A stretch of 64,000 nucleotides of DNA from Perna viridis (lineage: Eukaryota), in the NCBI GenBank assembly GCA_037379345.1, contig CM074511.1, positions 47,808,862 to 47,872,861 of the forward strand, read 5' to 3'. The notes under the pieces are model-generated. The model did not search any database. It worked only from the letters and a program-made list of their open reading frames with translations, and had not been told where the DNA came from. The translations under genes and the position numbers were made by a program. Of the stretch, positions 1 to 64,000 are shown piece after piece (the first letter of the stretch is position 1; each line of letters opens with the position of its first letter).

Positions 1-2302
1 ACATTTTCTGGAATCAAACATTGAACATTAAAATCACAAAAAGATGGGATGGCAAAAGTTTAAAAAAAAAACCAACACAAGTTGGAACTGAAAATAATAT
101 TGTGCTGAAAATCAAATTATATTTATTGTACCCATTTTGAAAGATCAGTTCTCATGAAAAGGGGGATAAAAATGCCCATAACAATATACCTCAAAAACTA
201 CAAATGGGATTTTGCTGAGAATTGATTTCAATCAGTATATTAGATTTCAAAAATTGTATAAGTTTGGAAAAATAATCAGTTTTCAAGTTAATACTAGAAA
301 TGATCATCTGATGGACGGACACACCTGTCAATTAAAAGGGAGGTAACCTAACCAATATGTGTGGCAGGATATGTAAACCCTTATGTATAGTGTACAAACA
401 ATTTATTAGGTGTATTGTTCATAAAACCTAAAAACAGAAAAAGTAAACTGAAACACAAAAGTCACGGTTAATTAAAACATGCAATATTGTATTGTCAGCA
501 TTCAGCATTATAACATTTGTTTCATTTCATGTGAATTTTGTACAATCTGATGTATATGAAAATTTTGAAGAACTGAGGAAAAGAAACACTTTTCATCCCT
601 TCAACCACTAATAATACAAACTCAATACTAAAATGTTTATTCATTTCACAGAAATTCCACTCCATGAATTTGTTACAATTTCTATTGATAAAAGAGTCTC
701 TTAGATGATTTTATCCCAAAAATTAACTTTTCTATAACAGCAAACTATTTATTACTTAAAACTCTTGAATACATTTTTTTAATCGGTGATTAAATTTCCA
801 AGCTTTTTAAAAAGGCAATTTTCTGTAACAATAAAATTTCCATTAACATACAGAATTGTACAAAGGCTATATATAAATATAAGTGCATTCCCCATCACTG
901 TGTGCAGCTAACTGGCATGCATATTGGTAGATATTATATATCTACAGTGACATACTCTCACTTTCTACTTTTGGACTTAATCCAATTATTGATGTTATTA
1001 TTCGCTTTTTTGACTCAGCCTTCGACAATTTGACCATTGGTTTTTCAAGCCGAGGAATAAGACCTGTTAAGGTATGTACATGTGAGTTAAGAATTGAATC
1101 AGGTGATAGATTTACCATAATATTGTACACTGAGCAAGTTGTTTATATTTACAATATGTGGTATTTAGATAAAAAGATATACACAATGTATTGTCCAAAC
1201 CAGATATATTAACTCTACCTTTATTTAAGAGACCTTGTCCTACAATATTTATCATTTACATGATTAAACAATAAGTATAAAAAAATAAAGCTGTATCTTC
1301 AAGCTACCACATCTTTAATACACTTCTGCTTTTTTAAGGATTTCACAACTCTATCAAAAACACAAAGAAATTCCAAGAACCAATTCTGTGCCACCTATGT
1401 ATCTTTTCAAATATTAAAATCAGACGTGAGACTTATGCATTATATATTGTATATTTTCAGGGATGATTTTACAAGGTTGTCAAACAAAGTGGAAATTGGT
1501 AAAATTGGAAATAAATATACAGTAAAAAAAAAAGAATCATAACAGTAAAATCTGGTTTTCAATAAGCTGAATTCTGCTAAAAAGCGAAAAAAAAATCATC
1601 CCTGATAAATTGATCCTATTCCAACTACAATTTTGGCTACATCAAACCTACCATCAACAGCGTTAGGAACATGATAAATTAAATCTGGCAAGGAAGAAAT
1701 CATGTAATATTTCAGCAAAATAGAATAATCTTATATCAAATTATTAACATTTTCATAAACCAGTAAGTTCTAAATTTCAAACAAAGCCATTAAAGGTCAT
1801 TCTAAATTTCTTTAAAATCATACTGACATAAAATAAAGAGGAAGGTTAAACCTATTCAAAAATGAAAGAACAACAAAATATATCCAGGCCAAAAACAGGT
1901 AGCTCAATTTGTTGTGTTTAAATTAAAAAAAGTTTTGGTCAATTCAATATAAATCACATAAAGTTCATTATAATCTAATTGCTTATCATTTTGAATATAA
2001 TGGATAAGGACCTTTTTTAAGTGCAAAATAGCTCCTTATTATCAAATCTACAGCTGCTACAACTAGCAGGGTATTCATTGTCTATACTAGCCATATACAG
2101 AACAAAAAAACATGTATCAATATATTAAGAAATTTATACTACTACATGTATATCGAAATTATAAGCTCACACACTTTCCTATTTCAAATAAAGATATAAA
2201 AGCAACTTTATGATAACTAGAAGCTTAACACATAACTTGAATATTTTTCACACATCTAGATAAATAATTTTAACATTATTAAGGAACTAAAATAAAATAT
2301 AC

Positions 2303-5300
2303 CTTTTTCCTCAGCAAATCTGTAGAGTCCTGCCATGGGGTCAGCACCAGGTGACAGGACAAATATCAATGGTGTAAAATACTGAGAATCATTGAAGCTA
2401 AGAGATAGGTCAAAGGTAGGTGGCTCTACATATTTATGTTCCATGGTATCAACTATGAAATTCTGTATTGCAGGTACCATCTGTTGTAAAAACACATTTA
2501 AGCATTTGTACAATTTAACTCTTAACTTATAATGAAGATATCTACATTTGTATGAAAAACTAACAGACTTTCTCCTTTTAATGTTAAATTGAAATTTAAA
2601 AATGTTGACCAACATAAAAGTAAGTCCTAATAGTTTTTATGTTGACATGAAATTGTGGAAGAGAAAAATCAAATGTATTTTTTTTTCTTCATACATTTTT
2701 GAAAAAAATTTCCATGAAATATGAAGACACCAAAGTAATTCCTTATTTCACTAAGATAGAATATTTGACTTAGTTTGACCCACCTTATCAGGCCTGAGAC
2801 ATCTGAGAACTATTAACTTCTGTAATCTGTCCAGTTTATCCCACGGCTTTGGTAGTTCCTCTGTGTGGGGCATTGGTGAATCATAAATTTTCTTCCACTG
2901 TGTCAGCTATAATAACAAAGGTACATAGTATGAATTCATCACATCCCATGTACGAGTACAAATATATCTGTCAACAATTATAAAGTTTACTTTCTCAAAA
3001 ATATAAATCCGGCCTGAGTTTCATAAAAAAAAAAAAAAAAAAAAACTCAAATTGAAGTTTTCCTCAAATCATTGAATTTTCTCTTAAGTCTTCAATTTCA
3101 AGTGATTTGATTGGCAGACATTTGAGTTGAGGAAGAATCTGAGGAAGAAACTTGAGATTCTTTATGAAACTGGTAAACCATGCATTATTTAATAGATTGG
3201 TGACAGATACTACAATGTTGTCATTTTTCGCAATTTAGTTTTCTAATAATTAGCTAAATTTGACAGCATCATTTCGTTAACATTCTTTGCAATATCCTTC
3301 TCTGTGTCTTAATGTCACTTCTATTTACTATTTGGTACATACCAAGGTTTTAAATTGATCCATAAAACCTTTAAATGCAGGTAAGTCTGAGCACCGAACA
3401 ATTTCACTCCATGACTTGACAGGTAACCAAGCTGAAGCAGGATTAGGGAATGGATTTTCTAATGCCACACCACCAGTCAAAAGAAATCTCCACTCTCTAT
3501 CATCAATCTTCCCTCTGTTAAACAGTAATCATACAATACACTAAATGCAAACATGATGCTGAATGCCATTTCATGCTTATAACATAAAGCTCATTTCATA
3601 ATACATCAATATGTTTCTGCTTTAAACTTATGCAGAAAAAAATAAAAAAGTGCTATAGAGAAATAATGCAGACATCATCAAGTCTCAATACAAATAGATC
3701 AATATTTTATTTCAAAATGTTAGTAATAAAAATGAAATCTCATGAATTTAAGAAAAAAAAATCTTGGGACAAAGACTAACCAAGAAAAAAGATAAAACTC
3801 AATACATAAAAAAAATTTACTCAAAGAATACACACATTAACTGTGAATAACATGGGTTCACTTAAAAACTGTCAGTATGGAACAGGTAAATCAATTATAT
3901 CATTCAAATATTTCAAAGAAAATTTAACACAGTTCAGAAACAAAACATATTATATAGCCTTAATATCGTTACACGCCAATGTCATACGTAAAGTAAACAC
4001 CACATATTTGACATGGAGTATGATCGGCGGCGGAGTGATATCTTAATGCAAACTTTGCAAGGAGAATAACCGCCAGAGTGTTATTTTTGTAGTTATATGT
4101 TGAAATGTCTACCCTGGTTACGTAATTTGGTTGCCAACGATCTCTAAGTCAAGTTCAGTCTATAAATAGACTTCCTTGACAAAAACAAGTATTCAGAAAA
4201 CATGTCACTACCTCTACATCATCCAAGTACATAAGCATTTGTTTTTTTTTCAAACTTACTCTTGTTTCTGTATTCCAATACACAGCAGGAAAGAGAACAA
4301 TAACTTGTGATTCTCAAACAATGATCGACAAACATTAATGTAAATACTATAAGTAAAATGTTCATTTAGGTTCTCTATTCTTTTCTCTAAGTCTGGTGAC
4401 TGCTCACTGTTCAATATTGACTGAAATAATAAAAAAAAAAATTGAAAAAATATTAAACACAAAAAGTACAGGTATGTTAGGGAAGTACACATACTTAATA
4501 TTTTCTTGTGAATTTCATGTGGCTTTCACCTGTCAAAAATAATCATATAAATTTTGTGACAGGCCTCACTTAAATCAAATGAATTACGCCTTCACATAAA
4601 GTTTTCACATAAAAATCATGTGAAGTGAATTTCACATGGAATCATATCAATTTCATATACAGTAGATGTGAAACTCAATTCATGTAATCCATTGACACTA
4701 TCATTAAGAAATCAAACAATTGAAGAAAAAAAAGATTCAATAATTTTTTCCTCTGTCATGAATATAAATGATTTTGCATATACTTTCTTAACTTAAAAAA
4801 GCTAAAGTGACATAGCTACATTTCAATAATGACATCAAATTGTCAATTGGCAGCACCTATGAAAAGTAAATTGTATTAAACTGACCTGTATATAGAGGTT
4901 AATGAACCAAGACAGTGAATACTGATACATGGGGTCAATATTAGCCAGATCCTGGATCACAAAGAATAAAATACTTCCATGCTTTGCAACCTATAAAACA
5001 ATACATTGCCTATAAATAAATCATTACAACTCCGTGATTCTTTACATTAAATAACTGTGTTGGCCAAAAGAACCAGAAAATACTTCACTGAAAAACCTAT
5101 GTTTTTATACAATAGGGAAAAACAAACATTTCTATATGTTGCATTATTCACTTTGTTAAAACCATATAAATATGTTTCTATAATATTTTTAAGTGAAATT
5201 ATGAAGTGACATACAGGTTTATAACCATCCCTGACTTGGTCAATCTTGGTCTCTGTAGCAGTAGCTATTTCCTGTTTCTCTGATATCTCCTGAGACAACA

Positions 5301-8300
5301 CTTTACTGGATGACAGAATCTGTATGGCCTTCTCATCATCTAATATGTTACCCTGGTAAGTTAATCAGAGGATGTGATGAAGAACAAATAAATACAACCA
5401 TTAATCTAGTTTGGTAAAGGAAAAAAAAGGATGTTCTTGTTCCTTTGAACCATGTTATGTAAAAACTATGCTTCTGAAAGGATGTCATCATGACCAACAT
5501 GACATACACATGTAATAAAAAATCTTTAAAAATAATTAAAAATCTTTTGACCAGTTTAGCAGAAGAGATAGACATACTTTTAGACTTTATACTCAAATTA
5601 AATTTTTCAACAAACAATGATGTTTACACTAAATAGTCCTTATATCTTACTTTAAGTAAGAATACTGAAAATGTAATGTCATTGGATTTGGCAATTCATA
5701 ACACTATCTCCTATTTACAATAATTTGAAAGTACTTTAATTTGGGGATACCAAATTTCGTGGATTAGGAAAGTTACTCAGGTTCGTCAATTTGTGAATTC
5801 ATGGTTTTGTGGTTTTCAGTACACACATGAATAAGAATCTCCTTTTCATTGGAAAATGAATTTGGTGGTCTGGCTCACCCACAAAAACCACGAAAATTGG
5901 TAGCTCATGAACAATAATACTTTCACAGTATTTTGAAAGTGAACAACTAATGGAATCATTCTTTAAAGAGAATGAATTGGAAAATAAAAACACAAACCTC
6001 TGATGTTGACAAAACTTCCAAAATCTTATCTTCTATCTCTTTCAGTTGACGTTTGTTTTTGGCACTTTCTATGATGAGCTTGTTTTTCTTGTCCTCTAGA
6101 TCTGGTTTCTCTTTAGCAGCTACAATACCCAACAGCTGATCTTCTAACCCTAACAGGGTGATCATAAAGTTGATCAAAGTAACCTTCAAGTATAAATAAG
6201 AAACATAATTTCCTCACATATAATATATGGTTGACTAGGTTGTCAAGATGTCATTGTTTATAAATCTAACAAAATAAGTATTCCTTTTTCATTCTGTCAA
6301 TACTGTTATATTTCTGCATAATTTTTGTGAGGTTTTCTTGTAAATGACAGAGTGCCTTCTTTTCGATCTTTTTTTTTTCATTTTCTCTTCAGCTTTTCTT
6401 AAAACAGGATTTTTTATGTGTATGTGTATTACAAACCTTAACAGAAACCTCAGGAAGATAATGTGGATTGCGTAACCTTGTTGTTATGTAAAGTTTAAAA
6501 TCTTTACTGTATTCAATGATGTTGTCGCCCACTCTTATGTAATCCATGTTATTCTAAAAAATAGTAATAACTGTAATTAGAAAAATTCTTTACATCATAT
6601 TTCAAAGAATCATGATAAACCAATAAGCATAAGTCTAAAAGTTTTTTTTAATCATTCATTTAATAGGTATTCTAACTTCCATACTTTAATCAAACTGAGT
6701 GACATTTACACACTTAGTTGAAGGCATTATATTTGTTGTAGTTTAATTTTGTTTTAAGGCCAAAATAAAAAATATCCTAGATTCTCATCCCCTCCTGACC
6801 CAATTTTTTCACCCTTCCCAAAACATTTCAATTTGATTTGTTTTCCCTATTTTTCAGTCAAATTGATAAAAAATAAAATTCTTCTGCTTGCCCCTAATTT
6901 TGAAAAATGTTGGATGAGAATCTAGGATTTTATTTATTATGGCATTTAGGGCCTTACTAATTTGAATTTCTAACACTAACCTGTTTGAATGTTTGTTTAA
7001 GTAGAACAGGGTCCAGGATTGGATCTAATTCTTCTCCTACATTCTCCAGTAAACATGGATTTCCAAACTGAAAATAACAGCAAGACAATGACACAAAACT
7101 AGAACATATATGTAGAATATTTGAATAAATTCATCAAAATACTTAAAACCCTGTGAGATCTACAATGAAATACTATGGTAAAATCAGGTTACAATTATTC
7201 AACAAAAATAACAATGTCACTTAAAAATCTCAACTCTGAAATATTTTGCTGAATTTAATTAACTATTCCTAAAGCAAATCAATATAACAAGATACTGGCT
7301 AAAATCCTACAAACCTGAACACAATTTTCTAGTTGTCTGCTGTAGTTAGGATCAGAGAGTTTGATGACTTCCAATTTATTTGATTTTTCCATGTTTTTGA
7401 TCCACTTATTAGCCTGACCTTGTGGGTCTATCATCAGAGGCCATCGATTGGCATTCATCACTACTATTGCATTTTCTAGTGAATAACTGAAAGTAAAGCA
7501 TGTCCAATTCAGTGGTGTAACCAGGGCCAAACCAATGTGGAAGCCTTTCATAGCACAGAAAAAGGAGGGATGTACTTAAGTTGGTTTCTAGCATGTTGAT
7601 GCATCAGCTTGAAATACATTGTAGTTATGCAACTGGAATGCTACTTAACTTGTACAAAAATCATTGATATATTACCAACTGCTTTTGACCAAAATAAAAG
7701 CAGAAAATCAGTACAATAAATATTGAGGCTGCATTATGCAAGATGAATGAGAATGTTTTAGAGATAAGATTAACATTTTAAATTGATGGCAATGCCTGAA
7801 TTTTAAGATTTAAATTTTGGCCCCTTTTGTAGCTGGTAAAGACTATACATACACAAAAAGCTTTATGCAGTAAAATGGAACATCTGTTTCATTGCTACAT
7901 AACATGTATAAAAATGCAAGTTGGTGTCATGCCATCTCTTCTTCTCTTTCTTACAATATACTCAGCAGTCATAGATATTTGGTCTTTAAATACTTAGTAT
8001 TTTTCAGACTTATTCAGACTAAAGAAAACAAGCCATACATTTTTTGCTAAAAATCACTTGTATACATACTTATCTACAGGTAAACCTGCTATCTGCCAGT
8101 CTCTGATCTTGACAGGGTTCCCCAATGTATTCTGTATGGAGAAGTTTTCTGACACAGGAATGTTCCTTTCTTTACACATGGTATACCACTCCTTCAGACA
8201 TTCCTATACATAATACAATATAATGAAAAAATCATAGACAAAAGCACTGCAAGCTTTAGTATTAACTAAAAATGGCAACACTTTACATATTCACATAAAC

Positions 8301-11300
8301 ATAAACGTAGGCATATTCATCTTCAAATTGTTAAGTGACACTGCAATAATCTCAATATGATTAAGAAATAATTCCTGGAAACTCCATTTTATCATTGTTA
8401 TACCATGGGCTGGCCATTTATGTTGCACAGTTTTACCATGAGCAATAGCAAGGGTTAAATACGACATAAATGGTCAGCCTGTGGTGAAACAATGGGTTTA
8501 GGGTTAGGGTTAGGTTTAAGACAAGTTTCTTTATATTTTTCAATAAACGCAGACTCTGTGTTGCACGGAATGTTGTTCTTGTGTTTATCACTTTTTACCA
8601 TGGTTATGGTCTGATGAGCTTTGAGGCACGTCACATTAGAACAGTACTTCTATCTATAATCTAACAATACCTGTCTATAATCTAAGATAAAGGGTCCCAG
8701 GTAGGCAACAATACTGGCTGATAATAAAACATCTCCAACAATATTGTCATATGTCTCTGTTAAATCTTCTACATTCTAAAATGGACCAATTTCAATGCTT
8801 TAAAATAATGAATTGGTATGTGTAAATTGTATGCTGTCAGTGCTCTTTGATAAGGCTAGTTGGACTACTCTATAAACCAAATTATCTTGGCAGATACATT
8901 TTGTTTTATTATCTCAGCTAAAGTACAAAGCAAATTATATTGAACATGTAGGTGAATGATGACTACTATTGATAAGTGAAGACTTTTTGTTTCTTTGTCG
9001 TCTAAAATAATAAATATATATTGATGCTAAATATTATTGTTGTTTCTTCTATTAAACAAATAAGGCCCCTCAATAGGCACTGGAATTGAAAGGACATGAT
9101 AAAATATCTTTCACTGTTGCCGTAACTATTTCTGTGGACTTGATTGCCACATGACCTGATAATAAGTATCACATAAAGGTTCAAAGAAGAGAAGAGATAT
9201 TTAATGTAGGAAATTACCTTGGTCCATCTTTCCTTCTCACCACCCAGTCCACTTATCAACTTTTCTGCTCTGTCTATCTTAACTTTAGTGAGCTCTATGT
9301 TGGTTTCCAAGTTCTGCAAATAATAAATGTGATCATTACATGTAACTCTTCAATGATTGGTAAAAAAGATCCCTTGCACATAGACCCAAGATAATGTAAT
9401 GAAATACCATTGAGTTGAAAATGAATGAATTGAACCACTCATGGTGAAGGTTACAGAAGATGGCCAAGAACAGGCAGAAGTAGAATCTCCTTGTTACTAC
9501 CCCAAATTTCACTTGGGTAAAATAAGCAGTAAGTAAGTAAGTAAATAAGTAAGTTAGTAAGTACAAATAATCCCCAGCAAAACACTGATATACAATAATC
9601 TCATGGTAAAAGCAAACTTAACAAATGCAAAAAGTTTAACCAGTTCATCATGTGTATCATACCTCCTTCTCATTTTGATTACTGGCAAGATTTTCTTCTA
9701 GTTCATTAAGTTCATCAGTAACAGCCTTAAGTTCTGCCCTTTTCTGTTGAAGATTGGCCATCTGTGTGGCTAATACAGCTTCAGCTGATTCCAAACTCCT
9801 CTTCTTTGGTGCAACCACCTGGAAAGCAAAATAACTGATCAATTGTTTCCATAAAAAGCTCAAGATTACAAATTACAATTTGTTGTAAACTCCACAAACA
9901 TAAAACAAGCTTTTTGGTAAAATATGCTAAAATGTCAAGTACTACTTAATGGCACTCTATTATATAATATTTTTGGATTTCTTTTAACTGAAAACTTTGT
10001 GCCAAAATCATATTTTTACAATGAGTCATAAGGTTCATTTTCAATTTCGAAATAAAAAAGGACAGGATTCACATTTAAGTGATATTAATACCATAGATGA
10101 AACACACCTCTGTTCAATGAAGTACCATATTAGTCCTTCCCCAAAAACAAAATAATCACCATCAAAAAGCTTGAACTTTAAGGTTACAAAACAAAATGCT
10201 AAAACCATACCTTAATGACTTTGTCATATTTCTCCATGGCCTTGACCCATTTACACAGACCTTCACAAGCAGAAGACACATTTTTAATGATTTGTGGATC
10301 AAAATCTGGATTGTTGATGTATTTTTGACGAATTTTGTTTATCACTGGAGGTGGAATGTTGTCCTTGTCATAATCTTTGAGCGATTCTAAAAACTTTAAA
10401 TCACCAAGCATCTAAAAAATAACAGGAAGACACATTTATTACATTTCTCATAGTTGTTTTGTTCTGCTGATTTTTTACTATTCCATGCTAATATATGTAA
10501 AACATATTTCCCAAGAGGGATTAGTTTAATGGTACTCTTATAGTTTGCAGTAGAATAATTTGTAAAATTAAGTTTGTCCTGATTTCTGTTACATTTGTTT
10601 CTTTTCTTCAAATCAAACTCATTTACTTGTATATGAAACTTGGATTTAGTTTCTCCTTGACTTTAAATACAAATCGAAAACATTTCTACTCACATGACCA
10701 TAACCTTATCACAACACAATACAAATGAGCCTTTTTGGTGCTCAACATCACTATGATTGTAAACTTAGAAGTATTCCATGACTTGCAATAACCTACCCTT
10801 TTGGCAGCTGGCCAGTAGTTCTCAAAAGGTTTACCATTGGAATCAACCTGCTTTTCTGGTTTGATTTGCTGAAAAGGAGAAAAAAAAACAACCTAAACTT
10901 TTCAACACAAACATGAAGATAGATAGAGGATGGAAAGAAAAACAGTATCATTAAATAGCACTGCCTCCAACCAAGGCTGTGGATATGACTGTATGAATTT
11001 ACTAACCTTCATGATACATATAGATTCCATGACAAGTTTGACACCAATTGGAGGGTTGGTCATTGTTTTAACTATTGTGATATCATTCTGTTTCAGAGTA
11101 TCTAAAGCTCCTATAGCAGCATTCAACAAAGGCATGGCAATATTTAGCTGTTCCTCACATTCATCCTATAAATAAATAACAATTAATTGTAGGATAACAT
11201 AAAGAAAAATGTGTTCATACATATAATATTAAATAAAGCCTCCTGTGTTTTTACCATTATTTAATTTCATTTTATTTTGCATTTAAGTAAAAATTTGAAT

Positions 11301-11627
11301 AGATTTATACTTTTTGCTTAAAAAAGTTACTTTTTATCAATATCTTTAACACATTCTATGGCCCTCCAATTAAAATGGAGGTGACAATGTATGAATAACT
11401 GTTATATGCTTTGTCAGAAATTATACTAGAAATGAATATGATACCTTGATGGCCTTGGCTTCACTGGCAGACTGACTGGCCACTTTTTCATCTTCCTCTA
11501 CCCTAGCTTTTGCTTCCTCTACTCTTTCTCTTTCCTTTCCAATAATTATTAATAACTCAGCAACCTCCTCTCCCTTCTGTATCAACTCTGGCTTTAACTT
11601 AATTAACATTTCTTGTAAACTGTTCAC
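2303..11627 (-). CDS. DNAH3: Dynein heavy chain exons 49-66, stalk/MTBD, AAA5 and start of AAA6
   Basis: Exons 11445-11627, 11007-11165, 10797-10868, 10211-10411, 9663-9818, 9218-9313, 8671-8775, 8070-8203, 7315-7486, 6981-7067, 6437-6553, 5998-6183, 5215-5352, 4886-4990, 4260-4420, 3343-3514, 2784-2906, 2303-2480. Motifs [53 protein letters not shown]. Confidence 0.95.
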
Positions 11628-14600
11628 CTGTAATAACAATAGACAAAGGTCACAAGAGTTTAATGTGAGATAACAATTAATTTTGTCAAATCAACATTCA
11701 CAAAGAAGTGCAAATGCTTCTAGCTTGATATAAATCTTATCTTTGACAAAGAACTACTATATAGAACATAATTTTTGCAAGGTGCTAATTTTGGCATTTT
11801 TTAGCAGTTTGTCTAAAACGCCAAAATGCATTCCACAAAATATTTACTCTGGGCATCAGCACTCAGTGCATCAATGAGCATCCATCAAAATTAGAAACGC
11901 CTAAATTTTTTCATACACTTCTTTGGCTCAAATTGCCAAATTTTATACCCGCTATATGATATTTCACTACTATTTTATTTGAGAAATATTTTGACTGAAG
12001 TAATATCTACAGAATCTAAAGTAGTTAATGCATTGTTAATTGGACCAACATTCATGAACCACTAATTTTAAGTCAAAGAAACATTATATTAAAATAAAAG
12101 GAAATTCTGACCTGTTGCTCCGAGTAGTCCAGTTTTTGTAGCCCAACAATATATCTTTCCTTCAGTGTAAGGATCTCCATTCTCTTCTTATCTAATAAAC
12201 TCTTAAATGTTTTAATCAGCTCCAGATAGGATGTAGGTGTCACATAGTTTCTTCTTCTTAGTGTTTCATAATACCTGTAAACATCATGAAATTGGTACTT
12301 TATAATCTGATACAACAGACAAAAGATTCTTTTTTTTTAATGTAAATGTAAGCAATTATCTAACTTATACTTGAAAAAAGATACATTAAATTTTCTTACA
12401 TGTGGCCACAATCACTTGCTTTGTTTTAAAAATATAGACTTATTAGCTACTATAAAAGAATGATGTACTATACATTTGAGTCAGAATATATGGTTACAAA
12501 TTTTAAATGAAACTTAGATGCTTTCATAAAGTAGGTGTTCGAACCGAACAAATTACTCACCATTCTAACATAGAACTGACACTTCAGCAGAAGAGTTGAT
12601 TTTGCAATTACTAGTACTTCATTCATAAACTTACCACTATTGATATCTGAAAAGAAATAGCCCTGACATTCTGATGGAAGTACCATTACCAGTCGTTCTG
12701 GCATGTACCCGACACTCTGATGGAAGTTCTGACAAACCTACAACATTCCTGACATTGACCTGACAATGCCCAAAGTACTGGCACAAAACTTACCTTTTGA
12801 CAAAGATGTAACACTCTCACTGAAGCACTGATACATTAAGAACCTCTCTGACATAGATCTGACACTTCGATTGAATTACCATCACATTATTTACCTTTCT
12901 GACATAGACCTGACACTCTGGTGAAAGTACTGACACATCTCAATAGTTTCGTCTCTGACCTCTGTGTCTCGTACTTTATCCTGAGACATCTCTACATACT
13001 CTAAAAACTTGTTAGCCACCAACTCCAAGGCATCTTGTGGCCATGCCTATAATATAAATAAATATATATTTGTGTACCCCTGCTTTAATTTATACTATGA
13101 ACTATGAATTTTTTCAGATAACTTTTCAACCCCAAAACATTTGAAGCATTTTCAATGTAATTTCCCCAAAGCTTATTCAGCACCCAAAAGTTCTACACTC
13201 ATTTTTTCATTACTTAAAGCATTTGACATGACAAGGAAGGAAAAACTCTCATTTTACTGTAAAACAACTAATATTCACGTTAGTAAACTTTCGCAAATTT
13301 TTGTCAATGGACTGATTCAAGGATACTAATTTTCGCAATATTGACATCACTCAAAATTGATATTCATGGATCTACAACTATCTTTTCAAATAAAATACAA
13401 ATAAAAATGAGTTCTCTTTCTTTGTCTTGTCATGTCTTTCTATGGACATCCCTCTTACATGACGGGAACCGCCATTTACTGTATAGTTAACGTTATTGAC
13501 TTTGTCTTGTCAACTGCCTATCAATGTTTATGGGTGAATGATTTTAATGCTACCAAAAATTATTTTATTGTGAATTAAAAATAAATATTTTATATACCTA
13601 TCTTATGTTTTTCTCAGGTATTAAGACGAAAATTAAAATCAAAGAAAGATAACTGTATTTGATCAACCAGAAGTTGAAAATTCGATGCAAAAATTGTACA
13701 CAAAACACCCAACCTGATCAATCCAATTTCCCTGACTTGTTCGTGGATATAAATTTTCGCGATTTTCACAGGCTCGCGAAAACCGCAAAAGTTTATATCA
13801 CGCGAAAATTTCTTGATTTACAGTAACTAGTAAACTCTAGGTCATGACTCTAAGAGAAAAATTTAAACTTACCATAAACCAGTCAATAGTACAACAGTTT
13901 ATGAGGGATGGAAACATTCTAATCCTGGCTCTGAAGGCATCTCCAATAGGACTAAAAGCTAGAACTATATGAAGATTCCTTCTTACTCTTTCTATAAACA
14001 TGTTGTACATGTTTAATGGAGTCATTTCCATCTGTAAGTTTAACTGCTGGGCCTTGATTTGCATCTGAAATTGTGAAGCAGTCATGATAAACCATTTTAA
14101 ATTTTAATACATATAAGAAGAGTTTAGGAAATCTGCATCCAATAAGGAAAGGTCTTTGTAAAGTTGTTAAAGGAAAGATTTTCTTCATTGATTTTTCTTT
14201 AAATTTCTATTTTCCAATAGACTTTTTCATGATCATTATTGGTACTCTAAGATACATTCAACAATAATAAAGTCCTAAATTAGATTTTTACAGTAATCTA
14301 GTAGTTTCCTTGCCTTTTCAATTATCTCCAACCTTTCTTCGTTCTCATATAGATTAGGTATATCACCTGTGTTCAGCATCATGTTCACATCCTCAAGGAA
14401 CGATTCATCCTAAAACACATTTATACATTTATTAAGTAAATATGCCAAACTACTTTATTTACACATCTAATATGCTTCCTCTTGACATCACAAATGGGAG
14501 AAAAATGCCATCAGAACAAGTTTTTGGACCTTTGTTAAAAAGAATAAAGACATGCCAAGAAAATGAATAACAATATTAGAAAAAAAGACACTTAAGCCCG

Positions 14601-17600
14601 GTAAACACAATATGATTTGTCTTACACAACAAAAAGTACTGTGTATACATGCTAACTACTGAACTTTTTTGTCCTTGTGATATGTCATATAATTTAGAGG
14701 AGTGATCTATTTCCTATGCCATGTTATAGGTAATCTTTGTTAATAACCAACTAAATTTCATAATATGTACAGGTTAAAGTATAAAAATATATGCTTATTG
14801 TACTTTAATCTGATGATCTCCAAACAGGAACACAGTAGAAATTCCATCATCACCAGCTTTCCTTATCATCTTCCTGAGATCCTCTCTCCATTCAGATGTC
14901 ATATAGTTCTTTGTTATCTCTATTTGGAAGAGTTCAAAGTCTGACATGAAGGCTGCTAGTCTGGCTGCACTCTGTCTACCACTGCCTCCAATACCTACAG
15001 CAATCAATAAGTGAAACAAAAACCTTGACGTGATCATGCAGAATACAAGTGTCTGAAAAGACTTCTTTTTCAAGTAAGTTAAAGCACAATTGACAAGAAA
15101 ATATAAAAAAGTGTCTTATAGAGAATGTAATTTCATAGCATCTTATAATTTTCTGAATCCTTTCCAAGTAGCAAATTTATAATTTTTTGAAATTTTTACA
15201 TTAAATTTTTAATAAGTTTAAAAATGTAAACCCAAATGGTGTGAATTTTTTTCATATTTATCTCCATGGAAACAAAGAAGGAGTAAATTACCTTCATTAT
15301 ACAATAAAAGTTTTGTTATGCTACCTACCAACCAGTAGACAGTGACCATTTGGTTGTTTGAGAACTCTACTGATTCTGGATATATGTTCTATAGCAAATC
15401 TAAACATGACTAAGTCCATAGGGGCCTTGCTCATCTCATAGTTATAATCTTCTAAAGATCTCTCTATTGTCTACAAAGAAAACATGAAATTTGCATGTAT
15501 TGTTGTTTTAGGTAGACTCCAACTTGTACAAGAAGTAGATATTGGACAGCAACCAAATTAATTATGTAGCCTCATCTTGATAAAGCCATATACCATGTTA
15601 GATTCACCCAGTGACAGCTGAGATTATTTTTAGATGAAAATTTTCTCTATCCCTACATATTATGAAAAATGGCAAAGTTCCACAAAACAGAAAGTTGATA
15701 ATAGAAAGCTACCAATACAGCTTATAATGTACACACCATCTATATACAGCAACAAACAAAATTTGATATCTATCTATCCATTGGGAGATATTGCAAGGAA
15801 ATAGGGACAGGGTAATTCCAATATACCATCCACTCAATGAGTTGGAGGGGGGAGGGTATAATACATAACAAGAGGCTCCCAAGAGCTTGAATCGCTCACC
15901 TTGTTGAATTTTGCCTTTCAAGGGCAATAAATTAAACAAGTTGTCCAACAATTTTGACTCAAGAAAATTTTGATAGGATTTATCATAAGGATCATTTCAG
16001 GAAATGAAAGTCTAAATCTATCATTGTTTTCAAGTCACTGGCTGAAAACTGTAAAAAAAAACAACAAGGGCAATAACACTTATAAGAAGGTGTCTGACAA
16101 ATTTTATGCCTGAAGACTTTTGTAGTCCTAAAGATAAGGATCATTTCAGCAATTGAAAGAATTTAGCTAAACCTAACAGTTTTGGAGATATAAGCAAAAA
16201 ACTACTGTCTGACCCCTATGTTCTATTTTTAGTAACGGCAGCCAGGTTTTTCGACGGAGCAAAAATGGCAATCTTTTCTCACCCACCTTCCTTAAAATTT
16301 TTACAATTATCTTTTTTCTACAATAAATAAAGGATAATATTTGTACCTCTGTTAATTCCTTCAGGTCTGTGATCTCATCATAGAGTTTTTCATCTTTTGT
16401 CTTTGACAAGAAATCTCCAAAGAGGAGGCTCCTAAGATCGTCATCTGTGACTTGGTCTCCTTTCTCTTTCACCAGATGACTGAACAGGGTGGAGTACTTC
16501 TCCTTACAGTTTGTTTCAACACATGTCTGAAAATTTCAAATACCACTCAATAATGAACTCAGCCAATATAAGAACAAGAATTTATTAATGAAGGTCATAA
16601 AGATTCGAAACACAAAATTTTCTGACAAGTCACTTTAAACAGCAATTATCAGTTTATCATAATAATAATGGGGTCATAGGAATCTTCACTTTACCCCTTG
16701 GCTACGAATAAATTTGTTAGTACTTATGTTAATACCGATTCATTGCACTTAAAAATTCTAAAACAGCTACAAGAAATATACTAAGAAAAAGAAGATGTCT
16801 CAAAATCAAATATTAAAATTTTTCACTCTACACCTTTATGTAATAAAATCATTACAACAGAATTTACCTTAACCATGTGGAAGAAGAGAGCTCTGTCACT
16901 TTCATTGATAAGTCTATCATAGAAAACTCTGTAGACCTCATGTACCCATAACCTTATTATTTTATGTCCTCCCTCTGTACCCTCAGGAACTACCTCAGGC
17001 TTCAGTAACAGGACTCCCTATAAATAAACATATAACTTTAAAATTTTTCAGTACAACATTGATAATAAAAATAATTAATAGCAATCACCTATCACCCACT
17101 ACAAAAATGTCATCTTCCCAACTGTTAGGATGTTATTAAAAATTATTTGAAGGTTTCATCTCATCATAGTTTCCCTATTATGCTCAGTGAAGCACATGTA
17201 TCACACCATCACAATCTATCCACTACTGCAATACTATGGAAGGTTTTAATGTCAAACATTCTGCATTGACTGTCATTCTGTTTAATTGTCTCCCCAAATA
17301 AGCCATATTATTTGATATAATTAATCTTGATTAGGCTACATTGTGTCATAAAAAAAAACTTTATGTTTTGATTTAGAATCTATTCTTAGTTTGGACAAAA
17401 AATCAATTAGAAATTTTAAAATTATAAGTAATGTTCCAACTTGTGCTTGCTTGATCAATTTTGGGACAGCTTATGCTTGTTCATAAAACTGATAGGGATT
17501 CATAAAACTCCAACTGCCCTTAAGATGGTTCTTTCATGCAACTTAGTCAAAAATTTTAAATAGTTCTTAAATTCAGTGAAACTTGTCCTAACCAATCTCC

Positions 17601-20600
17601 TTTTGGACTTTAGAATAGGCTTCGTTCAGACAGGTGTTCAGTTTACACAAGTCAAAATTGATATAAAAGGACTTTAAAAAGTGTCTGGTTTAGACAGGTT
17701 TTTGTATTATTTATGGTTCAGTTTAAGTAGGTTTCATTGTACTACTATGTCAACAAAAAAGCATGGCATATCAAAGCAAAAACAATATGTGGTATGTTCC
17801 ATTATTGTACTTTACCTGAACAACTCTTGCAAAATCTCTAAGATTGAAGACATAATGTGACCTGGATGGGGTTGGCAGGAACTTAGATATAGCATTGTTA
17901 TATATCTCCATAGTACTTGTGATTATGATCTGTAAATTCAAATTTCACTTTATAACAAATGAGAAAAATTAATGTTTTCTTGATTCACTACTGAAGAATT
18001 GGCATACATTTTTTACCCAAGGTCAAAATATATGTAAATTGTGAGTGAAAGGTCCCATTTTACACATGGATAAATTCTTGAAAAACAGTGTTTAATCCAA
18101 AATTATATGAAATATATTTATTGCTTTTTTTTTCTTAGAGACTCACATTCAGTAAGTTTTCCAAAGTTAAATACTATGAAAAACTCATCTTTAACAGGAA
18201 TGCTACTGCTAAAACAAGAATTTAATTCCATCTTTTATTTTTCACTTTCTTGCCTCTAATCAACAAAACATACTGATACATGAACATCAAAATTGAAAAA
18301 ACAACTCACTCTAGAAAACCGTCTTAGATTTGTTTCAAATGATTTAAAATGCCAGTCAATGATTGGAGTAAATATACTCTTCATGGTTTCCTCATCAAAG
18401 GACTCTATGGCAATCACATTAAAATGTCTAAGGAAGCGAGGTGTGACATCGTTTCTTCCTCCACCAGGGGGTCCCATAGCTGACAACATGTTGATATCTA
18501 CTAGTTCCAATATACTGGTGTCTTTTCTGTAAAGAATGGAACATACTGTACCATGACTGTCCTCAATTTTTTTGCGCTTACAAAATTATCTATCATTCAA
18601 ATCATACTGACTAAGGAAAACTGAGACTTGGCCAGCACATTAAAAAAAAACCAATTCATCCAACCATAATTCCATTCTTAAAAATCAAATACAAAATCTG
18701 TCATAACTTATCCAGATCATTAATAACTATAAAATTACACCTGCTTCAGACAAATTGGCGATAACTGTACTTAACCTTGTTTACCATAATACTGATAAAG
18801 TAGCATTTAAATAAAAAAAAAAGCTATATTCACCCAACACTGAGTATAAAGCTTACCTATCAAACCAATATCCATGGTCTATGTACTGTCTAAGGATTTC
18901 TATGGGAGGTTGAGCTCCATACTTCTCTTTGGCAGGCATGTTAAGATCATCTACAAACACAATCAGCTTCTTACCAGGAGCAGGTCCATGTACTCCTTTC
19001 TTTCTCCTGTAATAAAAGATTATTTGAACACTTTATACCTTGATTTAAATGTACAGAAGTAGAAAAAGAAACCTTAGTAAATGCTTATTCTGCTACTTTT
19101 TATACAGATTTCTATTGATTGATTGATTGCAGTTTTATATTTAAAAACACTAACTGTATTCACTAATTTCAAAACAAGTCTTTTTATCTTAATTTGATGT
19201 CAGTAGTCATTAACTTTGTAATATCTGCAATGAAAAAGATGTGCAATGTATGCAATAGTTCTATTCTGTCACACTGTACACACTTACTTTATAAGATAAT
19301 CTATATACATCCTATCCAACTTATAGAAATTTACCTATCCAACTTAGAGAAAATGATATCCTGAGTTGCATTAGCTGAAGTTTGAGCAGAGAAGTTGACA
19401 TTGTTGATGATATATTTCTCCTTTGGTAGACTAAGTAGATAATTATTACTGATGGCTGATTTCCCAGTACCAGTAGGTCCAACTAATAACAAAGGTTTGT
19501 CCTTCATCAGCAATCTCTCAAGAAAATACTTCTGTCTCTCAGTCTCAACTGTGTTGATGATCAACTCATTAATCTGTAGATCAAAGGTCAAAGGTCAAAT
19601 CAAGGACATGATGATACATTCTTGATATGAGGGGGAAAAATTAATGACTGAAATGCAACAGAAAGGGGGCATGTATACTAATATGTTGAAATGGATTAGT
19701 GGAAAGTGATTACTTTTTAACAAAATGAATTAATATTGAATTAAAAAAATATCTATTAGCATATTAGAATTAATAAGGAAAATTGAAGTTTCAATGAAGT
19801 AATATGTTATAAATGACACAAAATTGCTGAAACAAAACATACATGTTCATCATTACAATTATCTCATCCCATGTGCAAGTGCAGAACAGAGGATAGAATC
19901 TTAGCTCAGGAGCTCGATAGGAACATGGCTTAACATGAAAAGAGAAGCTATTTTTTACAAAGACAGATCCCCTTTGGACATATCAGCCAAACACAAGTTT
20001 GTCTTCACATGGACATAACCTATCAACCATTGGTACAGATGACCAACTATCCAACAGACTGTTTGTATAATACTTATATAAACTTTGTTTGGCTTGTAAT
20101 ATTCAGAGCAAGAATAGGAATGTCTAAAGACCCCATTCAAACCTGTAAATCATATGACAGATAAGACTGAGAGATGAACTTTGACCCCTTGAATTGATGT
20201 GCATGTGGCTTACCATAATCCGTAGCTCATTGTCTTTCTGTAAAACACACAAGGTGAGGTGTTAATGAAAATAAAACAAACATGTTAGTGCACAGCTGTA
20301 AACATAATATAAAGCTGTAATAGGTTTAGTACCAATTTATGCAGAATTTAGGATTTTTCATTAGTGTAAAAACTTAATACAGAGTAAATCTTAGAAAAAA
20401 TACTTGTGAAAATGAAATTAAATGCTTTAGTTCATTATTAGCATTACAGCAGGTTAACTTCAGGGAATTTACTTGGTTTCCCTTTGGTGTAAATAACATT
20501 TGGTGGAATGACCGTTTCCTGCTAAAACCCCTTAAGTAGTTAACTGAAAAATTAATTAAAAAGGAGATTTGAACTTTCTATCATTTCATAGGTATCTTAA

Positions 20601-23600
20601 TCTAAATTTGATAGAAAACTTAAATATCTTTTTCGATCATCTAGTTATCTACCTGAAGGTTGTGATTTAACCAAGGGAAGACCAATTCTATTCTCTGAAG
20701 TTAACCATTTTACTCGCTGTAATAATTACATTTCAGTGCCTTTACTTGTTTACTCAGTCTGCATATAGTGGTTCCCATTACATTACACAACACCAAACAC
20801 ATATATGCCATTCATCAAAATAATGACTTGCGTTTAATATCAAGTTTGGTTTTAAAACTTGAAACATTGGTTAGATATCAAAGCAAAGCATTTCGTATTA
20901 ATAGTGTAAGGAGTTGTTCTATACGCCAAATTAATTAAAATGTTAACTTAAATACATAACATGTTTCCATGCCAAATTATTAAAATATTAACTTAAATAC
21001 ATAACATCTATATTAAACAAACAATTCAGAGCTGTTATGCTCTTATGTTTTCTATAATTAAAAATATACCACCTACCAACTACAATATTAAATGTGTAAC
21101 AAATACATGTATGAGCTACAGGTGTTATAAATACTCTCTTATTCCTATTCTTAGAACCAGAAAATGATATATTGTTTTATATAACCGCTTGAATTTAATG
21201 CACTCCTTATTTCAATAAAGTGCATTTAATTTACATTAAATTAATATTCTCAAATTACCACTGTTAAATTAAAAAATATTGGAGCCAGTTCTCACCGAAG
21301 ATTGGCTCTGATCTGAGCAGTATATAATAAAGTGCTGGACACACAGAGAAACATATTAATAAGATAGTTAATTGGAAAGGAGAATGATCAAAATATAATC
21401 CCATGTGCTGCAAGTACTTGGAAAAAACACTCATTTAATTTTGGCAATTAATTATCATATTAATATTCTTTACTGTGCTCCTGTTTTGAGTCACATCCAA
21501 AACTTAACCTTCTAAAGGAAAAAAAAAAATCCTTTAAAACACGACATGAACTACAATGCCGGTGTTACTTGGCATGTAAATATGTGCAATACAAATTAGA
21601 TAATATTAAATAAAATTAGTTTCAAAATCTACACTACATTAGTCAGAGTTAAACGTGCATTTGACAGAGAGCTATGGTCTATTTATTCCATCATGCATTC
21701 TAAATATAGACAGTTTCCAACATGCATTCTAAATATAGACAGTTTCCAACATGCATTCTAAATATTGTCAGTTTCCATCATGCATTCAAAATATAGTCAG
21801 GTTTCATCACACATTCTAAATATGTGTAGAAACATATGCATACAATTTAACTTCTATTGTAATATCAGGCACATGCAGGGCATTGTAATGAGAATAAATT
21901 CACAGAAAAAAATTGATAGGTGTCATCAGAAAAAGACAACATGGCCACCCCTTGTATAACCAATAAGATGACCCTCCCAAAAAGTTTACAACATGAGTCT
22001 ACCAGTAACAATCATCTTAATACACCGTTGAGGATTTTAGTGTGCCACCTTTTGAGCAATTTGATGGCTATGTACCTCCTACCACAACCACACACTTGTG
22101 TAATCCAAACCTGTTGTCACATAGAATTATGACCTACCGGTAATGTTGAGGAACAATCTGAGTTTAATGAAGACTAGAAAAATATACAACAATTAAATGA
22201 ACAAAGATCCTTCCATTAACCTATTGCTTCATTCCGATTTCTCATCAATTATTAATATGCTACACTTTCCTGAAAGAACACTGTGCAAAATTTCAATAAT
22301 ATTTGTTCAATACTTTTTTTGAGTTACTAATTACAAAGTAAGTGCCCATAAGCATGACAGACAGATGGTCATTGGACCTAGACCTGGCCCCAGTGCCACA
22401 AAGTTTGAAACAATACTCAAGTCTGAGAAAATTCTTAACTGTTTGTGTCATCATCTATTTCAATTATTGTGATTGGAGTTACCATGGAAGCTATGAATAT
22501 TATCACACTTAAATATTTTCAAGTTTTGTGGCGGTGGGGTCTACATTCATGGTTGGTGACACAAATAAAAACTCCAAATCCAGTTTGTTTCATGCAAATC
22601 ATGCACCATGATACTTCAAACTATAAAGATACATGTGCATGTACAGCTACAACTCAGCAACATACAAAGAAAATCAGAGATGACACCTAACAAACTATGA
22701 AAGAAACACAAACAGAAGTTTTAACTATCATTAGAAACATGCTGTTACTATATAACATGCATTTCAAATGCAGTTACCATATCTTGTCCACCGAAGGCAT
22801 CCTTAGGTTTCGACTAATAGAATAAATAATTTCATTTACAGATAAGCTGACTTCCTTGGTTGTTAGAAAGTCAATGTAGTATAGCCGTCTCCTTTACAAG
22901 AGGGGCTTACATTTTCCTTTAACAAATTGTCAAAGCTCAAAATGAAAATATGAATTTATTTTAGTCAAAACTATATTATGGCCAATAGTTTGCAAACTGA
23001 AAATCTCTTCTATTGGTTGAAATTTCACAGAAAAAAATTATGTAGCTTGTAAATTTGTAATCCTTTGCAACTTCAGCAAATATAAATTCTTAAACATAAA
23101 AAAATAAGAAGTCTACACTATAAATTCAATTGAATAAAATGGAATTACATAAATCATGATATTGGTTGTATCAAAATCCTTCACCTTATAAGGGATTATA
23201 GACGTTGTCATGCTAATATAATACCCATTCATATCTAATCTTCCTACCAACTTCACCCAATAGCAAGATAACATTTGACAGAATTGGAAATATATGAACA
23301 TTCATATACTGATAACATAATATCAAATCTAAAATCTAAAATTTTAAAATGGAAATTTTCGCAAATCTGCTATTTCAAACAGAAACAGGATTTGGGAACA
23401 TGCTGAATTGAACACCAGAGTTTTCATGGTCAATCTACAAACCAAATAAAAGACCATTCTACAATATGACCTACATTTTCGAGTTACCAGTAAATAACAG
23501 TAGTACTGCAGAACAAAAAGTTGGTGTTCAACAATCTATGTGATGAAAAAAATTGAAGAAAAATGGGAAAAATATTGATGATCAATAAAAAGACAATTGA

Positions 23601-26600
23601 AAGACTAAATTAGTTAAACAAGGCAATTGCAATATAAATACCCCCCAAATAGCCCCACCCCCAGTAATCATATGCAAACGGGTATAATATATCAGAACTA
23701 GGTGCTTTGTATAATTTGTAAATATGTGCTTTGTAGACAACTATTTCTCTTAGCAATAGAGATTAATGAATATTTTAGAACTATAAATTGTAAAGCAACT
23801 ACCAAGATTTTGCATTTAATAGTATATATAGGCTTACGTAATAATTTGATGTTTTTAATTTACCAGTACTTCAAACAAAAATAATTAAAAATCCCAATCT
23901 TAACACAAAAATTATCAGTTACTCCTGCATTTTTAAAATCTGACAGATTACTAAATAATTATTGATCCTTAAATTACATTACTATTTTAAAAATAATAAG
24001 GCGTTCAAGTCAAAATATTTTCAAATTTAAAAAAATATATATATAAAGAATATATATATACGTAACAATATTCACCCCTTCCCACCTCAGCCTTTCTACA
24101 TTACTATGTAATATTGACATGCTGATAAATCTAGAGGTTTACCTGAATGGCCTGTAAACATTAAATAAACATATAATAAGAAACAAAAAATAAAATGCAA
24201 ACATAACAGTAGTTTTACTATGTCGGGGCTTGATCATTTTTCTTGGCTTCAGTATAACTTCCTTAGATAGATAGACCAGTATGTTTTTTTAACACTGACA
24301 TTGTGAAGAAAGTACAAATGTAATGAGCATAGAAAAGAACCTTAGGCCTAAAATATAATACAAGTAGTTGTGTTTCCTATTACACTTTTGAAAAAAATAG
24401 GATAGGTTGTTAGGGATATTTTTTACATTGAGTCTATGCAAGAAACATACAGACTTTGATAGTGCTCATTAAAAAACGACAAAATACTTAAGGGTACACT
24501 AATTAGCTGGGGAAAAAAACATGGTGTGTAGGTTTATAGGAAACACATATCTTTTTTCATTTGGCATTAGTATCTCAAGTCAAAAGGCATAAAGCGGAGG
24601 TACTAGAATTCAAGTATTCCTTTTTTTGTGATAAATAAAATGTTTTGGATCCTTGACTTCACAAATATTAATTAATCAAATTCAACATTATTATTCAATA
24701 TTAAAAAATCACTAATCAAAAATTTATGCCATGAAAGTAACAGTCCTTATCATGATAAAATGAATCAAGAGCGATTTTTATCCCTTGTATTAGTGAATTG
24801 AAGAAATTAATGAATGACAAATGACAGCCCCTAACACAGATCTGTGAAAATAAAACAAAGTTTAAAGTAATGACCTGTCCCTGAGTGACTAAAATGAAAT
24901 TTAGAAGCATAAGCTTTAAAATTATTGTATACCACATCTAATAAAGCATAACTTTAAGCATTTATCAAAGCTAAGCACATCAAAATCCAATTTTCTTTGA
25001 CACTTTCAACAGAAAATGACATTCATCTTCAATGTTACCTTAGCTTTATCATCAATACTGAATGCTTGAATGAGACTGCTCCACTGACACCATGCTCCGT
25101 ACTGTTTCTTTATGTAGACATGATCGTACACAGTCCCTTTCTTTGGAATCAACAGGTTTCTTGCAAACTTTAAATCTTTTGGCCTGTTTGAAAACCAGTG
25201 CAGATTGTTAAATCATGTTTTATATATTAAAATTCAATACAATTTCAAACAGAATCAAATGCATAAACACCTTTGTCATTTAATAATTAAGGTAACTAGC
25301 TGAATACTGTTTAATACAACCCAAAATTTTATGTCAAAAGAGTTTAATTTAAATTTCAAATTGCTGATTAAAATTAAAAAGAATCTTCACTGATACATGA
25401 TTTATTTTTTCTTATATCAAAAAGCAAAAAATTTAGTGTTACCTTGAACTTTTGGAATTGTATTGTCAAACTCTACAAACATCCAGAACAAATGTACAAA
25501 AACTGTACAAATGTCAAGAATAAATGTACAAACACTGTACAAACAAATGTACAAAAACTCAGTATGGTTTTATTGTAATTATGTCCTTTTATTAATTAAA
25601 TACTGAGTATGCTTAAAAAGTATGATTTAATTTTGAAACCTGAAACACCAAGAGTGGATACTGAAAATTAAATACCAGTCCAAACACCTGTAAGTATGTA
25701 AATATAGAATAGTTAGTCCTACCCACACAGGTCACACTTCAATTATTTGTTGTATCTACAGACCATATGTCTTGTTAGTGAATAAAAACACATTCAAGCA
25801 GCCATAATGTAATTCAAAATATCAAAAAATATTTCTACCACCAGAGAAAAAAATATATTTCATGGGAGACAGATTGAGGATCAAATCAATGAAATTCTTA
25901 TACATTTTATAAGATTTACTTTTACCAACCACTTTGTTTTCTTACAACATAGTAAGTTCAATGCATGGTTATTACTTTCTCATGTGATATCTCTCACAAT
26001 CTTATTATAGCATATACAATAATGATGTTCTGGGGTAGAGTTGGTCAATTAATTAAATAACAATTAGGGATGAACTTCCTTAGGAAGCTGACTGGGGAGA
26101 TATAAACTTAATAGATTTGATAATAATCCAGTTATCCAACCTAAGGAAGTTCACAAAATAAATGTCATTTTATGAAGAAAAGACAAACTCTATCCGCTAA
26201 ACATCATCATTGTTTGTGCTGTAACAATTTAATACAGAGTACAAATAAATATTCTCTGACAATGAATTGCTGACACCAAAATGATATTAATTTCATTGGG
26301 TTTTATCATTTCAATATAACAATTTATGAAATCAATTTCTCCAAGTAAGTTATACTATCAGCATTAGCCTATAAAGGGCACACAGAAATCAGATTGGGAA
26401 AGCATGGGGAATGGGTCAAAACCGAACAATCAAACCTTTAGGATACTGCTTCATATAGAGAGGGACTCAAACAGAAGTATGATCTATTTATAGCTAGGGG
26501 GAATTCCTCAATCAACCTCACTTTAATTCTTACCTAGTCATCCCTTGAACCCTATAACATTGAGATTATAAGGTTTATACAGAGTGACAGAATATACACG

Positions 26601-29600
26601 TGAATAGGAAATATGCTAAAGCTGTGTATCTGTGTGTCATTTATTGTACAGCAATACAACCATTTGTACAAAATAAATAAAACAATACTGCAGTTATAAG
26701 TGCTACAGAGCTCATGTTAACATCATGTATTTGTAATGTCACTAACTTAAAAAAAAAACAAAAAAACTTGATGACCATAATGACTTAAAAATGTCACAAA
26801 ACCATGTGTTACATGGGTATTTATAGTCTACTTTACTACTTCTGTATTGCTGTACAATAAATATATTATTGCATGAATATTGGGGAAATTATATCATTGC
26901 AGAATGTTGATCTCATCGTTCGAATTCTATCCAAGAGGATATTCCCCAGTATCGATGCAATAATTCTAAAATATTCATTAAATAAAACATGTGATCTTCA
27001 ATTTAAGAAGGCAAAACAGCATTGATGCAGTATGTCTAGAATTTAAGCCAAACATGTGCTCGAAAACAAAATTATGAAGCTAGAAAATTCATAGCACAAT
27101 TAAAGGGTAAACATTCAAAATTTTTTTTGCTTTTTTTTCTAGCACAATTTACTCCAAATTCTTTTTATCATCAAAATGAAAAAAATATTAATAGCAATGC
27201 ATATGAATCTTTAATTCACAATAAAACTGTTTTTTTCTCATCTTCAAAGACTTAGAAAAAACTCCCATAAAAGACATATTTTTGCTTTCAGTCATCAAAT
27301 GAATAGTTCCAGATTTTTAAAAATAAAAATCTATAATACATGTATGAAAAAAGAATGTAAAACCAAATTGAGTAAAACATTTTACCAAACATATGTCTTT
27401 AGTTAATCAAATAAAAGCATGTGAACTGAAAAAAGTGAAATAAATATAGTGCCCTGAAAAAAATAAAATACAAATATTTGTTTTTCTTTCATGGTTAATA
27501 ACCACAACTCAACCACTTCACATACTTGGGATATTTTGCAGTATTGGCATCCATCTCACATAAGCCTCGGAAGAATTCATCAAACTTGAGACGTGAGTTT
27601 TGATCGAGGGTAGCACCAATAGACCAGACAACAGAGAAGAAGAAGTAACTAACAACCATGTTAGTTTTTTCCTCCATTTCCTTCCTTTCTTCCTCTGAAG
27701 CCTGAGGTTGTTGAGGTTGTCCTTCCTCATCCATTTCTTCATCTGCTTCATCAATAAAGTCATCTTCCTCCTCATCTTCACCTATGGATCTACAAAATAA
27801 TATAATGTAACATTAAGGTTATTAAACTTTAGAAAAATAAAGATGACCTTTACCTTTTATCATTGACTACTGGTATATTGGTATGTAAGGTATGATTTTT
27901 CTATAACCTGAAGCAATGCTTAATTGATTTTTTAACCAAATATTTTGTTCTTTTATCACTGGGTCTACACATTTCTGAAAATAGCCAAAAGATGAAGAGA
28001 AGATGTGAAAAATCAACATTAAAACCTTTTTTTATTATTCTATAATTTGATCCCCCCCCAAACTTTCCATTCATATAAATAGTCATAATCAAATAAAAAC
28101 TGATTCAAAGATTAATGATTTAAAACTAGGAATTTTTTTATGTACAAGTAAATAAAATAAAAAGAATCTTCCATTTTTGTTTTTGTTTTCATGGTAGTCA
28201 TGGTTTTGTAAAACAAAAAAAAAAAAACTAGGACATGAATTTCAAATATTGCTAGAAACAGTTCCTAGACTTGTGTTCTCTATCACATAGTAATCTAAGG
28301 TTACCAACCTGACATCATCAAGCATACAGGTATATAATGTCAACATACTCTTCGTCAGATGGAGAGGATGACATGTTAGTAAACACCGGCAGTACTTTGA
28401 TACAAAGTTTAAACATGGTGGCAATATCCAATCAAATAACAGCTAGCAAATACAAAATAGCAAAACAGCTAATGTTAAAATATAGCTTTAAAAAGTAGCA
28501 GCATCAAAATAAACATTGCAAAAATTAGGTGATGTATTGCATTCTAGCCTGTGATTGTAAATCTTATAAAGTCATTAGTATTTAATAAATTTCAATGTAG
28601 ATTTTAACGCCAATGACCATTTTCAGTAGCAAATAAGACATCAAAATGTATATGTTAAATAAATAAATCAATAGCTGCACACACTAAAGCACTTGATATG
28701 CCCATTCCCACCTTTTTTTGGTGACTGAAGTCCCAGAACTATGAAAAGAAAGAGGACACGAAGAAAATCCTGTACCAAAAAATGATTAAAATCCCTCACA
28801 ATATTTTAAATCTGGATTGATAGAACGATAGCAATATATCAACTTATGTCCATCAAAAGACAAGTGTACAAAAAAGAAGTGACAAAAGAATATGCCAAAA
28901 TATTACACTTATGATCTGGTGCATTTTAAGCAATAAAATGTGATGTCTTTGTAAACAAAATGATCCTTTTTTTTTTAAATTTCATTAACAACTGCAATAA
29001 ATTAAAATCTAATGTCTAGCAACAAATAAAATCTTGAATTAATAAGAGATAGATGCAACCTGTAAGAGGACGAACATGTTTTTCTATTGAAAGTAAAATA
29101 ACCTGGTTTGAACTGCAATTTGAAAAAAGTTTCTGATTTGAAAAAATAAAGCTAATTAGATCCTGTATAATTTTCATGATGAGAAACGTTGACTAAAGTT
29201 TAGTACGCCAGGTAGATATCTTTATCCTCTGCAAACATAACAAGTATATCAAAACTAGCAATTCAGACTTACTTTTATGGTTTCTCTATGCTCATCATTA
29301 AGATTGGGAGGTAGATCATTCTCCATCCAAGATTTAATGAGTGGATCCCATCCTAACTGCAGGGGATCTAGGTAAATCATTCCACACCTGTAAACAGTTA
29401 ACAATGAATTGATGCACAATTTTTAAACATCAGGCATAAAAAAATCATAAAAAAGAGTCCTGGGAAACATCACATAAGTTCAGATACAAAATATTGTAAT
29501 TCTTCATCAACCAATTGGACATGAATTCTTGAAATTCTTTACCTGCTGACTGTAGCTGGTGAGGCCTGCTCCAAATCCTGAGCTTCAAATATCATATTCT

Positions 29601-32600
29601 GTTTGTTGTTCATCTGTATAATTTCACCACTCATTAAACAAAGCTGTAAAAGAACACTTTTTATACTAAACACATCAATATTCTAACTATGTAATCACAA
29701 AGTTTCATTTTGTTAATGTGTACACATTTAGAGCTAGACAATTGTGCTATGTTCACATATTTGTCCAACATATTTTTTTTATAATGAAATCCTTTCGACA
29801 GGAATTGTGTTTCAAAGATATGTAAATTGACAGACATACATGGTGGGCCAAAGTGAGTCCTACAATCCAAACCAACTTATTTAGATTGATTGATTGATTA
29901 CAGTTTAAAGTCCTATGGCAGATACTTCAGACTGAGAATGATATACCAATCGCACAGACCCTGCTTTCTACTAGTATAACGCAATGAGTCAGTTTTTATT
30001 GTGCTAGCTCACAAAAGCAACAGCCTCAGGTAGGTGTGCCACCAAACTCAGACATATTATTCTGACTCCAAGGCAACCAGTCATCACTATCTCCTTAAAT
30101 ACTGCATGTTAGGCTTAGAAGCAATGATTACAAATTTTAAAGTTTTTGGTATAACTAAGTCCGGGAACTAATGAGGAGTTTATAATGAAGAATTCCTTTG
30201 TATTCCTATATACATTCATTTACCATATCTTTCTACTTTTTCTAGTTAATCTTTATCATGACTTCCCTGTTGTCTGAAGGGGATACTATACCTTCTTGTT
30301 ATCATCCAATACAGTGTTCATGTTCTCAATCCATACAGCATCTACAGGACCATCAAATATAATCCACTTCCTGTAGTCTGTAGTATCAGCTGCATGCTCT
30401 CTGAATGTGTTAGCCAATATTCCTGACAAAAAAGGAACATATGGTGTGAAAACCAAACAAAACTTCAGCAACAAAAATCATTCTAAATTTGAAAGTTATT
30501 GTGCTAAAACATGAATACAAGATGTGAGTTTTTTTTTGCAGTTATGTACAAATGACATCCATAGGTTCCTCGTGTTATTTCTATTAATAAGTTTTCTCTA
30601 TGTTGATTAAAACTCTGATATATCCAGTTAACAAACACAAAGGCATACTCCATATCATTAAGTAACCAAAAACACTTATAACACATACCCCATATATGTA
30701 ATTCCACACATCAAATGTGAAATCCATCCATCTATCTGGAGCAGAGATTTTTGTACAGAAAATTTTCTCTATCAAATGATATAGTGAAAAGTGGCTAAGT
30801 CCCACGAAACAGGAAGTCGATATCCAACAACCCAAAAATGGCTCACATTGTATACCCCATAAACATAAAGCTACACACAAAATTTGAAATAGACAGATGG
30901 AATGATAGAAGGACAAGGTGATTCCAATATACCACCTACTTGTTGAGTGAGGTATAAAATATCTGAAGCAATAGAGGTTATGAAGACATGAATATTTTCA
31001 TTCAGAATACCATGATCTTCTTTTCATGATGAGTTTGGATACTTGTTTTTATACATTGGTTAGACTTACCATCAAACCATTCATGAGAGACAGGATCAAA
31101 TCTACCATACAATTGTCCAATGGTCACTGCCTTAGGGTTGATAATTCTAAACTTGACCTACACCAGAAAATAAACACAAAGATGTGTAGACTACCAACAA
31201 AACAAGTACATCAACTGTTTCCAAATTAAAAATAATCTACCAAATCATGGTGCATTTACGATGGTCACAGAAGGTTTTTAAACATTTCAGACATGATATT
31301 ACAAAGCAAACAAAAAAGAAATCGATGATATAAAAAATAAACATATAGTAAAAAATGAAACCAGTAAAATCTGGATTTGGAAAAGAATTCCATTTTATAG
31401 GAGAAGAAAACTTATATGGTAAAACCTGTCTGACTGAACCCCAAATAAACCTAAACCTGTCGAAACAAGACATTTTTTTAAAATTCCATCATGTCAGTTT
31501 TTGAACCTGAATAAACCAAACATTGGTCCAAATGAAACAAATTCTAAATTCCAAAAGTGGTTCAGTTTAGACAGGTTTCAGTATAATATCATTACATCTG
31601 TATACCCTATACTCATCCATTTCTCCACTTTTATGCAGGTCACCTAAGGAGTCTGCCAAGACACTAAATGCACTTGTCTTCCCTCCAAGAGGATCACCAA
31701 CGATCATCAAACCATGCCGTACAAGTATCATATCATAAATCTGATGGTGGAAATAAAAACAAATAATAAATAAAAGTAAATATGAAAAAAAAGTTTTTAA
31801 ACATAATTTGGACAAAACTTTGTAAGATCAAACATTGTTCCTAACAATATTTAATTTTTGGTCATTAACTTTAAAAAAAAGTTCAATGTTTTAAATCCAA
31901 CTACATGTAAGAAGGATTTTTTTCATTTTTCCCATTGAAATAGTGTATTTTAATGTAGTTTATCACCATAGTTACCTGTATTATTTTCTCTATAAACCAT
32001 GGTACTGCCTGTAATTTTCTGGTCTTGAGATTTTCTTTCAGTCTGGTTTCTAGGTGACCATAATCAATATGAGGTAGTTCTACTTGAGGGAATAGATCAG
32101 ATATTATTCCTTCAAACAATGGTATGTCATGAGACAAAAACTGAAAACAAACAAAATTTAATTTGAAATTTCCAAGTTACCTATTTTGCCTTTTTAACCT
32201 TCCATTTGTTTTTATCATCTATCTATTTCTTATTTCATATATTCAACAGATGATGAACAGAATTTGATGTGAAAAATAGCCTTTCCGAATTAGCATTAAT
32301 TTTCAGTTAAGTTTTTAAACATAAATAAATACCATTTATTCTATTAAAAAACAACATTAATAGATTACAGTATACCAATAATTAAAGATAATTAAACAAT
32401 TGAATGAGTAAATAGATAAAATAGCAATTTATTAGAAGTGAAGGCCTAAATAACAAACAAGATTTACATCATAGATAAATAACTGAAAAGGAATAGCCTT
32501 TAAAACAAATAGGAACAATCAACTAAACAGATGAATGAATGGATTCATGATATCCAACTGCACTTTTTTCAAGCAAGGGCTATAATATGGTGTAGGCATA

Positions 32601-35600
32601 TACATTGCATATAGAAGCGAGCACCAAGGGATTCAACATTTTTGAACCCTCACTTTTAACTTTACAAACAGTGGCAGCTCCAGCTATATCATTTTGAGAT
32701 AGAGGGTCCAATTTGGAATATGTATAAAGTCCAGAATGATAATAATTCTCCATGGATGGTGGGAATATTTTACACATAACCTGTAACATAAACGCAACAG
32801 GGTTTGTAAGACTCGTTCTATTTCATTAAGCAGGAAAATTTAAAGGAATGCATTGAAAGACAATCTCAAAATGCTATTTTCACGTGCACACATGTTGCTG
32901 TTGAGCTCATTTTGTGCTCACTATTAACCAACCTTTGGTAGATTGACATCATTTATAGACTTCAGCACCAACACTTCTTCTCGTTGTTCCGGATATTTTA
33001 ATTTCAAATTTCCTGCGGCTGTCAACACAGATTTCACAGCTCTCATGCCATAATCATAATGATGTTGGGAAGACAATTGTTCTGAACACAGTTTGTAAGT
33101 ATCTACAATTTTAGTGGCCATGCTACGAGCATCAACAAAACCCATGGAATAAAGTGAGATCTCCGCTATCATTGCGTAGTCAGGAATCATCATGGCAACT
33201 GTTCGGAATAACACCTAAAACAGTAATGATATAACCACGGTCCTAGAAAAAAAGCAGCTCCTACATTACAATGTAAAGATGTAAAGCAAACGAAATCAAC
33301 TTTGATAGAAACAAAATTTAACTCTTATGTTTGAAAAAGCAGGGGTGTTATCTGCTATATTTTTCAGTACTCTAAATTTTGAAATTTGAATAGAAAAAAA
33401 TAAAAGAAAAAATAAAAAGAAATATCTCCACTTAAAATTAATATGATACCTTTAAATTATCAGGAAGCTCAGCTCTTCCAGCATATCCAGGATTCATTGT
33501 GATAAATATAGTACATGTCCTATCTAGTGAAATCTCTGTTCCTTCAAATATAAAGGTCTTTACTTGTTCTGCCACAGCTCTCTGGATAGTCTGTACCTGC
33601 TGGGCTATCACAGACAATACCTCAAGTTCTATTCTGTTAAATTCATCAAAACAAGCCCAGGCACCTGACTGAGCTAAACCCTTGAAGAATTTACCCATTG
33701 CTTTGTAATCCAGACCATCAGAACAGTTAAACACAACACACTGCAAATATAAAAGAAATCTTATTTTATTGAAGCTTTATTGAGTACATCTTATATTCAA
33801 TGAAGGGACTAAATCAAAAAAATAATTTCTGCAGGCTGTACAATAATGAAACAAAACTTTGTTTTCTCCACTTATCGTGAAAAATGATAATATACAGTAT
33901 CAAAAAAATTTTACTTTTTAATGATTCATTTTTTACACCTTTTAACTAGTTCATCTTCACAAAATTCTTAATACTGTCATAATTAATATATAACTACCTG
34001 CTTGGCTACAGCTTTGGCTAGATCCTTAGAGGTTTCTGTTTTGCCAGTCCCTGCTGGTCCCTCAGGAGCACCCCCTAAGTTAAGTAACAGGGCACCCATC
34101 AGGGTTCTAAAATTAAATTTATAGAATTAAATCTAAGCTTATATGCAGGAAGAACAGTATGACCTTAAAATGCCTTGAATAGCAAGAATATAGAAAGAAA
34201 ACCAAACTAAAAGCAAATTGTAATTTTTCTGCAATTAAAACAAGTTACATGTTTTTTTCACTACTCCTTTTTTTTATCTTTCTTAATGACACAATAAAGT
34301 ACTCAAACTGATAACTATTTATTGAGTTGTACTGGTACTAGTATATATTAGCTTCATCACATAGTATATACAGTTTCCCTACCTATAACATCTATCTGTA
34401 AGAGGAGTAATGACTAGACGTCCTGTGTTTCCTAGGTACTCATAAGCATAGTTCACACAGGTTGTTATCATCTTAACAATAACTAATTCATCTTCTAAGT
34501 AATATCTCAGCTGACTGATCCAGGAGAAATCCTGCGGACTCTGTATCTCCTTCTCCTTCAGATTGTTTACAACATCCCTGGCTGGAAATTGTAACATATA
34601 TATTTCTTGTGTTTTCTACCCATGTTAGAAGAAAGCTGATGTTTTCTTATGATAATTTATTTTCACAGATACCATTTTGATAAAAACAAATGATACATAT
34701 GACTTGCCATTTTGTCAAGGTTTATAGAGAAAATTTTAAAAACTAAACATCTTTTATAAATTGTTGACTGGGAACTTAAAAACAAATACTCAAATACATA
34801 GGGTACATTTAAGATGAAGATTTAAAAAATCTCAAAGATAAAGTACTTATCAATAGCATTAAGACATGACAGTTTGCCCCTGCATGTACCTGTATATCTT
34901 ACAAGTCTTTTTTTATACATTTTATATAATTTTGTCACTATGGGTAAGACTGACTAATACTTTGTGAGCCTAGTATATTTCAATATACAACTAAATATCT
35001 CATAAAACATTTTGAAAGTTCAAGCTACTAGGACAACTAACCACGAACATCTATAACACTTAGAACTAACCATGAACATCTATAACAATTAAAGCACCAA
35101 GTGTTATCCTTGCCATCGACGTAAGTTGTCCTCTTACAAGTTTGACAACTTCTTCTATCTGTCTGTTACTCTTAGCTAAATATGGCCCTAAGAAACCTCC
35201 AGTAATTGCCTATAATCATACAAAAAGAACTCACCAATATGTAAACAGAAGTACACAAGTACCATACATCAAGAAAATTAATGATAATCCACAAAAATTT
35301 GGATGAACCTAATGAAAATGGCTAGTAGATTTTTTCTTCCAGCCAAACATAGAAAAATAAAAATATATTTATGAATTTTGATTGTGATTAAATATTTAAC
35401 ACAAAATGTATAAAAGTCAAAAAGAAGCTTACATTAATAAAAAAAAAAATCAACAAAATTTCAATGAAAATTGCTTAAAACATTTTCAAGTTACAGTGCA
35501 ATTTTTGAAAATCCCCCTTCTAATGAATAAAGTCCAAAAACCTTGAAAAGTAAAATCAGATATTTAAAACAATTGAAGATGGAGCTAACATCAATAGAAA

Positions 35601-38600
35601 TAAACAATTTTAAGTTTGTAACAAATCCTACAAGGGTTTTTTAGTCATAATCCGAAAACAGAAAATCACCCATTTTTTTTTTTTACAATTATAGTCCCCT
35701 AATTCAAAAACAAAAAATCATAAATTCATAAAATTCCAAAAAGAGCTCACATCACTAAAAAGAAACAAGTAATCAAGGTTTCACAAAACTGATGGCAGCA
35801 TTTTTGAGTTATTGTCCGAAGTGTAAACCATGGATGGACAGATGGACACTGGTATACTATAATACGTCACATCTAAAAAGACAGGTGTACCTAAACACTC
35901 ATATACTGAATCAATCAGTGTTATCCAATATTTTAAAGAAACTTTCGGAAATTTTACTATTTTTCATATTAGAATGAATCATAATTTCTGCTATCAATTA
36001 ATGCTGTTACATTTTCAGACATTAACAGTAATCCAACACCTACCTGAGTAACTTCAGCAGTCCAGTGTATCTGACTAGCAGCTAGAACCACCTGACCAGG
36101 CCACTCCAACACCCATTCATTCCTTGGCTTTTTGGTGTAGGCATCTACAGCCTTGGAGGACACCACTCTCAAACTCAGCTTCATAACTTCCTCCACCTGT
36201 AACAGCCATCTCTCTACCAGACCCTTGGCATCAGCTGGGATAATCACTTTATGAAAGTCTACCTTCTCTTTCTCAGCTGACTCCATGGCTGTGATAATTT
36301 TAGATTCATTGAAAGTTAATTGGTAAATGCCTTCAAAGCATTTCTTGAGATGTGGTTGTACCCTGAGGGGATCTTTAGTTTCTGACAAGATTTCCAACAG
36401 TTCATCATTAGACAGGAAGAAAAATCTTGGAAAGAACAACCTCTTCTTCTCCAGGTAGTCATTCAGTCCTTTCTGAATATCATCCAACATAGACTGAAAT
36501 ATGACAATAGCATTTTTTAAATTACTACAGATGAAATGTTGAAACAAGATTCCCCTATCTTCTCATTAAAGTACTCGTAATATAGAAGTTTACTTCCAGA
36601 TATATTGGCAAGATACTAACTACTTAGTTCATTAGCAAGTATGAAGTAGGAAAATATGGCCTTTTTCCATCATAAAAGTCCAAATATATCACAATTTACC
36701 ATGCTAATAATGAGTCTAAAATACAGGTACATTTACCATGGAGAAAACTGAAATCAAAACTCACATAAGCTTATTAAATAAAATCCTTATTTATGGAATA
36801 AAACTATACCTCTGAATGTTGAAGTTTTTCTAACATTTGATCCTGTGAAGTAACCACTAAAGCTCTACAATCCTTCACTGCATTCTCCATTATAGTTCTC
36901 CTGGAATATTATTAAAACACAATATTATCACTATACAAAGTTGATCAATGATTAAAAGCATCATCAGCTACAAAACTTTTATAGCAACTAATTCTAAATT
37001 TAAAATGGAAACTTTGCACTCAAAAACATCTAAAATAGATAAACTAGCACATGCTCCTAATAATCTCAACATACCAATGAAGATCAACTTCTTCAAACAT
37101 CTTTCCTTCTAAAGGTATTTGGTTTCTAATGTCCTGTGATCCAAATATTGGTTCCAGATATAACCAGGCAGCTTGAACCTTCAACCAGGAATCCAATATA
37201 TCCTTCATTCTATGCTGTAAAATATAAACATCAGCAGCATTAGATTTACATACATAGGAAGATAGAAATCCAAAAATAAATTGCAAATAAGCTGTACCAA
37301 AGCAAAAATATTAATATAAGAAGCCAAATTCATCACCAAAATTTCTACCAAGTGCAATACAAGGATGGAACCTCAATGCTTAACGGTTTAAAATTTTGAG
37401 ATTCTTCAATTTTTTATACATAAGCTATGATATAACTCAAGTAAGACAGGTTTGCAATTAATATTAGAATGCCTCTTACTTGTTTTTTCTAAGTACATGT
37501 TATAATTTACATAGCTGTTGTGTTAAAAATATCAATAAATTTGTCAAATCTTACCAAAACCAGATCCCACTCATTTATTTGTGTTTCAAATGGAGCAATA
37601 AATGGTGATCCCTTCATGGTTGTTGTCTTGACGATATGATCATCTAGCAACACCTGGATTTCATCAGGCGCTGACATGATATTTATACCAGTGTCTTTGT
37701 ATGGAACGAAGGCAAACAACATTGACTCCCAATCATCCTTCATCTTCTGTAATGCCTGTTGTAAAAAATATAGTTTTTTTTAAATAAAAACTTCTTAAAA
37801 AGAAAATCTTGCAATGTGTTTACTACAATATTATTCAATAAATGGCTTTTTCCAACCACTGACAGGTCATGATTGAAGGACAGGGTCACACAAAACTGTC
37901 TTATATATAGAAATATAATTATACAGGTAAATTTCAAACCACAGGTGTAGCAGCAAGTCTGACTGGTGCCACAATATTTTTTTTGGTTGGTACGGCATGC
38001 CATGCCTTATATTCTTGTACAAAATTCTAAAAAAAAATCTTAAACAAATGAGATTTTCTACTTGGTAACTAACTTTAAAAAGTTCAAACATACATATGTG
38101 TTTGTAAGTCCCATCGTACTATTTGAGATTTGGGTGCTACAATTCTACAAACACCTGTAAATGATGATCACAGAGGTTTTAAATAGTAAATGGTGATTAA
38201 TGCTCTGGAAATACATGTATTATAAAGTATATCAAATGTCAGTGTTAGGAAATGACTCTCTTTCCTCTCTGTCTGTAGGTATATTATAATGAACTGTTTT
38301 GTTTTAGACATAGTTATTACACTCTTTTCTATTGAATCATTCTGATTTCTTCAATGGGGCCTAGATAGAACCAGATAGTAGTAGCTATACAATGATAACA
38401 TTAAACACCAGTAGATAGTACAAATGTGACACACATGAGATCATATGAGATGATTACAAATATGATGCACATGAGATCATATGAGATGATAAAAAATGTG
38501 ACACACATGAGAATCATATGAGGTGACAACAAATGTGTCACACATGAGAATCATATGAGGTGATAACAAATGTGTCATACATGAGAATCATAAGAGGTGA

Positions 38601-41600
38601 TAACAAATGTGACACACATGAGAATCATATGAGGTGATAACAAGTCTGACACACATGATAATCATACGAGGTGATATCAACTTTACCTTCTCTAAAGCAT
38701 ACTCTTTGCTGGCTTGAGCACTAATAGCTTGTAACTGTTCCACATATTTGTCTAGTCCTAGTGCTAATTCTTCTTCAAGTGTTGTTTCTTCTGTTGGAGT
38801 CATGTTAAAACCAACCTACAAACATAAGTAAGGTATTAATTAAAGAAATGAACAAAATACAAAAATGACATATGATAAAGAAAGAATGGAAAAGGTTTCA
38901 TAGTATTTTATAGAGTATCTATTAAAGTTTGCAAATGAATGCAATAAAAAGAATAAAATAATGATATAAACTGTGGTGTACTTAAGTTAAATACGAGTAT
39001 GAATAATAATAACGTAAAAAGTAGCCACATTTAAAAGCTAAAATTAAACATAAGATATTTTTGTTAATATAAGATTGCACAGATATTCCCAAGCTTATTT
39101 TATTATCTCTCATCTAGGTTGACAGTTAGTGTTTCTCTTCTCAGTCAGTGCTATTCACCACTGATGTAGGACATCACACAGAAAATATGGGCTTCCTTTC
39201 CTTCTTTTTATCACATCAAAATTGTATTTTATTTGCATTAAGTTCCATTTTTACCTTTTTGATAAGGCTATTTTCACTTGTTTATAATTTAATAAACATA
39301 ATGTCCACTTTACATTGTACACAAATGTTAATGTTACCTTTTCATTCATCATGTCCCAATGTCTTTTCTTGATACCAGGATTACAGATGGCATTGATCTT
39401 TGGCATGTTTATTCTGAAGTGTTCTAGAGAGCTTTTTATACTACGAGATGCTTGAAAAGCTCCTTTGGTAGATGCTGTGTTGAACAGCTTGGTAAGTTTG
39501 TATGATGTCTTCCACAAGTTTTGTACCTGAAATATAAGATAAAATCATTTATCCTTTCTTGGAATGATTTTTCTTCTGCCATACTTTTTAACTTAAAGAT
39601 ATCTTATTCAATTTATATATTGACAATTTATCAATTACAGCAATAAATTGAAAATACAAAATTCTAACACAAGTCCCATATCTACCACACAAATGCCCTG
39701 TGTTTATCTAACTTGAAAACAACTAAGATCATGGATAAAATTTATAGTAATTTCATATTTTTTTAGAAAGTTTTCTCCAAAATATACATCATTCTTACAC
39801 TTCCACAATGAAAAAATCTAAATCATCAAATTTAAATACATGTTACAAGTTTGTCAGTCTTCACTAATCTCCATAGCAGTTAAAATTACTTCTTCTGAGC
39901 TCTTCCTCCACCTCACCATCACTCAAATGACTGATTCTTCTCAAAATCTATAGCATTATTTTAAATGCTAGGTCTGATCACAGCCTTACTGTCAGAACTT
40001 TGTATATATACCTCCTTACCAATAAAAGTATTCTCCCTTTTCACCCTTTAATTTATATCCACTTTCACCATTACAATAACCCTCCCTTTACCTCTAAAAG
40101 TGTCCTTCCCTCTACCTCTAAAAGTAATATTTCCTCCACCCTAAAAAGTTAGTTCCCTTTACCTCTTCTTCTACTTCCTCTGAATTAACTTTGATGACAG
40201 GGGATTTCATCCAGGCCTTGTGTTGTGCCCTGAACTTGACAGCAGTAGACCATAACTTCTCATATGGTTCCCTGGCTGCCGCTATTTCCTGTATCTCATT
40301 GTAAGGTGTCACAGAATCAAATTCTAACAACATCTCCTCTCTGTTGATTTTAGCTTTCTGAAATGGTAAAAGAATAAACTCATTGAATTAAGACTTACTC
40401 TAAATACAAAACTTTTAAAAAATATTATAGGAGAATATTTTTGAGCTTATTTACCATCCTATCAGTACATTAAGAATAAAATTTCACTCTTTTAATTAGA
40501 AAAGCTAATGGGGGAACCTTTCTACACACCCCGTACCAATCCTACAGAGTAGTTTAATTCCTAGCAGAGTCACAAAGATTAAATAACAAGGCTAATCATT
40601 AAGCCTAAGACCTACTACAGGCCTCTAATAACATGGCGCAGTGGTATATGATAGTAAAATACAAATACAGTGGTCTTATCACTTAACTACTGTTGAGGTA
40701 ACCCCATACATACAAATGCCAAATGTTAGTAAGTAATACATATACCTCATCCATGAAATCCTCTATATCTTTGCCTATCTGTTGAATTTCTTTAAGGTAT
40801 GTTTCATCCTCACTCATCTTGTGTTTGTTGGTATAACTTTTAACTTTAGTTGCTGTGGAGTTCAGTGTTTCTTTAAATGCTTTCTTCCTATCTTGAAGAC
40901 GTTTCTTGTAAATATCACATGTCTTCTGTAGCTCATTGTCACTGAAATGCAAGGTGTATTGTAATAGTGAATTGAAAATTTTGCTAAATCAGGCATTCAT
41001 TTTTTCTATTTTTTGAGTAGTTCATTAATTAATTAACGATATGGAGCAAACGTTATAATAAAGACGAAAGACAAGTACTTTAACATATGAATAAATGCAT
41101 AGGTCAATGGATGATTACTAGAAATCTGTGAGCCAATACCCATGGGTGATATCCCTACATTTTTACTTTAGAATGTGGTCAAAATATAAATCAAGTCATC
41201 AAGCAGAAAAATATTATTACCGGTACATAAGCCAAAAGTCAAATCCCACATTATGAAAAATCAAAATTAAGACTGTGTCAGAATATTGAGTAATTGTGAT
41301 AATAAGTTGCGGAAAAAACTGTAACAGTATGACTAACAGACGTACAGACAAGAACTAAACAATAATACTCCTCCTTTGGAGCATGGGTATAATTATAAGA
41401 TTTTGAACATAAGTATTAGTAGATATGTACGATATTGGTCAGTGAACTTACCTGTTGACAATGATTGGTGCTATCCTGTCAGCCCAACTAAAGGTATTGG
41501 TGTTGTGGACAATGTCTTCTCTAGGCAGACATGTGTAAGTCAAGAGGAACATTACATTGCCCACTGCAACTTCTTGTTTGTCCTTATAAACACAATACAA

Positions 41601-44600
41601 ATGTATTATACATACTGTATTGTGCATGTTATTTTAAATAAACATGAATTTTATTTCAACCCTCCTTGTAACAATCAATTGGACAATGTCATAAATTTCA
41701 GGGTATCAATTCCATGAGCCCCTAAAATATGTAATTATAAATGGGTGTTAGTTTTCACTCTTCCCTAGCTGTGAAAAAAATATATCCCTTCTGGGGATCG
41801 CTGACCTTCCACTTACAACAAAAATCAAGGTATATACACCAAACACACTTCATACTTTCTATCTTAACCATTTTAAGCCCCTCATCTGGCAAAAAATGAC
41901 CAAAAAAAATTGGTCACAGGTCCATTTTTCAGCTTTATATTTGTTAGAATATGTAACTTATGAAGACAACCCTATCAAGCCTGCCATCTAATGCACTATA
42001 TTTACCTTCAGTTGTAAGAGTTCACCACATTTGAGATTCTCTACATAATTTTTAAGTTTGACTAGTTCCTCTGTGTTGTCAGGATGTACAGATACATTGG
42101 TAAGGATTGTATTATACTGTTCACAAATGCCTGTGTTAAATGTCCGACTGGTCTCTCTAATGTTTGTTGTCATCACATCTACCAGGAAATTCACTCTATC
42201 TATCAACCACTGAAAACACAGTCAGAACTTCTGAGTCAATAGTTATATTTTACGCTTAGTTTTATTTTGTAGCTCAGTGTGATTTTTCATGAGAAATCTG
42301 ATTAACCAGATTATAATGCTAAAATATCATATTAATCTATGTGAATACTTAAAAAATATGAAGTTAATGTAATCTTGATAATAAAATTTATTTGTTGGCC
42401 TTTAATTGTTTATTTCTTAAATAGTTCTAAAGCATTTTTCGTAAAAACTAATAAAAATGGGAGGCATTCCTTTTTTTACATTTTATAGCCTCCAAAAAGA
42501 TGAGGTTGCTTTTTTGTTTTTCATTTTATATGGCAATGATAATGGATATTGGAGCGCTCTAAAAAAGGCAAGGAAGGGCCTGAAAATTATGTAGTTTTTG
42601 TTGGCCTTCATCAAAGTGAAAATCATGTGAGATGTTATTGTTATGTTTATCTATATTATATCTAGTTTTGAAAAAAAATAATAAATTAAGGTGTAAAGTC
42701 TGCAATTATTTGCTTTCCAAATGTGGTCTGAATTTTATATGCTTCAATCTTTTCATGTTAAGTACATATAAAATTCAGACACTATCAATGGTAGAGCATA
42801 AGAGGTAATTTATGGTGTAGAAAAAAAACCTTACAAATGATGCTTTTTTGGTCAAGATATGCTATATTTTCAAACAAGGATAGTACTTCCTGTATACAGA
42901 TCTGTATATTGGAGAAAATCTTACTTTCATCTCCCACTAAAATCAACCAAATCAAGAATGATAACTCTTGCAAAGTGCCAATTTCATACACAATCTTTAT
43001 AATTTCTATCTCGAAATTGCAACAGCCAAATGAAAAACTATTTATGTGATCTGTTACTGTTCCTGAATAAGAAATACAAGTATATTCTGTGGGTTTGGAC
43101 ATGCATGAATCATCTCCTGTCTGATTTTTATATGGACTGCTATTTAAGACTCAAGCTGGAAATTAAACATCAGAGACAGTCTAATCTGCTCTTTGATTTG
43201 TGAAATGATGTATTACACTGCAGTAAATATAAACAAATTTGATAAATATACCTCATTAATCTTTGTACAATCTAATAGAAATAAATGCATAGGTATAAGA
43301 ACAGGAAGAGATGCCACTTCAGATTTCAACTTCTTCAGTTTTTCTATTTCATTGACATATTCCCTAAGTGACTTGTCTCTCTGTATAAATCTCTGTACTT
43401 TGGTTTTACTGTCATCTGACACCAGGTGGAGGTATGGTTTGTATGTTTCTTTGTATCTAAAATAAAAATAGTTTTAATCAATTAAAATATTGCAAAATAT
43501 AATATTATTGAAGTAAATTATCATGCTGGCTTTAGCAAATACTGAAGAGATTTCAAATTTGGTACATCTCTGGAATTTATGTTGGTCACATGACCTAAAT
43601 AGTTCAATTAAGTATAATACATTGCCTTAAAAAACATAGACAATTAAGGAATCACCTTTCTCATATTATGAAAAGCACAACTTCTAAGTGGAATGTCACA
43701 GTATTATACCAGAGCACTTTTTTGCCAATGTGGATGAGAATTCAGTTTTAAAGGGAAAAAAAACTTACTTTTCAGGACCATGACTGTTAACATTAACCAT
43801 TTTCCTAATTCTTTCTTTTGCTACTTCAACAAGTTCTTCTTCAATGCGAACAGTCTTGATAAAGTTTTCTATTCCTTCTGTGTTTTGGAATAACAATGTA
43901 TCTATACACGGTAACTTTGTCACACTCATTACCATTGTGTCAATAATTAAACAGAAAAAGTCACAAATATCAGGAAATGATGGTGAAAACTTGAGTCCAA
44001 CATTCACTGTGTCCTCAGTCTGAAGAAAAAGAAAAATTACATTAAAGATAATAACACTTGTTCAGGTATAAAAAAATAAACAATTAAAACAATATTAGCT
44101 AAATATACAGATCCTTACACTGGATATTGTGGGTTACAGGTATATTTAATATCAAATATCACAAAGACAAAATCAAAATTTCAAAATATAAGTATCTTAA
44201 TTGGATAAATATTGAGAGTATGCTTTGAAAATGCTGAGTATCTAACCTGACAGGTATTGTACCATATTCAATAATTATGTCTTCAACATGTGAAACGATT
44301 GGAAAAAAATCATATTACCAATGTTTCATCAGCAAGATTTTAGATTACTCAAATGACTTACAGCATTCTCCCTAACAAGTCATCACACCATCAATCAAAT
44401 TGGGAAACAGAAAGTGTATCAATGATTACCACTACCATTACAGTGCTACCACTATCCAGTTTGATGCAATTACATGGGTTTGTAAATATGTGCAATTCAT
44501 GTGACCTCACTTTCAATATCTTTTTACCTAACTTCGATCAATGCATAGACAGAAACCTACCTTGAAAACAAATTCCTTCATAACAGAGAAATCACATTAA

Positions 44601-47600
44601 TTCATATCAATGTGTTTATGTTAGCTGGATTCCTACAACTCTAGTGGTATACAGAATAACAACAGTTTTGAAGTCAAGACAGAAAAAAATCACTGTTAGA
44701 GGCTGTCTATATAAATATCATGCAGATCCTATGATATGGGTGGCACAGGACAAATTTTATCCCATTGATTTTTTTTTTTGTTTCAATGTAATGTATATAT
44801 CATATGAATGTAAAACAATATAAAATTTGTTTTAAATCAACAATGGGTGGCTCGGAAAATGTTTTTTAAGTTCCCTAACAAAGCAACTAAATTTTGCTCA
44901 AATTAAAGAGTTATTTCCCCTTCTTAAATGAATTCCAATTTATTTCTCTTTAATGGTAGCAGTTAATCAAAAACCAACATTCACCTTTGGAAAAAGGATG
45001 CATTTGTGATATGAAACGGGTCAAAACTTTTTGAAAACAAAATTTGTCATGTGCTACTCACAGCATGGTTTTTGCATGGACACCATCTTAACATGGCAAG
45101 ATGTGATATTCTGTCAAGATGTTCAAAACTGACTTCTCATGTTATCATGTAAAAATGATAAAGTTGCCAGTAATATATATATTGAGTAGGAAAGAGATGG
45201 AGTTGTACTCAGCATCGAAAAGTAAATTGTATCCTCTTGTCTATTTTATACCTATTTGACTGCTTGTGTGGTTGTCTAAAAAAATTTTCCCCATTTCTTT
45301 ACTAAACTATGGACATCCAGAACAAAAATAAGCATAGTTTATGATCATTTTTATCATTCTACAAGTTTAACTCAAGATTAAAATTATAAAAATAAACAAG
45401 ATAAAAAAAAATAATTCCTGAACTGTCTCTTGTCTAAGAGACTCAAACTTTGTGCCTTGTATGTTCTTTATTTCCTGATCACAACTCACCATAAAGAAAT
45501 GAACAACATGTGGTTTAAGAGGCAGTCCGAGGTTCTTCATGATATTATACACTCCATCATAGCTATTCCCTTCTATGTATTCCTCTACCAGATCTACCAG
45601 ATCATAGATGGACTTAGTCACACAACTTCTCAGTAGGTTTGACATCAATGAAGAAACACTTCCAAAGAAATGCTCCATTTTCTCTGTTCTCAACTCCTGG
45701 AAATGTAAAAAAAAAATTGGCATGTTATGTTGAAAAAAAAGGGATGGCAAAATGTTCAAAATGGCCTTACTCGAAAACTACATTTGGGAATTTACTGAAA
45801 ATCCAACTTAACCTGTATTTTATGGTACTAAACAACTGTGCACAGTTAAAAAAATTCAATGAAGCATTCTCAAGTTTAATCTTGCAACCATTGGGGATGA
45901 CAAACAGACAGACAGACACACAACTTTTCAGAGGGTATCAAATAATACCTTGGCCCATGCTGTGGATAGGTATAAAAAATGATTAGGGTTTAAAACAAGA
46001 AATATTGTTTGTACTTGACCTTGTAATTCATACCTCAATATGTGTAACATATTAATGTTCTTTGAACTTTCAAATAATTCAATATTTTCAGTTAATGACT
46101 TCTGCATTGGCAAATTTTTTGGTCAAAAGCTTGTTGTATTGGCCTAAGGACAGTTAAGATTATAGAGAGAAAAAATACTTGAATTCATGCTTTTCTTCAA
46201 ATGACCCCAGAAATGTCCCCAAATAACTTGTTGACATCAGAGAAACAATGTCATTTTGAATGATGGTGTCATTTCTTTGTTTTTTTTCCGTCATGGTGTC
46301 CTCAAGTGTAAATACAATGTACTTCCATTACATACCTGACTGTCTTGTGGCATCCAATCTTCTATAGCATCCCTGAGATTCTCAACAACTTCACAACACT
46401 CATGTAACCATTTCTCTTCAAACTTTTTAGCACCAAACTCACTTGAATTTTTTACATGTTTATAAAATGTTTCCATGGTTACAGGCATTTCTCTCCTTAA
46501 TCCTGGAAGATCTATAAGTCTAAAATCTCCATACCTGGAATGTAAAAATATAATGATATTCAACCTTAATTAGAAGCATTTAGGTATGGTCTAATAATTT
46601 GGAAATACAGAGTCTGCCAGACAGTGGAACAATGTAAAACATGCTATATTTAGAGAAAGTATGATAATCATAGCAGCCATTAATTGAGTAGATTATCATA
46701 AAACATTACCTAGTTTCAAACTCATATAGAATTGTATACATAACAGGATGTGTAATATAGAGATCAGTCTTCATGAACTCTCTCATCTCATTCACCATGT
46801 CATGCCATGGATATCTAAAACGCCCAGCTGAATTGGATTCCTGGAAATGAAAAAAAAAAATATTTTGAAATATTTTAAAAGGTACTTAAGTAACACAGGA
46901 CCAATATTACATAAAATAGATATGTAGATTGGTTGTGTAGTGTTTGTTACCATTATTTCACAATGCAGCTAACTCCAAATTTCAATCAGCTTTATGGTAG
47001 AAAAAACTTCATGAGAAGCCTCTTGGTACACAGAGTTTCCCTTGTGCCTTGTCTTATTTGTACAAAAATCTAAAAGGACAAAGGTACACTTAGTCTTGTC
47101 TGATTGTACTCTTCAAAAAGTATGAAATCTACAAACCTTAATTGACATAGGTACACCAAGTTCAGTTTATGCCAACTCGTTCTAAAATATATGATATATT
47201 GTATACAAACCTTGATAGGCATGGGTAAACAAAGTTCAGTTTATGCCTACTCGTTCTAAAATATATGATATCTTGTATACAAACCTTAATTGGCATAAGT
47301 ACACCAAGTCTTTCTTGTTCTTCCTCATCCTGTAGTATATAATCTAACATCCCTTTCTTTATGGCATATCTTCTATCACCCTTCATTTCCTTTTAACAGA
47401 AAAAAATGTTCTTGTTGCATATTCCTGTTTATAAATATATTAATTTGGACCTCCTCTTACTGATACAAAATGTAAAGAATAAGATTTCTAATTTCTCTCT
47501 ACTAAACCTTAAGGAAATAAATAATAGCAGCAGAGGTAAATTAAATAATTATCTTGTAAGACATAGTATATATACACTCCTAGCAGAAGTTTTTTAAATA

Positions 47601-50600
47601 AATTGCTATGTGTCTCAAATGTCGTCCACTATTGCTAAAGTTTAAAGAATAAAAAGATAAACATCGAAGTCCAATTACTCTCAATAATAGGATCAGGTAA
47701 ATATGGTGTCAAACCATCATACAAAATTCAATAGCTGGTCTCACTGGAGTTTGGCCACCAAGTAACTGGTTGGAAAACAGTATGACCAATAGAAGGATAG
47801 ACCAACACCATTATTTACACAGGCAAATGTGCCACACATGAGAATCATATGGTTTGCATCATACAATTACCATATGAATCGAGCACCATATGATAATCAT
47901 ATGGTTATCTTATGATAATCACATGTTTTTCACAAACATATGATTATCATATGTTTTCAAGCCCATATTATCATATGAGAATCATATGATAATCATATGA
48001 CTACCACATGATAAATATATGATTTTCATATGATTATCATATGAATCAAGCACCATATGATTATCACATGTGGCACATTTGGCTGTGTAGACCTCTCTCA
48101 GGGGACCAAACTAAACCCTAAACTTACCACAAAGAAATCTTTGGCAGCTTCAGGATTATCAAGACGTAACTTTGTTGGTACAAACTTGTAAATGCCTTGA
48201 ATTGTACCTTGTTCAAGAGGAGATACCATCTCATTTCCTATAGATTTGTCTATCAAGCTGTAATACCTGGAATAAATACAATTAGGAAGAATGAAAAAAA
48301 ATTCAGTATGTGAAAGTTCAACCATTTCTATTTATGTTTTAGCTACCAGGTGTTTCTGTAAATAGGCTGCATTACAACCTATGTTTAATTCTTATTTAAC
48401 TGAACATATATATGGAATTGAAATTCATATAATATTATATCGTATTTATCTACGATAGCTCAGTTGTAAGATATTATAATAAACCCTAAAATAGCCTAAT
48501 TTTTTATTCTGATAGGTTGAGAATGGAAATTAAAGTAAAAATAACCCTCAACAAATCAATATTACGGCACCAAAGTCTAGTGCACTAAGAATATGTAGCT
48601 TGTTTACAGCTATACCTTTGTATATCTTTTTGCTCAGGTGTTGGGGGTCTGGATAGACCATGTGTAGAAAAGTAAAATGGAGGAAACTCTACTTCTAATA
48701 TACTCTTGCTATATTCATCATGTAATTCATAAAATTCATTTTCTTTTGTGTCTGTTCCATCTGCTTTCTCCTTCTCTACACTGTTTTCTTTTTCTTCTTT
48801 AAAAAGAATAGTAAATAGAACGTTCATAAAAAGATGAAAAATATGTCAAAAAGAACACAAACATGAAGTAGCATCCAGTGTCATGTTAGGTATACCACCA
48901 CTCAGATAGCAATCCTAAAAATCAGGAAGTTGATATCAGACATTCACTGAAGTTGGTTACTCTGTGCCCCATCTACATTAAACCACACACCATATTTGCA
49001 TTCAATCCATCCATTACAAGCTGAGATAGTTGTAGCAAAATATGGACAGATGGTTCTAATAAACAACCCATTTGTTTATAATGAAGTCTAATAATTAGAA
49101 TACAAACTAATATGACATAAGCAATGATGTTATTTATAAATGTCTATTAGTTTTAAGTACAAAAAATATACAATTAGCAATTTATCAAAGGAGAAAATAA
49201 AATATTGGATATGGTATTTAGAATCAACATTGCCTATGCTCTGAATCTCTGAGTTAACATCTCAGGAAAGTGAAACACTTTCTTATGATTTTTTTAACCA
49301 AATAGATTCCATTCTATTAATCCCTACTGAACTACATGCATAGTAAACATTATTTCAAATCCTAATGAGTGACATACCAGCTTCCGAAGGTCTCTCTGAT
49401 ATGGTGTCCATATCATGTAGATATAAACCAGACGGAGGTTTACCACTGTCAACACTCTCAGAATAAATACCAGACTTACAGATTTCTTCATCAATACTTC
49501 CATTGTGAGGGTAGTCACCATTGCTGTAATAATGACCTGAAAGAAAAAAATACGTCATTCCATCTCTCAAGCAGTAAAACACAGAATTAAATGGAGTTAT
49601 TCCCCTTCTTTCAAAATTATGTGCATTGGCATAAATATCAAACAAAAAAGAATAGCTATTGCTCTCTATCAGCAACATATGTACAACCTGATATAGAAAG
49701 GAAAAATAGATAACTTAATTATGAATTCAACAATTTTGACAGCCAAAGAAAAAGTATAGCCTTTTACTGCAATGTTGGGAATTAAAAACATTTTTGCCCT
49801 TTGATACCCTTTGCACTAGTAATTGTGTCAAACCCCTATCAACTTTAATGATCTATACAACAAATCAACAACTTAATCCTGTTCAAACCATTCAAATTAT
49901 TCTCTTTGTACCAACAAATAGCTGAACTTAATTCAAGTCATTTTAAACATAGATTGAACCCAAAATATAATGTGGTAATTGTACAAAACACTTTTGAACT
50001 TATTTTGGGTGCAGTTCATGGTACAGAAAAAATATAAAAAGAACTTGCTCAGATACTGCATATATGGTATAGATTTAAAAGTAACCCATGACATATGAAT
50101 TATCTTAGATGTATTTAAACACATTCCATTTTACTTAAGTCAGTTTGAATAACTGAAATAACAGAACAATTCTGAACAGTTAAAAGTCAAACACTTATTC
50201 ATTCATTCTTAAGAATTTTCAAATTTAATCAATTTTACTTAAGTAATTACTGATGTACATAGATTCATTTTATGGCAATACTTAATACAGTGAACTCTTT
50301 CTCAACCAAACCCTTTTTTGACTTGGTTCAGTTTAGACAGGTGTTTGGTTTAGACAGGTTTCTTGGTTTACCAAGGTTCAAAATACATTTAAATTTATGT
50401 AGACATTTTTAAAAGTGCTTGTTTTAGACAGGTTTGGGATTATTCCAGGTTTGTTTTAGACAGGTTTGGGATTATTGTTTGTATTATACAGGTTTTGAAT
50501 AATTCATGGTTTGGTTCAGACAGGTTTTATTCAGGTTTAAGTTCAGACAGGTTTTATTGTGTAAAATGTAATTCTAATAGCTGAGTTCTTGGAATAAATG

Positions 50601-53600
50601 TAAATGACATCCTTCCTCAATTCTTTTTAAAGTGAATACTAAATCAATTTGCAAATATTTTAAGAGCTTCATTTAAATTTGTGTTTGTTTGTTGGGGTTT
50701 AACGTCCGAGCAGCAATATTTCAGCTATATTCAGACGATGAACATGAAATTAATGATAAAATGAACATGAAATGATGATGAAATGAAAAAGGGATGGGAC
50801 ACAAGGATAATGGGGACGACAAATTTTGATTGCCACTGGAAATAGGGAGAGGTAGGTAAGGTCAGGCAATTTAGCCTCCTGTGGCGGAGCCCTATCGTTC
50901 CTACTCCGGGAGAATACCACAGTAGGGTTTTTTAACGTGCAAGGAACGTGGCATCTTTCCCAACACGATGCACCACTATGGTTTGCGGTCAGGTTTTCTG
51001 TATTATAGCCTAACAACCCCAGCATGTAACACGCCAGGGGTACCCCATTCCACCACCTGGGGCACACATCCCAGTTGCTCTGTGGGTAGAGCGCCCTAGG
51101 CCCCGTCTAGGGTTCTCAGCACTATTTAGTCGCCTCTTACGACAAGCTTAGCGCTGCTGCAGGCCTATTCTTTTAACACCCGGACCTGCACGGGGATTTA
51201 AATTTGTGAGACACACATAATTATGCAAAGAGTTTGAAATTTGAGAAAACAGGCACTATAAAGTATAACAATGAATCATCTATAAGGATCATAACATGAA
51301 AAATACAAAGAAGCAAAATTGGGTGAAGTCTTTAATGCACAAACAAAATAAAATTTGAAATGAAAGAAATTTAACTGGTTGCTATTTTAAAAGATTAATT
51401 TTCAGAAATGTCTATCATATTTCATTCAAATATACACACAACTTGACAAAATTACCTGTAATTACATGTTTTATTGATACTTAGGTGATATGAATTATTC
51501 AAAACATAAATAAGTAGATGGGAAAATCTATACCTTCTCACACACTTATTATCAAGTAAGCCTACCCGGTTGGAGGGAATCAAAATATTTTAAACTGAAT
51601 TTGAATGCTTAAATATATACCATATTATATACTTAAATGTTAAGTTTGTTGCATAAATTATGTTTTTACTATCAGTTTACACATCCTTCATTGTGGAGTA
51701 ATAGGGGTATGGTTGAATGTCAATAGATCATGTCACAAAACAAGTAGCTTTGTATATTCACTACTTTTTCATTCCACCAACCACATTTATTTACTGGTTT
51801 ATCAAGGGTTCTGTTTCACTGTATTTTCAAAATTAAAGCCATATAAAATAAAACCCCAACGTCAATCAATTTTGATATAATATTGAGGATAGGTCTGATT
51901 TTTTATCAGACTGTAGTGAAACAATGTCAAGGACAAACACATATACAGTCATTTGCAAAGACTGAAAATGATCACGTGTACATAATTCTTAAAATCTGAA
52001 ATTAGGCCTCTTCATATTATCCTGTTAGGAAAATATCATTCCCAAAACCATTTTTTTTCATTCTGGAAAAAAGCATGCCAAAAAGTGTCTTTTTTTCATA
52101 CTTTGATCACAACATGTTTTGTCAAATCGGTTTAAATTTCATTGCAAGCTTAAAATAAATCTAAGTTGAACCCACAACAACTAGAATCAAGAGGCCAGAA
52201 ATTTTCTACCCCTTTAAAAATCATGTATTTACAAACACTTGAATATTAATCTGGAGACAAATGGACAAATACGGAATTGGTCATTACACCCAGTATTACG
52301 GAGATACATGGACAAGTGTGGAATGGGTCATTACAGCAAGTGTTCCAGAAATACATGGACAAGTGTGAAATGTTAATTAGACCCATTGTTCCAGAGACAC
52401 ATGGACAAGTATGGAATGGGTCATTACACCTAGTGTGCCAGAGATACATGGAAGAGTATGGAATGGCTCATTACATCCAGGGTTCCAGAGATACATGGAC
52501 AAGTAAGGAATAGATTATTACATCCTGTGTTCCAGAGATACATGGACAAGTAAGGAATAGATCATTACACCCAGTGTTCCAGAAATACATGGACAAGTGT
52601 GGAATGGATCATTACACCCGGTGTTCTATGTTATCCTAGTAACCTCACATACCATGCCAATAAATTGGCTCATGCCAGTCAATCAACTCATACATTTATC
52701 ATAACAAATGTTTATTCCTACTTTAAAATTTTCAACTCTGTCAGTTAGTTCAAATAGCTCATGTTTATTGCACCCCAAATAAATAGTGACAAAGAGTTTT
52801 GCCTTATCAGTATAATAATGTTCTTTGTTAGATATTGCCACTTCAAATTCGACATTTGTCTTTTTCAAAGAAAGAATAATTCCTTGAATTCTGAATATTA
52901 ATGATATATCTGAAGTTTCTCCTTCACAGAATATCACCAATGTAAACAACTACAAGGCTGATGTTTAAATTTCTCTGTGTATTATTTCTATATCTATCAA
53001 GTTACAATTTTTATTGTTTACAAAGCATTCTTATGTAGAAATAAAGGTGATTAATATAAATTCCTTCCATAAATATCACAGTAACAGAAGGAGAAGATCT
53101 GTCTTCCATACATTTATATTACATTTTGTAAAAACTTTGTCATAGTTATGTATAGTTCTATTGACACTGTAACTATAGTGTTCTCTACACCTTTTGAAAA
53201 GGGCTGTGTAATCCAGGTAAAAAAAGGGCACTTTATTATTAATTTATAAAAGCAAATTAGAAGGCACATCATGCAAGTATTAACATTTTTTAAGGTAAAA
53301 TGAAGGAAAAAGGCAGAGCACTAATAGAACCTATAAAAAAGGGCAAAAGGGGAGGGGGCAGGGTGGTGGGCGGTGTTGGCGGTTCTTGTTCTACTGAAAC
53401 AATCTGTAGCCAATACTAAACTACACAGTCATTTGAATATGCATAATAACCAAAGAAAAAGAGCCAAACTGTTGTTGCAATATTGCTGACATATTTTATT
53501 TCATTTACATAAATACACTTTATCATAGATAATACTCCATTAAACATGTAAAATCATCAAAGAACAAAACTGCTGTGTAACTTTCTTTATAATTAGAGAT

Positions 53601-56600
53601 CCCTGCTTAGAGTATAACTTACTATTCTACAAACTTGGGACACCTATTAGGTGCTGAAAGTACATGGATCAATTGTAATTAACCAAAATCAAGTAGTTTT
53701 TAAAACTTCAATCTATTCAACAATAAAACTCTATACTTCTCAATAATGTTTACACTCTTACTTTGATTAATACATTTTTAAAATCATGTAAGACACTCTC
53801 TCCTGTTATTACATTCGATCTGAAAAGCTGAGGGAAAAAAAGGTGGAACAAAGGCTTCATTGTATCTAATCTTCAGATATAAACCTAGTCAATATCGAAG
53901 GTAAATATATTTACTCATAAGTTTTTAGCCATTCTTTTATTACATTGAAAAATCCAATTTATTTTCCTAAGCATATCCAAAGATAAACATGGGTGCTCAT
54001 TACTTGTTAACAAGTCCAATTTTCTATCTTTATAGAAAGGACTTTAATCCTAATGGTGAAAAAATTAACTACTTTCCCTTCAGAATGTGATAAGTACTTT
54101 TACAATAACTCCAAACTTACATGATGTTAAATCAATGCTATGATTTTCCTGTTTTCCTAACAAATAATGGGATGTTTTCCTTGCCTAATATTTAAACATA
54201 ATGCCTATATAAATACATGCCATTACTATAATAATTTTCTCCAATATAAATTAATGTCAAATATAAAATCAAGTAGGAAAAGTTAAAAGTGAATAAACAC
54301 TATACAATAATTAATTATGTTATTTACTTTTCTAGGTGGTGTTAATTTTCAATTCTAATTCCAGGAATTTGATTTACTGTTAGATAACAAAAATGTCAAA
54401 AACTGTCAGTCAAACTGTACTTAATTATAACAATTAAGCTATAACATTTAATCTATCTTCCATTGGTGCTAAAATATCTCTGTATTGCATACACTGCGAA
54501 TATGAAAATTATGTTGTCAATTGAATTATTTTATATATTATAGAGTAATCCAGGTAGTTTTCTACTAATATGCAGCTCATGGGTCAATTTTTTGCACAAG
54601 AACTGTCTTGCAGCTACACCTAAATGCATTAATACCACCCAGATTTTAAACATCAGACTGACATCTTACTGTTAAGTTAGAATAGATGTCCATGTGATCA
54701 GACTGACATCATACCGTTCAATTAGGACAGATGTTCGTATGATAAGAAGGACATCTTAGTGTCAGTAAAGACACATGTCCTTGTAATCAGACTGACATCT
54801 TACTGTTAAGTTAGGACAGATGTCCATGTGATCAGACTGACATCTTACTGTTAATTTAGGACAGATGTCCCTGTTATCAGACTGACATCCTACTGTTCAG
54901 TTAAGACAGATGTCCGTGTGATCAGACTGACACTTTACTATTCAGTTAGGACAGATGTCTGTGCGATCAGACTGACATCTTACTGTTAATTTAGGACAGA
55001 TGTCTGCATGATCAGGCTGACATCTTACTGTTAAGTGAGGACAGATGTCCATGTGATCAGACTTACATCTTACTATTAAGTTAGGACAGATGTCCACATG
55101 ATAAGACTGGCATCTTACTGTTAAGTTAGGACAGATGTCCCTGTTAGCAGACTAACATCTTACTGTTAAGTGAAGACAGATGTCCGTGTGATCAGACTGA
55201 CACTTTAATATTCAGTTAGGACAGATGTCTGTGTGATCAGACTGACATTTCACCGTTCAGTGAGGGCAGATGTCCTTGTGATCAGACTGACATCTTACTG
55301 TTCAGTAAGGACAGATGTCCATGTGACCAGTCTGACATCTCACTGTTCTGTGAGGACAGATGTCTATGTAATCAGACTGATATCTCACCATTCAGTTAGG
55401 ACAGATATCCATGTGATCAGACTGATATCTTTCTGTTCAATGAAGACAGATGTCTTTGTGATAAGACTTGTATCTTATCGTTTGGTAAGGACAGATGTCC
55501 ATGTGATCAGACTGACATTTTACTGTTCAGTTCAGACAAATGTCCATGTGACCAGACTGACATCTCACCGTTCTGTGAGGACAGATGTCTATGTGATCAG
55601 ACTGACATCTCACCATTCAGTTAGGACAAATGTCTATGTGATCAGACTGATATCTTTCTGTTCAATGAAGACAGATGTCTTTGTGATAAGACTTGTATCT
55701 TATCGTATGGTAAGGACAGGTGTCCATGTGATCAGACTGACATCATACCATTCAATTATGACAGATGTTCGTATGATAAGGACATCTTAGTGTCAGTAAA
55801 GACAGATGTCCTTGTAATCATACTAACATCTTATTGTTCAGTTAGGACAGATGTGCATGTGATCAGTCTGACATCTTACTGTTCAGTTAGGACAGATGTG
55901 CATGTGATCAGTCTGACATCTTACTGTTCAGTTCGGACAAATGTCCAAGTGATCAGTCTGACATCTCACCGTTCAGTTAGGACAGATGTCTATGTGATCA
56001 GACTGACATCTCACCATTCAGTTAGGACAGATGTGCATGTGATCAGTCTGATATCTTACTGTTCAGTTCGGACAAATGTCCAAGTGATCAGTCTGACATC
56101 TAACCGTTCAGTTAGGACAGATGTCTATGTTATCAGACTGACATCATACTGTTCAATTAGGACAGATGTTCATATGATAAGAATTACATCTTAGTGTCAG
56201 TAAAGACAGATGTCCTTGTGATCAGACTGACATCTTACTGTTAAGTTAGGACAGATGTCCATGTGAACAGTCTGACATCTTACTTTTCAGTGAGGACGGA
56301 TGTCCATGTGATCAGTCTGACACCTTACTGTTCAGTTAGGACAGATGTCCATGGGGTGAGACTGACATCTTAATGTTAATTTAGGACAGATGTCTGCATG
56401 ATCAGTCTGACATCTTACTGTTCAGTTAGGACAGATGTCCATGTGATCAGTCTGACATCTTACTGTTCAGTTAGGACAGATGTCTGTGTGATCAGACTGA
56501 CATCTTACTGTTAAGTTATGTGATCAGACTGACATCTTACTGTTCAGTTAGGATAGGTGTCCATATGACAAGACCACAATCTTAGTGTCAGTTAAGACAG

Positions 56601-59600
56601 ATATCAGACTGATATGTTTCTGTTCAATGAAGACAGATGTCTTTGTGATAAGACTTGTATCCTATCGTTTCGTAAGGACAGATGTCCATGTGATCAGACT
56701 GACATCTTACCGTTCAGTTTGGACAAATGTCCAAGTGATCAGTCTGACATCTCACCGTTCAATTAGGACAGATGTCCATATGATTAGACTGACATCTTAC
56801 TGTTAAGTTAGGAAAGATGTCCATGAGATCAAACCAAAATATTACCATTCAGGTAACTACTAGCTTCACTCTGTATTCCTGATGAGTTGATTGGTGGAAG
56901 TTTGGTGTGGTTCTGGTACCCATTACTGGTACTATAATCTGGTTTCTGTGTTACCCTAGGTGATAATCCTAATCTCTCAACTGTACCACCAAGATTATCT
57001 TCTTTTAGATACTCATGTAGACTGAAGAATAACAAACATGTCAGCTACTTGCTCAACAAAACTGTTTCTATTGTTTAATCAACTTTAAAAAAAAAATAAA
57101 ATGATCAACATTTTTTTAAATGAAGAATTTATAGTAAGCAATATAAATTTTCAAGATTTGTAAGAATTGGAAATACATCATAAGGTTTAATATAATATTT
57201 GTGAATGTTTTCCTTTTTGTATATAAACTGTGTTTATTAAAACACTATTTTGTTACCTTTTGCGCCTAGGAACAGGAAGTGACTGTCTCAATCTTGGATC
57301 CTCGGGGCTGCTTGGTCTGAATGGTCGAGGGGTAAGGAAATAACTCTCCTCTGTCGTGAATGCTTAAATTGATAAGCAGAAATCAGTGATTACTTATTTA
57401 ACTCTAAGAAAAGACCAACATTCATACTACTGTTGTGACATACTGAAGAACCAATACAAATGCCCTAGTCATTGGGAGATTATCACTTACATTCATAACA
57501 AATAATTAGCAGGTTATTTCTCTGCATCTTATATTTACCAATCAGGAAATCATTCAATACTGGATACAGTACATTTGAAAAAATTATTTGCTGTCTGCAC
57601 CAAGAAAAATTATTAGAATTAAAAGCTTTTATTCAAAAGGTGCCATGTTAAAAGAAGCTTGTGTCAACAAACTGTGGACAATGTAAACTTTCATATTGAG
57701 ACCACTATTAAAAACTTAGTTATAAAACAAATAAGCCCTATATAAAAAAAAACAAATTTTTCAAACCAGTCTTTCATCAACTGTACAAATATAACCAATA
57801 AAAATTAAACTAAGAATTTATGTCCTATATTTTTACTCTATGAATGGAATGTTGTGGATATGGATATTCATCTATAATCACAAATAAAAACTCCCTGTAT
57901 GTTCTCATGTAATTAAAGAGATCAGTTTCACTTAAGGATAAACTAGGATCATAAAATTAATGTACATGTAAATTATATTGTAGTGCATGTATGATAAAAG
58001 ACATAGGAATATTTGTCCATGGATTACATTAAATAGGAAAGTTACAAACTTACAAAGTAATGAACAGAAAGGAACGATTTCAACAAGGCTCGTCAATAAT
58101 TTTTAACTTTTTAATAAAAGTGATTAAATATTGTTCCTAGCCTTGCTTTGTTGGTAAGGAGTAATTTGATCTATTATATTTGCTTGTTCCTTTTAACACC
58201 TGGTATATGGTAAGAAAATTAAACTAATAAATTGGGAAAAATCAAACAAATTCTCTGAAGTTAAAAGGTTCTTGACAATGGCACAAATTTTGACCAATCT
58301 ATGGGGAATTTATAAATTGGAAATATTTAGTACATATTCTAATTCATAGAATTAATGTCAAGATGGTAATAATCAACCTGCATCATTGAGCAAAACACAA
58401 AATGATGTGTCCAATATTACAAAACAAATTCCTAGCTAGGGACTAAAACCAGCATCCAACATCCTGCAGCCCCTCAACTACTGGGGCAATAATTAACATA
58501 TAAGGACTTTAATGAAGGTCACAAAGGAAGAACTGAAAGAGTCATATTTACTTTCCATTGATTTGTCAGAAAATCAGGCTATGTCATTGTAACTAAATCA
58601 TGGGCATGTCTAGGTCTTCATGCCTGTCTAAGTCAAATTAAGCTTGAAATGGTTGTAGACTGATACAATCAAAGGTTTTAGACTGTCCCTGATCAGGGGT
58701 AAAATGAGAAGGTTCAGATCCAACCTAAGACCTGCTATAAAAAATATATAGGTACTGCTTTCGTAAATAAAAAAAGTTTTTAAGACCCACACATATACTG
58801 AAGTGCCCTTCAATTCAAATGGAGTTGTCAGTCATTATTAATCTTTATGAAAAAATCTTATCCTAATAATTATAAACACCAACTAATATATCATATCTGG
58901 GACAAGTGGCGATATCACTTTCAAGTGCAGTTTAGACAAACATATCTAAATATTAGTAGAGGGTCCTGTCCATGGAAGCATTGTTTGGTTATGTTTTTTT
59001 TATACACTCATTTTTGCTATTTAGTAGGTCCAAGTTTTCCTATTTCATAAAAAGTAAATTTATTGTTCAAATATTTGAACAGTGCTAGGACATAAAAGTA
59101 TAATTACCTCTGAATGAGAAGCCAAATGATTGAAACATAATAAATTAATGGTAGTCAAAATGGGAAGCAGAAGATCAGAATATTTTTTTTCTGTATTTCA
59201 CCATTTAGAATGATGTTTTGTAGTGTACAAAAAATAATTAATTAATATAATAATTAACCTTAGTAACCTTTACTCAAATACTGTTAACATTAATCTTGCT
59301 CCAATACTTAGCCATTACTGAGTAGAGAAGGGTCAATATAATAGCAAATAATACTATATTTATAAAGGATGAAGTGTAGCTGATACCAAACATGTCCCCT
59401 TTGAACATACAGTGTGGCCCTTCATATTTTACAATGATTGAAAGTAAAATTTAGAGAATGGCCTATTTCAATGAAATGCAGAATTTAAATGAGCCTTTCT
59501 TTAATATTCCTTGACAGAAATTCAGATTTCAGAGAAACATTGTCATAAATTCTGTTATAAATGGAACTTTACATGCAGGGCCTTTAATACAGACTAGTCA

Positions 59601-61832
59601 AATTTTGGAAATTATTGCCTAAATATATCAAAGGATTAGTATGTAGTCAGATTAACCTGATTTACATAAATATGAATGTTGATCATGGTGTAGGAAAAAC
59701 TGTTTTCCTGAAACTTGTATGAAAGGTCACCAAAATTAAATCAAAATCTCATTAGAGAAGTCCATAACCTAAAATGAAGCTCAGACAACCATATATAGAG
59801 ACTACTTAAATTTGAAACAACTGTTGAAAACTTTAATCTAGGTGATATAGATGATTGACCTTAATGGCCTTTAGAGTATTGTTATGGCTACTTGTGGGGT
59901 AGATATACTACAGTTAAATGACGCCCATTCACTTTGACTAGCCACAGGATAGAACTGTGTTGATAGTTGACAAATATTTATATTTACTCCATATATCAAT
60001 TCAATTGACACAAACTAACTTCTTCTCTGCATTGATCTTCTAGGTATAACACAATTTTTAATTCCTTTTCAGAATTCTTTAATACTTAACTTATCAATAG
60101 GTCAAAGTCAATTGGGAGGGTTTTAAGTCATAACATGTAAAAAGAAATATTTTTATCTAGGTCTATAAATACCCAAAAGACTAGTTTCACAAGAAATATC
60201 TCCTTCGTTAATGAGTGGTTTAAGTTAATTACCTACAAGGGTAAAAATAAGATTTTTAACACATAAGTATTAGAAACAATGTTAAAATCTTAATTCATCA
60301 TAGAAAGTGGAGAAATAGATTCAATTTAGAATAGGCTGAAGGAGCTTCAATTGCTCCCATGAAATCTGTAGACAACTTGGATTGTAAAAGGGCATGAAAT
60401 CTCTAACAGCAATATCATCACTTCCTGCTGATTAAAATGTCACATATATTTTTAATCACTGGCATAAAATGAGAGAAATAAAATATCACCAATGCCATAC
60501 ATACAATGTACCTTGTAAGTGTCTAACACAAAGTTATATGGAAAATTAGTTTTACATAAATTTACACCTGAACAAAAACAAATATGACACCTCAAAATAA
60601 GCAAACAAAATCATTTTAAAAAGGACTGTAGTCAAAGAATGGCCTCAAAAAGTCAGGGCTCCTGTGTCAGTGGGACAATACAAGTGGACTTGGCAGCCCT
60701 GACATTTTCAGGATAAGAGTGGCCATGCAAGAATTTGTAACATAAAGTATATATATATATATATCGGAGTCATAAATTGATATTTGAAAAGCCCTATCAT
60801 AATTTAAACCATTTCACTGAACAAAATTTGCTATTTTGTATAAGTTCCTTAAAACAGTTTTGAAATGAAATGAAATCAAATGATTTTTCATTGTCAGACG
60901 GAGCTAATATTCATATCAATTTTAATTCTTTACAAGGTAAAGGCCACTGGTCATTCAAAATATTAATATAAGCCACTTTACTTTGTGATTAAGAAGGTGT
61001 AAATGAACAGTTCAGTAAAAATACATTGTATCAGGAGTCCAAATATGATTCAAACAGTGGTGATTTTAAACTTTATTGAAACAGCGGCAAGTTTTCAATA
61101 AAAATAGTGGTGTCAATGTCCCCACATTTGTACTGACCACCTTTCATTCACCTTGGGCTTATTTCACTTTAAAAATACTGATATGGCAAACATACTAGAC
61201 TATTTAAATAAAACTGGAAAGTAAAAGATCATCCATCATATAAACTTTTGTAAAAGCTTGAATTATAGTCTAAGAATAATTGAATGTAAGTGTTTGTAAG
61301 AATCAGGCAAAATGGGAAAAATCACAAACATGCATGTCAAAACCCCACTGTTCTGACAATGTAATATCACTCAACTTCAAGGATAATTTCTCTATTCGAA
61401 AAGACCATTATTTGATATCAGCATCACTGGCTTTGCACAGAAATTTTTCAAAAGAATCTTAGAAAAATGGTTTTTGACAGAGTTATCTGCCCTTGAAATG
61501 TTCAGCATAATGTGGAAAACCTTGTCTGTTTTCCTTGGTGCAAGTAGTCAAATTACACTACCAAAATGATGGTTTTTTTAAACCATGTTTTACCAACTGC
61601 CTAATTCTTACAGGGACTGACATTTAATGAAGAAATATTACTTACAGAACCTTGTGGTATCATAAATATATGATGTAGTAAGATGACGTGCCTGAGGACT
61701 GTAGTTATTCCCAATAGAATCACTGACATGACGGAAGTGTTTCTGTTCTTTAGATGGTGCTGCTTTAGTAAATGATCCCTGTTCTAAGATTTTTGGCTTT
61801 CCACTGTATGCAGGCTGCAATAGAGCAGGCAT
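2303..61832 (-). CDS. DNAH3: Axonemal dynein heavy chain, inner-arm type, DNAH3-like (DNAH3/7/12 group); 66 exons in window, 3'-partial
   Basis: Exons joined at GT/GC-AG sites with consistent phases throughout. Walker A motifs: GPAGTGKT (AAA1), GDPLGGKT (AAA2), GPTGTGKS (AAA3), GIGGSGRQS (AAA4). Other hallmarks: [52 protein letters not shown]. The N-terminal [10 protein letters not shown]...SDSIGNNYS resembles vertebrate DNAH3 as recalled from memory. Family call is secure; exact paralog is less so. Confidence 0.93.
3011..3173. mobile_element. Short palindromic MITE relic with poly(A) expansion
   Basis: agtttcataaa..ctcaa inverted to ttgag..tttatgaaact; internal ttcctca/tgaggaa. Confidence 0.55.
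5730..5930. mobile_element. Degenerate DNA-transposon relic similar to 13255-13825
   Basis: ttcgtgg/ccacgaaa motifs and a 3' end ...ttcacagta. Confidence 0.45.
6758..6943. mobile_element. MITE with ~32-bp TIRs (GGCC-ended)
   Basis: gccaaaataaaaaatatcctagattctcatcc versus reverse complement of ggatgagaatctaggattttatttattatggc. Confidence 0.7.
8401..8518. repeat. Inverted repeat followed by a telomere-like (TTAGGG)n tract
   Basis: accatgggctggccatttatgttg inverted to cgacataaatggtcagcctgtggt, then gggtttagggttagggttaggttta. Confidence 0.6.
9525..9562. repeat. (AAGT)n microsatellite
   Basis: Directly visible imperfect tetranucleotide run. Confidence 0.8.
12112..25183 (-). CDS. DNAH3: Dynein heavy chain exons 36-48, AAA2 lid, AAA3 and AAA4
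   Basis: Exons 25039-25183, 19335-19573, 18857-19006, 18310-18526, 17816-17929, 16868-17017, 16347-16526, 15329-15470, 14804-14994, 14314-14409 (GC donor), 13873-14064, 12895-13046, 12112-12274. Motifs [50 protein letters not shown]. Confidence 0.95.
12555..12940 (-). repeat. Degenerate ~45-50-bp tandem array derived from the exon 47 3' end and donor
   Basis: Decayed copies of TGTCAGTACTTTCACCAGAGTGTCAGGTCTATGTCAGAAAG|GTAAAT run into the intron. Confidence 0.7.
13255..13825. mobile_element. Non-autonomous DNA transposon (TA-CTGTAAA...TTTACAG-TA ends)
   Basis: Short TIRs with TA flanks; subterminal CpG-rich ttcgc/gcgaa motifs at both ends. Confidence 0.65.
15866..16290 (+). mobile_element. 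Interspersed repeat fragment (ACAAGAGG...ATCGCTCACC-headed family)
   Basis: Head acaagaggctcccaagagcttgaatcgctcacct with internal duplicated caagggcaataa and ataaggatcatttcag blocks. Family class not determined. Confidence 0.4.
21690..21825. repeat. 29-bp tandem repeat, ~4.5 copies
   Basis: Unit catgcattctaaatatagacagtttccaa. Confidence 0.85.
24344..24566. mobile_element. Degenerate MITE, similar architecture to 6758-6943
   Basis: ggcctaaa...tgtgtttcctat at left, inverted ataggaaacaca...tttggc at right. Confidence 0.5.
27526..34106 (-). CDS. DNAH3: Dynein heavy chain exons 25-35, AAA1 and AAA2
   Basis: Exons 33998-34106, 33450-33740, 32933-33214, 31976-32140, 31606-31740, 31070-31157, 30292-30422, 29543-29643, 29273-29387, 28309-28442, 27526-27789. 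Motifs [45 protein letters not shown]. Confidence 0.95.
29885..30168 (-). mobile_element. Degenerate bivalve-type SINE (MetaSINE-like), 5'-truncated
   Basis: (TGAT)n tail at left. Body gtgctagctcac..caacag..tctgactcc..caaccagtc..ctccttaa..tgc..gaagcaa..aattttaaagt resembles an abundant bivalve SINE as recalled from memory. Confidence 0.6.
34383..37755 (-). CDS. DNAH3: Dynein heavy chain exons 19-24, linker (DHC_N2)
   Basis: Exons 37555-37755, 37075-37214, 36810-36900, 36044-36493, 35071-35209, 34383-34581. Motifs [52 protein letters not shown]. Confidence 0.95.
38419..38677. repeat. ~37-38-bp minisatellite, ~7 copies
   Basis: Unit acaaatgtgacacacatgagaatcatatgaggtgata(a). Confidence 0.9.
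38687..47389 (-). CDS. DNAH3: Dynein heavy chain exons 7-18, tail/stem and start of linker
   Basis: Exons 47285-47389, 46710-46840, 46336-46534, 45490-45696, 43769-44019, 43252-43456, 42006-42209, 41452-41582, 40746-40941, 40163-40357, 39338-39526, 38687-38815. Motifs [41 protein letters not shown]. Confidence 0.9.
47132..47309 (-). repeat. ~75-bp tandem duplication spanning the exon 7 donor (3 junction copies)
   Basis: aaacctt(a/g)at(t/a)g(a/g)cat..gta(c/a)ac(c/a)aag occurs three times, with two copies of ttcagtttatgcc.actcgttctaaaatatatgatat.ttgtatac. Confidence 0.85.
47816..48089. mobile_element. MITE with TIRs and TA target duplication
   Basis: Left end TACACAGGCAAATGTGCCAC versus reverse complement of right end TACACAGCCAAATGTGCCAC (1 mismatch), extending to about 37 bp. 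Interior consists of catatgat/atcatatg subrepeats. Confidence 0.8.
48128..61832 (-). CDS. DNAH3: Dynein heavy chain exons 1-6, low-complexity N-terminus
   Basis: Exons 61646-61832 (acceptor at 61843, so an upstream exon may exist), 57257-57362, 56846-57021, 49378-49536, 48616-48796, 48128-48266. Phases 1,2,1,1,2,0 chain without stops ([12 protein letters not shown]..., [23 protein letters not shown]..., [10 protein letters not shown]...). Confidence 0.75.
50286..50562. mobile_element. CAGTGAA-ended MITE with gtttagacagg subrepeats; related copies at ~17573-17742 and ~31420-31585
   Basis: All three loci share cagtgaa/aaacctgtc-type left ends and repeated ggtt(t/c)agacaggttt ending in a ttcattgta-like inverted end. 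The TA flanks are Tc1/mariner-like. Confidence 0.55.
50684..51195 (-). mobile_element. Young non-autonomous retroposon (SINE-like) with 13-bp TSD
   Basis: Perfect direct repeat ATTTAAATTTGTG at 50671-50683 and 51196-51208. The body is GC/CpG-rich in an AT-rich intron. The minus-strand 3' end is ...GCTGAAATATTGCTGCTCGGACGTTAAACCCCAACAAACAAA with a (CAAA)n tail. Internal GCACGTTAAAAAACCC resembles the Nin-SINE domain as recalled. Confidence 0.85.
52252..52626. repeat. 47-bp minisatellite, ~8 copies
   Basis: atgga(c/a) anchors at 52261, 52308, 52355, 52401, 52448, 52495, 52542, 52589. Confidence 0.93.
54652..56827. repeat. 45-bp minisatellite, ~48 copies
   Basis: Unit ATCAGACTGACATCTTACTGTTCAGTTAGGACAGATGTCCATGTG; produces the 15-aa periodic ORFs in the track. 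Confidence 0.95.
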
Positions 61833-64000
61833 AGTAATGGTAACTAAAATGGTATATACATGTACCTTGTTCATGTATGAAGGGCAGTGTTATACAACAC
61901 TTTAAATCAGAACATTCATTTCTACTCTTTTTAGTATTTTCAGTAAGGTTCATACATGTATCTTTTTTAGGTGTACTTTATGGTTCTTTTGAGTCTTACA
62001 TTTTGTTCAACATGTGTTGTAATTTTGGTGTTCCCAGATTTGTCTTTTCAAAGGATTTCCTTTCATTTGCATCTTTGGTATTACTTCTTCTTATATATAT
62101 TTGACAACATAAATTGAGTTAAATCAAAATATTCCAAAAGGACCATAGCAAGGTTTCTACTTGTTCCTACATCTATTTATGACATTAGGTTACCAGGTAA
62201 CTTGTAGATCCAAATAACAGGTTGATTTTTTTTCTTATGATACAAGAACTACACACTGCAAATAACTCATACTAGATTCATCTTTGTAATACTTCAATCA
62301 ACTACAGGCTGACAGACATACAGACAAATAAAATGTAAAACAATCAGCACAGCAAACCATTAAATATGAAGGCTCAAGAATTAATCTGAGGAAAATATAC
62401 GAGACATTTCTGCACTAAGCTTCAAAATAGTGGAAAACCCAAACCCATCACTCATGGTAATAATGTAGAATATTGACTCCACAGGAAACTGCAAAATATC
62501 TTTAAGGAAATTTCTGATACTAAAAGACCATAGGAGGTCCATTATCAGTTTATATTTTATTCATAATAAATTTGTTCAATCATTCTCATAACACTTATTT
62601 CAAAGGTTTTTCCTTTTGTCACAAATTGAAAGGATATTGAAATATTAGATATAATATTGTAACTAAGATGAAAGAACAAGTTTTGCACTGTCACCTAGGT
62701 TCAATTATGATATTTTACCACAATGTAATTGATGAATGTATGAATTACATAATGAAATGTTTTTTTTCCAGATATTTCAATAAGCAAGTTCTAAATTCCA
62801 TGATACATGTAATCATAAATAAATTTATATTGAGTTAAAATCTCATGATCTTTCATAAAGTAATCTATTCATACAAGAAGATTTTAATATTATACACAGT
62901 ATGACTGTGAATAGAGTGACATTAAAATTCTCCCTGCAATGCAGGAGATAAAGTGAAGATATCAAAATATAAACATTTTAATTACACCAAGACAGTTCAT
63001 ATTGATTTCAAAAGTTCTCCAATCAATCAATAGAAATCGAACAGAAATATATGATTATCTTGGAACATGTAAACCTAAAACAAACATATTTAGTTCAAGA
63101 AAGATTTACCAGCAGATATTCTCAAGACTTATCTCACCAAAGTATAATCAACATTATTGTCGTGTCAGGTATAGGGTTCTTCGTCGATCAATCTTTAACC
63201 TAAATAACCAAAAGTGATTGAAACATTCTACATGTCCCTAGTAGCTATCCCCACACTTAAAACTTGATCATTTTGATAGCGTCCTGGACAAAATTAACTA
63301 AGTTGAAAAATTCAGATATGGTCAAGGGATATTTAATGAACATTAATGTAAACTGAAAAAATAGTACACACAAAATAACACTGTATATTGTATGATGTTT
63401 TATATTTAGTTGTTAACCGCAATTGTATAGACAACACCACCAGTTATTCCTATTTTTCTTTTTTTAAAGTTAATAACTGTATCAACTTACAGGGGTATTG
63501 ATTCAAGGTTCAACTAAAATATTGGTCAATAGGAATTTTAAAATTTGCCAAAGGACCATTTTTTTTTTTTTTTCAATTTCAAAAGTCCAATTGTGAGGCT
63601 AAATTTCATTAAACATCTCTAAATGAGCATAATTTCATCACATTGTGGTAAAAAATGGTTTTTGTAATTGATTATTTGGTACTTTACCAAGGGGTCTTTC
63701 TTTTCCAATTTGTTGCTGTGTAAGTTGTCTTTTTACATCTAATTCCTATGCCCTGGATTTTTTTTTCTTCAGAAATCCTAAGATTAACACTGAACCTACC
63801 ACCGTCAAAATATGGTAGTCTTACTACAGGTTGTAACAAAATGTCATTAATTAGAAAATGTCATTTTGAAATTATTTTTCTGTCTTTCCAATTGACTCAT
63901 CAATAATTAATCTTGGAAGAAAAAATGAAGTTGACTAGAGCTTGTATAATTCCCTTTTTGTTATGAAAATCTGAATCAAAATAAAGCTGTTGTAGCCTGA

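What the first reader, a model, noticed from the sequence alone, without database searches (positions are those of the whole stretch)
20214..24151. Cluster of candidate frame-preserving microexons in the long AAA2-AAA3 intron
The phase-0 intron 19574-25038 (5.5 kb, whereas most introns here are under 1 kb) holds several short minus-strand segments bounded by YAG and GTA-type donors. All are 3n long and stop-free in phase 0: 24143-24151 (9 nt, AIQ; TTTACAG/GTAAAC; long U-rich tract with upstream UGC), 23488-23505 (18 nt, YYCYLL; TTTTTGTTCTGCAG/GTAACT), 22778-22813 (36 nt, [12 protein letters not shown]; CTATTAG/GTAACT), 22138-22173 (36 nt, [12 protein letters not shown]; TTTTTCTAG/GTAGGT) and 20214-20237 (24 nt, KDNELRIM; TTTTACAG/GTAAGC). 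The first four are spaced about 640-710 bp apart, like ordinary introns of this gene. Inclusion would insert variable peptides between ...IDDKAK and INELII..., just before AAA3. Inference: a combinatorial microexon cassette tuning the motor ring, which I do not know to be described for axonemal dyneins. In the other long introns, the chance AG..GT segments I checked were mostly non-3n or contained stops, but this was not a formal test.
Basis: partly seen in the sequence, partly recalled or inferred. Interest (0 to 1): 0.8.

Follow-up and report, generated by a model that had tools for sequence, protein, structure and literature searches.

The report
One conserved microexon among five candidates
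Of five tiny candidate exons in a long intron of a mussel cilia-motor (dynein) gene, one 24-base exon keeps its splice signals and reading frame in distant relatives and is probably real, the other four look like chance, and no RNA data could be read to show when it is used.

Summary
All five AG...GT segments exist exactly as described, in a phase-0 intron (19574-25038, minus strand) of a DNAH3-type inner-arm dynein gene of a mussel. As a set they are not beyond chance. With splice-site thresholds fixed beforehand, 4 of 12 pseudo-exons are 3n, which is exactly one third. Their density is only 2-3 times that of the other introns (P about 0.04).

One candidate is different. The segment 20214-20237 (24 nt, KDNELRIM) is the only conserved island in the intron. 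In one relative it is 24/24 identical, with a conserved branch-point and pyrimidine tract, although synonymous sites of the neighbouring exon are saturated. In a second relative it reads KDRDLRIM, with five of seven changes at third codon positions and AG|...|GTAAG kept. It is unique in the genome and lies at the same relative position.

The other four have no counterpart in the one complete orthologous intron I obtained, and two have acceptors weaker than every real acceptor in my model.

The exon-skipping junction is colinear with all other dyneins examined. Inclusion therefore adds a lineage-specific 8-residue insertion between the AAA2 lid and AAA3.

The combinatorial-cassette idea is not supported.

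The parts
25039..25183 (-). Upstream constitutive exon, ending ...IDDKAK. It holds the end of the AAA2 lid domain.
   Evidence: Translation. Pfam Dynein_AAA_lid positions 100-126 of 126. Human DNAH3 8j07_g3 residues 1993-2030. Orthologous exons lie at L002:2874-3017, L006 and L007.
20238..25038 (-). Upstream intron if the microexon is used (4801 nt). It contains the four unsupported candidates and several repeated elements.
   Evidence: No Rfam match.
20238..20289 (-). Conserved intronic block upstream of the microexon. It holds a branch-point-like ACTAAC (20284-20289), a pyrimidine-rich tract with no AG, and the acceptor ...TTTTACAG.
   Evidence: It lies in the only alignable island between the window intron and L004 (window 20289-20197, 88% over 94 nt, E 6e-28). 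In the three-species alignment ACTAA, the AG-free tract and CAG are kept.
20214..20237 (-). Conserved 24-nt phase 0-0 microexon encoding KDNELRIM.
   Evidence: L004:1006-1029 is 24/24 identical. L002:5153-5176 reads KDRDLRIM, with 7 nt changes, 5 of them at third codon positions. It is flanked by AG and GTAAG in all three species. Acceptor 5.1 bits, 55th percentile of real sites. It is unique in the 723 Mb genome.
19574..20213 (-). Downstream intron if the microexon is used (640 nt). Not conserved beyond the donor GTAAG.
   Evidence: The spacing to the AAA3 exon is similar in L004 (about 660 nt).
19335..19573 (-). AAA3 exon (INELII...GPTGTGKS...), constitutive.
   Evidence: Translation. Pfam AAA_7 positions 10-88. 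Human DNAH3 residues 2043-2122, E 5e-27.
24143..24151 (-). Candidate 1 (9 nt, AIQ): unsupported.
   Evidence: Good acceptor (7.1 bits) and weak donor (3.4 bits). No AG|GCNATHCAR|GT in the L002, L004 or L007 orthologous sequence. Too short for a peptide test.
23488..23505 (-). Candidate 2 (18 nt, YYCYLL): unsupported.
   Evidence: Acceptor at the 23rd and donor at the 17th percentile. The best L002 match, YIFYIV, is weak and out of order.
22778..22813 (-). Candidate 3 (36 nt, [12 protein letters not shown]): most likely chance.
   Evidence: Acceptor 0.2 bits, below all 53 real acceptors. No peptide counterpart in relatives.
22138..22173 (-). Candidate 4 (36 nt, [12 protein letters not shown]): most likely chance.
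   Evidence: Acceptor 0.6 bits, 2nd percentile. No peptide counterpart in relatives.

Best explanation
The long intron before the AAA3 exon of this mussel DNAH3-type inner-arm dynein gene contains one genuine protein-coding microexon, 20214-20237 (24 nt, KDNELRIM). It has its own branch point, pyrimidine tract, CAG acceptor and GTAAG donor. When spliced in, it adds eight residues between the end of the AAA2 lid and the first strand and helix of AAA3, about 30 residues before the AAA3 Walker A. Both forms stay in frame. The skipped form equals the canonical dynein sequence, so the included form is a lineage-specific insertion.

Shown: the exon, its frame and its splice signals are under purifying selection.

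Inferred: it is a regulated cassette exon rather than a constitutive one. Its synonymous sites and upstream intron are more conserved than the neighbouring constitutive exon, which points that way.

Speculative: the insertion changes how AAA2 and AAA3 move against each other.

The other four candidates are chance pseudo-exons in an AT-rich intron.
For: The window intron and 1688 nt upstream of the AAA3 exon in relative L004 share only one alignable block, window 20289-20197 (88% over 94 nt, E 6e-28). The AAA3 exon of the same pair is only 72% identical, and 37.5% at third codon positions. The microexon is 24/24 identical in L004 and lies 660 nt upstream of the AAA3 exon, against 641 nt in the window.

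In L002 the ortholog AAAGACCGAGACCTTCGCATCATG reads KDRDLRIM. It has seven changes, five at third positions and three synonymous. The chance of two or fewer amino-acid changes from seven random substitutions is 0.008. Its BLOSUM62 score is 31, against 16.2 +/- 2.8 (maximum 27) in 200 shuffles of that intron.

AG, GTAAG, ACTAA and the AG-free tract are kept in all three species. Among 155 by 88 frame-preserving AG..GT segments compared between the window and L002, this is the only similar pair. It is unique in the genome, so it is not a repeat.

The skip junction is colinear with human DNAH3, DNAH7 and DNAH12, with P0149 and with about 45 continuous dynein fragments (0 residues between the exons, range -2 to +2).
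Against: There is no RNA evidence of any kind. No spliced protein from a mussel relative covering the junction turned up in three protein searches.

Conservation rests on only two relatives of unknown identity. The exon is absent from the complete 8.1 kb orthologous intron of a more distant relative (L007), and from the 1.4-1.6 kb upstream sequence available in L008 and L010.

Its donor scores low (3.1 bits) with my crude self-trained matrix. Eight codons give little statistical room.
Confidence: 0.8

Rival explanations
1. The 24-nt exon is real but constitutive in mussels. Every transcript carries KDNELRIM, and the reader and simple gene models merely missed a small exon. In that case there is no isoform switching.
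For: Good acceptor and canonical GTAAG donor. Coding-type conservation in L002. No data show skipping.
Against: In L004 the synonymous sites (8/8) and 52 nt of upstream intron are far more conserved than the neighbouring constitutive exon (37.5% at third positions). By general knowledge of alternative exons, that pattern marks regulated exons. The skipped form is the canonical dynein sequence.
Confidence: 0.3
2. All five segments, the fifth included, are non-exonic. The conserved block would be an intronic regulatory element or non-coding RNA that happens to be bounded by AG and GT.
For: No RNA evidence. Conserved intronic elements do exist. In L004 the conservation extends into the intron.
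Against: The block ends exactly at GTAAG. In L002 the changes fall on third codon positions and keep 6 of 8 residues (P 0.008). The frame matches the phase-0 intron. No Rfam family matches. The sequence after the AG (AAAGAC) does not rebuild a 5' splice site, so it is not a recursive splice point.
Confidence: 0.12
3. One reading: several of the five, three or more, are real and are combined to give a ladder of insertions before AAA3.
For: All five are 3n and stop-free. The density of frame-preserving pairs is 2-3 times that of the other introns. All five lie in single-copy sequence.
Against: The 3n rate is 4/12 at thresholds set beforehand. Candidates 3 and 4 have acceptors below the real range. 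None of candidates 1-4 has a counterpart in the complete L002 intron or in L007. The length of this linker is constant within two residues across dynein families.
Confidence: 0.04

Closest known systems
Conserved cassette microexons of animals (3-27/30 nt), such as the SRRM3/4-dependent neuronal programme (PMC12626424; 10.1101/2024.09.17.613571)
   Same: Length of 24 nt, frame-preserving, a surface or linker insertion into a folded protein, and strong conservation of the exon and its upstream intron.
   Different: The host gene is an axonemal dynein of ciliated cells, not a neuronal gene. No conserved UGC motif sits next to the acceptor. Tissue regulation and dependence on any factor are untested. 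Conservation is seen only within a mussel lineage.
CLTC exon 31, a muscle-specific microexon in a large structural or motor-associated protein (PMC13676984, abstract)
   Same: A non-neuronal conserved microexon that would diversify a large, otherwise highly conserved protein.
   Different: Different protein, tissue and lineage. For CLTC the alternative use is demonstrated; here it is not.
Schistosome micro-exon genes (the name appears in PMC3166049; the description of their structure is my recollection, not read here)
   Different: Only one exon is supported here. It lies inside a conserved enzyme, not in a secreted variable protein.
DNAH3-type inner-arm dynein heavy chain (human 8j07 chain g3)
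   Same: Best match of both flanking exons. The exon-skipping junction is colinear within two residues.
   Different: Human DNAH3, DNAH7 and DNAH12, an annelid DNAH3 (P0219) and about 45 other dynein fragments have no extra residues at this point.

Membership tests
Protein-coding microexon (30 nt or less) | Bounded by a functional-looking 3' splice site (branch point, pyrimidine tract, AG) and a 5' splice site (GT) | tested here: met
   ACTAAC at about -48, an AG-free pyrimidine-rich tract, CAG|, |GTAAG. All are kept in three species. Acceptor at the 55th percentile of this gene's sites.
Protein-coding microexon (30 nt or less) | Open frame compatible with the flanking exons, under coding-type selection | tested here: met
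   3n, phase 0-0, no stop. L002 keeps 6 of 8 residues despite 7 nt changes, 5 of them at third positions (P 0.008).
Protein-coding microexon (30 nt or less) | Present in mature mRNA | not tested
No spliced mussel protein was found.
Alternative (cassette) exon | Both the included and the skipped isoform are observed | not tested
   Only indirect evidence: synonymous sites and the upstream intron are more conserved than the neighbouring constitutive exon.
SRRM3/4 (eMIC)-dependent neural microexon | UGC-type enhancer close upstream of the 3' splice site, and neural inclusion | tested here: not met
   There is no conserved UGC between the branch point and the AG in the three species. The only UGC in the window lies at about -50 and is not shared. 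Tissue was not tested.
   Only one of the five is conserved. Two have acceptors below the real range. The 3n rate is at chance.
Recursive splice site (ratchet point) | An AG followed at once by a regenerated 5' splice site (AG|GTRAGT) | tested here: not met
   The sequence after the AG is AAAGAC.
DNAH3-type axonemal inner-arm dynein heavy chain | Best similarity to DNAH3 over AAA3, with the Dynein_AAA_lid then AAA_7 domain order | tested here: met
   8j07_g3 E 4.7e-27 against the next family, DNAH1, at 8.7e-17. Pfam.

The most novel reading that the evidence does not exclude
Mussels evolved a regulated 8-residue cassette microexon at the AAA2-lid/AAA3 boundary of an inner-arm dynein. One gene would then yield two motor variants, used for instance in different ciliated cell types such as gill cilia, larval velum or sperm. 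That would be the first case of alternative splicing tuning the ATPase ring of an axonemal dynein.
Probability: 0.3. Interest if true: 0.7.

Novelty: new member of a known kind. Interest (0 to 1): 0.5.

Why it matters
Axonemal dynein heavy chains are usually treated as one gene, one motor, with diversity coming from paralogues. A conserved in-frame microexon right before the regulatory AAA3 site would be a second route to motor diversity, and it is simple to test: isoform-specific RT-PCR, then motility assays of the two forms.

Tried and rejected
1. RNA evidence. The look-up of sequencing runs listed 24 runs. After that, no letters of 24012-24051 were sent to any search tool. Local scripts did read the whole window file.

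2. Nearest relative, L001 (AAA3 exon 89% identical at protein level). The contig holds only 713 nt upstream and nothing aligns, so it is uninformative.

3. The genome search 'relatives' has no eukaryotes.

4. Repeats. The candidates are not inside the repeated elements of the intron, so this neither supports nor rejects them.

5. Rfam search of the intron: nothing.

6. Protein searches for spliced mussel fragments across the junction. These returned only genomic ORFs or other taxa. P0086 is a same-species genomic read-through (L011 is 99.8% identical to the window).

7. A degenerate pattern for the microexon found only itself in the genome and nothing in the JGI metagenome contigs.

8. Accession look-up in papers to name the relatives: nothing.

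9. The idea that the microexon is a duplicate of the AAA3 exon start (NEL.I shared). Beyond AATGAG the nucleotides do not match, so I dropped it as unsupported.

Full report
**What is there.** The minus strand of the window carries a large dynein heavy-chain gene. The exon 25039-25183 ends ...IDDKAK, and the exon 19335-19573 begins INELII and holds the P-loop GPTGTGKS. Both match human DNAH3 best (8j07 chain g3): residues 1993-2030 for the first and 2043-2122 for the second, the latter at E 4.7e-27 against 8.7e-17 for the next family. Pfam places the end of Dynein_AAA_lid (positions 100-126 of 126) in the first exon and AAA_7 positions 10-88 in the second. Earlier notes of this scan call the organism a mussel.

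**The five segments.** All five are in the sequence exactly as described, with the quoted flanks and peptides.

**Are they more than chance?** I built a crude self-trained exon chain for the gene: 60 exons, of which 53 were used to train splice-site matrices. It misses a few real exons, so it serves only as a control.

- The intron is the longest in the model, 5465 nt against a median of 484.
- Ignoring site quality, the intron holds 863 AG..GT pairs of 6-60 nt. Of these 304 are 3n, and 154 are 3n and stop-free.
- The five candidates score as follows. Acceptors: 7.1, 3.6, 0.2, 0.6 and 5.1 bits, at percentiles 81, 23, 0, 2 and 55 of real sites. Donors: 3.1-3.7 bits, at percentiles 17-23.
- At thresholds fixed beforehand (the 5th percentile of real sites), 12 pairs pass and 4 are 3n, exactly one third.
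- Similar frame-preserving pseudo-exons occur in other introns.

**Repeats and other features.** Searches of the species' own genome show that the intron holds several repeated elements: 22250-22551, 24342-24575 and 20453-20726, plus a 29-nt tandem repeat at 21686-21823. All five candidates lie in single-copy DNA. No Rfam family matches.

**RNA.** Expression is therefore untested. From then on I kept those places out of every search tool.

**Relatives.** A word search with the AAA3 exon returned genomic ORFs of the same exon from other animals, and their contigs could be fetched.

- L004 (AAA3 exon 87.5% identical at protein level) holds 1688 nt upstream of the exon.
- L002 (84%) holds the complete orthologous intron, 3018-6225, between exons at 2874-3017 and 6226-6465.
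- L007 (71%) holds a complete orthologous intron of 8.1 kb.

A peptide scan gave an exact KDNELRIM at L004:1006-1029 and KDRDLRIM at L002:5153-5176. Both are flanked by AG and GTAAG.

**Strength of the conservation.**

- Between the window and L004, the only alignable part of the intron is window 20289-20197 (88% over 94 nt, E 6e-28).
- The AAA3 exon of the same pair is only 72% identical, and 37.5% at third codon positions.
- The microexon is 24/24 identical in L004 and sits 660 nt upstream of the AAA3 exon, against 641 nt in the window.
- The three-way alignment keeps ACTAA (a branch-point consensus), an AG-free pyrimidine-rich tract, CAG, the exon and GTAAG. Similarity stops immediately after the donor.
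- In L002 seven nucleotides differ, five at third positions and three of them silent. Seven random substitutions would leave two or fewer residue changes with probability 0.008. The peptide match scores 31, against 16.2 +/- 2.8 in shuffles of that intron.
- Among all frame-preserving AG..GT segments of the two introns (155 and 88), this is the only similar pair.
- The element is unique in the 723 Mb genome, so it is not a mobile element.

I conclude that 20214-20237 is a real coding microexon.

**The other four.** None has a counterpart in L002 or L007. The 9-nt AIQ segment can only be tested by pattern, and no match was found. Closer relatives covering that part of the intron were not available, so a species-specific exon cannot be excluded. 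Nothing supports one, however, and candidates 3 and 4 have acceptors outside the real range.

**What inclusion would do.** The skipped junction is exactly colinear with another dynein fragment (P0149). It is also colinear with about 45 continuous dynein sequences from many taxa, an annelid DNAH3 among them, with 0 residues between the projected exon ends (range -2 to +2). It matches human DNAH3, DNAH7 and DNAH12 within two residues.

Inclusion is thus a lineage-specific insertion of eight residues between the AAA2 lid and the start of AAA3. The exon is absent from L007, and from the 1.4-1.6 kb available upstream in L008 and L010, so it looks restricted to part of the mussel lineage.

In L004 the synonymous sites and the upstream intron are far better kept than the neighbouring constitutive exon. 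By general knowledge of alternative exons, that is what one expects of a regulated cassette exon. This is an inference, not a result.

Any structural effect is therefore speculation.

**Known or new.** Full-text searches found no paper on microexons or alternative splicing at this point of an axonemal dynein heavy chain. Conserved microexons as a class are well known (PMC12626424; PMC13676984). I rate this as a new member of a known kind. Interest is moderate, pending RNA evidence.

Noticed in passing
window 22250-22551: Short repeated element with more than 1000 first-look candidates in the genome. It matches its copies on both strands at the same place, so it is palindromic and MITE-like.
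   Followed up: partly
window 24342-24575 and 20453-20726: Two further dispersed repeat families inside the intron (about 70-80% identity to many copies). Together with the element above they explain part of the intron's length, but not all of it.
   Followed up: partly
window 21686-21823: A 29-nt unit repeated 4.8 times in tandem (89% matches).
   Followed up: no
L002:3018-6225 and L007:1925-10066: The orthologous intron is also long in relatives (3.2 kb and 8.1 kb), so a long intron at this position is not peculiar to this species.
   Followed up: partly
window 27526-27781 (minus): The AAA2-lid exon starts with a long acidic low-complexity stretch ([20 protein letters not shown]...) that Pfam does not cover. 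L002 has a comparable acidic stretch with a different sequence.
   Followed up: no
L011 (Logan contig, 2172 nt) = window 18463-20634: A contig from another run of the same species is 99.8% identical. It carries changes that remove two intronic stop codons, which produced a spurious 169-aa 'protein' (P0086) in the public protein collection.
   Followed up: yes
I left it out of all later searches.
   Followed up: no
window 20214-20237 versus 19553-19576: The microexon peptide (K)DNELRIM resembles the junction it precedes, (K)INELII. At the nucleotide level only AATGAG is shared, so an origin by duplication is unsupported.
   Followed up: partly

Follow-up and report, generated by a model that had tools for sequence, protein, structure and literature searches.

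The question raised by this locus is what kind of head a retroposon carries when it does not begin with a tRNA, and whether that head acts as DNA or as RNA. The locus lies in a stretch of 64,000 nucleotides from contig CM074511.1 of Perna viridis (the window). An earlier note, made from the letters alone, had claimed here a retroposon with a pseudoknot-like 5' head of an uncharacterised kind. The analysis indicates a known element type with an apparently undescribed RNA structure and a surprising distribution among retroposons and viruses. The element is a high-copy LP-type SINE whose first ~70 nt comprise a predicted pseudoknot, supported by covariation, and a conserved hairpin. The favoured reading is that these ~70 nt form a barrier to 5'-3' exoribonucleases, which would set and protect the RNA's 5' end; the probability of this reading is put at roughly 0.4.

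The SINE, its published head, and its copies

The minus strand at 51195-50684 is a SINE of 512 bp with a 13-bp target-site duplication (TSD) on both sides, and every string quoted in the earlier note was located on that strand where it had been placed. The element starts at 51195, immediately after the 5' TSD CACAAATTTAAAT (51196-51208), and is followed by the 3' TSD (50671-50683). It ends in a (CAAA)n repeat (50684-50693), preceded by a LINE-like 3' tail ending in GGACGTTAAACCCC (50694-50732). This tail resembles the tails of scallop SINEs and, weakly (17/21 bases, E = 3), the 3' end of a LINE at the loci L328 and L692. The word GCACGTTAAA (50931-50940) also occurs in the bodies of Nin- and Snail-domain SINEs in the supplement of PMC4758252, a similarity of this 10-base word only. 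The longest stop-free stretch is 118 codons, with no long ORF, and the SINE body includes T runs of 5 and 4.

ARAGORN detected no tRNA gene (0) in the SINE, no B box was found in its first 200 nt with one mismatch allowed, and the head region shows only two loose A-box matches. A tRNA-derived SINE (SINE2) is ruled out by these results. The non-tRNA head claimed earlier is thus upheld, and the statement that neither an A nor a B box is evident holds for the B box, with the two loose A-box matches to be added. Searches with Rfam returned nothing over the motif, either for the window (E up to 10) or for ten related loci (E up to 5), so that no characterised Rfam family was recognized there.

As a sequence, the head had been published. 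LP-SINEs, in which LP stands for LINE-promoter, were described from gastropods and bivalves by Matetovici et al. 2016 (PMC4758252), and over their first 70 bp they agree with the 5' ends of Nimb-17_LMi, I-3_DR, and RTE-9_CPB. Section 10 of that paper proposes the head as a putative promoter, calls for experimental work, and draws a parallel to the ingi/L1Tc ribozyme; the parts of the paper drawn on here give the head without RNA structure, covariation, assay, or viral occurrence. Judged by its sequence, the head of the window SINE is the published LP head of mollusc SINEs and Nimb/RTE LINEs, and calling it uncharacterised was a mistake. The scallop heads with "Nimb-17 homology" (Fig. S2 of PMC4758252) show by eye the core CCCCCTGCAGGTAGGG...AAGAATTGTACCTGC...TCGTAAGAGGCGACTAA, as in the window head, and a compensated knot (GCAGGTA with TACCTGC, also by eye).

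The window family shares with the LP-SINEs and the pectinoid MESC SINEs, as far as these are presented in the parts drawn on here, a ~70-nt head common to LINEs, the same core, variable TSDs, a short tandem repeat tail, and the tail word GGACGTTAAAC. It differs in its body, which was not matched to any named family. By sequence, the window element has the testable features of an LP-SINE, namely the ~70-nt head shared with LINE 5' ends (scallop heads by eye; the LINE at L328), the terminal repeat, and variable TSDs, while the promoter activity of the head is putative. New relative to PMC4758252 are the covarying pseudoknot, a full-length LINE bearing the head, and the occurrences in 3' UTRs of RNA viruses.

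A DNA search of the 723-Mb genome of P. viridis gave 6,478 candidates, and the 40 that were scored are full length with 94-100% identity. The exact head pattern matched at least 6,318 times, and its reversed control 0 times. Among 131 distinct heads from fetched loci, a selected and not a random set, 88 have both head and tail, and 62 of these 88 have a TSD of 8-15 bp. Copies end in (CAAA)n or (CAAT)n. Between TSD and head, no base is present in 12 and one base in 40 of the 62 copies with a TSD; the single extra base is G in 28/40. In 140 heads fetched with a query lacking the flank of the window, the base preceding the head is G in 109, as it is in 29/34 metagenome copies. The first head base is C in 106/140, and conservation is at least 89% from the next base onward, apart from one subfamily site. 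No conserved sequence was seen upstream of the head. The 5' end of the SINE is precise to 1-2 nt and slightly ragged.

An examination of 47 variant heads and of 30 RNase H loci in this genome turned up no autonomous LINE with the head, and the heads near RNase H ORFs are SINE insertions. Four SINE copies stand head-to-tail with a 504-bp period at L623-L626 (G000:C1:9835989-9837543), and the three complete units compared are identical. At L002, L222, L605, L608, L614, and L672, SINE copies lie inside or beside one another, some head to head; copies in this group also lie within LINE remnants with RNase H.

Structure and covariation of the head

The fold is an H-type pseudoknot composed of a 4-bp first stem (S1, or P1), a one-base loop L1, a 7-bp second stem (S2, the knot), and an A-rich loop L3 ending in AGAATA, after which GUCG-UAARAGG-CGAC-YAA follows. 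On the minus strand of the window, P1 pairs CCCG (51194-51191), starting from the second base of the element, with CGGG (51182-51179), and the knot pairs GCAGGTC (51189-51183) with GGCCTGC (51165-51159). L3 (51178-51166) consists of a variable part and the conserved AGAATA (51171-51166), which is predicted, from what is seen in H-type pseudoknots, to cross the minor groove of P1. The sequence-conserved hairpin, GTCG-TAAGAGG-CGAC at 51143-51129 and with the following YAA extending to 51126, is common to SINEs, the LINE, and viruses in the form GTCG-TAARAGG-CGAC.

Covariation was evaluated with 13 heads, one for each family with a short loop (alignment A1); the alignment excludes families with long loops, decayed copies, and three loci with bulged or shorter knots (L320, L328, and L340). 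Every pair of the knot (7/7) shows compensatory changes on both sides, and 97.8% of the cells are paired. The covariation score of the knot is 0.668, against 0.192 in shuffles (0/500 as high) and 0.06-0.14 when the partners are slid. In P1, 92% of the cells are paired and 2/4 pairs show compensatory change. The six viral loci alone form 41/42 knot pairs, a number reached by 1/720 permutations, which is the true assignment; in this test the 5' strand of the knot was anchored by P1, independently of the knot. Within the P. viridis genome, one knot pair is A-U in 5,544 copies, G-C in 16, G.U in 25, and an A x C mismatch in 46, with ~0.2 G-C copies expected if the two sides were independent, and the 16 G-C copies count as one compensated subfamily event, not as 16.

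On this comparative evidence from sequences, the pseudoknot is real, and its position at the element end is as claimed earlier. Its length needs correction from 8 to 7 bp, since the U at 51190 is the one-base loop L1 (U in 13/13 rows of alignment A1, A in L328) and its would-be partner varies across families. The nested folding energy of the first 200 nt is not above chance (z = -1.76, 12/200 shuffles as good). Chance could therefore not be excluded from the window copy alone, and the support for the fold comes from covariation.

The 18-nt hairpin is invariant in sequence. Its pairs never vary and it served as the search key, so that covariation is silent on it. The invariant core of the heads in alignment A1 is GTCGTAARAGGCGACYAA plus AGAATA, the invariance of the latter being partly built in because AGAATA was included in the search patterns. 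In several SINE families from metagenomes, L3 contains insertions of 60-110 nt.

The outer stem proposed to enclose the hairpin is present in the window copy, where CAGCGCTA (51156-51149) pairs with TAGTGCTG (51124-51117) over 8 bp with an internal loop, matched by 4/500 shuffles. In 19/20 heads tested it is no better than in shuffles, and it is absent in several; it was rejected as a universal feature and is optional among families. The later hairpins (51116-51060; CCCTAG/CTAGGG, GCTCT/AGAGC, and CTGGG/CCCAG) exist in the sequence as proposed. They are specific to the family and not common to others, and were likewise rejected as a universal feature.

Occurrence in other retroposons and in RNA viruses

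The suggestion in the earlier note that the same motif stands at the heads of other invertebrate retroelements proved right. Besides the scallop heads, a scan of metagenomes revealed at least 120 loci, including several other SINE families with the same core. The head also occurs on one LINE. In this LINE (L328), the head leads a 5' UTR ahead of ORF1, an open frame of 521 codons that contains cysteine-histidine knuckles; endonuclease and RVT_1 domains are found in a further ORF. The 3' end combines the SINE-like tail mentioned above with (ATTCC)n. From this layout, L328 is called a full-length I/Nimb-like LINE.

L328 was recovered from the GTDB, where 5/15 matches have the head (L316, L318, L320, L326, and L328). 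Its place is close to one end of a bacterial scaffold, and it is taken for host DNA; L318 and L326 have their heads within low-complexity, animal-like DNA. With these surroundings, a bacterial occurrence was rejected for L318, L326, and L328, which are interpreted as host or chimeric DNA. The regions L318:1-450, L326:3500-6000, and L328:4977-10042 represent contamination of reference assemblies of bacteria by animal-type retroposon DNA with low-complexity runs, and the intact LINE sits near the end of a symbiont scaffold. Very short elements at L118 and L326 combine the same head with a different tail and end in (GAT)n or (GAA)n, ends that we take to be RTE-type. Their tails fit tail exchange between LINE clades.

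Among 2.9 million viral contigs, the exact core gave 11 matches, 7 with the whole motif and 4 without. The latter (L244, L246, L248, and L251) have no knot and were rejected as chance matches. A looser pattern together with the covariance model added L340. This was the one new virus from the loose viral patterns, which gave mostly chance matches in phages; the covariance model was run on 148 sources, and L465-L599 were scanned by descriptor only.

Seven RNA-virus-like contigs from six viruses (toti-, tombus-, and tetra-like) carry the motif. Matches to RdRP_4 were found in L245, to RdRP_3 in L250, to RdRP_3 and a nodavirus-type capsid in L247, and to RdRP_3 and an S-domain capsid in L340. L242 and L249 encode a Peptidase_A21 capsid and are two records of one virus with a shared junction. 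L241 has a long ORF without a Pfam match, whose resemblance to RNA-virus polymerases in the Atlas is a lead only. In 7/7 of these contigs (L241, L242, L245, L247, L249, L250, and L340), the motif is in sense orientation, ~5-190 nt past the last stop and near the 3' end. L241 has a second, tandem copy whose knot strands are compensated and which is truncated where the contig ends, and L340 has two degenerate tandem copies.

It is highly improbable that the viral occurrences are assembly chimeras or retro-copied fusions of virus and SINE, and that the motif is restricted to retroposons. Mixed samples are the source of most of the viral contigs, chimeric host DNA bearing the head does occur in bacterial assemblies (L318, L326, and L328), and conservation in the lineage of L245 is without confirmation, as the search for relatives returned none but itself. 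Such an origin is at odds with the uniform placement in sense past the last stop and with a junction repeated in two separate records (L242 and L249). Moreover, no SINE-type terminal repeat follows the viral motif, the sequence after it in L242 ends in a base-paired 3' terminus, and the duplicated copies have diverged yet kept their pairing.

Since RNA viruses pass through no DNA stage, it is as RNA that the knot and the invariant hairpin must act there, and the location in viral 3' UTRs shifts the reading from a promoter towards a fold that defines or protects a 5' end at the RNA level. One further contig is from a DNA virus: the full motif in L243 is intergenic in a 212-kb contig, ~150 nt ahead of a long ORF, and may go back to an old insertion of a retroposon into this large viral genome. 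At L243:4950-5160, a near-repeat of 12 AT-rich bases flanks a 210-bp stretch that holds the motif.

Possible functions of the fold

In the favoured reading, the SINE or LINE would be transcribed from an upstream or an internal start by Pol II, to which the internal T runs point by arguing against Pol III. An Xrn-type nuclease would then trim upstream or decapped RNA and stop at the P1 base. The tail would be recognised by a reverse transcriptase of the Nimb/I type, which would copy the full-length RNA, and new copies would begin at P1. In the viruses, the same fold would yield a protected 3' subgenomic RNA, and through template switching the module would be passed among LINE clades, SINEs, and viruses.

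This reading draws on exoribonuclease-resistant RNAs (xrRNAs), which are generally found in viral 3' UTRs and require pseudoknots according to the part of PMC10321173 drawn on here. The plant-virus xrRNAs treated in the corresponding part of PMC12397905 halt Xrn1 precisely at the P1 base; the SINE ends, with no or one extra base in 12/62 and 40/62 copies, match this behaviour and are counted in favour of the barrier. Two features of the xrRNA class were observed here: the location behind the last ORF in the 3' UTR in 7/7 RNA-virus contigs, and a first pseudoknot stem at the presumed protected 5' end, seen from the SINE ends and covariation. Near counterparts are the coremin xrRNA (xrRNA-C) and the pseudoknot xrRNAs of plant viruses; coremin is described in the passages used (PMC10520033, PMC10321173) as a 4-bp hairpin whose loop pairs with a spacer, followed by a second hairpin that it requires. 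The short 5' hairpin with loop-spacer pairing, the second hairpin, the viral 3' UTR site, and the end at the P1 base are alike. The LP head differs in its 7-bp canonical knot, its sequence-invariant second hairpin, and its presence in animal retroposons, and its resistance to Xrn1 is hypothetical. The coremin class consensus (YGAD loop, CUAC spacer) is absent from alignment A1, and no Rfam xrRNA model matches.

Several observations count against the barrier. The H-type frameshift pseudoknots of BWYV, MMTV, IBV, and SRV-1 did not stall Xrn1, two of them even with an added hairpin (PMC10321173, in the part drawn on here); thus plain H-type knots fail to do so. The 60-110 nt insertions in L3 of some families should loosen a tight ring, and the knots of L328 and L340 are bulged or shorter. 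A hairpin of 18 nt with invariant sequence fits a catalytic core or a protein site better than it fits the second hairpin of coremin, for which the passages drawn on here report structural conservation only. In L1 and SVA, an extra 5' G was read as a reverse-transcribed cap (PMC2912911, in the part drawn on here). If the G preceding the SINE head is such a copied cap, the 5' end would be a transcription start. This evidence is equivocal, as the next base is no better kept (106/140) and the scallop heads have, by eye, no such G.

The head might instead be a self-cleaving ribozyme of an undescribed class, cutting just 5' of P1 and freeing the element from read-through transcripts, which we consider unlikely. 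HDV-like ribozymes do so for R2, RTE, and Ingi, with precedent at LINE 5' ends in the parts of PMC5786205 (six LINE clades) and PMC6765202 drawn on here, and section 10 of PMC4758252 raises the analogy for the LP head. Precise 5' ends with no conserved upstream sequence and the invariant core GTCGTAARAGGCGACYAA plus AGAATA would suit such an activity. With the HDV-like ribozymes of R2, RTE, and Ingi/L1Tc the likeness is a structured RNA at the extreme 5' end, common to unrelated families; the LP head has one H-type knot with a hairpin after it, in place of a nested double pseudoknot. With a loose HDV descriptor, no match was obtained at the 5' end of the head, and 12 heads showed no excess of matches over their shuffles (4/12 heads had no match, and shuffles matched in 2-9/10); the descriptor is too loose to discriminate. 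Together with the lack of an Rfam match, the missing fit at the 5' end rules out an HDV-like fold, and the earlier note, which could not fit the head to it, was correct. In Schistosoma mansoni, twister variants found at the 5' ends of RTE elements (PMC8501958, in the part drawn on here) offer a likeness as pseudoknotted RNA tied to the ends of non-LTR elements. The LP head has one 7-bp knot, not two short ones, and gives no Rfam match to twister, nor to pistol, hatchet, hammerhead, or HDV; no hammerhead core was found in the SINE. The strand order of twister also differs from that of the LP head. Linear RNA viruses do carry active ribozymes in their UTRs (PMC13725137), mostly in the 5' UTR or as circle-making pairs in the part of that paper drawn on here, and a cut where the viral 3' UTR begins would cost the genome its 3' end.

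Just as doubtful is a role in binding the translation machinery or a polymerase. In viruses the fold would then be a replication element or a 3' cap-independent translation enhancer, in LINEs it would assist translation, and in SINEs it would tether the RNA to ribosomes that are producing LINE protein. A sequence-invariant hairpin suits contact with a protein or rRNA, and this role would agree with a capped 5' end as well as with long insertions in L3. The 3' translation enhancers of tombus-like viruses lie behind the last stop, and the motif is at this usual place in the tombus-like L247 and L340; such enhancers are mentioned in the introduction of PMC10520033. In L328, and in L243, the motif precedes a long ORF. 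A binding site leaves unexplained why P1 is at the very 5' base of every retroposon family and why the motif is duplicated in tandem in viral UTRs, and non-coding SINEs keep the whole fold. The published idea of an internal Pol II promoter acting as DNA alone, with pairing secondary, is quite improbable. The terminal position, the sharing between LINE clades (PMC4758252 section 10), the possible copied cap, and the combination of no Pol III boxes with internal T runs all agree with a promoter, which alone cannot explain the covariation or the viral occurrences. Promoter activity may exist alongside an RNA role.

With the nuclease barrier as the favoured reading and a ribozyme as the other form considered, the LP head would represent an RNA fold of a new class that defines 5' ends: across animals it would cap the LINEs of the Nimb/I and RTE groups along with their SINEs, and it would have been exchanged again and again with unrelated RNA viruses, in whose 3' UTRs it sits; we give this broader proposal slightly less than an even chance. 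A single RNA module would then be seen to pass between animal retroposons and several lineages of virus. In the open literature searched (subscription journals, Repbase, and Dfam lay outside the search), no description of the fold and no link of xrRNAs to retrotransposon ends was found. The LP head has stood since 2016 as a putative promoter, and it bears on how 5' ends are defined in non-LTR retrotransposons without Pol III heads. As the covarying fold is kept in RNA-virus 3' UTRs, the question is testable with a 70-nt RNA. If the fold blocked Xrn1, a host genome would encode an xrRNA by the thousands, and non-LTR elements would have a third means, in addition to promoters and ribozymes, of fixing their 5' ends.

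Thousands of such folds in host introns and UTRs could shape RNA decay. The sequence around the window copy suggests that the SINE may lie in sense orientation in an intron of a multi-exon gene. Minus-strand open frames with splice-like borders occur at 46339-46530 of the window and nearby; no match was found for a 64-aa piece of these frames. Upstream of the SINE are two minisatellite arrays with units of roughly 40 bp (54700-56810 and 52270-52640), and at 47820-48080 an AT-rich palindromic repeat of ATCATATG units lies between near-inverted ends in a MITE-like arrangement.
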